From assembly GCA_025201805.1 (NCBI GenBank), contig MU619334.1, positions 1 through 64,000 of the forward strand: a stretch of 64,000 nt of DNA. Direction: 5' to 3'. Both the position numbers and the translations under genes were made by a program. Each line of letters opens with the position of its first letter. Position 1 is the stretch's first letter. Positions 1-64,000 of this stretch are shown here, one piece after another. This DNA comes from Parasitella parasitica NRRL 2501. Taxonomy: Eukaryota > Fungi > Mucoromycota. The notes below the pieces were generated by a model. It was not told the origin of the DNA. It saw only the letters and a list, made by a program, of their open reading frames with translations, and did no database searches.

Positions 1-1501
1 TACAGATATCAATAAAAACATGGATACAAATGTGTTTTCCAGATAGCGCCAAGTCAACGCTAAGTTTTCCAAGTTAGATCGCGGTTTTGCGGTCATTTTA
101 GCAAAAGTTATGAGCAAATATGTGATATTTATGATAAATATTGAAAAATAAAACTGGGTTTGCAGATAACTTTTGATAGAGACATCGCCCAGTAGACCCC
201 AAGTTATGCTCATATAGCGATGATCATGCCTGTTCTTATGGCGCATAAGACAGTGTTTATTTTGCTCTTTATCAAAGTCTATCATTGATTATATGCAATT
301 TTGAAATGCGAATCGTCGCACAAAATTTGCCAGTGGCAAATTTTTTTGGATTTTCGGAGTTTTAAAATTTAAAGTCAGACAATTCTTTTTTTAAATTTTG
401 GCTGTTGCTTTGCTGTCACTATTTGAATAGTTATCTAATAAAGATACAAAAAAAGAAACTATTTGAATAGTTATCAAGCTGATGAAAGTTTATTTTCCTT
501 GGTTTGTGAAATTTAGAGACATTAGAATAAATTATTTTTCAAGATGTTGTTTTATTTTATGCTAGGATGAGGATCCTCATGGTTTTGAATAAAATTTTGC
601 TATTGAAACTAAATGTGGAATCTAAAAATGAGGAATTATGTAATGATGTTGTGAGGTATGATTGATTAATAAACCTCACAGAAAGATTGAAAGTAGATGT
701 TGATGAAGATAGAAATTGACAACTACAACATTAATTGGGGTATTATAGATATAAAAGATTTATGGACTTGTTTATAGACAAGATCTTTATGAATATACCT
801 TTAGGTAAGTAAACTTTATTAAAAATTTATATCACGAGATGAAAATAAAATTATACAATCACAGCGGATGAACTAATGTACAAATCCTGTTCTATGACAT
901 GGCTTAAATCTTGATTTTATCTTGTCTGCGTATGTGAAGTTTAATATACAATGAAACAAACAGATTGACTGACCAGAGTTCGGGTATTTGTGAAAGATGT
1001 GGACCAGGTCTTCTTTAAATTAGTCGATTCATGCACATTGTGGTAGTAATGAGAATCTGGGCATTATTCTCTTTTCTGAATGGTGGTTCTTACGCTTGCG
1101 GATAGAAACTACCTAGATTTGATTTAAATTTAAGAATACGTAATACATCGCGTTTAGAAATAAATGGAAATGGTTATAGTCAGGTACATCAGCCATCTTG
1201 GATCGGCTTTGATTTAAGACCAGTGATAACATAAGTTGTAAGTTTTATTGCCGTGGAGCATCGACAGCTTTGAACGAGGTAGATGACTACAATCAGATCT
1301 TTATCTTTGTAACTACTACCTTCAATTTTACTAGTAAAAGTTGTATGAAAATATCATCGTTATCTTGAAAGAGCAAGTATTAGATTTTGGGGTTTGATTT
1401 GAGCTTTGTGGTTTAATGAACAGCGTCGAAATGAAATTAGATTGTTTATTAATTTTTTAATATCGTCGATGATGTTTATTGAATTATATATATTCTATTA
1501 C

Positions 1502-2517
1502 TTAATTTTGTTTAACCATCTTTTCTGGTGCAGCGATTTTACCATAAACACGCCAAATATCTTCAGGATCCGAGATCGTCTTTTGGAATACGACATATTC
1601 CAACACATTATGAATTTTGTTGGGATCTCCTCCGATCAATTTATTCTTTTTGTCATATACAGCCATGGATTGCTTTGTAAACATTCTCACTGTAGCTTGA
1701 CCAACCGCAAAACCATGTTTACTGACTCCTGTAGTACCTACACAACGAACACAAACAATTTTGGGTTGCTCCACATCTCCATGATATTTCCACTCCCAAC
1801 GAACATTATTGCGTGTTTTTAATTGATTTTTCAAGCTCTGAAGTGGAAAATAAAAAGGATCAGTTGGCAAAACGTTACATATGCTCAAAGACTTACTGAG
1901 TACATGGCGTCTAAACAGACTTCCTCTAAAATGGGTCTATCGCCTCTGTTTGCATAGATCTGATTTCAATTGATGGTTTCTGTTGGTTGTAATTGAAGCA
2001 CCTTACCTAGCAAATGCATCATTCATATCTTTATAGGTTTCTTCGGCCTCAGCAAGGAACTTGTGAGAGTTCCATTTCTCAAATTGAGATTTGTATTTGA
2101 TCAAGCCAACACTAAGCAACCATATTGAGAGTCTCGCACTGTCAAAAAACAAACAAAAAAAGAGTGTTACCTCAATAAATTTTGAACGTTGTTTTTCATA
2201 TTTCTCCATTTGGTCAGACGCCATTTACTGAAGTCAGTGATGGATGGTGATTGTTCAGGAGGGACGTAATTGGCTTGCGTAAGGTTAGCTTTTCATAAAT
2301 AAAAATTGCTTCAACATTTACCGAAAACACCATGATCACGCAGCAAGATTTGCTTTCCTTGTTGTTGATTTGAAGAATATGAACGCATAGCTAAGGCTGT
2401 AGGTTTGGGCAATTGGTTAAAAACCAATTTTGGTGCAAGAAAAGGTTGCTGCTGAAGTGGCCTAACCAATGCCAATGGTCGAGCTAATGACGATGTGATT
2501 CTCATACTGGCAGCCAT
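1502..2517 (-). CDS. Mitochondrial Tim44-like domain protein (MRPL45/Mba1-like), multi-exon
   Basis: Presequence-like N-terminus MAASMRITSSLARPLALVRP. The last exon QATVRMFTKQSMAVYD...VLEYVVFQKTISDPEDIWRVYGKI is typical of the Tim44/MRPL45 C-terminal domain. Exons are joined by GT-AG introns. Confidence 0.8.
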
Positions 2518-2679
2518 TGTGATGAAAAGCTATAAAAAATACAACTCACAGGGAATCCCGGGGTCGGTGCCTTTAACAATTGACAGCTCTACTACTCAGA
2601 CAGTCACTCGAAACTGTAAAAGACGTACAGACAACATCCATTGCTCACCTTGATGAAAAACGCGGCACTATTTTATCTA

Positions 2680-5243
2680 ATGTTCAAAAAGACATCTCGC
2701 ACTAAAAATATACGTCGAAAAGTAGAAGTAACAGACGAAGAACCCGTTGAGATTGTTGTTCAAAAGACAGTTACTTCGTCAAAGAAAAAGGTTAAATCAA
2801 AGAAGGCATTGAATGCGCTTAGCTTTGCTCAAGGCGATGAGGAAGGCGATAGCGAAGAATTTCAGATAAAAAAGAATAGAACTTTGCATATAAAGTTACC
2901 AGAGTAACGTATAGATTCTAATTCTCTTTGACTAGTTATTTAAATATTGGCTCTAGATTGCAAGACGAAACAGAGGAAAAGCAGCAATCGAATTACGATA
3001 AAGATTCTCTAGAAAAACTTCGAGCTGGTACTCCTAATCTGCCTGCTTCTGTGAGATCAACCATCAAAGATGACAATGCTTTATTGCATGAAAAGTTTCC
3101 ATCGACAGTGAATGCTAAAATTGGAGGCGTTGATATTCCGGATGCGAGTGCAATTATGGCTGCAAAGAAAAAGCGTGAACAAATGCGTAAAGGATTTAAT
3201 ATAACCGAAAGCGATGATGGGTTTATACCGTTAGACGATAACAACGATAACGAAGAAGATGTATGGTATAAATCATATAAATAAACTAATGGCTAATGTG
3301 ATTTTCATGCAGAGAGCCGGATCAAGATTAGTGAGAGAAGAGGATGATGTAGCTGACGATGGAGAAGCTGGTAATAGCCTTTTTCAATAACTGTTGACAT
3401 TATAATTAATTTTCTTCATGTTACTAGAGTTTGAAAAGTATGTTGGGGATAAAATAACGTTGAGCAAGAGTAATGCAAAGAAACAAGAAAAGGAGCGCCG
3501 TGCAGGTGTCCGTGAAATGATCGAGGAAGCAGAAGACGACGACGACCAATCCGAAGATATGGAAAGATGGGAAGAAGATATGATGAAATTTGGCGGTGCA
3601 AAGACGCAGAGTAAAGATTTTGATCCATATAGCCCACCGCCAAACTATAGACCTGCTCAAGGTAAAACATTATAGTTGAGAGCGTGATATTTTTCTGACC
3701 AGAAGATAGTTCCTGAGACATCTGCTTTACCGAATTTGACAGATGTAATGAAATCTCTTGATCTTTCTACTACACAAGTGGCAGACTCCATGCAACATTA
3801 CGAGTCAAATTTAGAAGAATCGTTGAAAGCCATTGAAAGCTCTACAACCGTTGATCAAGAGTTACAAAAAGAAATCGAGAGAGGTAGTACACGATACAAT
3901 TACTTTCAAGAGTTGGCACAATATGTCAATGATTTGGGCGAATTTTTAGACGCAAAGGTGAGTTGAACATTGTTTGAGAATAGGAGATGGGATATTCATC
4001 CCTTAAAAGTTCCCTGGTTTAGAGAAATTAGAATCCCAAGCACATGACATTATATCAACAAAAACAGAAATAGCTATTTCAAGAAGATGGCAGAATAATT
4101 CAGATGATTTGTGTCAATTCATGAACGTCACAGCAAATCAGTTAGACGAAGATATGACGGATCAATCTGAGCAAGTTGACGAATTTGGAAGAGTTAAAGA
4201 AATGCGAAATTCTGTTAGTGCCCGCCAAAGAAGAAAATTAGAAAGGCAACAACGCATTGAAAAGCAAGCTGGTTTGTCCGAAATAGAAGGCGAGGATGCT
4301 ATTAAAGAACAAGGTTTATGGACAGACGATGAGATGAATGAGGATTATTACGAACAAAAGGATATCAAATTACAGCAAATTCAATCCGATGGAATTGATG
4401 ACCTTATGGCTGATGTGGGCGATGACTATAAATCATTGACCACTGTCAAAAACAAGTTTGAAGCATGGAAATTGGATTACTACGACGATTATCAGAAGGC
4501 ATATGGCAGCCTTAGTTTACCTGGTGCATTTGAATTTTACGTTCGCTGTGAGCTAGTATCCTGGGATCTATTTTCGGTACGTTTATCAAGCAAGATTATT
4601 ATGCCACATGCTAACCACCGTGAAAAATTAGGATCCAATGGATTTTGACAGCATGCAATGGCACAAGATTCTGTCAGAATATGGTGTGTCTGCAGAACAT
4701 GAGGATCCTGATGTTGAGATGTTGAATAAAGTGGTAGAAAAGTCCATCATCAACAAAATCAAGGTTATGTTAGATACCTTAGATGGTGCTTCATCAAGAC
4801 AGATGAGATATGCTACTCAAGTGATAGAACAAGTTTCATATTACGTAGATACAAACGATAAAGCCTATCAAGTAAACTATTGAATACACATCGGCGTATA
4901 CAATCATATTAATTTTTTCTCTTGACAGGGTTTGGCTTTGGACATTATCAACATATTAGAAAAGCAAATATCTCAGTTTGTTGAAATTATTGAAACAGCT
5001 GTACCAAAATCCAACCTTGATCTCGAATCAACACAGGCTAAGCACCGATTCTTTTGGGCACAATGTAAACATCTCAAGACCTTGATTGTTTGGCGTCGAT
5101 ATTTACCCAAAGATCATTTGGATAGATTGGGTAGCATTATTTTTGATAGAATTATTTCACCTATTCTTAAGCCTGAATCGTATCCTGCCGATTTGCGTTT
5201 ACAAAACGAAGCTTTATTGCTGCTATCGCATCTGCAAAAATAA
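2680..5243 (+). CDS. GCFC2/PAXBP1 (Ntr2-like) spliceosome-disassembly-associated protein, multi-exon
   Basis: ATG at 2680 (MFKKTSRTKNIRRK). Motifs IPDASAIMAAKKKREQMR, RWEEDMMKFG and DDYKSLTTVKNKFEAWKLDYYDDYQKAYGSLSLP...VRCELVSWD match the GCFC domain family. Stop at 5241-5243. Confidence 0.8.
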
Positions 5244-5252
5244 ATATTGAAA

Positions 5253-5871
5253 CTATCGCCAACGTCGATTTCTTCTATTTCTCGAAGGATGATGAATAAT
5301 CTGGCCTGTTCTTCGTTGTAATTCTGCCAGTCCATGTTTTGCTTCTAATTCAATGTGGATTATTGAGCTTTGTCTTTTTTGTATTTCTAAATCCTTGTCC
5401 TTTGCACTTCTTTTAGTTATTGTATTATTCCCAACAATAGAATACTTACCATGTCATCAGGTATAATATCGTCTACCAAGGATATGGTCTCAGTTGTGGG
5501 CCTTAGTGTAACTTGATTTTCTAAAGCAATCTGGGCCGCTAGAGCCATGGTTGTAGCTCGAATGACCATGGCACCTAATCCATGTATAACTACCGATTTG
5601 TGGCTATTGCAAAAGTTATTAATTTGGTTGACTCTATCAAGTGTGCAGCCTACTTTTCTTTAAGCATAAGTCTTCGCACTCGCTTCACTATCGCGCTTTG
5701 TTTGCTCTTATTTGAAATGTATATGTCTGTTGGAACTGATGCTGGACGTTGAGGAGTGCGTTTATGAATTGATCCTTAAAATAAACTCGGTTGTTATTCT
5801 CAATTTCACAGACTATATATGTAAGATGTACCTTCGATCATTGCTCGTTTTTCCAAAATTGATTGATCCAT
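5253..5871 (-). CDS. POP7: RNase P/MRP subunit Rpp20/Pop7 (Alba-like); four exons; not in ORF track
   Basis: Manual splicing gives MDQSILEKRAMIEGSIHKRTPQRPASVPTDIYISNKSKQSAIVKRVRRLMLKENHKSVVIHGLGAMVIRATTMALAAQIALENQVTLRPTTETISLVDDIIPDDMDKDLEIQKRQSSIIHIELE...RRWR*. The DIY, IHGLG, TxTxxLxDD and R..S.IHI motifs are Rpp20 hallmarks. Confidence 0.85.
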
Positions 5872-6249
5872 TTTATTTCTCTGTAATTCAGTGTTTTTGT
5901 CAAATGCCAAATCTTTTTTTTTTTTCTTTTTTTCTTTGGTGATTCGATGTTAGTTGGCACTAGTCACAGCAAGGCGAAATGCCAAGATGGTCTACATTTA
6001 TATGCTTGGAAACTCCATGTAATATCGTTCAGTGGTGCTCTATTGTTTGACATTGGGATGATAAAGACTTACTTTAACAACATCATTTAGATAGATTTTC
6101 ACCATGTTCACATGCGTTGTCCTGTCGTCTATTGATCTGATTATTCACCATGAAAGATCGATCAGCAAATTCACTAAACAAGGATGTCTAGTTCTATTTT
6201 GTTTTTTTATTTTAATTTATAGACAAGTGAAGAAAAGAAGAAATTATGC

Positions 6250-7176
6250 CTAAGCTTCCGTTGTTACTTCAGCAGCAGGAGCGGGTCTGAAATCTTGAGC
6301 ACTGGGTTCAGTGACAACAGTGTCATCTTTAGGTTCGAGGATAGTGACAATATCAGGAAGACATTGCTTGGGACCATTACGGCCAGTAGGGTCGTTATCC
6401 AACATAATCTTGACCTTAATGCCCAAAACACCTTGACGCAAATCAACATGACGAACAGCAGTGGTGATGAAATCACGAGCAGGGTTACCAGAGTGAATCA
6501 TAAAACCATCAGCAAACTTCATGGCTTTAGCACGGGCAGCACGAACTTTACCAGAAACAACGACTTCACAACCCTTGGCACCAGATTCCATGACAAAACG
6601 AACAACGCCATAGCATGCACGACGAACAGCTAAGCCATTCAGAAGCTTGAACTTGACAGACTCACATTGGGCAATGGCACAGAGACCACGGTTTTGAACA
6701 CGTTCGGCATAAAGTTCAACGGCATTCTCAGGGAACTTGAAACGCTTTTGAACAAGAGTGGTCAATTCACGAATACGACGACCTTTTTCACCAAGAACAT
6801 TTTGTGTGTGAGTAGCACGGATGATAATTCTACACAAACAATCCGCATTAATGGTGATAATTCGAAATAACTAACAATCGCATATTATCTTACTCGGTAC
6901 GAGCAGGAGTGACACGAACTTCGACGCCAGCATAGCCATCTTCAGCAAGCTCACGAGTGAAAAACTCGTTCAATTCAGCATAAAAGACACCGTCAGCGAC
7001 CTACACATGCACATCGTGTATATTCGTTAAATGACATGGATTCTTTTTGCTGTATCATCGAAATTTCAACTTACGAACTACAAAATAATTGAAAAATAAA
7101 GTTAATATCGCATCCAACATAATGATGGGAGAGACGTCTATAATACCTTTCTCTTCTTGGAGATTTGAGCAGCCAT
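6250..7176 (-). CDS. RPS3: 40S ribosomal protein S3 (uS3); four exons including a 3-nt microexon
   Basis: Exon 1 [10 protein letters not shown] (ATG at 7176), microexon TTC (7075-7077), then [36 protein letters not shown], then [23 protein letters not shown]..., which is canonical uS3. Confidence 0.97.
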
Positions 7177-7637
7177 GATTATTTATGTGTTGAGAAAAGG
7201 AGGGATGGATGGATTCTCTGAAGCTGTTGCTTGGCCATGTACACTCAATAATGGCAATTAAAAGTGCCGGTATTTTGTTTGTGTTCCGGTTCGAGGAATA
7301 TATTCTAACAAGCATAACATTGCTCCTGTTTCTTTGAGAATCTTAGTGACCTATCAAGCCATCTTTTTGATGCGTAAAAAGCCTATTAACGTATCTTTGG
7401 AGAACTGTTATGTACAAAGTAAAGGGCATGACACCAATAATTCTTAAAAGCCTTTCATATGAGTGCTTTTTTTATGTTGTTTTGAAAAATAGTTAAACTC
7501 TGAAGTTCTACTTCTTGATATCCTATTTTTGACCTAGTCTAGGAACTAAGACCTTTATAGATTTAGACTAAAAACATACATCAACGTCGATTACGTTCTC
7601 TTTATCTTTTTTTTCTTATAAAAATACAATACGTAAA

Positions 7638-7820
7638 ATGAGCCAACCAGCGCAAACTTTAGAGCATGCTTCTGAATCATCGATTAAAACTGAACAACAA
7701 CGACTTCGCGAGGAAATTGCTAAAATAAAGCGTGAAGAAGAAAATCTTGAAAACATTAACAAAGACATCAAGCTTAACTTGGCAGCCGTTGATGAAAAAA
7801 AAAAAGAGCTTAGTTCTTAA
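7638..7820 (+). CDS. Small coiled-coil ORF of unknown function (60 aa), divergent from RPS3
   Basis: ATG in an A-rich context (gtaaaATG) after a pyrimidine tract; heptad-like charged sequence. No recognisable family. Confidence 0.3.
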   Translation: MSQPAQTLEHASESSIKTEQQRLREEIAKIKREEENLENINKDIKLNLAAVDEKKKELSS

Positions 7821-8289
7821 ACTTGGGCTTTGTTTCCGTGGTTCTCGTACTATTATTGTCCATGCGTACCTTTATTGATAACTCCCTTCGCCGAGTATCA
7901 TAGGCACCATCCAACTTTACTATATATTTATAATATATAGGTGATATTCCTAATAACAACATTTGTATGAATAAAAATGCGCCCCTTATTTAGTTTGCAA
8001 AAGCAAAGTAGCCTAACGACAGAATGTTTCGTTTTAACCAGTGAAAGAAGAAGCTTGTCCTGAATGCTCAAGCTTTTTATACATAGCGTAAGATTTACGC
8101 ATTTTTATCTCTTGACAATATCTCATTATCAGGCATAAAATTTTTTACCAGTTTTTCTGTTGGAAATATTTCTATAAAATTAAGGGCATACGGAAACAAG
8201 GCTTATTTCTTTTTAGTAAAGGATCACTATTAGTTATACTAGATCATATACGAATATTGAAAATTGGGGAATTTCTCCATAGTAATTCG

Positions 8290-9350
8290 TTATACATCAT
8301 CAGCAAGATGCAAAAGACCTATATAGCTTGTGGCGCTCAAGATTTGCAGTAGGATTGAGAAATCATAACAAGAAACATTTATTTTGTTGCAGGTAAACTG
8401 ATAATGTGTATCCCCAGTGATGAGCACATGGAGTCTTTCTTGGAGAGATTTAAGAAACTTCAGTTGAGGGCTGAAGTCAAGGACCCGCATGTTGTTTGCA
8501 CGGTGGTTCTTGATGCGTTTCCAGTGTCCTTCCGTAATGTAATGTCTGTATCCATGTTGTTGCTCCTGGTAAACTGAAGGGTAGGGCGTCTACGCTCGTA
8601 TCTGATATGGCCAAGGCCTCGGTCCAGGATAATGCTGCTACATGGACGGCTTTGAATGCCCAAGACTGTTAGTTTGATGTGAGTTTTAGTGCAGCTCCAG
8701 CTATTAAAACCAATTGCATATGTGTTCCTATTGTGGATCCAACAGCCATCACAGCTGTCTTTGGAGCAGCAGCAACAGCAAGACGATAAGATTTTTTCTA
8801 CACTATGTTGTTCACTACATTCCCCAAAACCATGAATTAAGCAAGGATCAGAGATCGAGATTGAGCGCTTTCCAAAGATGCAATGAACGAGCTGTTCATC
8901 TCGATTTCATTGCTTCTACAACAACCGACTCGAACTGCTATTGAGGACGTATCCCTTGAACTATCCCCGTCTTGAATAATTAACTGGGTAGTCCAGGGAT
9001 GCGCAAATATAATACGAGCGGCAGTCTGGAAATCCCAATCATGCACTCGGTACCTGCAGACTTAGCTGAGACCGAGTCTCTCCTTTCAGAAAGTATAGTA
9101 AGCTGCACAAACAAGAAGGGGGTCATGATTTATATTGCTGATTCGTGCAAATGAAATGGAGTCTCGCTAATGCAAGCTATTAAGGATGGTAGAAAGATTA
9201 TTGGAGGACATGGGCTTATGGAAATGGCTTACTATAGAAGAGCTGCATCGATTCTTGACATTTTATTTAGTGGCACCGATTTTAAATTGGTAGCGTATTT
9301 GTTAAATCCATATGAAATGAATTTTTTTTTAACCAGCTAATTGGTACCTT
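8290..9350 (+). mobile_element. Degenerate retroelement-like relic (possible gag/LINE ORF1 fragment)
   Basis: Higher-GC, coding-like but frame-broken tract. Contains CSYCGSNSHHSC (about 8723-8758), resembling a damaged CCHC zinc knuckle. No intact RT motif seen. Confidence 0.3.
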
Positions 9351-10261
9351 AACAGTAGCAAAAGCTGATGGATAGCATGCAAGACAGCAATTGAGCTGAA
9401 TAAACAATTATTCAATGATTCTGATGTGTCTACTAGCTATCCGCGAAAAAATCGATCTATTACTGAACTATACATCGGAAGATGTAGAGCTTTCCTGGAA
9501 TCAGCGGAAGGGAGCTAATGTTTCAACGGCAATAGCTATGTCGTAGCAAGCTAAAAATATGGAAGTCTATGCAACTATAATCAACCACAGTGTGTCTTCA
9601 GTATTTGCTGACTTGAATCATTGTTGGTCGTTCTGGCTATATGTATTCTATTTGATCATTGCAAGCTCGATAGGTTTAGTTACCTTTCTCAGGAATTTTG
9701 AAACTCTTTCTCTGGTTAAAGATACATTGAAAAATCTCTTCATGCTAAACGTATTACACATCTAGTATTCTTTACATTGCTAGATTTAAGAAGCAACCAA
9801 CTAATGCTTGAATTACTTTTAGTATGTCTACTCTCAGATGGTCCCGATCAATTGTACCAAGCTTGAGGTCACCTCCATAGCTTCTTTATCCACCCATGGA
9901 AAGTCCCATTAACAATCTTATCTACTTCAAACTTACAAAGAAAAGGGTTGGATCTGCCTATGACTACGAAGCGGCTCGATCAAGCCCCTCCTCTCCTTGA
10001 TTACCGTTCGTATTTAGGTGATTATATCCTCTCTTTAAAATTAGCATGATTATATCCTCTAAAAATTAGCATACAAATAAAGGCTGAATTGTTCCGGGAA
10101 GGTCTGTAGTCTGCATCTGGATTATTTGAGCCAACATCTTTTGAAGCTTCCGGCAAAAACGCAAAGAAAAAAAGTCACCATACTTTCAGATCGAGGGCTA
10201 GTTCATTGATAACTATAGGGCAAGTTAACAATAGAAGAGATCCTTCTTTTAAATCGTTAAT

Positions 10262-10680
10262 ATGGGTAAAGTGTATACATCCATCCATCCATGTAATCAT
10301 TGATATCTAACCAAAGTTTCCTCCCTATAATCTTCTATCAAATTTCTGAATGGTCAGCTGTCGGCAAGAATAAGTAAGTGTCATATTAGATCTCATAAAA
10401 AATCTGAAATAGAGCATTAAAACGTTATGAATAGGCGTCTTTCAAAGGGAAAGAAAGGTTTGAAGAAGAAGATGTAAGTAGGAAACCGGCTAGATTTCTG
10501 CTTTTGTGTATAGTTGAAAAGCATTGGAAATGAATGCAGTTAGTTGGAGATGATGTCTATTCGATACAGTAACATTTTATCAAACAATATCGCAAAGTTC
10601 GATATAATCATCGTTGCCTCTACTCTTTTCAACTAGTCCAAAGCAGAATCGTTTAATGTAGAAGGATTCTTTGGTTGACC

Positions 10681-10723
<43 letters not shown>

Positions 10724-11465
10724 TGTTGACCCCTTCACCCGCAAGGACTGGTATGATATCAAGGCTCCTTCCATGTTCGATGTCCGTCAAGTCGGTAAGA
10801 CTCTTGTCAACCGTACTCAAGGTCTCCGCAATGCTAACGACTCTCTCAATGGTCGTGTTGTTGAGATGTCTCTTGGTGATCTTTCCAAGGATGAGTCTCG
10901 CTCTTTCCGTAAGATCCAGTTGAAGGTTGACGAAATCCAAGGTAAGAACTGTCTCACCAACTTCTACCGTATGGATATGACCACCGACAAGCTTCGTTCC
11001 ATGGTCAAGAAATGGCAATCTTTGATCGAGGCTTTTGTCGATATCAAGACTACCGATGGTTATCTTGTTCGTATCTTTGCTGTCTCATTCACTTCTCGTC
11101 GCCGTAACCAAATCAAGAAGACCACTTATGCTCAATCTGCTCAAATCCGTCAAATTCGCAAGAAGATGTTCGAGATCATGACTGAGGAAGCTGTTACTTG
11201 TGATCTGAAGGAACTGGTTGCCAAGGTAACCTCCTCTGCTTCTCAATCTGCTCAAGACGCTATTGCTGTCCGCATTGAGAAGGCCTGTCAAGGTATCTAC
11301 CCTCTCCAAAACACCTACACTCGTAAGGTCAAGATCCTCAAGGCTCCCAAGTTTGATGTCTCTGCTCTCTTGGCTCTTCACGGTGGTGCTGCTGCCGCTG
11401 GTGACGATACTGGTGCCAAGGCTTCCAAAGATTTTGTTGAACCCGCTATCCAAGCTTCTGTCTAA
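10262..11465 (+). CDS. RPS1: 40S ribosomal protein S1/S3a (eS1); exons 10262-10265, 10358-10373, 10435-10473, 10724-11465
   Basis: Spliced N-terminus [38 protein letters not shown] is canonical eS1. The poly-F N-terminus in the ORF track is an intronic poly-T tract. Confidence 0.97.
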
Positions 11466-11576
11466 ATCAAACAATCCAGAGGTTATTTATTTTTTCATCT
11501 GAAGAAATGAAATAAAAAAAAACCATAAAATGTCGCTTGCTTCTCGTTTCAAAAGTTTGTTTTATTTATTTGCGTG

Positions 11577-14388
11577 TTATGTCAAGTGAGATAGTATAAA
11601 GGGGTGTAAAAATCCAAACAGCATTTGGTAGATTATGATACAATTCATGACAACAATAGTGTTTTGGAGATATCTGTGTAATATTAGTTGGCGGTTTGCA
11701 TTTACAACAATATAAAAACTTACTTGGAGACAACCGCATCTGGGTTTCTTCCTATAGTAACTAGAAACACCAATGTAACCAGCACAGGCAGGTCTTGCAG
11801 TATAGTAAGGATAGACTCTGGGCGTGTGCGTGTCCAACCAATGAGTAAATTCTTGATGAAGACGACGAGTTTTGGGATGTGATATGGTAAAAATGACACT
11901 AGAAATACCAGCCACGATTGCCTATACTTGTAACTGTTCTGAAATAAGGGCAGATCAGACCGTGCTGCATTACGAGCGCAACATGTCATGTATAGCCAAA
12001 CGCTAAAATAGAGTGCAAAGACCACAGAAGAAGGCAAAAATCCAAGTAATCCAGCAACTATACTTGAATGAGCAAAGAAATGATGCTTAGATGACGTTGA
12101 TGAAACGGCATTCTTGCAGCGCATAAATCTAAACGGTAAACTACAGACGAAGACCAAGGTAGAAACTACAAGCCAAATTACAGCGTTCATGCCGACACCA
12201 AGTACGAATGCTAGGATCAATAGACCACCAAGAAGCCAATCGTTATTGCCAAATAACAAATACTTTAGCGCAAACATGTGGGTAATTCGTATATAATTGG
12301 TGACAGCCACGGCAAAAGCCAGCAATGCGATTAATTGCACAAAGGGGCCCTTAAAGCATTGAACTAAGGCAGCTGGATAAGCAATGAATTCGCGCCTTCC
12401 ATTTACAGCATATGCATTGGATTGAGTCATTAGAATAGTTAATGAAGAAACCCAAAGAAAGTTAACCAAAACAGCACCGTAGCGAAGAACGCATCTACCT
12501 AATGTGCCGTACCAATCCAACTTGATTTCAATATCCATAAGCTGCCGATCTGCAAAGAATTGAAGTGATAGCCCGTGATGATCAGGATCTATTTCTTGAT
12601 GAAAGGTGATTCTATCCGACTGGTTTGCTTGTAGATGGCGGTAAAATTTGGCTTCCATGTTGTTTGCAGTCTGCTTCATCATAGGTTTATATAGACCTTG
12701 ACCTTCCATCGAGATTATGTTGACATCAAAAGCAAAGAGTGCGTTGCGAATAAACGGAAATACATGTGTTGTGCTATTGGGGTTCACTTGAAATGCAAAG
12801 CCACGAACCATGATACTCCAAACAGTTGTGTCATGCACAACTATTGTATCTCGATATAGCTGGATAAATGCGTTCCCTGAAAGTTGGCAGTGTTGAACAA
12901 CTGCTAAGAAACTATTGTCGGCAGTATCAATCTCTAATAATCGAAATGGCGTAGAATCAGCCAAGTTGTCTGCAGCTGCCGATGGCAAGACTGTAACCGA
13001 AGGGATGGTGTAGTTACAGTTTTTTTCGTCTCTACACAAAAGCAAAGACCAGCAGTGATCATAGATTCTGTTGATATTTGTCAGTAGCTGTGATTTTGAT
13101 GGAGGCCGAATCAATGTAATTGTGCCTTCATGTTCATTGAATAAAATGGGATCGCTTGGGTTGACCAATGTGTCATGTTTAAGATGCTCAAGATTGACTT
13201 GAGTAACTTGATTGCGGATCACTGAGATATCTCCTCCGTCCAAGAGATTATGTTTGTAAATGCGCATACGATCGTTTACTGTTGTATCATCTACCGCCTC
13301 TAGCAATGTCGAAGCTAGTATACGAATCAATTGATTGCACCACAAGATGGCCATGTGATCTGCTCCTGTCCAAACGCCAGGAATGGATGTTGTGAAGGCC
13401 GTAAAGCCATGTGTCACCGGTATAAAGTTAGCTATATCTACGCTATCTGAATGGACGATATTATCTAGCGCTCCTCCAGCAATTGAAATTAGTGTAAGGT
13501 TGTCAAAGGTGTTTTCTTTCCAAAATTGTGTCAGTTTCTTGTATGTTGTGTAAATTGTTGCGTCTAATAAAAGAGGAGCAGCTATATGAGGTGTAGCGAG
13601 TGTGATCATGTTGGTAATACTATTTGGAATATAATTGGGCAGCATAAACATGGTGCGAGCAACTAGGCCACCCATTGAGTGGCCTATAATAATAACAGAC
13701 TTTGGTGGATCCTTGTACTGGTGTCTGTATAGCGAGAGGATGCTTTCAATTACTTGGTTCATGTATTCAGCTTGGTCGAGCAACGTTTGTCCGCTCAAAG
13801 CTGATAGTTCCTCATTCAAATCAACTATTCATGATGTCAAAATCAACTCCATAAAGCCAAATATATATAATTACCAGTAAAATAATCGATATTGTGCGCT
13901 GATTTTCCCTCGTGATACAAATGCGTTGTCGCCGAAGCCAAGGATCGTATTTGCTTATGGCTTCCCGCCTGCCCTGGAATAAATACTGCAGGTATGCCAT
14001 ACAGCTATATCACACAACAGTAACAGATTAGTTAGCTTTCTGTTTGGCAACTCTACTGAAATATTACCTGATCCGAGCTATCCAAATGACTTTCGCGATA
14101 CAGATATAATTTGTACTTTTTTGAAAAGACGGAATTCGGCTTATCCACAATTTCTATAAAACTGGGATATGCATAGCTCATAACGCAGGTTTGAAGCTCG
14201 TGTCTCTGCAGCGTTTTGAATAAATGGAAATAAAAGCTATCCATCATGGCAAACAATACTAGAGATGTGACAGTAATTAGGGTAGTTTGTTCCAGTCTTC
14301 TTTCTAGAAACCTCGAGCTTAGTAAAACCCAACATATTTTAGCAGAGAAAGCACACCACAAATGTGTTTGCTTCCTAATTGTTGCCAT
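11577..14388 (-). CDS. BST1: GPI inositol-deacylase PGAP1/Bst1, multi-exon
   Basis: CVMSYAYPSF...KYKLYLYRE, VFIPGQAGSHKQIRS, lipase motif GHSMGG and DHMAILWCNQL, followed by multiple C-terminal TM segments. An intron near 11722 links to a last exon ending at 11577. Confidence 0.9.
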
Positions 14389-14580
14389 GCATTTTAATAC
14401 CCGCAATGTTTGACATGTTGAATAAGATAGAAAGAAATTCAAGTTTTATTGTGTTTGTTCTAAATGATGGTTTTCTTTTGATGTATTAGAAGAAGAAGAA
14501 GAAGAAAAGCAAAGAGAGATAATGGAATGCATAACAAAAAGGTAATAAATGATATCTATAAAGTAATTGCAAATGAAAAA

Positions 14581-17500
14581 TTAATCAGATTCAGTGTCGG
14601 GCTCTTTCACACCGCCTTCAATCAACCACTTGAGATGGCGAGCACGACGACGTTCTTCTTGTAACTTGATATCATTTCTGGTCTTTTTCTTCTTTTTGGA
14701 GATCTTTGCCTTGACTTTTTCTTCGTCAATGGCGGTTTCATCATCCACAGAGGATACACCATCCTTGTAAAGTTTACCGGCAATTAACTTCCAGTTTTCA
14801 GGGCACAAAGCGTCCACAAACTCGTTGCTGTGAGAAATCATAACAACAGCACCGTCCCATTTTTTAATGGCTGTAGCAAGACCACCAAGAGCTTCACGGT
14901 CCAGGAAATTAGTAGGCTCATCGAGCACCAGCATATGACAGTTGTTCCACATGGCCGCAGCAATGACAACCTTGACCTTTTGGCCCCCAGAGAGGGCGCC
15001 CATTTTGGTGAATTGAGCAATATCAGGATCGAGGCCGATATCACTAAAGTGTTGGCGAATATGAGGAATCGACAATTCACGGTACAATAAACCTTCGCGA
15101 GATGCTTCTTTATCATCAAATTGTTGGACCAGCTTTTGGAAACCCAAATCAAGCAACTTGTCACGAGAGAACCAACTATTGAACTTGTGAAGATTGTTCT
15201 TCCACTTGATTTCATATTGAAAAGTCTTTTTAAGCTTGGTACGGCCCAATAATGATTCAATTTGACGTTCTTCACCGTTCACAGGGATAAGCTTTTCCAT
15301 TTGCTTCAATTCATCATCACTCCAAGCACGAGTTTCCTTCTCGGCAACTTCTTTATCCTCGCCAGTAGAGTAACGCCATTGCAAATAGTCAGTGGGTGTT
15401 TTTTCAAGATGTTGATTCAAATGGTGGAATGCATGTTGAGCAACGTAGCCAATGCGCAGAGCAGGATGACGCCAGACTGTACCAGTTTGTGGAACTGTCT
15501 CGCCAGTCAGCAGCTTGATCATGGTAGATTTACCAGCACCATTGGGACCAACAACGGCAACACGAGAAGAGAGAGAGAGCGAGGCAGTTGCGTTGTAGAG
15601 GGAAGGCGTCTTGTTACCAGGGTAAGTAAAGGTACAATCGGTGATCTTGAGAATAGCCTTTGTGTTGGATCGCACACCCTGCAAGACAGATGGCTTGGGG
15701 AAGGTGAATTCGATAGTGGAGGCATCAAGACTGTAGTAGGTACGAGCAGCAGGATAAACAGCAACAAAGTCAGAGAGGTTTCCGTGGTACAGACGAAGCT
15801 TCCTCTTTTCGTAATGAAGGATTTGAGTGCATACATTATCTAAGAAACCAGAGTCGTGAGATACAATGAGACAAGTAACTTGGCTTTGATCGTTCAAGTA
15901 GTCCTCGAGCCATTTGATGTTATCTACGTCCAAGTGATTGGTAGGTTCGTCCAACAGGAGAATATCAGCTTTGGAGAGAATAGCACGAGCAAGTTCAAGC
16001 TTCATCTTCCAACCACCAGAAAGCGCAGATGCAGACATTTCAAGACGAGCATCATCAAAGCCAACATGACGCAAAGACTTTTCAATTTCTGAGCGAGGCA
16101 ATCCCTTTAAAAGTTTATCGGCAGCAACATAATCAACAATCTGAAGAGTAGGGTCAGCAGCTTGAGAGTTGTAATCAACCAGAGCAGTGCGAACTTGGTC
16201 TTGAGATGGGAAACCTTCAACCTTGCCAGCATGGATGGCATTCATCAAAGTACTCTTACCAGCACCATTTTGACCACAAAGACCATAACGTTGACCACGA
16301 TGCAACTTGAGTCTAGTATGGCTCAATAAGAGACGGGTACCATAAGCAAGCGAAAAGTCCTCAACATGGCAAATTTCCTCGCCTTCCTGCTCATCGATAG
16401 CAACATCATCGGTATCCTCATTGCGCTTTTTGTACAAACCATGAATTTCTTCAAAAGCGCCATCTACAACACCAGGAATATCAGATTTCATGATGAAAGC
16501 TTTAAGATAGGGAGCAAAAAGTTGTTGCCAGCTCTCCTTGACAAAGGCTTCTTGACGTGACAAGTCAGCGGCAATGGCACCGAGATAGGAAATGTATGAG
16601 ATGAAGAAGGAATCCAAGAAACCTTGAGCCTTGGTAGCAGCCTTTTTGAAAGCAGCTGTAGTTTCTTCAATGGACACTTCTGTCAAGGTACCATCAGCAT
16701 CAGACTTTTCAGTTGCACCACCAGCATCAATCAAAGTCTGCTTTGCCTTGTTTGCCAACACACGAATTTCAGGGAAAGCAGCAGTATCAGCTTGACGCTC
16801 AACACCAGGATATAGTTGAGGCAAAAATTGAGCAGCAGTGCGAGGGTCACGGACAAGCTTACACAAATTATCAGTAATGACTACAGTTTGACGCAAAACA
16901 ATGGTAGAGCGTTCATTCAAAGCACGAGTCAAAAGAGGAACCATGATGGCCAAAGTAGGGCCATTGACCTCGGCAACAAAGGTGGTTTGCGCAAGCTTTT
17001 CAATGGTTTGAGGCACCCGGGATGGATCGCCCATACAGAGAACAAGGTCTTTCAGATGACGGTGTATATCAGGATTACCACCAACACTACATATCTTCAA
17101 CATGGCTTTCTCAGCTGCGGTGGCTACCTCCTTTTTGGTCTCGGCAAGACAGTCAGACACAGCAGGAATGATTTCTGGTAGGCATTCACCAATTTGCTCA
17201 GGAGCCTTCTCAGTGAATCTCTGCAGTAGCTTGAGAGCACCAATCTTGGTTTGCCATTTCTTTGAGTTGCCATTACCAAACCCCATACCTTTAATGAGGA
17301 CAGGCAAAAGAGCCTTAGTAGCTTCAGCAGGAATCATATCGATAAGCGTGCGGCAAGCAGTTTGAGCAGCATCCTGGACGACAGAGCCTTTATCAGCGTA
17401 TAAATCGAGGAAAGAGTCCAGATACTGCAAGAGCAGAGGCTCAACTTCATGCGACATGACCTCCATCATGGAATTGAAGCCGATAAGGCCACCTTCCCTT

Positions 17501-17706
17501 TCTAGACCAGATTTCTTGTTTTTGGTTGATGCAGAAAACTTTTCGAGGATGCCATAGGTTTTGATCATGATCATGCCTTTGGTTTGGACTAGTTTAGCGA
17601 GTTCCTGGGCTGCTTGCTCGACTTGTTCAGAAGTGGGAGCAGTGTTGATCTTGTTAAGAAGGTCAGCAACCATCGTTGCCTGTTCATCTGTGGTGGAAAC
17701 CATCAT
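14581..17706 (-). CDS. NEW1: EF-3-family ABC-F ATPase, New1/Elf1 subtype (HEAT + 2 ABC + chromodomain insert), intronless
   Basis: Walker A GQNGAGKST and GPNGAGKST, LSGG signatures, DEPTN motifs, chromo insert (FQYEIKW). The C-terminus KKKKKTRNDIKLQEERRRARHLKWL...PDTESD resembles the yeast New1 tail rather than Yef3. Confidence 0.85.
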   Translation of the reverse strand: MMVSTTDEQATMVADLLNKINTAPTSEQVEQAAQELAKLVQTKGMIMIKTYGILEKFSASTKNKKSGLEREGGLIGFNSMMEVMSHEVEPLLLQYLDSFLDLYADKGSVVQDAAQTACRTLIDMIPAEATKALLPVLIKGMGFGNGNSKKWQTKIGALKLLQRFTEKAPEQIGECLPEIIPAVSDCLAETKKEVATAAEKAMLKICSVGGNPDIHRHLKDLVLCMGDPSRVPQTIEKLAQTTFVAEVNGPTLAIMVPLLTRALNERSTIVLRQTVVITDNLCKLVRDPRTAAQFLPQLYPGVERQADTAAFPEIRVLANKAKQTLIDAGGATEKSDADGTLTEVSIEETTAAFKKAATKAQGFLDSFFISYISYLGAIAADLSRQEAFVKESWQQLFAPYLKAFIMKSDIPGVVDGAFEEIHGLYKKRNEDTDDVAIDEQEGEEICHVEDFSLAYGTRLLLSHTRLKLHRGQRYGLCGQNGAGKSTLMNAIHAGKVEGFPSQDQVRTALVDYNSQAADPTLQIVDYVAADKLLKGLPRSEIEKSLRHVGFDDARLEMSASALSGGWKMKLELARAILSKADILLLDEPTNHLDVDNIKWLEDYLNDQSQVTCLIVSHDSGFLDNVCTQILHYEKRKLRLYHGNLSDFVAVYPAARTYYSLDASTIEFTFPKPSVLQGVRSNTKAILKITDCTFTYPGNKTPSLYNATASLSLSSRVAVVGPNGAGKSTMIKLLTGETVPQTGTVWRHPALRIGYVAQHAFHHLNQHLEKTPTDYLQWRYSTGEDKEVAEKETRAWSDDELKQMEKLIPVNGEERQIESLLGRTKLKKTFQYEIKWKNNLHKFNSWFSRDKLLDLGFQKLVQQFDDKEASREGLLYRELSIPHIRQHFSDIGLDPDIAQFTKMGALSGGQKVKVVIAAAMWNNCHMLVLDEPTNFLDREALGGLATAIKKWDGAVVMISHSNEFVDALCPENWKLIAGKLYKDGVSSVDDETAIDEEKVKAKISKKKKKTRNDIKLQEERRRARHLKWLIEGGVKEPDTESD

Positions 17707-18149
17707 TTACTAGACTTCTTTTTGTATTTTTCAAGCAAGTAAAGTAAAAAGAGTTGTAGAGTTAATTTGGTCAAAGACAAGGCCAAATGATACGATTTGA
17801 AGAGAAAGGATAACAACTAAAGAGGAATCAGAAAAAAAAAAAAATTTGCATTTTGTGCTGTATTCCTCATCTTAACATCTCCGTTTTTTTTTTAGGGCAA
17901 TCATGATACGACACCCAATCAACTCAATTATAATGCTTCTATTTATGTGGCTTTTTGGTACATGTTCAAAGAGAAAGAGTGTAAAAGCCCGTAAGAGCGC
18001 TTCAATTTTTACAAACTGAGCAACCAAATATCAGCCCGCAAGCCAAGTTAGCATTGGGTTCGACGTGCACGAAAACAGATCCCCCAACAAGGCAACGTGC
18101 TGTCTACCACGAGCGGATGATATGCATTTAATTACGGATTAACTGATAT

Positions 18150-18720
18150 TTGACTCAGACTCGAGATAAGTTGATAATCTCGCAAATCATTCTCATAAAT
18201 GCTTATCAGAATTATTTGCTTCTCCTTAAGCTATTTTACGCATCGATTACCGGATCATTTGTCATTCCAAAAGAACTGATATACAACCATCCCAATTTTG
18301 ATAAAAATCCACGTGCTTTTTCTCACAGTGTAAAGAACCCTCAACTTGATTATAGTTTTATTTATCTCGTAAACCCTTCTGTAAGGTTTAAATAATGGTT
18401 ATAAAGTGCATGAAAACTGGATATGTCGTAGAGGGGCACAAAAGCCTTGATTTTTGACTGAGGGTGGTCTCATCACTCGATGGTATTGTGCCGCGAAGGT
18501 ATTAGAAATAGCAGGCAGCTCTTCGAAGTGAGGGATTTACGCAGTGTAGCATTTATTTCAACCAATAAATATGCATTATTTCAGTTTTTATCGCTGCATG
18601 CCAAAATCTTACGAAGCTACTTATGGTACCTTCTTACTCCCAAATGAAAGCGAACAGCGCAGTAGAAAAGGCAAGATCTGTTATGTAGTATAGAGCCCAG
18701 TAGCTATTTTAAAAAGCACA
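18150..18720 (+). pseudogene. Decayed copy A of a dispersed gene family (KELIYN motif; probably F-box/LRR-like)
   Basis: AYQNYLLLLK...GSFVIPKELIYN. Shares AGAACTGATATACAAC (18272-18287) with 21394-21409 and a near-match on the minus strand at 45849-45864. Boundaries approximate. Confidence 0.5.
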
Positions 18721-21149
18721 AAATAAAGATATGCCATTATTTATTTGTTTATTGACATTAAAAAGAAAAAGAAACGATATGCAAGAGTTGCCCAAACTAT
18801 TTATACTTTTGAGTGCAGACATCAGATGTTGATGATTATGAGACGTATAGTTAATGTTGAACCAGTAGACAAAACCAGTGTCAAGCCATGTAATGCCAAG
18901 ATAAAGTATTAACAAACCAGATATCGACAGGCGAAGAGGAAGAGAGAAAAACCTTGAGTAAAGAATATAGCCATGGTAGAGGAAATACCCATAACATCGG
19001 TAGAATCATTTGCATAATTGAGAGATATATACACGCCGAATTGGTTCTCAGGCACAATAGTATAGCAGCATCGCTACATTGATAGACTAAACCTTAATAT
19101 GACACATTCGTAATTGATCATATTCTTGATAATTCTACATCTATAAAATACCCTATACCAGATCATCTGGACTTCGCATCCAAAACATGCCCAAAAAATA
19201 AAAGAAGATAATAATGATTCAAATTATGTGGTATTTACTTCATTTACAACTGAAACTACTGCATGAAGTTTGTCTTTTGAGGTCATGATTTTCGACGTGG
19301 CCTAGCTATTGCCTCATATTAAGACATGTCCAAGCCATTTATGGTGCTCAATAAAGACACTCATTGCCAACACAGATATGGTACCGCTCGGTTTCAAATA
19401 TTGTCTCAAATCTTCATTGTTATACATCTCGCAAAACTATTAGGTATATCCGATATGTGTCCTGAGCCTTTTATGTCACCACGCAATAAATTAAAAATCA
19501 AGCTATATAGGTTACAAAATTATCTATATACATTTTTATACTGTCATATTTCAAATGTTGTCTAGGCAACTTTCTATTGCTTCTTAAGCAAAAGCACTTC
19601 TGTTTTGAGCAGAACATCCTCTATAAGCTCAACGAATCGATCAATCACATTGATACCTTTATATCCATATTAGTTTCATAATTCACCATGGCTAACTTCA
19701 GCGCTATTTTTTTTCACATTTATCATCAGTTCTAATGACTAGTGATTAGGTGTATTACTGGATGACTGGTGATAAACCATTTTATCAATAGTGATGCTTT
19801 TATCACAAAGACTAAATTCATGACCAGCGATAAATACGATAATCGCTTGCGATTAGCAATTAGCAGCATTGATAAATCAATCACTGGTAAAACATCAGTG
19901 ATTTTGCCTATATATCAATCACTACTGGATGATTCGTAATCATAAAAAATATACTGCTGATACTGTTCATCTACTGAACCATTGATATACATTTATTGCA
20001 AAATTAACCATAAGATTGCATGTATAGGACTAGAGTTTTTGTTTTACAATTACAATTTTATTTAAAAGTGAATATATATTTTCAACTAAAGATATTATTG
20101 AGATTCATAGAAGCATATATATTAGATGGAAGATGATATATATGAACAAGAACAATTAATGAAAAAGAAATCGTATTATAATTTTATAATGAAATATTAA
20201 GACCGTATAGAAAGACAAAAAACAGAGAGAAGCATCATCATTTCTAAAATTGATACTGTATATAGAAAGCAAAATTTAGCTTTGTAGATTACATTATAAA
20301 AAAAAAAGAAAGCGGCTTACCATCATTAAAAGTATACAAATTAGCAAAATCTACAATGGAAATAGCACATTTTGAATAAAAACGACGGAACATGACATGC
20401 TATGATATACAAAATACTAACCAGATTTGATGTCAGTAAAGAGAAGTGTAGATATTTAAAGAGAAAAAAAACAAAGGAAAAGCAAAGTGTGCAGTATTTA
20501 TAGACTCGTGCTAATATCAAAAGCAAATCTAAGGTGCACATTTGTTTTCAGTGATAGCTTTGAGTAAGCTGTGATAAAGTAATCAGTTGCATTCTGTGCA
20601 AAATATCAAGTATTCTACTAGTTATTTCTATGTGATGTAGTATGTGCATGATGAAAATTTCCTATTAACTGAACAACGTCTTTTTTTATTGTCTTGGTGT
20701 TACTGTGAAATACATTCACTATGATGATCTGCATTCCACTTCTAGATTCATCCAGTTACCCTAAATTGATATAGAAGACTACATATGCGCACAGATAATA
20801 AGATGTGCAATAGAGATTTATACTATATAAGATATAAGCTAGAGATGGCACCATTAGGATGGATGACGCTATAGACTTATACTTATATCTGGACACGAGC
20901 CTTAGACATTTACTAGATTTAGTATATGCTGCAATGGAATGGTATAACTAAAAGCGCATAACTGAAAAAATAAGACTCAAATGTCACGCATAGTCAATTC
21001 ATGCCATTCGAGTTCGCATAACATATAAAGTCATATAAATCAAATCGAATTGCAAGTACAATTTAAGACTTATCAATGAATGTCGTGTGAAGGAAAACAC
21101 TCCTGATCAAAGTGCTTTTTCTTACACAATAAACATTTAGAATAAGAAT

Positions 21150-21800
21150 TATAATGACAAAGATATCAATTATGGCAGCTCGTCAATCAATGAGTTTTTC
21201 CCATCATTCCAGATAAGGATATCTTTAACACAATAACTAAAGTATGACGATAGCCATCCTAACACGGCCAACTAATGTTACGCAAATCTCCATCAATGGT
21301 GAAAGCATTCAGCATAATTCGCTTCTCCTGAAAACCTAAAATTAAACGACGACAAATTAACGCATTGACTCTCGGATCAAAGTTTCATACATGAGAACTG
21401 ATATACAACAATTCAGATCCTATAAATATCAAGATGTTTTTCTCTAGATAAAATCTGAGTATACTTTTATAATAAAGAACCCCAAACTTGAATATAATCG
21501 TAATTTCATATCGCTTTTATTTTTATATTTTTTCTTTATTTCGTAAATCTTTCAAATTTACTGCATGTGCTGCTAGCTTATGCCATATAAAATGTATGCT
21601 TCAGATGCGTTTTGTTCCCAGTTTCTAGATACGCACTATATATTGTAATTGAACCTCTTCTTGCAAGGTTTCGAGGCTTATTCAAAGAATACATCTAGGT
21701 CAGATTGCAGAATGTCGGGAAGACATCCTACCCAATCTTCTTTTTAATGTAAAATAGAAGAATAGGTCTGTCCTGGAAATGCTGTGATTTAATAAGGTTT
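21150..21800 (+). pseudogene. Decayed copy B of the same dispersed family
   Basis: ttcagcataattcgcttctcct...cgcattgactctcggatcaa...agaactgatatacaac...taaagaaccccaaacttga aligns with copies A and C, with stops and frameshifts. Boundaries approximate. Confidence 0.5.
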
Positions 21801-22541
21801 GACACTTCTTGTCAAATATCAGATGTTATGTTGATAAACATTAATTGGGATATATTTTAGAATAAATAGAAGAGGTCATATCTTATGTCCATAAAGGTCT
21901 TCGGTTTTGTACTGGTTTTATTCAGAAAAGTCTTTTTTACTTTATATAAATCATATTTACACAACATTACGCTGCGTCCTTTGGCAATGGCACAACAGTA
22001 TACTTATAGCCATAATACTAGCTACAGATACATTATGTACAACAGACTTGCGCAATATGTGCAATGCTATAGATATGCTCATTGCATTCTATAGACATGC
22101 TGCATATACCGATATATGCTAAGATGAATATCAAGAAGTGATATACTCTCAGAAGTACACGTATAATGAATATAGACAGAATAAGACTATTCTAGAAATG
22201 ATATGAGCTTGTGGATTGATATTAATAATCTTTGTATAGAAGATTGTTGATCAGGGTACCTTGGATAAAGTCTATCTCCTCACTCAGATAGATTGAAGTG
22301 TCATCTTTAGTCTGCTGATATTTTGGTTATTAGCACAAAGTTAAGATGCTAGTTGTGGAATCGATATAATTGTTATATGAATTCATGGAAAAAAATATAA
22401 CAAAAAACAATAATGTCAACTTGATAAAGGTGTAGGTTTTTATTATCAAATCGACAGGTGTATAAAGCTCCAGTTCATCTACTGTACAAAATACACTTAT
22501 CAATTATTTATAGATAGCATTCTAACAAATATTCGACATCA

Positions 22542-24788
22542 TTAACAATTTCGAAGCTCTGGCTCAAGATACGGTATGCCAATAATATCAAACGCATCTT
22601 TCTCTGAATGTACAACATATTTTTTTCTCTTCCCATTTTGTTCTAAATAAATTGCTTGACTATTAAGCAACAAATGCTTTTCCTGCAGTTGGATAAGGAA
22701 AATGAATATTTCGCCAATGCTCATCGACATTCCAATAATAGTTCACCCACCTTTTTTGCATAATCGCGAATTGAACGTTCGAATTGTTTTGAACCAGTCC
22801 AACCCAGAATTGCTGTACCAAGCTCATCTGGCCGAACACAAATTAAGTCTACTTGTCGATGAATACCTGTGGAAGGCTGTAAAAAAGCGCAAAAACACTA
22901 GACGAAAAAGTTTCATATCAGTATATAATTGTCAACGAATGTATAGCGCGAACCTTTTCAAAGCTGTCAAATACTTGTTTAGCACCAGTAGACGGTCTTT
23001 CGACATGGCGCGATTTTTTTATTTCTGTGGAATTCCATAATTTGTATTTGAGATAGTTTTTTTCGACGAGGCGTTGGGTAAGTTTGTGCAGGAGACCTTT
23101 CAAAGCATCTGGCTGCTTGGATGATATAATCAAATCCACATCCCCGTTTTTTGGTTTGCCACGACTATGTATGCGCATTGACAAATGGTTAGTCTGCATA
23201 ATTTCATCGGTTTTGAGACTAATTAGACTAGATACCGGTAGCCACCCACAGGTACAACAAAGCAATCACTGTTAATGGACATTATTTCTTTTGTGACAAT
23301 TTCAATAATTTCTTGGGCATTTTCTCGATCCATCCTTGAGAAAAGATATGAGTAAGGCCTCCAAAGCAAGAAAATACTAGACAAAACTTACAATTGATTA
23401 AAATCTGGAAATAATTCGATGCCTAGTCGAACGGTTGCTGTCAGTTTAGCATTTGCAAGCACCTCTTGCAAAGTTCTGTATCCCATATCCCACCAGAGCC
23501 TGGCTGTTGTGACACCAACACCAAAGACCTTGCTGAATAAACTTAATGTCCTAAATTGCTCGTCATATCTCAATTTATCCGCTTCTTCTATAGTGCCCGT
23601 CTGCAAAAACACTTTGATTTTCTCTGTCATCTTCTTGCCCACGCCTAATGAAAAATACATGTAAATGATCTTGAAAAAGTAATCGGTGTATATATACCTA
23701 TTATCTTTTCTGCTTCTTTTGACGATTGTATTTCTCGCGGATAGGCCTGAATAAAAAAAATGAAAAAATCAATGTATTGTTTGTCTTTTTTTTTTTTTTT
23801 TTTTTTTTTTNNNNNNNNNNTTCATACCTTAATTGCTGAAATTGCATGGCGGTAACTCAAGGATCTCTTTGGTTCATTGTCAAGATGTCTCTTTCTTTCC
23901 AACAGTAAAAGCAACGAAATAAGCTTTCTATTGAATTTTGGCTCGTATGGTGTTGGCCGGAGGCATTCGTATTTTGAATTGATGAAACCAGAAGCGATAT
24001 CGACATTCGCTACGATAAATTCGTAACATTTTTAAGTAATGCAACATATATGCGGTGTCTTAGGTGCCATACCTGCCTCTCCTTTCCTAAGTGTTATTAA
24101 AATAATAAGCTATTTGCTTTATTCTAAAAGCGGGCCAAAAGATGTTTACCTAACGATTTCATCATCAAACTGAAGCTCTTCGGGTGGTTGGTCTTTGAAT
24201 CTTCGATTTAATATCTCTGAGTCAGATGAGAAAGAGATGGTTGTTGTCGCCATAGCTGGTGACGACGAGGAGAGCACAAAATCGTCATGATTTGAATCAG
24301 AGGAACGTAGTTTTTTTCTGTCTGTTATAATGGTGTATTTCTCCAATGGCAACAGCTGCTGATTCTTATCACTAGGTTTATCGTTTTACAGAGGGATCAA
24401 TACTGCATGAATTTATTAAAAAAAAAAAAAAACTAGATCGTTTACCAGTCTCGAATCCATTGTATATCAACCACAGGTATCTAAACAAGGATAAATAACA
24501 TGTTAAATCAACGCTACAGCAACGCATTGCATTGATGAAGACCTGATGGTTTTCCACATTTCGACTTATCCTTGAAGAGGATTTCAATACGGTGAAAATG
24601 TGGGTTGAATCTGCTTGATTCCGACTGCTTTTACCGCCTATATCATTACAAGATTAGTACAAGTTTTATTGTTTTGTGTCTTTGTTGCTACCGTTCTTTT
24701 CAATCAAATGTGTATAAACCCCAAGTTCGTACTCGCTCAACTTGACTGAAATAATAAAGCCTCGTAAACCCTCGAATATTTTTGACAT
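22542..24788 (-). CDS. X-family DNA polymerase (Pol mu/Pol4-like) with N-terminal BRCT; multi-exon, one intron spans an N-gap
   Basis: ATG at 24788 (MSKIFEGLRGFII...GGK...QWIRDC, BRCT). YECLRPTP, HhH motifs GVGKK and GVGVTTA, catalytic GGYRRGKPKNGDVD and RQVDLI, LGWTGS, and terminal EKDAFDIIGIPYLEPELRNC. Confidence 0.92.
23811..23820. other. Assembly gap (N run) inside a Pol X intron, next to poly-T
   Basis: N characters in sequence. Confidence 0.99.
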
Positions 24789-25059
24789 TTTGAATATAAA
24801 AGAGAAGAAACAGGATCGTACACTGCCATTCAGCTTTAAATACCCGACTTTGTTGTTTTATCCACGAATCAACCGTATCTAACAATGTACAGGTCGAAAT
24901 CAGCTTTAGCATAGTCGAAATGAACAGGATGATTTGATGCTATTACAAAAAAAACGGCAGAGAACTTGTTTGTCTTTATCATCTTTTCTTTCGCATTCAC
25001 CTTTTTTTTTTTTTTTTTAAATATTTCAGTATCAAGGATTTTTCAGACATTATAACGGC

Positions 25060-28000
25060 ATGTCTCAAAATGATCCAGACGCCGTTTGGCAACTCCATAA
25101 AACATATTTCCCTGGTAAGCTATCTTTTTTGGGCTAACTTTGCACAACGCCAACGTTTTCTGCGTTACCATATCCGTAGATGTAGACACCTCCAAGTCTA
25201 CTATTGACCCGATTGACGCATTGATGGTGTACTCTAATTGTATTGCAAATGACTCGAACCAAATAGAAATGGTGCCACAAGACAATATGATACATGTGGG
25301 CAGCGTAAACTATCACCCAGATGACAATCTACAACGGAAAACATGTTCCTCCGTAGTCAATGAGGACAATGTCAACGTCGGCTTTATTCAAAATTGGAGC
25401 AGCAATGAAGGCTTACAGAGCACTAATACTGGTAGTGTTGGGCGCGCAATTGTGCAAGACAATAATGCTACTGTAATCAGTAGTAAAATAGCAGAGACAA
25501 CCAACTTGATCGAGATAAATAGTCCTGCTAACCATGAGTGCGAAATTTGCATCATGAACAGCAGAGACCGTGGCCCATTTGATAGAGTCAGTGTTTGCGG
25601 AAATTGTCAGGATCAATGGATCGGTTTTTTCCCAAGGAATGCTTTTAAAAAAACTATTGATGATAACGTATCGCAGATGCTTCAGGATCAACAAATACGA
25701 TTGACCCGCAACATGGCACAAGAACTGGTGGACGACTACGGATTCGGCCCCAATATACACGGTTATCGCCGCCACCGGCCTGTGCTGATTAATTTCCATC
25801 ATCAAGGCAATAGCAAGAAGGATTACGTTGGCGTCCTACATGAACAGAAGCAAGGAAAAGTCAAAGTCTGGGTTCCTGACTTTCACATGTTTGAGTGGCT
25901 CCCCGTTGGTAGTCGAAGGCTCAAAATAATGACTCCACATGAAGAAAAAGAAGCCAATCAGCTAGCAGGTACTATCGATACTTGTGTCAACGACGAAGCC
26001 TCACATTTACATGCAGAAACTCAACAAACGTACCATGAGCATAGCAAGCAGCAAACAGGATTAGATCGAGCGCCGGGTGAAAATAAAGCAAGACGAAAAA
26101 GGAAAAGAACAAACAGATCAAACGTTTCTGCTCAAGTATCGAATGCTGCTGCTATTGACGAAAACTACTTGACTATTGATACGTTTTCTACAAAAGAAGC
26201 TGTGCATCCGTTTAGTGACAGCGAAGGCTTCATCCCAAACTCCCATGGCTATACTAAAAACCAGCCTGTGCAAATTCTGGACGTTAAAAACGGCAAAACC
26301 AAGGGTTGGTGTCATGGAACGCTGGTAAAAATGCGGCTAGGTAACGTCAAGGTGCGCTATGAGAAAGGACCCGACTCGCACGAAGAATGGCTTGATATTG
26401 GCAGCCAAAGAATAAGGTTGGCTGGAGATGATGGTAGCTTTACATCCGAAGAATGCTTAATGTTGGTCGATGTAGACAACGTTTCTGAACATGAAGCAAA
26501 CAGCCTAGGGAAATTAGAACAGAAGACTAGCGACGTGGGTAGCAACAGTCGAAAACAGAATAACGCTAGGCCGGTAATGTCGCTCCGCATAGCTCAACTG
26601 AAAGCATCTGGAGCTACGCACTTTGCACCCAATGTCTATGGATATTACTACATGCAACATGTTACAGTCTTGAACAACGACAAAAAATATTATGAGGCGA
26701 GGATAACAAGCTTACAAAAAAACAAGGTTAAAATCCATTACTGTGGCTGGATCGACAAGTTTGATGAGCTAATGCCTCTTGGGAGCAAAAGAATACAAGT
26801 TTTAGACAATGATGAGCAGATTGGCTGTCTGGAACCAAACTACCGTGAGCGCTTTGAAGGAATGCTACATGTCAATAACCCATCTTGTAAACCTGATCAA
26901 AAGAAGAAAGCTATTGCTGACGACTCTAACCAGTGTCAAGAAGCAGAGAGCAAAGGTATATAAGCTAAAGTTTAATACTTTTAAAATTGCATACTCAATT
27001 ATTTATAATAGATATCAATGCGTCAAACGATATCGCCGTGACCCAGGTTTGGTGTAGTCAGTGCACAACAGAGATCAAGCAGTTCCGATACTATTGCTCT
27101 TACTGTGAAGGCTCGTCTTCCACCGCTCCAAACAATGGCCATAACAGCCAGAGTTTCCAGCTATGCCTTACTTGTTTTGATCACTGCTTTCCTAGCTGGC
27201 ACCAGCATCCTCGATCTGGATTTGCAACTCAAGCAGTTACCAATAACCTTCAGCAAGTGCATGACTCAGCTATATTGTGGGAGCAAGACATTTTGCAAGA
27301 GCAAGACTCCAATGCTGACATGCCGCTGGAAGCCAGCAAAGTATTTACAGGTATCGACGATATCTCGACCCAAGACAGACATGGCTACTTGTTTCTTCAG
27401 AAATGGAAAAATAGAAAGATGTGCGCGTTCTGCAACGATGACGAAGAAAATTCTCAAGAGCTTGGGTCGTTTGTAGGACCATTCATTAGCACGATTATGA
27501 AACTGGGGCAAGAAAAAAAGCGTGCTTTCTGGACTCATCACGCTTGTGCTCAATATTCGCCCGAAGTCGTTTATTCTGCGGAAGACGGGAAATGGTATAA
27601 TGTTACTCGCGCCTTGATACGAGGTCGAAGCATGGTATAGTTTGTACTAATTGCATCAAGAAAATTTGCTAATTAACTTGAAAAAAAAAAAAAAAGCGAT
27701 GCCATTTCTGTAAGGAAAAGGGTGCTACCATAGGATGCTTTGACTCCAAATGTTCTAAAAGTTTTCACTTGCCCTGCACCAAGAAACCTGTCAGTAATTT
27801 CAAGAATGGTGTCATTTTCTGGTGCAGTGTTCATGAAGCAGTGCATGAAAAAAAAGGTAAGTAAAATACCTATGCAGATGGGCTGATGTTACTGACGCTG
27901 AATGGAATAGATGCTTATATCAATGTTTTTCATTGTGACGCTTGCAGTAAGCAACTTTCTAAGGATGAGTCCTGGTTTACATGTGAATCATGCTCTTTGG

Positions 28001-30910
28001 TCAACTATTTTTCTTCCTTTGATCTGTGCAAGGAGGTAGGATAGGATGCATAGAATTGAAAAAATTGGCTAAAAACAGTTCATAGTGTTACAATAGTCAT
28101 AGTATACATGAGGGACACCATCATGATAAATCTGATTATAAAGAAACATGTAATGAAATCCAAGTTTTTGAGTAAACAATCAATATTAATGTGTGAATCT
28201 ATAGCTTACAAAAAGATAGAAGAATTAGAATCCATTCAAGAACAAAGTACGTATATAACTTCCTCTGCCGCCATTTACTCATCAAGTACATATTTTTGTC
28301 GCTATTAGCCAACAAGAATAACCCAACGAAAAAGACTCGATTATCTTCTCGGCGTCCTCGCAAGCTTCCTAACGGACCAGTAACGACAGAATGTTGTTAC
28401 TGTGGCACATCTGAAGCAGAAACATGGCGAAAGGGATACGATGGAGGTATTACAATGTGTGAAGCATGCTTTGGCGTGGTTTATACCAAGCAGTTAGCTC
28501 AGCAAGATGGCTCGTTTGTAACCGATAATTACGCTGCCTCTATTGAAGATTACTCTCATAAACCTTATTTTACTCGGGACACATTATGCTTTACAAAGCC
28601 AGTAATTGGACCTCGGCTAACTAGTTATGAGCCCCTACCAAATCAAAAGTTTTCGCTTACATTTGACTCGACTTATTTTGACATTCCTGGGAGGGCGCCT
28701 CGTTGGGCAACGCATTCTGGAACAGATTATCATGGTTTGTAACCTGACATGGAGTGTTATACATTCATAAACTTGAGTCTTACATGTTTCATACACTTTA
28801 AATATGAACTAGGAACTTGGCTGCCACAAACGGTTCGCAGGTATGGAATATATACAACTACTGTAGATGCAACTGACTGGAACATCACTAGAGCCTTGTT
28901 AAAATATACCAAGAAAAATGAGCGAGTGCTATCTAATTTCTTGGGCAGAGGTATAAAATTGGTCTAAACGATGGTGGTTCGAACACAAGTTTCTCATCGA
29001 ATGGATTTAGGAACCGATGCCATCGAGTGTTTCTTGTTACAACGAAAGTAAGCACTCATAGCTTGTTTGGAATGATTTGTTTATGATAACTCCTGTTTAT
29101 ATTCATATAAAGATGCTGCGGTATTGATATTAATCCGGTAAGGCATTAGGTAATTGTGTGGCATATAATAATGACTGACTCATCATGTTTTACTAGGCCG
29201 CTGTCGCTTTATCTCAACGCAATTGCTGCTTCCAAGTTCCAGCAGGCTTAACATTTGCTGAATATAGGCCAATTATTGCGTTGGCAGATGCCCGTCAATT
29301 AAATGGATCTTTGTTTAGTGATGAATCATATCATCATATATTGTCACATCCACCATATAAAGACTGTGTTGCTTACTCTACACATTTGAACGGTGATCTT
29401 TCTCGGTATATACTAATGAACATTTGATAGATATTTACATGTGCTGAAACGACTTTATTTTTATCTTTATAGTTTTACTCAAATTGAAGATTTCAAACAA
29501 GAATACACTCGTGTCATCCAAGAGAGTTACAGGTACTTGGAAAGTATGCTATTTTTTAAAAAAAAAACCAGCGACTGACTAGACAAAACAAGAGTACTCA
29601 AAATGAGCAGAAGAGTAACATTAGGCATTGGGGATAATCGAGAACACTGCTATTATATTCCAGTCGGTTTTCATCTGATACGGCTGTACATTGATCAAGG
29701 GTTTGAGCTAGAAGAGCTGGTAAGACAAGAAAAGAGTCTCAGAAAAGAAATCTAACATTATATGATGCGTAAAGATAGTAAAAAGACAACGATATTGTTC
29801 AGCATTTGGCCTTGGCACATATTTATGTGTTCAATTTGATTTTCTGATATTTACGCATGAGTTCATCGCTACATTCAAGAAAGTCCCTCATCATCAAATC
29901 GATAAAATGGCATTGGAATTGGATGATGGTACATTATGAATACTCAAATATGAATTGCTCATGATTTGAACTGTTAACTTGGAATTATAGAGCCCGATAT
30001 AGCTAATAGTTACAACATCACTTTGTATGGCATCCCACCTTCTGCTATTGTCAGGAAGAGCAGAGTCATGGGAACAGTGTGGACCTTCAAACCATCAACA
30101 CGATATTCATTTCAGTTATTATGTGTTAGTCGAATGATTGAAAGATTTGGTCAAGATGACTGTAATTGGATACACGTTGAATTCGTAATTGATATGTCGA
30201 GACGGGAACATGATCAACTAGAGGAATCAAGGTCCAGTGAGAAATTACAAATGACCATTAAAACTTTTACGGAAGGTAAAAAAAAAGCATCTAAAACAAT
30301 TAATCCGATTACTTAACACAGTATTTCATGTAGTCGAAACAATCTCAGGTTACGAACAAGCACGACAAAAAAAGATTCAAGAAAATAACGAAATTTTACT
30401 CAAATTGGTGGGGGATTTTTTTTTTCTTTCATGAAACATATGATACTAATCATGTAAAAGGGTCTTGTTTCTGATCTGAGCCAGGAGTCTATTGTAAATG
30501 ACAGTATCTATTGTGACATCATGTTGAACAAGAAACCTTACATCCGTGCTGATCTGGCTGTCATGGCAACAGGCCACCTTGAGAACCTATCGTCAAAACA
30601 GATCAATTTCTACCGGAAATCAATTATCCAAATTGCTAAAGATGCCATGATTCAATTGACAGTAAAAGGCTTGCTCATCATTGGCACAAAGGACGTTCGA
30701 GATGAAAAAACAGGCAAGCTGTGGCCAATTTCGATGCTTGTGCTAGAAGACATTGAAAGAACCACTAATGGGTTGAAATTAAAAGAATTGGTAACTACGG
30801 TTCCAGAAGGCTACTCCAAGAATAGAGACAGTACGGTAGAGCAGCAAGAACAAGAGCAAGTCCATCTACCAATTGTTCACGCTATTTATTTAATTTTCCA
30901 GAAACAATAA
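25060..30910 (+). CDS. metB: Multidomain chromatin-reader / DNA amino-methyltransferase (MetB-like putative 6mA writer); about 19 exons
   Basis: Spliced product: C2C2 finger; three Tudor/chromo-barrel repeats ending GSxR(L/I), the third with HYCGW..FDE; ZZ finger; extended PHD (CAFC...HHACA...RCHFCKEKGATIGC...FHLPC...WCSVH); second ZZ; GATA-type finger (CYCGTSEAETWRKGYDGGITMCEAC); then MTase with YHGTWLPQTVRR, motif I SNFLGRGT, GIDINP and motif IV SHPPY (29344-29358). The symbol is assigned from architecture, not from an alignment. Confidence 0.8.
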
Positions 30911-31074
30911 AATCCGAAACGCTTCTATTCTTATAATGGATAATCCATCTTGGTTGGTAAAATTTCATACAGCATGATCAAAGCGAGCTCGCTCTCCCTT
31001 TCTATCTTTTTCTTTTTCTATTTTTTCTATTTTTTTTTCTTTCTTTATCTCTTGCTATCTTGTAAGAAAAAAAA

Positions 31075-33435
31075 ATGTCTTTTCGAGTAGAGTTTAACCA
31101 AAGCATCTATGAGCCATGGAGGATCGAATATGTCGCATTTGACGCTATACTGAATGGATTGAAAGAGATATGTGAAAGCGGACATTGGACAAGACAAGAC
31201 GAAGAGGATTTTGAATCTGCTATTCGACTTGAAGCGGGAAAGGTCGACTTGTTTATTAATCGTAAACAGCGAGAGATCGAATCGAGAATTTTGTATTGTC
31301 AACGATTCTTATCGCAGCAAGAATCTATGAGTGAAGCGACTCGCAATTCGACAGATGACACACTCACAGACATATTAGCCGACATCTATGACTTGACCGA
31401 GTTTACTCGATTCAATTTTAAAGCATTGGAGAAGCTAATCCAAGAGCATGACCGATTGACCAACACAAACAGACAGCCTCTTTTGGTAGAAGTGTCCCGA
31501 ACACGCCCCTTGGACTGTCAGCGATTTGACGGCATTTTGGTCCAAGCGTCTTCGTTACTGGATAAATGCAGAGATAGATTAGCAGTATATGACAACAATA
31601 GCACCGGGAGCACGGCGAAAACACGTCGACAAGATGTCTTGAGCGCCCGATATTGGATTCACCAAGATAATGTCACCGAAGTCAAGGCTATCCTGCTATT
31701 CAATCTACCTATATTCGACCACGACTCGTATGTACAGAGCGAGCGAACAGTGTCCTACGTCTATTTGGACAACGCTTTATTCAGCGAATACACGGCTCAA
31801 CTGCAATCCGACAATGGCACTGAACTGATTACATGTCGGTGGGATGGAGACATCGACTCTGCGAGCCAGGTATTCGTTGAAAGATATGTGTTTGTCAAAG
31901 GCGGTTCCTCGACACAAGAAAGCATTGCGATAGATAAGCATCGGTTGCATGACTTTGTTGTTACTGCAAGTTACTCGGCCGAGGAATATGCACAAGGCCT
32001 GAAGAGTGTGGGCTTTGATCAGAATTACGTTGATTCGAGTTACACGATAGCAAAGTCCATCCAGGATTCTATCAGTGCGAAGCAGTTAAAACCCAAGCTA
32101 CGGATCCATTTTAACCGGCTGCTATTTGAGGCGCCCCACGACAAGACTCTGTCTGTATCACTTGATAATGATGTAAACCTGGGTGCAACATTGGACAAGC
32201 CTAATAGTAGTAGTGCAGATTGGCTCAGCGATAACCATGGCATTTTGGATAATAGGCATCGGTTCCCTCATGCCATCTTGGAAACTCGCTTGCTGAACCA
32301 AACCCCTCCTCTATGGCTGTCGCGCTTGCTCGAGTCCAACTTGGTATATGAGGTACCCCGCTTTTCGATTGGTTTGCATGGCATTGCGCATTTCTGGAGT
32401 CCGCAATTGCCATTGCTACCATGGTGGTTAACTCAAATCGACATTGACATCCGCACAGGCAAAAAACAAGACAGGTTGTTAGTCGAAGGCGCAAGCGAGT
32501 ATTCAGGTTTAACGCGGTCCAACAGTTTGCGGCCATTGGTTGACGGGCAGTATCGCATGGGCTATCTAGAAACACAGCTGCAAAAGGCCCATCCTCAACG
32601 ACAACGATCCATTCATCCACACGACTCACAACACAGTAACCGCCATCAAAGCATCGTCATCACAGACGAGACTCTAAATTCAGTTTTGGATTCCAAGGAG
32701 AAAGGCCTAGAATATGCTGTGCAACTCGAGGATGCTAATGCAAGCAGACTGACATTGCAGTCCACCCCCACAGCAACCGACGAGCAGGAAGGATTACGAT
32801 CCCGCAGCAGCATCAAATCGCAAGCACCGGCGCAACATTTCAGTGATTTCTACAGGCCTCAAGAGGGGGGTTCGCAAGCGTACATGCTGCAGGACCCACA
32901 CACAATCAAAGACAACGACCAGATGCGGAAATCCATGCTTACAGAATTGGCACAGGAAAAGGAGGAAAAGAAGAAGAAAAAGAAACACAAGCCGCCCCAG
33001 CATACGATGGAGCCAAAGCTGTTCTTTGCCAACGAGCGAACCTTTATCAATTGGCTGCAGTTCTCTGCTTTGATTATGACAGCTGCGTTGACTTTGCTCA
33101 ATTTCGGAGATCATGTTAGTGCCATTGCCGGCGCTACGTTTTTTGGCATCTCAATGGTGATTGCGTTGTATGCCTTCTTTAGATATCGATATCGTGCATA
33201 TCAGATGAGCACTCGACCGGACATACGATACGATGACCTTTTTGGCCCTGTTGGGCTCTGTTGTCTGCTACTGGGGGCTATGGCGGTAAGGAAAACAAAA
33301 ATGTAGCCTTAGATGGTGGATTAACACTTTATGTAATAGCTCAACTTTGCTCTTCGCTGGCAGCATCCCTCTGCTTCTGACACTTATTTGGGTGTAAGCA
33401 ACAAGACAGACGAGCAATCCAGCAGCAATTCCTGA
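31075..33435 (+). CDS. VTC complex subunit, Vtc2/3-like (SPX + degenerate TTM/VTC domain + DUF202 three-TM anchor); 2 exons
   Basis: SPX-like N-terminus, RYWIHQDNVTEVKAILL, EVPRFSIGLHG, and MEPKLFFANERTFINWLQ followed by three hydrophobic segments. The intron at about 33286-33339 leads to LNFALRWQHP...* ending at 33435. Confidence 0.9.
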
Positions 33436-33821
33436 TTCTGAAGCACAAAGTTATAAATAAAAATGCAAATAAAAATGCTATTTTTAACAAGAGCGTGGTG
33501 TTTGGTTTCCATGACAAAAAAAAACTGCCCTTGATTTAGCCATGATAGAACTTTTTTTTTTTTTTTTTTTTCACCCAAAATTATCCGTTAATGGCGAGTC
33601 AATCTTTGGGTGTGTATTATGTTTGATGGTACCCGAGAATGGACACGTTTCATCTTACAAAAATATACTCCAAGCGATCTGTTTAACCGCAACATTTGAA
33701 AAACCCAACCACGGCTGATAGACCACGGAGTTTTTTACCTGGTTTCATACCAGCGAAAAAAGAACCACAAATTCAATTATAAATAGGTTTTAATCACCTC
33801 TAAAACCGAAAAAAAAAAAGC

Positions 33822-33860
33822 GCACACACACAACCACACACACACACATACACACACACA
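33822..33860. repeat. Interrupted (CA)n microsatellite upstream of the VTC4-like gene
   Basis: gcacacacacacaaccacacacacacacatacacacacacaca read directly. Confidence 0.9.
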
Positions 33861-33931
33861 TATTTAAATAAGTCGCTTTCTTTCTCTTGTTGTTGCTCTT
33901 TCTCTTTTTCTTCTTGCTTGAAATCTACACC

Positions 33932-35629
33932 ATGAAATTCGCTGATCAACTTCAAAAAGGTATCTTTGCTCCTTGGCGTCTGTCGTACATGAATTATGAC
34001 GTCTTGAAGACTGAGCTCAAGGCAAGACAGCTTGATCACGGCTGGACTGATCAGGATGAAAAGGATTTTATTCACTTATTGGAAAACGAACTGGAAAAGG
34101 TGTATGATTTCATCACTGCAAAGCTAGGCGAAGTGGAGGCAAGAATCAGCTACTGCGAAAGAACGTTGCAGACATTTATGAACAACCCCTCGTGGTCGTC
34201 TGAGCAAAACTGGAATATCATGGACGATGCCCTCACTGAGGTCCTGTTTGACGTTAATGATCTTGCCAAATTCACCCGTCTGAACTACATTGGGTTCCAA
34301 AAGATCCTCAAAAAGCACGATAAATGGACTGGTCTCCACCTCCAACAAAGCTTTATCCCTCAATTGCGTGCCAAACCTCTTGATAAGCAGCGTTTTGATG
34401 TTGCCATTGTCTACATCTCTGCTCTGCATGATCTCTGCCGTCTCCAAGGAAAGCCCCGTACCGGCAATGCTGCTGCAGGAGGTGACCAGAATGCCTTTGA
34501 ACGCGCCACTGCTAAATACTGGATCCATCCCGATAATGTCACAGAAGTCAAGTCTATCATCATGCTGCATTTACCCGTCTTGATCTTTAACAAGGACAAG
34601 AAGTTTGAAGTCTCTGACTCTGCCATCTCTAGCATCTATTATGACAATGAGGATTTTGATCTCTATACCGGGCGTCTTCAGCGCGATGAGGGTGCTGAGG
34701 CTATTCGTTTCCGTTGGTATGGGCCCATGGAGTCAAAGAATGTCTTTATCGAGCGTAAAACCCATCATGCTTCATGGCTGGATGGCGCCTCTGTCAAAGA
34801 TCGCTTCAGACTGGATGTGGATGATGTAGAAAAGTATGTCGACTATGAATTGACTCCTGACGAGATTACAGAGCGTCTGCGTGCCAAGAATGTGGATGAA
34901 AAAATCTGCAAGGATACTGAATTCATTGCTACTGGTGTTCAAACGTCTCTCAAGGAAAAGAGCCTCAGCCCTGTTCTCCGTGCTTTTTACAACCGTACCG
35001 CCTTCCAGCTTCCTGGCGATCAACGTGTTAGAGTAAGTCTGGACACTGATTTGTCCTTTATTCGTGAGGACAATATGGACGACAAGGTGCGCAGAGCCAA
35101 GAGTGAATGGCGTCGTCCCGACGTCGCCATTGACTATCCGTTCCCTCAGCTGGATGAAACTGAGATTTGCCGCTTCCCATATGCCGTCTTAGAGACCAAG
35201 TTACAGACCCATTTAGGCCAAGAGCCTCCAGAATGGCTGACAAAGTTGGTTGATTCTCACCTGGTTCATGAAGTCCCTCGTTTCTCAAAGTACCTTCATG
35301 GCGCTTGCTACTTTTTCCGTGATCGCATGCCTTTGCTACCTTGGTGGTTGCCTGAAATGGACATTGACATCCGCAAGCCTCGTGCTACCAACTTTGGTCT
35401 AACTCGCTCCAAGTCATTCAAACCTCTTATTGATGGTCAATACCGCCGTGCCATGGAAGCCGAAGAACGCCGTCTCAATGATGTTGCCAAAACTGAATCT
35501 GTTCCTGGCGTCAAAGTGAATAGCCTTGTTGATGACAACAAGCAGACCAACAGAACCACCAAACCCACACCAAACACTGATCTTAAGCGTCGCACACCAG
35601 CATCAACAACAGCATCACAAGCCAAATAA
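33932..35629 (+). CDS. VTC4: Vtc4-like polyphosphate polymerase (SPX + intact catalytic tunnel domain) lacking the C-terminal DUF202 membrane anchor; 565 aa, intronless
   Basis: MKFADQL...NYDVLK...GFQKILKKHDK (SPX). FERATAKYW, AIRFRWYG, FIERKTH, KDRF, YNRTAFQ, RVRVSLDT, LETKL and FSKYLHG carry the Vtc4 catalytic basic residues. The protein ends in a polar tail with no ANERT/TM segment. Confidence 0.9.
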   Translation: MKFADQLQKGIFAPWRLSYMNYDVLKTELKARQLDHGWTDQDEKDFIHLLENELEKVYDFITAKLGEVEARISYCERTLQTFMNNPSWSSEQNWNIMDDALTEVLFDVNDLAKFTRLNYIGFQKILKKHDKWTGLHLQQSFIPQLRAKPLDKQRFDVAIVYISALHDLCRLQGKPRTGNAAAGGDQNAFERATAKYWIHPDNVTEVKSIIMLHLPVLIFNKDKKFEVSDSAISSIYYDNEDFDLYTGRLQRDEGAEAIRFRWYGPMESKNVFIERKTHHASWLDGASVKDRFRLDVDDVEKYVDYELTPDEITERLRAKNVDEKICKDTEFIATGVQTSLKEKSLSPVLRAFYNRTAFQLPGDQRVRVSLDTDLSFIREDNMDDKVRRAKSEWRRPDVAIDYPFPQLDETEICRFPYAVLETKLQTHLGQEPPEWLTKLVDSHLVHEVPRFSKYLHGACYFFRDRMPLLPWWLPEMDIDIRKPRATNFGLTRSKSFKPLIDGQYRRAMEAEERRLNDVAKTESVPGVKVNSLVDDNKQTNRTTKPTPNTDLKRRTPASTTASQAK

Positions 35630-36283
35630 ATTCTTAGATTCATGATAGAAACATAAAATTATTTTCTCAACGACAACTTGCTCCCAACAAATTATCAACT
35701 ATATATACATTGACCTCCTTTTTCTCTTTAAACACATACAGCTAATCTTTTTATATCTTTGAAATGTATATATACGCCTTGAATATTTTATTATTTTACG
35801 TTTTTAACAACCAACAAAAAAAAAAAGAATATATTTATATTTATATATACATTTATATGCATTAAAATTATACATCTCATTTCAAAGAGAAAGAAAAAGG
35901 GGATTACCTACTCTCAAAAATAGTCTGTGAAGCCTCTTTATGTCATTTACCAACCACATGATGAAATGATTCTTCCAGCCTGCCTTTGTAATTCTATACA
36001 TGTTATCATGATCCTTGATCATATCCTCCTGTATTTTTGTGTGCAACGTGTATTCAGAGCGGAACAAGCATAACATAAACGGATAAAGCTTCACATCGAT
36101 GTAAAAACTCTGTTGACCAAATGAACTCATTGTTCTTTCTTGGCCTGTGTTTTTCAGAATTGCATAGGCACTCTTAGGCTTGATGTGCTTTTTCCTGTAC
36201 AGCGTTTCCAAAGCAAATGCCCGTCTTGATTGTTTTCCAAGTCTTTATTAATTTTTTTTTATTTAAAATGGAATGTGGGGCTA

Positions 36284-37362
36284 CTAAGCAAAGAGAGGTA
36301 GATCAAAGCCATAAGTATTTTCGAAAAAATCATTGAAGCGAGCATTTGCTTCCAATTTAGCAATCTTTTGTAAATCCTCGTCATCCAATTTGATGCTGTG
36401 AATATCGAGATTTGACTTCATACGCTCAACCTTGATAGTCTTGGGAATGACAATCACATTATGATGAACAGCCCAAGCCAATAGCACTTGTCCCACATCA
36501 AGCTTGTGTTTTTCAGCAATACTAACAATAACTGGATGTTTCATCAAGTTTTCTAGGTGCTCTGTTCCAGGAGGGAATTTCTCAAAGACAGCATTACCAA
36601 AAGATGCGTAAGCAATAACCTGGATGCCCTGTGATTGAGCCCAATTCACCAAACGTCTTTGCTGCAGGTAAGGATGATGCTCAATCTCGAGAACGCTAGG
36701 TGGGATACGAGCATAACTCAGAAGATCAAGCGTAGACTGAACATTGAAGTTAGAAATTCCAATGTTATGAATGAGGCCAGCATCAACCAAGTCTTCTAAT
36801 TCGCGCCATGTTTCTTGCAAAGGAGCCTTAACAATGTTCAACTCTTTTTTAGAATTTAAAAAGTTGAGGCCCTCCTTAGGATCAACAAATTCGGTAGCCA
36901 GAGGAACTAAATACATAAATAAATGTCAATGACAACCCGCTTCCCCTTGTTTCTTTTCAACTTGCAGTGTATAAGATAAAGGTCGATATAATCAAGGCCA
37001 TAATTATCGAGCGTTTGTTGGAATATGGGCTTCACATGATCCTTTTCATGGAAAGAATTCCAAAGCTTTCCGACGACTACATTTATTGTATTAGAGCGAC
37101 ATGCCAACACTTGCTGTATTCCATACTTACTGAAAAGCTCCTCACGCTTAACAATGCCATCAGCTATAGCCTTTCTTACCGCCTTACCTACCTCAGGCTC
37201 GTTGGAGTAAAGGAGAGCACCATCAATCAAGCGGTTACCAGTCTTGATGGCATTGTAGACCACATCTTCGGTTTCATGGGCAGGAATCCTTGCAGTGCCA
37301 AAGCCAACAAGAGGCATTTTATCGCCTGAAGGGTGCAGAGTAACGTATTTGCTGTTGGACAT
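36284..37362 (-). CDS. Aldo-keto reductase, xylose-reductase-like; multi-exon
   Basis: MPLVGFGT, IDGALLYSNEPEVG, GKLWN, DLYLIH, IGISNFN, EHHPYLQQ and IPKT motifs of the AKR fold. Confidence 0.92.
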
Positions 37363-37836
37363 GTTTGTATTTTTCACTAAATTGTGTAGAAGACATATTT
37401 CTCAGATGAAATAGCCCATGTTTTAAACTTTTTCAACAAATTCATGCGTGCAAGTCGCAAGTCCCATGGGTTAGTTATAATTGCTTTAATTTGTCATCAT
37501 TATACTCTGTAATTATTCAGCACACTTTTCCAAAGTGACGCTTTATAATCTTCAGCATCCTTGCGAAACCTTATGATGGTGTAAAGGCATGTTTTATTTG
37601 TTGGACGTTTGAAACCGGGCTTGTTACTGGCACGTTGGATGCACTAAGTCCATTAGTGAGTGTCTTTTGTGTACAAACTGGGTACATTTTTTGTTTGTAC
37701 CAACACCTCATCACCCTAACTTTGCCAGTTCGTCATTCTCACAATCAGTAGTCTAAATAAACATAACGTATATCAAAACATTCAACACAAATAAATGCAA
37801 TTAGTTCAACTTTTTTTTATATATTGTGTGTAAGAG

Positions 37837-40068
37837 CTATGCGTCTTCCAAATAACGATATTCAAATCTAAATTCAGTCTTTTTTCGTTGACACCAAGCA
37901 CCTTCATAATCGAAATAAATATATGTGCCTTGTTCATAATCATCAGTGATTGTTTTAGGCTCTTCGTGTCGTTGGAACCACGTTAAATATTTCTTGTGAA
38001 AACGCCATGATTGTTTTTTCAACTCTCTGGCGGCTAAATATTGCTGATAGGTGCCTTGTTGATAGTAAAAAATAAAAAATAATGCGTCCATATCAAACTT
38101 CTCGAAAAGACTTGGATTATCAAAAATGGCGAGTGGTTGTTGAGGATAGTAGGCTGGTGTTAGTTGAGGCGTCTGTGCTTGATAAACTTTGGGTCTGTAT
38201 GTGCAAAACAACATCGAAATCAGCAAGTGCTCAAAGTTAAGCTTACGTAAAAAAAATTACTTACCTTTCAGAGTCTATCAGGTCAGGGACATATTGTAAA
38301 CTAGCATCCAGCATGCGGTTCGTGTACTGTGTGTTGTCTTGATGTGCTGCTGCTGCTTTGGCCTTGATAGCTTCAAACGAGGCAGCAAGATCAGCCAAAG
38401 AAGATGGAAGACGCGAATCTACTTCATCTCCTGGTTGTTGAGTCAAAGAGGCATCCAATGGCAGCTATGAAAAGACAATAAATAGTCTGCAGTAATGGTA
38501 TATAACATGTAATGAATCTTTACTGTTTTCGCAACGCCATTTGTCAAGCCATAAACCTGCGCACCAGGCGCAGACGATGACATGAGCTTCGATTTCTCTT
38601 CGAAGGTGGGAGTCAATACTGATTTGTTTTCTAATGTAGGTGTAGTGTTAGATTTAATTTGATCGGCAATCTTAATAGGTTCGGCCCACGCAGACGGCAC
38701 AACACCTTTTGGCGATTGCACTACGAATAATCAGTATTGTAGAAAGTACATAAAGGTTAAATTTACCTTTCTCTTTGGAAGGTGTTGGGCTGCCTTCTGA
38801 TGGCCCTTGAGCATATTTCAAATTACTTGAGGTGCTTTCTGGCGATTTGGTCGGCGGAACACTTGCAGGTACATTTGGGCTGCTTGTAATCGTTGATTTC
38901 GCTATGAATTAGAAAGATTAAGATCTGGGATACAACAAAGCATCAATTTGCATTTACAGCTAATTGGGCTACTCGATGGCACAGTCTTTCGAGTAGATGA
39001 GGCTAACGAAGAAGTTTCGTCATCATTGTCTTTTTCTTTCAATTTCTTACTTGGTGTCTTCTCTTCCACATCTATTAATTGCTGTTAATAAATCTTTTAA
39101 ATGTACAGTCAGGAATATTGCACCTTCTGATGCAAAGTGTTCTTCAGTGCCTATATTATACATCTCTTCTTCCTCCTCAAGATTCAAATCGTCATAAACA
39201 AGCTCATCTTCTTCAAAATCAGGTTCCTAAACGCAATGTCAAAATCAAATATAAACAATGCGTGTATAACAGATGATGAGAAAGTACCTGGTTACACTCG
39301 AGGTAGTACTGCACATCGTCTTGAATTGCAAGAACCTAATCAAAGAAGAGATTAACTACAGATTCTCGGTACCAAAAAAAAAAAAAAAAAAAAGTTGACA
39401 CACTACTTTTTCTGTAGAAAGTTGGTCATTTTCGAGTAGTCTTAAAATCAATTCTAATCGATTGATGTGCCATCGATCACGCTCAATGTAATGTTCCAAT
39501 TCGGATGTGCGCTCAAGTTTAGAGGAGTCTTTTTTACCCTTTCTCGAAGTGCCTTGAAGCGTCTCTACTTCAGCTTCTGCCATTTCAATTTGTCGAGATA
39601 ATTCATCAACAGTTGTCGAGATCCAGTCGCACGCGTCGGCTTTTTCCTTTTCTTTAGGATCCATTTTTTCTCGCTGTAGTAATCCTTCTTTTGAGAAGGC
39701 TTTTGTCTTCATCTCACGTTCAATATTTTTGAATCTTTCCATTTCTGATTCTATCAGTTTTCGATTTTCCATCAGCGCTGACTTGTCTTTAATGTCATTA
39801 GATGATAACCATGTCTTGATCTGATCACGCAAACGTTGCAATTTCTTTATTTCTTTTTTCAAATCTTGCTCGTACTTTTCTTTTTGGTTTGAATTTGTTG
39901 TTGACTGTATCTTGTCGAAAATGCTATCAAATGTTTCCACACCTTCACTCACTTTCTTTAAGACCCGGTCGATCTCGGCTGTTGGCAAGTGTTAAAAGAT
40001 CTCTCGAGCCAAACATTAAAAAAAAATTTTACATGAATGTTTTTACCTTGCAATTTCTTCATAGACAT
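37837..40068 (-). CDS. NOT3: CCR4-NOT subunit Not3/Not5 (CNOT3), multi-exon
   Basis: MSMKKLQ|[18 protein letters not shown]...[18 protein letters not shown]-terminal domain. C-terminal NOT box [42 protein letters not shown]. Confidence 0.95.
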
Positions 40069-40479
40069 TTTCTGCCCGATTATTGTTTTCAAGTATGAGT
40101 TATTTTAAGTTAAAATGCAAGAATATATTGTAAACTCTTTACTTCTCTTTCTAAATTTATGATTAGAAAGTTATTTTCCGTTTTAAACAAACAAAAGACA
40201 TCTCTTTCGGCACAACTTTGAAGGTTTTGTTAGGCCACGTTGCAGTGACTGGTTTGCCTGTAGGGTATTGGTGTTTGTACGATACCGAATGTGAAGGGGT
40301 TCATCAATCGATCATCGCAAATTGTCAATTAGAATCGATACTGCCACACTATGAGCGTACCAATGATACTAAGAAAATAGTCATCATATATTTTACGTAG
40401 TTTACTGTTATCTGACAGAAAATAAAGCTGCTAGACGTAGTGTATTGTATTGTAAGATCTTGCGCATTGGTGTTAAAAA

Positions 40480-40560
40480 AGCTAGTTGTCGATCATTGTG
40501 CAATTTGGTTGTCATGGAAATAGCTAGTCGAGCATCGTATAATTTGGTTGCCACGGTAAC
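40480..40560. promoter_or_regulatory. Two RFX X-box-like motifs inside a ~40-bp degenerate direct repeat
   Basis: GTTGTCATGGAAAT (40508-40521) and GTTGCCACGGTAAC (40547-40560), each preceded by agctag...cat.gt..aatttg. Confidence 0.4.
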
Positions 40561-41496
40561 CAGGCACTGAATTTTTGACAGATGCCAATCACTCTAGCGA
40601 GAAATTTGAATATATTTTTGCTACTAAAGTGTCCAACGGCTTGTTGTATTTAAGTCAACAATCAGCTTATAATCACAATCCGTATAAAGCGTGTTGATTA
40701 AGGACTCGGCTTCTTAACCAATCTATCAAGCTATAACTGTCAAAAATCACCACTCAAAAAGATACCATATAAATTCAACTCACTTTTTTCACTTCGAAGA
40801 TGATCACGTCCACTACTAAAACCATGCAACAAGTAATCGAACATATAATAAATAAAGAAGTATAAATATTTGAACATATTCGAACCAGATTAGAGTCCCT
40901 TATCATGTATTCTTATACCAATAAATTGTACCAGGTCTCAAATACTTGTAAGGTCTCTTTATTACTATAGGAATACAACACAACTACAATGCTTACAGAC
41001 TTGTCGCCATAAAATAAATTTTGCAACGCGTTATACTATCTATGTATCAATCTTTGTTTACCTGTTCATTGTCATTTACCGATTTCCTATGTGTCATCAT
41101 CCTTGAGAATAGATCAAAATACAACATCAATCAAATCATTTGGATAGACATTGCCATCATTTATAATTTTCTGTTATACAGCTGTTTCGAGTAACAGTTT
41201 GCGCCAAATTGTCGCTGATTACTTTTGATCTACTGACAATGTTTATATCAAAACGGGAAGCATTTTCCCATAACTTATTTTTTTAATGCAATATCGATGT
41301 AATACTAGATAGAGATTCTTGAAACAATCAATAAGATCTTCAGTATACCTAACAACTTGTCAAGAAAGCATAATTTGCATTAAATGAAACACCCCTAATA
41401 GCTTCTTGGCGTGTTAAGTCCGGAGCACATAATGAGATCACATTCTCAAATCAATCATTAACCTACAATACGATCAATGATCTCATTGAAGTAAAA

Positions 41497-41506
41497 NNNN
41501 NNNNNN
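41497..41506. other. Assembly gap (N run) next to poly-A
   Basis: N characters in sequence. Confidence 0.99.
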
Positions 41507-41542
<36 letters not shown>

Positions 41543-41794
41543 ATACGTTTGGTGTTTCGCTGAAGGTTGTTATTAAAAAGATCAGCACAAATACGATATT
41601 AGATAAAATAAATCAATGATACACGATTAGCAAAATAAGAAGAATGAAAACGCACCAATGATATAGGGTTCAAGGCATGAGGGCTGTGTGTAATCTTATA
41701 ATATGTGGTTGCTTTTCTTTTTTTTTTTCTCACTTTCTTTCCTTTTTCTTTATTCCAAGGATATCAACAACTGATTATAAATACTAAAATAAAT

Positions 41795-44700
41795 ATGGCT
41801 GGTAAAATCAAATGATAACAAAACGCTGAAAACAGGACCTCGAATAAACATTTTTCTCATATTAAAAAAAAAAATCAATACAAAAGATCTTGGTTTCGAC
41901 TTTCCCGATGATGATTATGAACAAGACGAATCTTTGTTTGAACAGCAAGATGATAAATTTGAATCTGACCATGATAGCACAAAAAAGGATAAAGAAAATC
42001 AGCATCAAGAACAAGACGTGGAAAAGACATTAGAACCACACATTATCGACGCTTCACAGGAATACACGTCAACTGACGCAGAAGATACATCCCCTTCTTC
42101 CAAAGATACGACGTCTACTGCACTAATACAAACAATGTCTGACGGTAGGTATTTTATCCGTATCTTGTGATTTTAATTTAATTTTCTCATCTATCGAAAC
42201 CTAGAGGATGAGCTGGAAGACGAATTATTAGCAGATGAGAACGTGACACCTATTGAACGTGTATATGGATTCAATGAAAATGATGATTTGATCAATAGGT
42301 AAATTGGTTTGGTTGGTTCGGATATATCTCGATCACTGATTCTTGGAGGGAAAAAAAATCACCAGGCTTTTACTAGCAAAGGAGTTAGCAAGTGCGTTAG
42401 ACGAAATTAGTTTAGCTGAAGCCGTCAAAGATGTGTTGCCCATCATGGACAAATTAGCATGTGATACTGATGACACTGTAAAGGAAACATTTGCTAGCGA
42501 ACTTGATCATATTTTACTCTATTTTTACAAGGTAAAGAATCATTATAAAACAACCATGTTCATATGTGTAACTCTTTGATGTATAACAGAACCTCCCTGC
42601 CATGTTCTCACATTCAGATCAAACATCCACACAAGAGAAAACTTTTGCGCCTTTAATCATTAGAATCCTTTTAGATCAGAATTCAGGTGTTGCCTCATTA
42701 GGCCAGCAGGCCCTTGTTGCAGTTGTTACAGAACTTCGTAGACTATCAGATCAGGACCCAGTATTCCAACGAGTCATCAACTGTGAGATATTCAAAGGCG
42801 TTATTGAGGGTTTAATGCTAATAGTGGACGGTAAAAAGAAGCTACCTAAAACAAACGGACAGGATGATGAGGAAGGTGGAGATTTGCAAGGCGATGAAGC
42901 AGAAGCATTAAAATACCATCGTGTTTCTATTGACGATGGCCTCACATCAGAACGCAGACGATCATCGGCAACTCCTGGATTCGAAACATCGCTTAATGTA
43001 CACCATGCTCCTCCTTCAGATGATGAATTTGGTCAGGGAGAAATTAGTTTAGCCAAGATTACTTGTATTTCGGTAAGAAGCTACAAACTGCATGCACTCT
43101 TGAATGATTATAGCTCATATCATTATTATCTAGCTAATAGCATCTATTGTTGGCGTCTTTAACGTTGAAAGTTGCACAGAAAAATGCTTACCAATTATCC
43201 AACAATTAGCATCAGATTCGTTATTTTACGTCAGGAAGGAAGCCGCCACAGCAATTGGATGTTTAGCCCAAGTAGTAGACACTAAAGTAGCAGAGGAGAA
43301 GCTTGTATGTTCTAATGGGCCTTTCCTTTGTTGATGACTGACCACTGTTTTGTAGCTGCCCCTTTTCCGTCAATTTGCCGAGGACCAAATTTGGCATGTG
43401 CGTCGATCTTGTGTTTTGACACTTCCTCAGCTATGTGGCGTTCTGTCCGAAGAATCAAAAACTGAATTGACTGTGACAAGTGTAGAAACGTTTAGAAACG
43501 ATATATCACGTAATGTGCGTAATGCAATGGCTGATATCGTCGGAGAGCTCGTTTCCAAATTCCTACCTGAAGGTTGGGAACGGACAGGTCATCCGGGCAA
43601 AATACCTGAGCCTTTATTGCAGTATTTCTTATCGCTTGGATCCAATGCCAGTAACAGCAATAACCAAATGCTCAAGTTGGAAATCGATCGTACGTACATA
43701 TGCGCCTACAACTTCCCAGTCGTGGTTTTAACGGCCGGTGCTGATTACTGGGACACTCATTTACGAGACACCTATCTGGGGTTAACAAAAGACTACCAGA
43801 TTAAGGTTCGCTGTACATTTGCGCATTCGTTACACGACATTGCTCGTATTATTGGCCCTGAGCTCACAGAGCGAGATTTGGTGCAAATTTTTGCTCTTTA
43901 TTTGATGGATCTGGATGATGTGAAGCAAGGTGTGCTGGAGCATTTGGCCGACTTTTTGGGTACCTTGGCTGTCACGTCCCGAAATGAGTATATTCCCATA
44001 TTGGCAGAAGTATGGGATGGTGTCTCTACAAACTGGCATTTAAGAAACATCCTGGCTGCTCAGCTGATGGAAATTTCCATGTTATTTGATGCCTCTCGAG
44101 TAGTAGAGCATATTCTCCCTCTGGTAGTTCGCGCCTGTCATGACGAATTTGCAGCAGTCAGAGAAACTGGCGTTGGCGTTTTTCCCGTGGTGCTGGATGT
44201 CGTGAAACATGCTGTGGAAGAAGATGGCGATTCCTTATCACAAGCAGATGGCTATGGGGATGACATTACCGAAAACAAGCGCAATTTTGCTTTGGCTTTG
44301 TTGAGCCATGTCATGGAACGCCTGGATGAGTTTGCAAGATCTGACAATTACCGTGGTAGACTCGTGTAAGATAGTTGTTGACAACGCTGTGTTGACAAGA
44401 TGCTAAACAGCTTAATTTATAGCTTTGCTCAAATTTGTAAAGCGCTTATAGAGGCAGGAATTGGCGCATCTGATTTCGCTTCGTTTTTCTTACCGCGACT
44501 AGCTCCACTTGCTTATGACCCCGTAGTTAATGTCCGTATTGCAGCCTCTCGCGCCATTGGCACTATTTATACCAACGGTAAGATTCAGTTTTTTTTTTTT
44601 GCACGCCAGCAAAAAGCTCATCATGATGACTATTGCAGAACCATTCCGACGGGAATTAAGTGAGATTGCTGCTCCCTCCAGAACTGTGAATCAAGCAGGC

Positions 44701-45342
44701 GAATCAGGACATGCACTGGACCAAATGACTTATCGTTTTGCTTTGGATAAGGACAGCGACGTCAGGTCCTTTGTTATGCCATTTGTAGATACCGAGATTC
44801 TGGAAAAGCAACGGGAAAAGGAAATGCAGGCCGCTGTTCAGATAGCTGAAGCTGCTATTGAAGCTAGAGCCGAGGAAAATAACAACTACAACGATAGCGA
44901 TGAGGACGAGGACGAGGACGAGGACGAGGAGGAGGGAGACGATGATGACGACGAGAGCGATGGTACTGATGTGGAAACAGATAATAAGTTGAGTGTGGAC
45001 ATGGATGAATCAGACGAGGCGCCAACGCCAACGCCAATGCAAGATGTTGAAAGAGTAGGCTCGCCAGAGAAAGACAATACGGAACCTATGGATATCTCCA
45101 CAATGCTAGCATCTGCCGAGTCAGCTTCAGACTTACCATCAACACCAGATAACAAAGTGGATGATGAGGATGAAATAATGTCTGAAGCAGAGCCTGTTGC
45201 GTTGAAAACCAATAAAAGTACAAATGCGCCATCAACTGAAATCACGCCTGAAAAACCTACATCAGCAACAACAGCCGCAACGGAAACCACAACTGCTATT
45301 GTATTACCTTGTTCATCTGCTATGGATGACGAGGATAATTAA
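41795..45342 (+). CDS. Protein phosphatase 4 regulatory subunit 1-like HEAT-repeat protein with acidic tail, multi-exon
   Basis: Starts MA|DLGFDF. HEAT repeats DSLFYVRKEAA, DQIWHVRRSC, CAYNFPVVVLTAG, DYQIKVRCTFAHSLHDIA, NWHLR and DPVVNVRIAAS are characteristic of PPP4R1. Confidence 0.82.
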
Positions 45343-45428
45343 AAAAAAAATATTGTATATTCGTTCCCTATTTTATATATAGTTTATATATCTTTTTCTG
45401 TTTCTATACTGGGTCAAAGTACCTACTT

Positions 45429-45463
45429 NNNNNNNNNNNNNNNNNNNNNNNNNNNNNNNNNNN
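45429..45463. other. Assembly gap (N run)
   Basis: N characters in sequence. Confidence 0.99.
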
Positions 45464-45599
45464 TTCTTTTTTTCTTTTTTTTTTTCTTTTTTTATTTGAC
45501 GCAGCAATGCGAACAGCGGATTGCATCTATTTTTACAAATATAGTTGACATCTTTTTATTTCATTTTAGAGGCAATTTTTGTGGAGCTAACATTATCTG

Positions 45600-46150
45600 G
45601 AATGGTTGTATATAATTTCTCTTACGCTCCTTCAAAACATGACTCATCCTTATGTTTTTGGGTTTATCATTGCACTTATTCAAAACGGCGAACCAGTCTA
45701 TAGTCTTTAAACAATATTCAAATATCTTCGTCAAGGATATTTTGCTCAGTATTGTACACTACAAAGAATTATTACTCAATCTCAAGCTTTTCTGGCACAC
45801 AGGTGCAGTAAATTTGGGAATAAGTCATTGAGTTTCTTTATTAAAGCCGTTGTAAATCAGTTCTTTTGAATTGAACATTGATCCAGGAATCAATGAGTTA
45901 CCTGTCGTTGTTTGATTAAGGCTTTAAGGAGAAGCAGATTATGCTGAAAGACATTTTTATCTAAGAATGATCGGCAAAGCTTTTTAATTGACGAGTTGCT
46001 AAATGTAATATCTTCATTACTATTTATTCTCATTGTAAAAATTTGTGAAGGGAAAGTGCTATATCCATTTGAATCCCAAGGTTACCACTCGATTGTCATA
46101 GCAACCGTTTCTGATCGGATATAAGCTTTAATGTCATAAGAAACCATCTA
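45600..46150 (-). pseudogene. Decayed copy C of the dispersed family
   Basis: The minus strand reads DKNVFQHNLLLLKALIKQRQ, then (frameshift) SLIPGSMFNSKELIYN, then FPNLLHLC. Homologous to the 18.2 kb and 21.3 kb tracts. Confidence 0.5.
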
Positions 46151-47691
46151 TTCGGGTTCTTCTACTTATTCTAAATTGTGAAGCTCAATTTAATTGATGA
46201 ATGATTCACATTCATAATAATTTGCTGATTAAATACAGAAATAAGTCTTGCTTGACTACTACTGTGTTATAATGTTTGACAATTAAATGTCAAACATGAT
46301 CTGATTGTAATTTATAGATTGATTCATATAGATTTATTCTAATATAAATAGACAGCTTCTTATCAATCAATAAATCAATAGTTATATATCTGGCAAATTA
46401 AGTTTTTATTGCTTTCTTATATTTTTTAACATATACAATAACCTGCTGTGCTCATTTTTAAGACCTGGCACAACAGCTTGGAAGGGGGATCCAAGCTTTG
46501 AACAAAGCTTGATTTCAAAACGTAAACTTGACTCGGTCAAAGTAAATTAGTTCTATCTAGTGCATGCTTATCAATCCTTTATCGTTTACTTTCGTAAACG
46601 ATGCACAGCTATCATTTAGGGATTATGTATGCAAACTATGAACTCTTGATCGAAAAAGCTGCACTAATATTTGTTTGACACAATTCTGAAAGACAAGAGT
46701 ACTACAATATTTATACCAAGTAAGCCATATAGACTGTGGCTATTAGGATTGTCTTCTTTTTACACTCAATTTATTTTCTTTTTACATTCAATTTAATGAC
46801 AACTGACACTATTTTTCTAACTGTTCATATTGTACCCCACTCCTCAATTGAAAAATGTGAAAAGTCAATCAAGACATTTCTTTGTGAGTCATAGCAGGAG
46901 CCATGGATACGCCTTTTAGATATACGAGGTTACCAACAGGCTCTTTAACAGATTTAAGAGTTCTTCAATTTATTGTCAATGAAGCAAAGGTTTCCTGGTG
47001 AGTATTGCTGGAAGCGTGGTGGTTAGCTAGTAAATTCAGCTCTTCTTCTAGCTATTTGATGTGCCAAATCTTGATTACAAATTTCAAGTTCCCACTGTAA
47101 GCTTTCTTTGTCTGGGGCTGTACTGATCCAAGAAAGAAAGACAACGTCAATGATCTCCAAAACTCTCAATCATGCAATTATGGTTAATCAATAAACCGAA
47201 ATATTTTTTATTTTTAGAAAGATATAGGAGGGCTTTTTTGTCGTTGAAGAAAATTTTCACAATTTTTTTTTCCCTTTTCTCCCATTCATCTTCATTGTTG
47301 CTCAAAGAATGCCAAAGAACAAGCAAATAGAGAAAAGGAAAACTCATGTTATGGTGAATATATAAGTCTATAACTTGCTCAAACATTGTGCATATAATTG
47401 AAATAAAATGAAATCAGTCGTTTTCTTTATATTTATCATTCATGTAGTTGTATTTTGATTGGACAACCACATACCTTGAGCTAAAAAAAAAAAAAAAAAA
47501 AAAGGCATAGATAGACATAACATACAGCTAAAAAAATCTTTTCTATTTTTCTTTTTCATCTTGTTTATTATCGACTTTTTTCCCCCATTTCTTTCTATTT
47601 TCCTGTAAACAACTTTTTACTGATTGCATCTTCAATTCATTCCGTTCGACCGACAAAGATATTCCAATCCTTTCAGTCATAAAAATCTACA

Positions 47692-49351
47692 ATGAGTAAG
47701 CATTTTGTTTTATACCCCACACAGACAACAAAGACTTATTTTCATTTCACTTCATCAGTAGCGCCAGTAGCTCCCCTCCGCAAGATTGCAACAGCCACAA
47801 GAAGGAAACAAAATATTCCTGAACCTGTCATTGCTGTAGAACAAGAGGACGATGGTGAGGGTTATGATGAAACTGCCGAGGATGAATCGATAACTAGATG
47901 TGTCTGTGGTGAATCACGTAAGTCAGCCTTTCTCTTGTATTCAAATGCGTCTGCTAAAAACCCGTCTGCAGACAGCTTAGGCTTGATGGTGTGCTGCGAC
48001 GAATGTGAAGTGTGGCAACACTGCGAATGTATGGGGTTGGAGAAAGAGGAAATACCAGATGAATACTTTTGCGAACTATGTAGACCCTCTGACCATATTG
48101 AAATCAAAAGCTACGACAAGTATGTATATCAGCAAATTGAGTCTTCCACCATGCTCATTATTTTATCATAGGACGCGTAGATACTATAAACCCCGTTTGC
48201 CCGTAACAGCCGAAGTTGGGGCAGACAAGAAGACAGCTAAAAGAAGAACTACACTCAATAGTCGAGAAGCCTCTATCTCTTTAGAGGAGGTGTTAGCCTT
48301 TAGAAATGCCATTAAGCAGTCGAAAAACTACGGTTCCTCTGATGTGGAGATTACCACAAGCCAGGTTCAGGTTCAGCAATACGATGCTATCCTCGCCATG
48401 GACGAAAGCATTACAATTGTGCAAAACTATGGTAAGAACCTGTTAATATCGCATCACACAGGATATGTATTGACTGAAAACGAAACAGAGCAAATAAAGC
48501 GACCCAAGCGAGCACCTCCAAAGCAATCTTCATCAGAAGAACAACCAAGACCAAACAAGAAAGAAAAGAAACCCCAACGCCGATATACCCCCAGAACCGC
48601 CATTAACAATTCATCATCACCAAAAAGTACCTCCCTAAACACACCATCATCAGCACGTCGTCATAACAACAAAGTCTCACGATCTCGGACCAGCACGCCG
48701 CAACCTGAACTACAAACACCCACATCAGGCAACGATCATCAACTATTCGAGCATTTTTCTCAGTTTGCTCGTGAATCTACACCACCGGCCAAAATTCGGC
48801 TGCCGTTACAAAGGATGACCATGTCTGAAATGAATAAACGAGCGAGCCAAATATTAGAGTACATTTGTTCAATGCAAGTCGAACTGGCTACAAAACGTAA
48901 TCGACATGGTGTAGATTCCGATTCCGAAGACGATGATGAGGAAGGAGAAGTTTGTAAAAGACGTCAATTGGTGTCTGCAAAAATGAATCAAGTTATGGCA
49001 TATGTTGGTGCAGGCACCGATGATGAAAATCGCTCCTCGCCCAAAGAGAAACGTAGGCCAACGCCTATCCTTATGCCTGGCAAATTGGATCATTCAAGTC
49101 GCTCTTCGTCCCTCAGTAGTGCAAGTACAATTCCTTTAGATGATGTTGCCTATCAACAGGAGAAGAGCATCTCCCAAGAGACATTGCAATGTCCAAAGGA
49201 ACCATCGTCTATGGAGATGATGGACAATTTGACAAGAAAAGTGATTACATTTCAGCGTCGATTTGGCTCTTTGGGCGGTTTCAACTTGAATGAGCATGAA
49301 GAAGATGACGGCCCTGTAACAAGAAGCAGCCATCTAGGCAGGTGGCTCTAG
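47692..49351 (+). CDS. PHD-finger protein, Cti6-like (Rpd3L HDAC complex subunit), multi-exon
   Basis: TRCVCGE...MVCCDECEVWQHCECMG...YFCELC PHD. RRTTLNSRE, RMTMSEMNKRASQILEYICSMQVE and SMEMMDNLTRKV..FQRRFG resemble Cti6 conserved blocks. Confidence 0.75.
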
Positions 49352-49510
49352 TAGAATAATCGTTGCTTGACATTGTTATTAACAGCATACGCATTTATTA
49401 AATTCTATGTATCAATGAAATGATTTTATTATGTACAAAGCAATACAGATGTGCTATAGATGGTAAATAGATTATCAAAAGTGTCTTTCAAAAATATCTC
49501 CTTTTTGCGG

Positions 49511-52216
49511 TCATAGGTTTGTTCTCTGGAAATCACTCAACCTGTAAACCGGTTCCTTTGCATCTGACTTCGTTGTAGGTCGAACTGTTGATGAAGAAGG
49601 ACTCATATCGCTCAATTTCAAAGAAACCTCAGTGGCTGTTTTTGGAGCTGTGCGTTTGTTGAGTTCGCTAAAACTAAGAATAGCCTCGGGTAGTTTCTGG
49701 GGCTGTGATTGTTGACTGGAATCAATGTGGGTGTTGCTGGCATCATTAAAGTCGGTTAAGCTGAATGAAAGTTCGTGCGATCTTTGTTGAGCAGGGGTAG
49801 GATGAGATAATTGAGGAGTAGCTCCATGCCATGTGGAATTTTCTTTGGGTGAGGTGCTGCTGTTCGATGTGGTTGTTTCTTCTTTCTTGATTCCATCTTT
49901 CTTCTTGCCTAGCACAGCAGCACTTGTTTCTGCAAATGACTTCCAACCAGCTGTATTACCTTGGACATTCGCTGACATCTTGTTCTTTCTAGAGCCTTTA
50001 ACTGATGATTTATTACTCCCAGTAGATGCCGAATCCTTAAAACCTGTGCTGCTCCAATCTTGTGGCTGCTGTCCAGTGCTTGAATCGTTGGCAGACCAAG
50101 TAGGCTGTTGAAAAGTGTCCCATGTAGCAACCTTCTGTTGTTCATTGTTCCAAGACGACCCAGTTTGCACAGGCTCGGGTGCTTGAGCTACAGTGTCCCA
50201 AGGCACTTCGGCTTGGATAGGTTCCTTTTTTTGTGTAGCAGTGTTCCAGGCTAGAGAATCATTGACGGGTTCTTGACGCTGGGTTATGGCCTTTGCTTCA
50301 TCGTTTTTAGAGAGATGAATGGTGTCAGACTTAGGTTTGGCATTCAATTTTGGCTCAATGAAATCATTTAATGGACCCCATTTGTATATTGGCTTTGGTT
50401 CAGACGCATGTGTTGATGGACTTGGTTGTCTATTGACAGCAGGTTGGCTCCAGGAAGATTCGGGGCACTGGTTTGAGGATGGTTCAGTCGATTCATTCCA
50501 TGATGATTTGGACGGAAATTGCTCAGCAGCAGATTGATTCCAAGAAGGTTGCTTGTCTGCGACAGAGTCATTCCTTGTGGAAAGCCCACCCCCAGCCACT
50601 GCTTCCTTGACTGGCTCTTCAATTAATTTAGCAGCTTGCCAAGAAGCAATAGCAGCCTCTTCCTCCTCCTTCCCAATTTTCGGGATGCCCTGTGATTTGG
50701 GTATAATGGCTTCAGGATTCTTAGAATCATTTAAAGGGCCCCAAGTATATACTGGGGCTTTTTCTTTTGGTGGCGACATTGTCTTTGCAGACGTTATAGA
50801 TGCTTCCGCTGTTATTGTTGTCGCTGCAGATTCACCGTTCCAAGGCACATTAGGCTCAGACGTCGATTCGCAAGGTGATGAGTTCCGAGCTGCATCTGCA
50901 ACTTTCTCGTCAACTTTCACGGGTGGCATATCGTCAATTGTTAATTCCTTGATTTCGTTTACTACATGATTGGTAGATGCAGATGTCTCCTGCAATACAG
51001 CCGTTTTAGGTTTAATCCAATCTTCAAGAATAGTGTCATCATTCAAATCATCATCAGGATTATCATCAGCCCACGAAATCGAAGAAGTAACGGGGAGTAA
51101 AGATGTAGAAGAAGAGGCTGCTTCTACTGTTGCTTTCATAGCCTCCTTAACTCGATGATCTGCAGTTTCGGCTACTACCTGAGTATCCTCTTCAACCGTT
51201 TTTTCTGCATTTTCTAGATAAACGTAAATCAGTGGTTAGGTTAATTTATCAAGCAACCATGTATGTTGTATAAAATATGCACCTTGAACAGGAGGTTTGT
51301 ATGCATTCCAACTTTCAATAGGTTGCTTAGTCTCGGGAGTCTCATCCGCCTCCTTTTGTGTTAATTCGTAATATTCTTGGTAACGTTTCTCCCGACTAAA
51401 GTTTGCCTTATTACCAAAACCGCCATTGCGTGCATCATCAAACTTGTTGCCTTCAAATGCACTGCGATTCAGTCTACCATTGGAGGTTTTGCTATCTTCT
51501 TGCCATGTTGTGTTACTGCGACGAAAGTTATTGTTGTCATCATAGCCTTCGCTGCTGCGATCGTTGCTTCCATAATAGTTGCCGTTGCCATGGCGACCAT
51601 TTTTGTTGTAGCGACTACTAGTATCGCCTCGTGAGCGGTTTGTTGTATCGGGAGAAGTTGCCCATTTGCTGGCGCCTGATCCTGATTTGAGCGACGGTTC
51701 TGTCGATGTAAATGCTGTAGTAGTAAATGAATACTCTTTTTGTCTTGTCGAGGATTCACTTGGGGCTGAAGAATATTTGCTGGCGCTTGATCCTGATTTG
51801 AGCGACGGTTCTGTCGATATAGATGCTGTAGTAGTAAATGAATACCCTTTTTGTCTTGTCGAGGATTCACTAGGGGCTGAAGCCCATTTACTAGCTAGGC
51901 TGCCTGCTAGAACAGGTTTTTCTTTCACCTTTGGAGATTCTTGATGTGCAACTTCTTCTTCTTGAGGTTGGTGGATACTCTCAACTTGCTTATTTTCAGG
52001 TTGATCTGATGTTTGTTCAATGAAATTCTCTGCGTCTGGGGTTGAGCTTTCTGGATGGTTTGTTGTATCGGTTGGAATAGACTCCCGAGCAGCCTCCTCC
52101 TTAGTTTCTTCTACAAACCTCTCATCTTGCGAATCTACAATGTCGAGCTCCTCATCCTCCTCAACGATATCAGCCCAAGACTTTCCTTGTGGCTCAAAAC
52201 GGAAAGAGTCCCCCAT
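49511..52216 (-). CDS. Large intrinsically disordered protein with dispersed Trp motifs; 2 exons (intron 51214-51282)
   Basis: ATG at 52216 (MGDSFRFEPQGKSWADIVEE). The GT-AG intron joins PPVQ|ENAEK in frame to the 542-aa ORF. S/T/E/P-rich, no globular domain recognised. Confidence 0.75.
51664..51885. repeat. 111-bp (37-aa) tandem duplication within coding sequence
   Basis: atttgctggcgcctgatcctgatttgagcgacgg starts at 51664 and recurs at 51775. Protein units: SKWASAPSESSTRQKGYSFTTTASISTEPSLKSGSSA and SKYSSAPSESSTRQKEYSFTTTAFTSTEPSLKSGSGA. Confidence 0.95.
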
Positions 52217-52606
52217 TAGGAAAAATAAGTAGATGGAAAGAGAGAAGAAAATGAAACAGACGAGAGACAAATGCACAAGAAAGACGTTAGGGAGTTTCAA
52301 ATGCCATGGCTCCTCGAATGCTAATAACAACGAGATGTTTTTCATTTCAAGTATTAGTGTTTTGAAAGAAGAGAAAGAGAGGAAGCAAACAGTATAAAAG
52401 GAGAAATCAATTAAAAAACATAAAAAAAAAAAGGAAGCAAATTGAGGTCAACTTGGTGGGCGTTTGGTATAAGTATCTGCATAAACAAGTTTTTCAGACC
52501 GCATTTGACAACTTGTCGACATGTAGAAAAACCTTTTATCAAAAAAAAAAGGAGTAAATATAATTAAATGCGTGTACAATTATGTAGTAAATGAATGATA
52601 TATAAA

Positions 52607-53878
52607 CTAAAAATTAGATACAAAAACAAGCTCTTGGAAACAATGTCCTTCTACTTTTGTCAGTTCATCGCCAATAGTGATTTCAGCGGTGGCTTTATCG
52701 ATCCATTGGTAAATGTAAGGCTTGACGATCAAAGATTGAACGAGTTTACGGATAACATAGGGGATCTCAGCCAAAACATCAATTTTCTCAATCAAGGCTC
52801 TGGGCTTCGTGGTCATGGTAATAACAACGTCTTTGGGCTCTTGGCCTTCTTCCTTGATCGTCTTTCCCTTCCAGCTGAATTTGATTGTTTGTGGAATATC
52901 ATACTGGGTATCTTCATCCTTTTGCAAATCCAAAAGCTCGACAGTGTTATCAATAGAGACACAAACCAATTTGTCATTCAACACCAGAGAGCCTTGATTG
53001 ATGTTGACGGAACCGTATTGCTTGGTTGTTTGGAATTGCATCATGGCAATAGACGCCTTGTCAGCCTGGAAGTTGACAAAATTCCAGTTGGATGCAATCA
53101 ATTGGGGTTGCATGCCTTGAATGGCGTGAATGAAGATACCATCGCCTTCTGTTTCAAAGACATTTTTATTGACGATAAAAGTACCCTTGACTACACAACG
53201 AGGCCAGAATTTGTGCGACACAAAGCCAGCAGCAGATGATTTGTCACCACCAAGATAAGTTTTTCCTTCGCCCACCTTGAAGCCACGATCAACACGTTCA
53301 AAGTCCAAGGAAACCACCAACTCTGGATGTGTAATGTTGATTTTGTAGAGCTTTTGTGCGGCATCCAGCTGAATATTGAAAAACTCGGTCTTTACCGAGC
53401 GTCTATTGTCCGAGAGCTCAAACTTGGACGACATGGAGATATTCTTGAAAACACTAGTTTTGCTTTCTGGATCATAGAAGCGACATGTCATTGTAATGGT
53501 GGGGTTCCAGAGGCTGAATATTTTTTTAAAATTCAGTGTCCCTTTCACTAATACATTCCCCCCTGACTTACCCAATGTTGGAGTGAATCAATTGTACAAA
53601 TGCGAAACCACCGCTTCTAGTTGTAACGTAAAAGACTTGATTCTCGGTCGATGAGCCTGAGGCTAAAGTCCAATCAAGATCGTGTTCATCAAGAGCAGTA
53701 TAAGCTTGGCCATCAGTGATGGTATCAGCTATAGACTTGATGCTGTCGACGGTGGTTCCTACACCAGTGATGTTGGAAACAGTGCTTGAAATTTGAGAAA
53801 CTATAGACAAGACGACCGCTTAGTTTTTGTTTCAGGCAATCCTCTTTTGTGTTTATAATACTTACACCAAGAAGACAT
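52607..53878 (-). CDS. SVF1: Survival factor 1 (Svf1) family protein, 3 exons
   Basis: TENQVFY...FAFVQLIHSNIG|LWNPT, GFKVGEGKTY, HKFWPRC, IHAIQGMQPQLIASNWNFVNF and IDVLAEIPYVIRKLVQSLIVKPYIYQW match Svf1. Confidence 0.9.
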
Positions 53879-54149
53879 TATTTTAAATTGGAGACAAGAG
53901 ATAATCAAGAGGAAAATGGAAAAAGAAACAGGTCATTTTGCTTCAGGAAGCTCACTTTATGTGACGTGATGGTTATGTTGATTGGTTTAGGCTTGATTCC
54001 TGTGTTCATCTACTATTCAAAGTCATTTGACGTTCTGAAAAGCCTTATTCGCAAGAGTTTCATGTAGTGATTGCAACTTCGAATCTAAGTGGATGTGGTT
54101 AATATCTAAAGACCGTTTAAGTTTACTTTTACAGAACTCTTCACAGTGT

Positions 54150-55590
54150 CCATTTGTGGTAAGGCTTTCAAAATGTCGCATGATACGATACAGCATACAT
54201 AGGCCAATGGCTCGGAAGAGGATTTTATCAATATAATGTCGAGAAGAGGATAGATGTTGTTGTATCGTATAAAACCAAATTTTCAGGGCAATATCTGTGA
54301 TATTTTTGCCGACTTCATGTTATATGCCAGAGGTCATTTAAGTAATCGCCATACCTAAATAAAAGAATTTCAAGACTTTTGAACTTTAATAACATATTAA
54401 ATATCAATCTCTTGTTTTTGATTGCTTCGTCGTTTCTGTTATGACTTTTGATTAGGGCCCGGTTTTATAGCTATAACGATGATGCTTGAAGTCTTCATTT
54501 ATGTCAGGTTTAAAAGCGATAGAAAGCACAGCTTTTGGCAAAACCTTATTTGTAAGACAATCACCATCAGAATCGCCTATATCAATGCAAAACTCTTTGT
54601 TTTCGCTATTTGGTATACAGAAGCATTTTTTATTACTCCATTGCTTGAACAATGATGTCTGTATACATATTTTTTGTAGGTTTGGGAAATTAAAGGAAGT
54701 GTCTCCAAGCGTTAAGCTATTATATCGCATATTCATCTGTTGCAGCTGCTGTACATTTGACTACTGATAGGTTACTTACAGTCAAACCTATTACTACCAT
54801 CAAGTAGCACTGTATCCACCTGGAGACATTCGTTAAATGCAATCATTAAAAACCAAGTGCTATCAGCATTAAATGTATTGAATGTATCCCTACAGACAAA
54901 CTGTAATATTCCAAGATGCTGACTGGCTCGCTTGATATAATTACTAGCATGATCTCTATTTATTTTACATGGTAGCTTAATCTGATACAAAGTTCCCTTA
55001 GATGTGTGAAACCTTGGCGTCGAGTATCCTATATATCTCGGCGACATGAAGCCTAATCAGACTAGGAAACTTTAGAATATTATCAAGAGTGAGTTAATTT
55101 GCTTCGAGAGATACTTGAGTCAATGATTTGCTATATTTTTGAAGACAAAGCTCATAGTATTTGTTGCCCAGTAAGCTAGGAATGCTTGATATACGTTTAA
55201 ATCGTCTCGTTGAGCATGGTAACTTGCAAAGTGCATTAATAACCATCTCCTACAATGACTCGTTGTCGATAGTGTATATGTTTGTGATCTTTGGACGTTT
55301 GTAAATCAATTTAGCAATATCTTCCAAGAGGCAAGCCCATGAACCATACTGAAAAGACCCTCTAAATCGTATATCGCGCACCAAAGAACCAAGTTTAACG
55401 ATGGTGTTGCTTTGAATTCGACTTGAAAATAAGCAGAAGCATTTCACTGAGCCTAGAGTAACCCTTCTATAGAGATGAGGTCTTTCAGCAATGAATCAGG
55501 ATGAAAAGACGAGAGAGCATTTAATCAGATCCCTCTGTTTCAAATTTTCAAATATTTTTAGTAATACAGCTTCATTTTCTGTCAATTAGT
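54150..55590 (-). pseudogene. F-box/LRR-like pseudogene
   Basis: The minus strand reads NEAVLLKIFENLKQRDLIKCSLVFSS*FIAERPHLYRRV (an F-box with the conserved Trp replaced by TGA at 55496-55498), then LGSLVRDIRF and later NFPNLQKICI. Broken into several short ORFs. Confidence 0.7.
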
Positions 55591-57659
55591 GTTTATCAAT
55601 AATTTTTCTTGTAGGTGTCAATTTGCTTAAATTGATAATCAATCTATCTTTATTAATTTATTTTGAAAATGTCATGGACACTTATATGTATGCCAGTGAT
55701 ATAAGAAGTGGAAAACAAGAAGGGAAGCAAGGATTTAATGAATTTCAAATTTTGACGATATGTATATATATATATGTATATATAGCATTTAAATTCCAGT
55801 ACTAATATTGAATAGTTTTATATCAAGCAAGACAGAAACTCGTAAAGAGATCACAATAAATTTAAGCAATGTTGTAGTGGTTAATCCAATCAGTAAAATT
55901 GTATATTGTTTTAGTTGACAGATGATCATGAGATACAGGCTAAAGTTCTGTACGCTGCACATTGTAAGCTTTATCAATTATGGATTCAAACTTGTTTGTA
56001 AACATAAATATCGAGTAGTAAGTGACAAAAAAGAAGGCCTGATTAATAACTACATCAATTATGAAAGAAAGGTTCAAAAGACTATTGTTGTCGAAAGAAA
56101 TTCGTACAAATAAAAGCCTTACTTTTTTTTTTCCTTCCACCTTTGTTTCTTCAAGTATATGAAATTATGAATTGGATAGAAATATATGGCTTATGAAGTC
56201 TACAGGACAATCTTTGGTGATAAAAGCCAAAGTTGACTTATAGCAATCAAACACAGAATTTTCAAAGTAATCCTCGAGTATTTAATATTAGACTATCTCT
56301 TAAAACTCTTTTTTTATACAATGATGTGCAGGTTTGGGGTTATGAATAAGATATATGATATAATGAGGCTATGCGAAGTCAGTGGTGAATCTAAGTGAAA
56401 TGCTTAATGTAGGAAGATGTTGAGATACAAAGATAAAATTGATGAATCGCCAAACAATGATGTTATTTTAAAAAGTTGAATTAAAACAAATCCACCAAAG
56501 GATTACACGCTATCAAAGGTATGTGCTATGAATACATTTATGTATAATGTCATTATTCTAGGATTAGCATGATACGAACTATAACAGATAGCTTTATTAT
56601 GCTAGACTTGTGGGGAGTAAATCAGAGTTATTAATGATTTGCATCAGATATCAATCAAAGTGGAATCTTGTTGTATATGATTTTGAAATATTCATTAAAG
56701 TATTTATCACAAACAAGGTGATAACAAATGTAACAATTACACATGTGCAGCGTATATAATTAATAAAAATATCAACCTTTTATTATTATAAGCACTTTAC
56801 CAGTACTGTAGCCCATAGCCTTGGATAACACAATTCAAAAATGGCTTGATACACGGCGTTTTTAACGCATTTGTAGTGAGATTTCTGATTCACTTGATTA
56901 TATTAATAATATAAAACTACTTTTTACGTTCATCTCATTTCAATAAAGAGAGATTTTAACGCTGTAATATAATTTTACATGCTTCATCACGATTTTCTTT
57001 TAAACGACCGAGTAATAGAAACGTGCTTGACATTTGAAAATCTTGTGATGATAGATCATGTAAGCTATCAATAAAGAGTGTATATTATACAGGTTAACTA
57101 AAACCTCGTTGCCTCTTTTTTCTTCTAAATATTTTACAAACCCAATGGGCGCTCACTATAAACAACAATCAAGTATTAGGTAAACCGTTTTACGTGGCAC
57201 ATAGAATAAACTACATGCCATAAGAGAGTTAGTGCTCATCAATAAGGTTTCCCCAGATTTTGTTATTATCCCCACATGCTTGTAATACAGTAAAAAAAAA
57301 CTTTATACCCGTAGTATACTTGTTCCTTCTTTTTTTATTTTTATACTATTTTATATAGTAAGCAGGTAGGTCTTTTTTGATTCCACGGCTCTAGATCTAT
57401 TCTTTTAATTCGATTTTCTATCTGAGAAAAACGAGAAGCTTCGTCGGGAAGAAAACACACGGCTAATTTATACTACATAGCCAATGACAAAAATCATTTC
57501 GCAAAAGTAGGGATGAAAGGGTCTCGCTGTGAAAAGCGAGAGAACCAATTGAAACATACTTCAAAGTGTGTATTTCTGAGAAAAATTAGTAATCGAATAA
57601 AATGTGGTGACACCAGCCCGATTATGGATCAGCTTTCTATTATAATATATAGATTAATC

Positions 57660-58720
57660 TGGGTAACTTGGGAACTCTAGTTTCTTTACTTTGGAATTAG
57701 GGGCGAAAAGAAGCTTTGTTTAACAAAGTGAATTATAGTTTTTACTCACGAAACTGAAAAAAAGGATCCAGAGGGACCTTCGTAAGTAATCTTTGTGTGT
57801 ACGAGTAGTGCAGTATGGGAAAATGGGAGTATCGAGTACAATTACACACACGTTTTTCATACCAAGTTCCCAATTTATGCCCATTTCATAATCAAATCCC
57901 CTTAGTCCCTACGGAAACAATCGGACGAAATAACTATATTTTTTTATATTCTCTGAAGAGTATGACAGCATGCTATATTAGTCCATGAAGAGTATATAAA
58001 GGTATAGATATACTAAATCACATAATGAATGAAGATAATACATCTAAAAACTACGTAATGTCACATCTGGTGCTGATATATTCATGCTGATTACTCATGA
58101 ACAATCTCTAAAATTAAAATATCTCCACTTTGTTGTATAGCAAAATAGGACCCTTCGATCCCTATTTACTACGCAAACACCGATGGGAAATGGGAAATCC
58201 AGGGAAATTTGAACTACGGGGTATTGGGTTTGATTGGGAAATCATTGAATGAGCATTTTAAGTTTCCCATTAAGTTTGTCTCTTTTCCTACGTCTTCTTG
58301 ATGTTCTTGATTGATCAACCTTGTTGTAATTTGCTTGGACTTTCAGACTATGATATTACCTTTCGCCGGGGATCGGAAAACATGGCCGTGAGAATTGCAG
58401 GCTTTAACGTCATCTCCGTCATTCCCATCCTTCTTCTAGTACTATGTATCAGTGCTTTAAAAGATTAGAAGTTCTGTTATTTGACAATCACACTCAAATG
58501 CTTCATTGAATTAAGTTTCCATTTATTATTTAGGTGGATATCGCAGATATCCCTGCATTTATCCTGCAATCGGAAAATTTAGAAAACATTTCCCGTTTGC
58601 AAGTTGGGATCTGTACGGGAAGATGGACCAAAAAGAAAAAATTCATGTGATGATGAACTGCTATAGGCGTCTTGCTTGTTTTTTGCGCAAAAGTTTTAGG
58701 TAATTGACGGGAAAAATTGG
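57660..58720. promoter_or_regulatory. Cluster of GGGAA/TTCCC motifs upstream of the WRKY-type gene
   Basis: TGGGAA at 57669, 57816, 58184, 58191 and 58235; TTCCCA at 57867, 58264 and 58422; CGTGAGAA at 58387; further A/CGGGAA variants. Confidence 0.4.
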
Positions 58721-58792
58721 TTATATTTAACATATGAAAAGACCCATTGCTCCCTTTTTTTTATTCATCTTTTCTTTTGTTTACACTAAATA

Positions 58793-59904
58793 ATGCTCAC
58801 TAGCAAGAGCCTATTATTATCCCCTTCTTCTCCATCATCAATCTCAAGCTGTCCTCCCTCTCCTCCAATGTCTTCTTCCTCTAAATCTTTAGATAATGGC
58901 TTCTCAAATCTTGAGAAAGTGATCTCCACATATGGAAGTCAACCTGGATTGCTAGAGCTTATATTATCTAGCAAAGTCGAAGAAGATCGCCGAAAAGCTG
59001 AAGAAGCGAAGCTTCGTAGAAAAGAAATTGATTTTATGCTTCAAAAGCAAGAGCAACAGCAACCTCTGCAAGGTCCTGAAAAGACATTATTACCACCCAT
59101 TCCACACAGAAGGGATTTGCTCTCCCCCGTAAATTCAAGCGGCTTCAACGATTCAACGTTACCGCGGTTACAACAGCATCATAACTTAAATCAATTTCCA
59201 TGGAAAAAATCAGACTCTAATTCTTCCGTAAAGAGAAGAAGCAGCAATAGCATTGAAGCCTTACTAAGCCCATCTCCAAATCCATCAGATTTAAAATTGC
59301 CCGAGCTTTCTTCAACCCCATCGTCCTCATCCTCTTCGTCTACCGTTCGAAGCACCTGCCAACTTCCGTGAGTATATACATTTTGAAAATGAAACATCCT
59401 TTATGTAACTAAATCACTTTTGTTTTTTTCACTTATCCTAGTTATCCTACCAACAAACGCTCTCGGTCTATTTGCTCATTTGAAGAAGACCACGAATGCC
59501 CTACTGTTGGCCGTGCTCCTCCATCTCCTCCTATCGAATCTGCTACGACCACTAGTACTACTAATATTACAAAGCGTCGTCGACGAGAAATGCAGGCAAT
59601 TTCTACTATAATCGAAACAAGAGACTTTCCCTATAATGACGATTATCTGTGGAAAAACAACGGCAACACTGTCCATAAAAAAACAGGATTCAAAAGCATC
59701 TACTACAAGTGTTCCAACAGTGCAAAGGTTAGTACTACTTTATACTGTATATTCGCTACTCTGTTTGCTGACAAATAACGGTGAATTTAGGGCTGTCCTG
59801 TGAATAAAACTGTAATGTTCAGAGATAATGGAGAATATCTCATTAAATACAGAGGCCAACATTTGTCTGAGTGTAGTCGCATCAAACGTATTACCGACCT
59901 TTGA
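58793..59904 (+). CDS. Fungal-type WRKY transcription factor (WKNNGNT signature), 3 exons
   Basis: Spliced C-terminus DDYLWKNNGNTVHKKTGFKSIYYKCSNSAK|GCPVNKTVMFRDNGEYLIKYRGQHLSECSRIKRITDL* with a C-x6-C...H-x3-C zinc finger. N-terminal helix LLELILSSKVEEDRRKAEEAKLR. Confidence 0.88.
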
Positions 59905-60331
59905 TCAGTCTACCACTTGGACGTAACTGTATATAAATCTATGGTACATATATCGTGATGTGTATACCAGATACCCTTTCTATTCTTATCAAATCCACTC
60001 ACCCTGTAAAGCTTTATTTATTACGCTACTCTTTTCTCCCTTCTATGTAAATATAAATGCTAGATTTCAATCCCCCGATTGAAATAATGGAATAAAGAAT
60101 TATTGTAAATGTCTAATACATTAAACGGACGAGAAACGAACAGGCAGCAAGTACGAATGTCCAATGCAATAAATATTTTAATTTTGTGATACAAATGATG
60201 ATGTATGGTGGATATCCACATTAACACACTATTGCTCAGGTGATTTAAATAACATAGCTTTCCCATTGACCTTCTCCTTTTTCTTCTCTTTGCTTCTCTT
60301 TTGCTTTTCTTTCAAACAATATTAAAAAAAA

Positions 60332-60578
60332 ATGATTAACAGACCTAATAACGTACTTGCACACCAACGATACTTCCAGGCTCCTTCTAAAGCCCCTCTT
60401 TGGATCAAAGGTCCAAGAGACAAATTCATCGTTACAATTGTATTTGCTGGCCTCGGCGTAGGTGTTATTGGGTCTCTTATTGGCGCTGGAAAGTAAGTAC
60501 CATTCTCTATTCGACGTGTATTTCACTGTTGCTGATAACTATACATCTTGTAGAATGATTGTTGGAAACAAAAATTAA
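60332..60578 (+). CDS. COX7: Cytochrome c oxidase subunit VII/VIIa-like (61 aa); exons 60332-60492 and 60554-60578; not in ORF track
   Basis: MINRPNNVLAHQRYFQAPSKAPLWIKGPRDKFIVTIVFAGLGVGVIGSLIGAGKMIVGNKN*: N-x-V...Q-x-x-FQ...PLW motif plus a single TM helix. Confidence 0.85.
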
Positions 60579-61190
60579 ATTTGCACAGCATCCTATAAAA
60601 TAAAACGGGGTTCGCTTCTTGTCTTTGAGTCGACTTTTCTTGTTTCATGTGTTGTACGTTTGTTTGTTTATGAGTCGACTAAATAAATGGCTACTGGCTC
60701 GAAATAATAACCTGCTTTATGGATTGGAATATAATTTATGCTAGTCGACGGCGCATTTTAAGCGGAACTCAAGCTACAAAAGCGTATGACACGTAGATGA
60801 TGATTAGGGCAACTCAATTAATGCAACAGAACAGGATCTTGTACAATTAAGATGGAGGAATTATTCTTTCATGACAATTATGTATGGCCCATGCTTCAGG
60901 GTTAAAAAAAAAAATAAGCTGATGGCATTAGGTTTGTATTTCGGGGCACTTGCTTAAACACTGGGTATCTGAAAAACGTTTGGTGATGCATACATTTCAA
61001 ACCAAGTTTACGAGTGTATACTTGTATATCAGACTGGGCAAAGATCTGAACAAGCGTCTTTATTCATCATAAAGGAGAAAAATTGGTATATATCATAGTT
61101 TTTAAAAGCAAGTTTTTTGATTATTTTTGAATAAGAGAATGGGATATGTTTGTGTGCGTGTATAATGGATGTGCGTTGCAACAATGATTT

Positions 61191-62412
61191 TTAATCTTGC
61201 ATATCATGAGCATCGCCTCCTTGAGACTTGTTTGTCTTTGCCCATCGTAAACCACACGCATTGCATAAACTTTATATTTACAATTAAAAAAAAAAACCAA
61301 ATATGACATGAAATCAACAACTTACGTCTTGGGGCCTCTGGGACCTCTTCTCCACTCAGGAGCGTCGGTTCTTCCACAGTCTGTGCAAATGCGCTCGACA
61401 GCATCTTCATTGTTACGTCTCTGAATGGAAAGAAAGGTAAAAAAAAAAAAAAAAAGTCAATTGCATGTAGCACTCGGATGTAAAGTTACGCTCATACCTT
61501 TTTGCCACCTCTCAAGTTTTCAGTTTCATTGATAGTAGCACCCTCTTCGCCAATGGAAGGAGCAACCAAGGTATTGAACAATTCACCTTCAAGACCCATA
61601 GAGATACCACGAGAACGCTCACCCAAATCAAAGTGGAGACCAGTGAAGAGAGAAACTGATTCAGAAACGCCATAGGTATTAAGAACACCTTGAGTGTAAA
61701 CATTAGCAGATGGTGCAAAGAGCTCTTCGAAATCATCTTCATATTCCTCGTCGTCGAATTCATTCTCACCAAACGAGGCATTGTTGACAGAATCATCGCG
61801 AACGCTGCTACCGGGGGTGTTTGTCAATGTTTCTTGAGGAGAAGGTTCTTGGTGCATGGGTTGCTTGGGAGCAGCTCTGCCTTGACTAGCATTGGCCTTG
61901 GCAATAGCAACCTTGCGCTTCAATATCTCGTTCTCCATCTTGTAATCCAAGAAGGTATCCATCATGCGGGTCATTTCAGCTGGCACACTGCGTGCAGAGC
62001 CAAAAAAGCCTTGTTTGAAAAAGTGGCCTCGAGTTTCCAAGGTAGTATACTTTCCATCTTTTCTCAAGAAACGATAAATAACACGCATTATTGAACCGTT
62101 TGCTTGGGCAGTACGGAATTCACGGCTGAAAATATCGACATCATCGACATGGATGTATTCCGAGAAGCTGTGGCCCATCAATTCGGCTGGCTGATAACCA
62201 AGGAACTCGCGAGAGGCAGGAGAGCAGTACAGCACATTCAAATCAGAGGACAAAACATGGATTACATCTCGAAGCTCCTCTAAAACGTTTTGAGACCAGT
62301 TTTTTCTGCGAGTGAATTCGGCTGGGCCGTTTGACATGGCATTAGAGTTTCTTGTGGTTAAAGCTTGAGAAGCAAACTTGTTGATTTGCATAACAGATTG
62401 TCCTGATTCCAT
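61191..62412 (-). CDS. wc-2: White collar-2 family protein (PAS + GATA zinc finger), 3 exons
   Basis: EFTRRKNWSQNVLEELRDVIHVLS...YCSPAS...IHVDD PAS domain. Spliced ICTDCGRTDAPEWRRGPRGPKT|LCNACGLRWAK GATA finger. Stop at 61191-61193. The specific Mucorales paralog cannot be determined here. Confidence 0.92.
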
Positions 62413-64000
62413 TTTTGTTTTGGTTTGTTTTTATTATTGCACGAAAAGTAAAAGAAGAGTAAAGAACCAAAAAAAAAAAAAGAAAAAAAAAGGGCGAGAT
62501 GGCAAATAGCTATTTATTGACTAGTGCCAACTGAATTTTTTTTTTTTTCCATGTCAATTTTCACTTTATACACATGATAAATTCCGCCTCCCAGGATGTT
62601 GTACCTGCCCCTTTGTTGTTGTTGTTGTTGTTGTGTTGTGCTGTTATCTCCTTACTTGAATCCTCTCCTTTTTGTCATTTTAAAGCAGTTGGATTTCAGA
62701 CATCATCTTTAAATAAGGGCCAAGATCATATGAGACACAACTCTCCTTGTTTTCCTGCCTAGTCAATCTCATATATGCCTTGTCAAAGCACTTGGCTACA
62801 TTTGCCTTGTTTGGCAAAGCAGGAGCAAAGGCGTTGAAAGCTGATTTTGTTTGTATTCTAGATTGATCTTTTTTTCTTATTAAGGTTAGGTTGCAACAAG
62901 CAAGATAGAATTGATGTGAATCCCGGAAGTGATGCGCATCAAGGAGAATACAGCTTATATTTTATTTCCATTATAATACCACATCTTTTTATTTTTATAT
63001 ACGTATACACGATAAATTATCTGTCCTCTGCGACCTTTCCCTGACAGATTTTACATCTATGTCATATTTGATAAAAGCTCGATTGATTTGTGCGACAGGC
63101 GTGGTTGCACTTGTATCTGTGTGAAAAGAAAACTCCATTGCTGTCTGATCAAAACCTTACAACTTTATGCATAATAATTAGACGATTGTTGTTGTTGGTT
63201 TTTTTTTTGTTTTCCCTGTAGTGGCAAATGTGAAAGGGGGGGGGGAGGGGAACGGTCCGTCTTTAAGTTTATCAAAATAGACATTCCTATACAGCTTGTA
63301 CCTCCTTATATGGCACACATAAAAAAAAAAAAGATTGAACTAGAAGTTTCTTTGATCTTGTTTATCAGACTAAAGTTACGAATTAATCAAAAATGCAGCT
63401 CAAACTTTGGTATATATGGTGCTATTTGGGAATCCTGGGTATATATGATATATAAAAACCTGATCATTTGTGTGGGATGTTGAGATAAGCTAACTGCATG
63501 CTGATTTAGATTGAGCACCAGGTAATGGGCATAGATAAGTGCTGGGATAATCCGCAAGTCCTAAATTGCTTGGGTTATATTTCCTATTACAGTGAAAAAC
63601 AACAAGTGCAACGTACTATACAGGCTTTTCATATGCTGTTGTTTCATCGAACTATGGCCTAGTCATTCCAAGCTCTTTTATGGATCAACCCGCTACATAA
63701 ATACACTTTTTTTTTTCGCCACCTTATATTGGTTTCAAAGAGATTTCGTGGCATAAATCAGGGATCGTCCACTATGCAGCCTCATTTATATTTACAGTGT
63801 CAGACACTTTTTACATGTAGATGCTTTTTTTGTTTTTGTTTTTTACCTTTTGACCGGTGTGTGTGAGTAAAGTTATGCATCAAACCTACCAGTAGACGGT
63901 CGCAAAGTGCTCAGCGCTGCTTTGAGTAGCCCATTAAGCTAGGAAAGTGGGCAAAGTATAATGAATAGACTAACGTATTCTACTGTTAGCTACAGCCCTT

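Follow-up and report, generated by a model that had tools for sequence, protein, structure and literature searches.

An anchorless Vtc4-type subunit with predicted intact catalytic residues, encoded beside an anchored, degenerate paralog in Parasitella parasitica

The analyzed window, a 64,000-nucleotide stretch of contig MU619334.1 of Parasitella parasitica NRRL 2501, contains two tandem VTC genes with complementary losses. Judging by its sequence, gene 2 (33932-35629, forward strand) encodes a Vtc4-type subunit that has kept the predicted catalytic residues and lost the membrane anchor. The product of gene 1 (31075-33435, same strand) is also of the Vtc4 type and anchored, but has probably lost catalysis. 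The complementary losses proposed in an earlier note on this DNA are thus real: one gene is anchored and apparently inactive, the other anchorless and apparently intact. The favored explanation, to which we give about even chances, is by analogy with yeast: gene 2 would act as a peripheral, non-integral catalytic subunit docked on membrane VTC channel complexes, with gene 1 as its usual, non-obligatory partner.

Gene 2 is intronless and encodes a protein of 565 amino acids with the SPX and TTM domains and no TM domain, the stop codon being at 35627-35629 (open reading frame, Pfam, and residue tables). Pfam assigns 56.7 bits to SPX and 243.9 bits to VTC (246 in the scan of the genome itself, where the TTM catalytic tunnel domain occupies 34502-35314, aa 191-461); DUF202 is not found by Pfam in this protein. 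In the PDB, yeast Vtc4 matches best (8i6v_E; E = 1.9e-157, aligned 1-550, 528 bits). Here and below, the yeast catalytic set, the pore-ring residues, and the horizontal helix are those of 10.1101/2023.01.27.525886. The catalytic motifs quoted in the earlier note are all present in gene 2, and all eleven yeast residues, K200, R264, R266, K281, K294, Y359, R361, R373, E426, S457, and K458, are conserved. The same holds for the SPX basic ligand residues (yeast Y22, K26, K129, K132, K133, and K136; 6/6). In the AF2 model (pLDDT 76 overall), the TTM domain superposes on 3g3q_A with TMt 0.90 and rmsd 2.7 Å. It is followed by a conserved post-TTM motif and helix (aa 489-521, 35396-35494; alignment, AF2, and orthologs), aligned by HMMER to the "horizontal helix" latch region of yeast Vtc4 (508-524). 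AF2 models a helix at 503-521, the confidence of the motif and helix being low. The polar C-terminal tail (aa 522-565, 35495-35626) is disordered in the model, with pLDDT below 50, and carries an NLS-like basic cluster, DLKRRTP.

The absence of a DUF202 or TM exon from gene 2, also claimed previously, is borne out by concurring data. In a whole-genome Pfam scan the only DUF202 match on this contig is at 33022-33198, that is, in gene 1, and a tblastn search of the whole window with six TM domains (E ≤ 1) returned the TM domain of gene 1 only. The AF2 model of gene 2 contains no TM helix. An RNA contig (33966-35800) is colinear past the stop codon and has no splice joint; thus gene 2 is transcribed, which answers the question about its expression. 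The 3' UTR, 35630-35800 to the end of this contig, is AT-rich and holds no further exon. The 8 kb downstream of gene 2 in seven other species likewise contain no TM-coding DNA, and the control for this search (tblastn, E ≤ 1) shows that the method detects such DNA where it is present. Direct reading of the protein for lipidation signals found no G2 and no CaaX.

An anchorless gene could still be an artefact or a dying gene, arising from mis-assembly, mis-annotated truncation, or recent pseudogenization. Truncated Vtc4 models are frequent in databases, and one review takes TM-less VTC4 entries for truncation errors. The annotated product of gene 2 in this assembly (P0223) is itself apparently only 469 aa long. 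One case of this kind was encountered here, the "TM-less" Pilobolus model P0077, which proved to be a split annotation with a DUF202 coding region 275 nt downstream. Therefore, the isolated TM-less tree rows P0026 and P0061 were not counted as further losses. As an account of gene 2, this explanation is extremely improbable, being refuted by the colinear RNA contig, by the downstream tblastn searches with their positive control, by a gene 2 dN/dS of 0.018, and by 62 orthologs of the same architecture, drawn from numerous independent assemblies.

These 62 orthologs are all those of near full length (at least 520 aa), and each of them lacks the TM anchor, so that the check for a recent truncation of gene 2 was negative. 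They form a clade with SH-aLRT support of 100, which includes Mucor spp., Rhizopus spp., Choanephora, Gilbertella, Thamnidium, Pilaira, Mycotypha, Pilobolus, and Backusella. Within the clade, the polymerase residues, including K458, are invariant, and the post-TTM motif and helix nearly so; the basic cluster of the tail is also conserved, becoming still more basic in Rhizopus. Because dS is saturated between most species pairs, dN/dS was calculated for the pair of Parasitella and M. lusitanicus; gene 2 was compared in two further pairs as well. The overall value for gene 2 is composed of 0.009 for the TTM domain, 0.037 for the post-TTM motif and helix, and 0.35 for the C-terminal tail. The overall value for gene 1 is 0.098, with 0.023 for the TM part (aa 641-737) and approximately 0.08 for the cytosolic domains. 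Gene 1 evolves about eight times faster than gene 2, with purifying selection still acting on it.

The pattern of constraint bears on the possibility that polymerization is no longer the main task of gene 2. Its product could instead be a soluble protein that senses PP-InsP or regulates (or that acts as a triphosphatase), with anchored VTC complexes or other targets of SPX under its control. Its SPX ligand residues are intact, synthesis could be supplied by at least eight other anchored, apparently active Vtc4-type genes of this genome, and hydrolases occur in the TTM superfamily, one of which, E. coli ygiF (5a60), was a structural match. We nevertheless consider such a role unlikely, since the invariance of all polymerase residues, K458 among them, speaks against it and the active-site constraint of the TTM domain is hard to explain without catalysis.

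Gene 1 consists of two exons. Exon 1 (31075-33285, 737 codons) is supported by the open reading frame, Pfam matches to VTC and DUF202, phmmer, and an RNA contig (31123-33284). It encodes a degenerate SPX-like domain, a TTM (VTC) domain predicted to be catalytically dead (31645-32391; own-genome Pfam match of 129.8 bits, residue tables), a linker, and most of the three-TM DUF202 domain. The post-TTM motif GLTRSNSLRPLVDGQYR (aa 478-494, 32506-32556), present in nearly all of the Mucoromycotina Vtc4-type paralogs compared, was found by a motif scan, and the DUF202 core (TM1-TM2) lies at 33022-33198 (Pfam, phmmer, and dN/dS). A GT..AG intron of 54 nt (33286-33339) is removed in a spliced contig (run X1, joint 33284 to 33339, cut +1). 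Exon 2 (33340-33435; translation and RNA contig 33339-33493) adds the last 31 codons, with the rest of TM3 and the tail, and the stop codon, which confirms the gene end given in the earlier note.

The claim that gene 1 is anchored but has its basic residues replaced is upheld by the DUF202 match and the residue tables. The protein matches VTC (127 bits) and DUF202 (50.2 bits, aa 650-708) in Pfam, SPX not rising above the cut-off. At the yeast catalytic positions it carries the substitutions K200R, R264T, K281Y, K294Q, Y359F, R373S, and K458I, being unchanged at R266, R361, E426, and S457, and the SPX ligand lysines are lost. Substitutions at K200, R264, K281, Y359, and K458 (K458I/L among them) reduce polyP in yeast (10.1101/2023.01.27.525886). 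At the pore ring, K648 and R655 of gene 1 correspond in the alignment to K622 and R629 of yeast Vtc4.

Orthology of gene 1 to Vtc2/3 was considered and rejected. By phmmer, it scores 235 bits against yeast Vtc4 and 127 bits against Vtc3, the query being exon 1 alone (window 31075-33303, with six read-through intron codons), and in Apophysomyces and Umbelopsis its orthologs by synteny are catalytically intact genes of the Vtc4 type. For two further paralogs tested from this genome, the Vtc4 score likewise exceeds the Vtc3 score.

The tandem arrangement is ancient. The upstream gene (U, gene 1) adjoins the downstream gene (D, gene 2) in eight further species checked and, by locus tags, in M. bainieri. 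Umbelopsis and Apophysomyces show the same MTase-U-D synteny, and in these outgroups the anchor and the catalytic residues are preserved in both genes. In the tree, the degenerate gene 1 sequences form a clade on a very long branch; gene 1 orthology is based on synteny rather than on the tree. The window holds the ancestral-position copy of the U-D duplication. In the lineage from which Mucor, Rhizopus, Pilobolus, and Backusella derive, D lost approximately 230 C-terminal residues, including the three-TM domain, and U lost catalytic and SPX ligand residues, retaining the TM channel domain and both basic residues of the pore ring. A local duplication had been proposed from a distinctive segment shared by the two genes together with LLPWWL..DIDIR. 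Both are found in the two genes as quoted; however, a motif scan detected the segment, L[TS]RS.S[FL]KPLIDG.Y, in almost every Vtc4-type paralog of the Mucoromycotina that was compared. Being family-wide, it is uninformative about a recent local duplication, and the presence of the pair already in Umbelopsis and Apophysomyces shows the tandem duplication to be old.

Another example is provided by contig C46 of the same genome, which carries a paralogous tandem pair, U' and D' (P0158 and P0093). Here the roles are the other way round: D' has K281S/C in 8/8 species read and R266K in seven, and U' is intact. One active subunit in each paralogous pair fits obligate heterodimers that need one active site. 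A different outcome is seen in Rhizopus delemar: the 5.8-kb slot in which synteny would place gene 1 is empty, and the anchorless gene 2 is present in two copies. A search of the slot with 11 U-type queries (E ≤ 0.01) revealed no VTC or DUF202 remnant. Thus, gene 1 is dispensable in this species and is not an obligate partner. The suggestion of an anchor partner for gene 2 is weakened by this in one respect, the partner being "dedicated."

Under the docking explanation, gene 2 would still be a polyP polymerase and would join membrane VTC channel complexes as a peripheral subunit. The yeast VTC complex contains three Vtc1, one Vtc3, and one Vtc4; the inactive central domain of Vtc3 is stacked on the active central domain of Vtc4, and only the latter touches the pore. 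By this analogy, the dead central domain and the TM segment of gene 1 might hold gene 2 at the pore, and the other TM positions might be supplied by Vtc1 or other anchored paralogs. Since Rhizopus has lost gene 1, the latter is viewed as a usual but not obligatory partner, and other anchored paralogs would serve there instead.

Several observations touch on this assembly. In favor of docking, the post-TTM motif and a helix aligned to the yeast channel-latch helix are both retained in gene 2. Against it, the helix of gene 2 is mixed or basic, unlike the acidic latch helix of yeast, and its region has low AF2 confidence; in addition, R. delemar manages without gene 1. The fast, lineage-specific evolution of gene 1 could mean that the gene is slowly decaying, not that it has gained a new role. 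RNA contig depth, a poor measure, is 1722 for gene 2 and 55 for gene 1, and this approximately 30-fold gap does not suggest 1:1 stoichiometry.

Some of these data could be read differently, with gene 2 as a free soluble SPX-regulated polymerase making non-vacuolar (cytosolic or nuclear) polyP and gene 1 as an unrelated, degenerating neighbor. We regard this as possible but rather doubtful. The lack of both a TM domain and a lipidation motif agrees with a soluble enzyme, as do the retention of gene 2 without gene 1 in Rhizopus and the much greater depth of the gene 2 transcript contig. The NLS-like cluster, stronger in Rhizopus, points the same way, and the isolated tunnel domain of yeast Vtc4 has been crystallized with a phosphate polymer (title of 3g3q). 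Tentatively, gene 2 might then be a polyP polymerase that occurs naturally in soluble form in a eukaryote, regulated by SPX and directed by its NLS-like tail, with a cytosolic or nuclear product uncoupled from translocation. However, papers on yeast report that cytosolic polyP is toxic and regard the link between synthesis and translocation as a safeguard. The latch-helix equivalent and the family-wide post-TTM motif are strongly constrained in gene 2, purifying selection persists on the cytosolic domains of gene 1, and the presence of one active subunit in both paralogous pairs suggests coupling within the pair.

In the literature searched, we found no published description of an anchorless Vtc4. 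The prevailing model of eukaryotic polyP synthesis derives from yeast: the polymerase is integral to its own channel, synthesis is coupled to translocation, and the toxicity of cytosolic polyP is avoided. A strongly conserved, transcribed, and predicted catalytically intact anchorless Vtc4 in many Mucorales does not fit this model in its present form. Two possibilities arise: the channel may receive its catalytic module in trans, so that assembly would follow a new and perhaps regulated route, or the Mucorales with an anchorless Vtc4 may make polyP away from the vacuole. If the polymerase is indeed soluble, a large fungal clade that includes agents of mucormycosis would tolerate or use non-vacuolar polyP synthesis, toxic according to the yeast work. 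The locus also provides a natural series for pseudo-enzyme accessory subunits, from the ancestral pair with both members intact, to two derived pairs with one member intact and one altered, to Rhizopus with the partner lost. This series parallels the origin of yeast Vtc2/3, yet is independent of it; the literature searched contained no account of it.

Comparison with known systems places both genes relative to the yeast subunits. Like S. cerevisiae Vtc4 (PDB 8I6V, 7YTJ, and 3G3Q), gene 2 combines SPX with a TTM tunnel and conserves all the residues that bind triphosphate and Mn, as well as the basic residues of SPX. Unlike it, gene 2 lacks the three-TM channel domain, which forms one fifth of the yeast pore, and stops within the linker, approximately 45 residues past the helix aligned to the horizontal helix. 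Yeast Vtc2 and Vtc3 are anchored, catalytically inactive accessory subunits, as gene 1 is predicted to be. In the K458 column, Ile of gene 1 corresponds to I522 of Vtc2, and L527 of Vtc3 is also hydrophobic (10.1101/2023.01.27.525886). By analogy, gene 1 could take over the stacking, or scaffolding, role of the Vtc3 central domain. However, the tunnel of yeast Vtc2 and Vtc3 differs only at K458, whereas gene 1 has lost many more tunnel residues and the SPX ligand lysines. It is not an ortholog of Vtc2/Vtc3, and by synteny descends from a catalytically intact Vtc4-type gene; by sequence comparison, a pseudo-enzyme subunit arose here a second time, in parallel with yeast Vtc2/3 and independently of them. 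The C46 pair shares gene order, orientation, and ancestry with genes 1 and 2, its members being 44% and 68% identical to them, respectively, but both are anchored and the tunnel changes affect the downstream gene. Finally, Dictyostelium PPK1 is, like gene 2, a eukaryotic polyP maker without a membrane anchor, and it is cytosolic (review). It has the PPK1 rather than the TTM fold and was acquired from bacteria, and is therefore relevant only as a precedent for a soluble polymerase.

The downstream member of the VTC pair, gene 2, is a transcribed and intact Vtc4-type protein without a membrane anchor, usually located beside an anchored paralog with a dead catalytic domain, here gene 1. Both genes lie on the plus strand. 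Gene 1 starts at 31075 and consists of two exons, 31075-33285 and 33340-33435 (737 and 31 codons). This model is fixed by a transcript contig from the public RNA run X1 that covers 31123-33284 and resumes at 33339-33493, skipping 54 nt with GT..AG ends; the skip also means that spliced RNA is present in X1, whose label reads just 'RNA?'. The searches with gene 1 used exon 1 alone. Gene 2 (33932-35629) is a single intronless ORF of 565 aa, and its RNA contig (33966-35800) disposes of the possibility, left open in the earlier note, that the gene is unexpressed. The RNA evidence comprises assembled contigs from one run, which do not fix transcript ends or levels; contig depth, a weak measure, is far higher for gene 2 than for gene 1. 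A short contig of depth 9 between the genes (33585-33805) may be a piece of the gene 2 5' UTR or a separate RNA. For gene 2, the assembly's own annotation seems to give a shorter product of 469 aa (P0223; contig of 124887 bases); the 565-aa ORF is backed by the RNA contig and by every ortholog.

The domain composition of gene 2 is SPX, the N-terminal PP-InsP-binding domain, plus VTC (243.9 bits), with DUF202, the three-TM channel domain, absent from the Pfam matches. Its match to yeast Vtc4 spans residues 1-550 (E 1.9e-157). In the AF2 model (pLDDT 76), the SPX domain and the polymerase tunnel domain (TTM) are followed by a helix (503-521) and a disordered tail (522-565), and there is no TM helix; the modelled TTM superimposes on the polymerase domain of yeast Vtc4 (3g3q_A; TMt 0.90, rmsd 2.7 A). 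According to a cryo-EM preprint, triphosphate and Mn are bound in yeast Vtc4 by K200, R264, R266, K281, Y359, R361, E426, S457, and K458; mutation of the eight triphosphate-binding residues, all but E426, reduces polyP, and the K458 position is occupied by I522 in Vtc2 and L527 in Vtc3 (10.1101/2023.01.27.525886). All nine residues are kept in gene 2, as are the basic columns of SPX (yeast Y22, K26, K129, K132, K133, and K136). Gene 1, with a weak VTC match (127 bits), DUF202, and SPX below the cut-off, has R, T, R, Y, F, R, E, S, and I at the nine tunnel columns and F, L, K, Q, E, and R at the six SPX columns. It retains the channel part: K648 and R655 align with K622 and R629 of yeast Vtc4, which make up the two rings of basic residues at the mouth of the pore (10.1101/2023.01.27.525886). 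Thus, the complementary losses described in the earlier note, an anchored gene 1 with replaced tunnel residues and a gene 2 with the Vtc4 catalytic residues, are borne out.

The same holds for the claim that gene 2 lacks a TM exon, on which three lines of evidence agree. When all 32.8 Mb of the assembly were scanned for DUF202 with Pfam, the gene 1 domain was the only one on the contig of the window. Tblastn with six TM domains (E<=1) yielded nothing besides the gene 1 TM region in the 64-kb window, and in six other species it gave no match in the DNA following the gene 2 ortholog. Finally, the RNA contig is colinear through the stop codon, with zero joints; past it lie 250 nt of DNA at 24-27% GC, followed by minus-strand genes. 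As a positive control, the TM-coding region 275 nt downstream of another paralog, P0077 of Pilobolus umbonatus (locus L048, 5001-6741), was detected. P0077 itself was rejected as a TM-less Vtc4, being a split annotation of an anchored gene whose DUF202 part is a separate 109-aa model at 7016-7437 of the same locus.

The absence of the anchor is not a recent truncation. In a word-index search, gene 2 orthologs of 530-574 aa with only SPX and VTC and 85-97% identity were found in many Mucor species, Benjaminiella, Blakeslea, Pilobolus, and Backusella, the closest anchored relatives being from Radiomyces, Apophysomyces, and Phycomyces. Clusters at 90% added four Rhizopus species, Choanephora, Gilbertella, Cokeromyces, Thamnidium, Helicostylum, Pilaira, Sporodiniella, Mycotypha, and another Parasitella assembly. 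All orthologs of at least 520 aa (62/62) lack a TM segment and end 17-70 residues past the PLIDGxY motif. In a tree of 122 rows, the anchorless proteins form a single clade (SH-aLRT 100) within one of two Vtc4-type subfamilies, and dN/dS of gene 2 against M. lusitanicus is 0.018 (NG86). Databases label these proteins 'Vtc4', with no comment.

The locus order is a giant N6-methyltransferase/MBT/zinc-finger gene, the upstream VTC gene, the downstream VTC gene, and Not3 on the opposite strand. This full order is observed in M. lusitanicus, Pilobolus, Gilbertella, M. saturninus, and Thamnidium; in Backusella and Cokeromyces the VTC genes are still adjacent, with altered flanks. The downstream gene has no DUF202 in any of these seven genomes. 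The order of methyltransferase and VTC genes is identical in Umbelopsis isabellina, and in Apophysomyces a large unannotated gene precedes the pair; in both, each VTC gene has DUF202 and every catalytic residue. The tandem duplication is therefore older than the Umbelopsis-Mucorales split. Both losses, of the anchor in the downstream gene and of catalysis in the upstream one, fall on the stem branch of the Mucor/Rhizopus/Pilobolus/Backusella group. The giant gene itself (N6-methyltransferase/MBT/Tudor/zf-HC5HC2H; 25060-30910 in the window, also at L041, L043, L046, L047, L049, and L050) is syntenic from Umbelopsis through Mucor and Rhizopus, a stable marker of the VTC locus.

The shared segment that the earlier note called distinctive and read as a sign of local duplication, GL(T/S)RS.S(F/L)KPLIDG.Y (32506-32556 in gene 1; 35396-35446, aa 489-505, in gene 2), is no mark of a recent duplication. 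Directly after the TTM, it is shared with little variation by almost all of the Vtc4-type paralogs examined in Mucoromycotina, both anchored and anchorless, but yeast Vtc4 does not have it. The segment resembles an RSxS phospho-site or a short linear motif; AF2 confidence over it is low. The gene 2 helix after it was aligned by HMMER with the horizontal-helix latch of yeast Vtc4, residues 508-524 (10.1101/2023.01.27.525886). The gene 2 tail (35495-35626) is variable except for a basic cluster, DLKRRTP in Mucor and Parasitella and GLRRSAQKKQKP in Rhizopus, for which an NLS, a kinase site, and a patch for lipid binding are all candidate roles.

The assembly contains at least 13 VTC-domain genes, with several tandem arrays (contigs C30, C46, and C53). 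Yeast Vtc4 outscores Vtc3 as a match for every one of these genes that was tested. All of the VTC-domain genes have DUF202 close by, save gene 2 and a weak hit on contig C44 (L037, 96416-97362; two VTC-domain matches of 44 and 23 bits, no DUF202 on the contig), which could be a diverged or decayed VTC-like gene. On the minus strand of C46 (L033), a paralogous pair has the same order as the window pair: P0158 (5124-7505; 44% identical to gene 1) and P0093 (2024-4135; 68% identical to gene 2), both anchored. Here the upstream P0158 has a fully intact tunnel, and the downstream P0093 carries R266K, K281S, and R361H; among its orthologs, K281S/C is found in 8/8 species read and R266K in 7/8. The second members of the other arrays are also altered: R264K, R266K, K281E, and R373I on C30 (L030, 3909-6279), and R266K, with R264 kept, and Y359H on C53 (L031, 6302-8591). 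Each derived pair, in the window and on C46, has exactly one member with a full tunnel; in the outgroup pairs both have it. Judged from sequence, this is what one would expect of heterodimers needing one active site.

Among gene 1 orthologs the former catalytic positions vary and tree branches are long. Compared with M. lusitanicus, gene 1 has an overall dN/dS of 0.098; the value is 0.023 for the TM region and 0.08-0.09 for the SPX-like and TTM regions. Given this constraint, and transcription with splicing, gene 1 is a constrained pseudo-enzyme rather than a pseudogene in the Parasitella/M. lusitanicus subclade. The Mucor velutinosus ortholog (P0127) is misannotated: NCBI and UniRef call it '60S ribosomal protein L16A', and Pfam finds VTC and DUF202 in it.

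The most likely reading, to which we give an even chance, is that gene 2 would provide catalysis to VTC channel complexes in trans, as a peripheral subunit, with gene 1 as its usual scaffold and other anchored paralogs as alternatives. It is favored by the single active member per pair, the constraint on the cytosolic domains of gene 1, and the post-TTM motif and latch-aligned helix of gene 2. The dedicated anchor partner suggested earlier is made less likely by Rhizopus. In Rhizopus delemar (CH476733.1; L049, 2193-8000 in locus coordinates), the slot of gene 1, 5.8 kb long and flanked by the methyltransferase gene and the gene 2 ortholog, is empty: nothing in it resembles VTC or DUF202 at E<=0.01. 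The gene 1 relatives retrieved included no protein of Rhizopus arrhizus, delemar, or microsporus. Thus, gene 2 persists there without gene 1, in R. delemar as two anchorless copies (RO3G_02772 and RO3G_11421). This persistence, the basic cluster kept in the tail, and the higher contig depth of gene 2 (again, a weak measure) would fit the main rival, a soluble polymerase producing non-vacuolar polyP. We consider it possible but less probable: channel-proximal elements are still present in gene 2, and cytosolic polyP is reported to be toxic in yeast (10.1101/2023.01.27.525886 and a review).

In the yeast complex, the inactive central domain of Vtc3 is stacked on the active central domain of Vtc4, and only the latter contacts the pore. 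Our literature search returned no account of an anchorless Vtc4 and only passing mentions of Mucorales VTC genes; a review regards TM-less VTC4 database entries as truncation errors.
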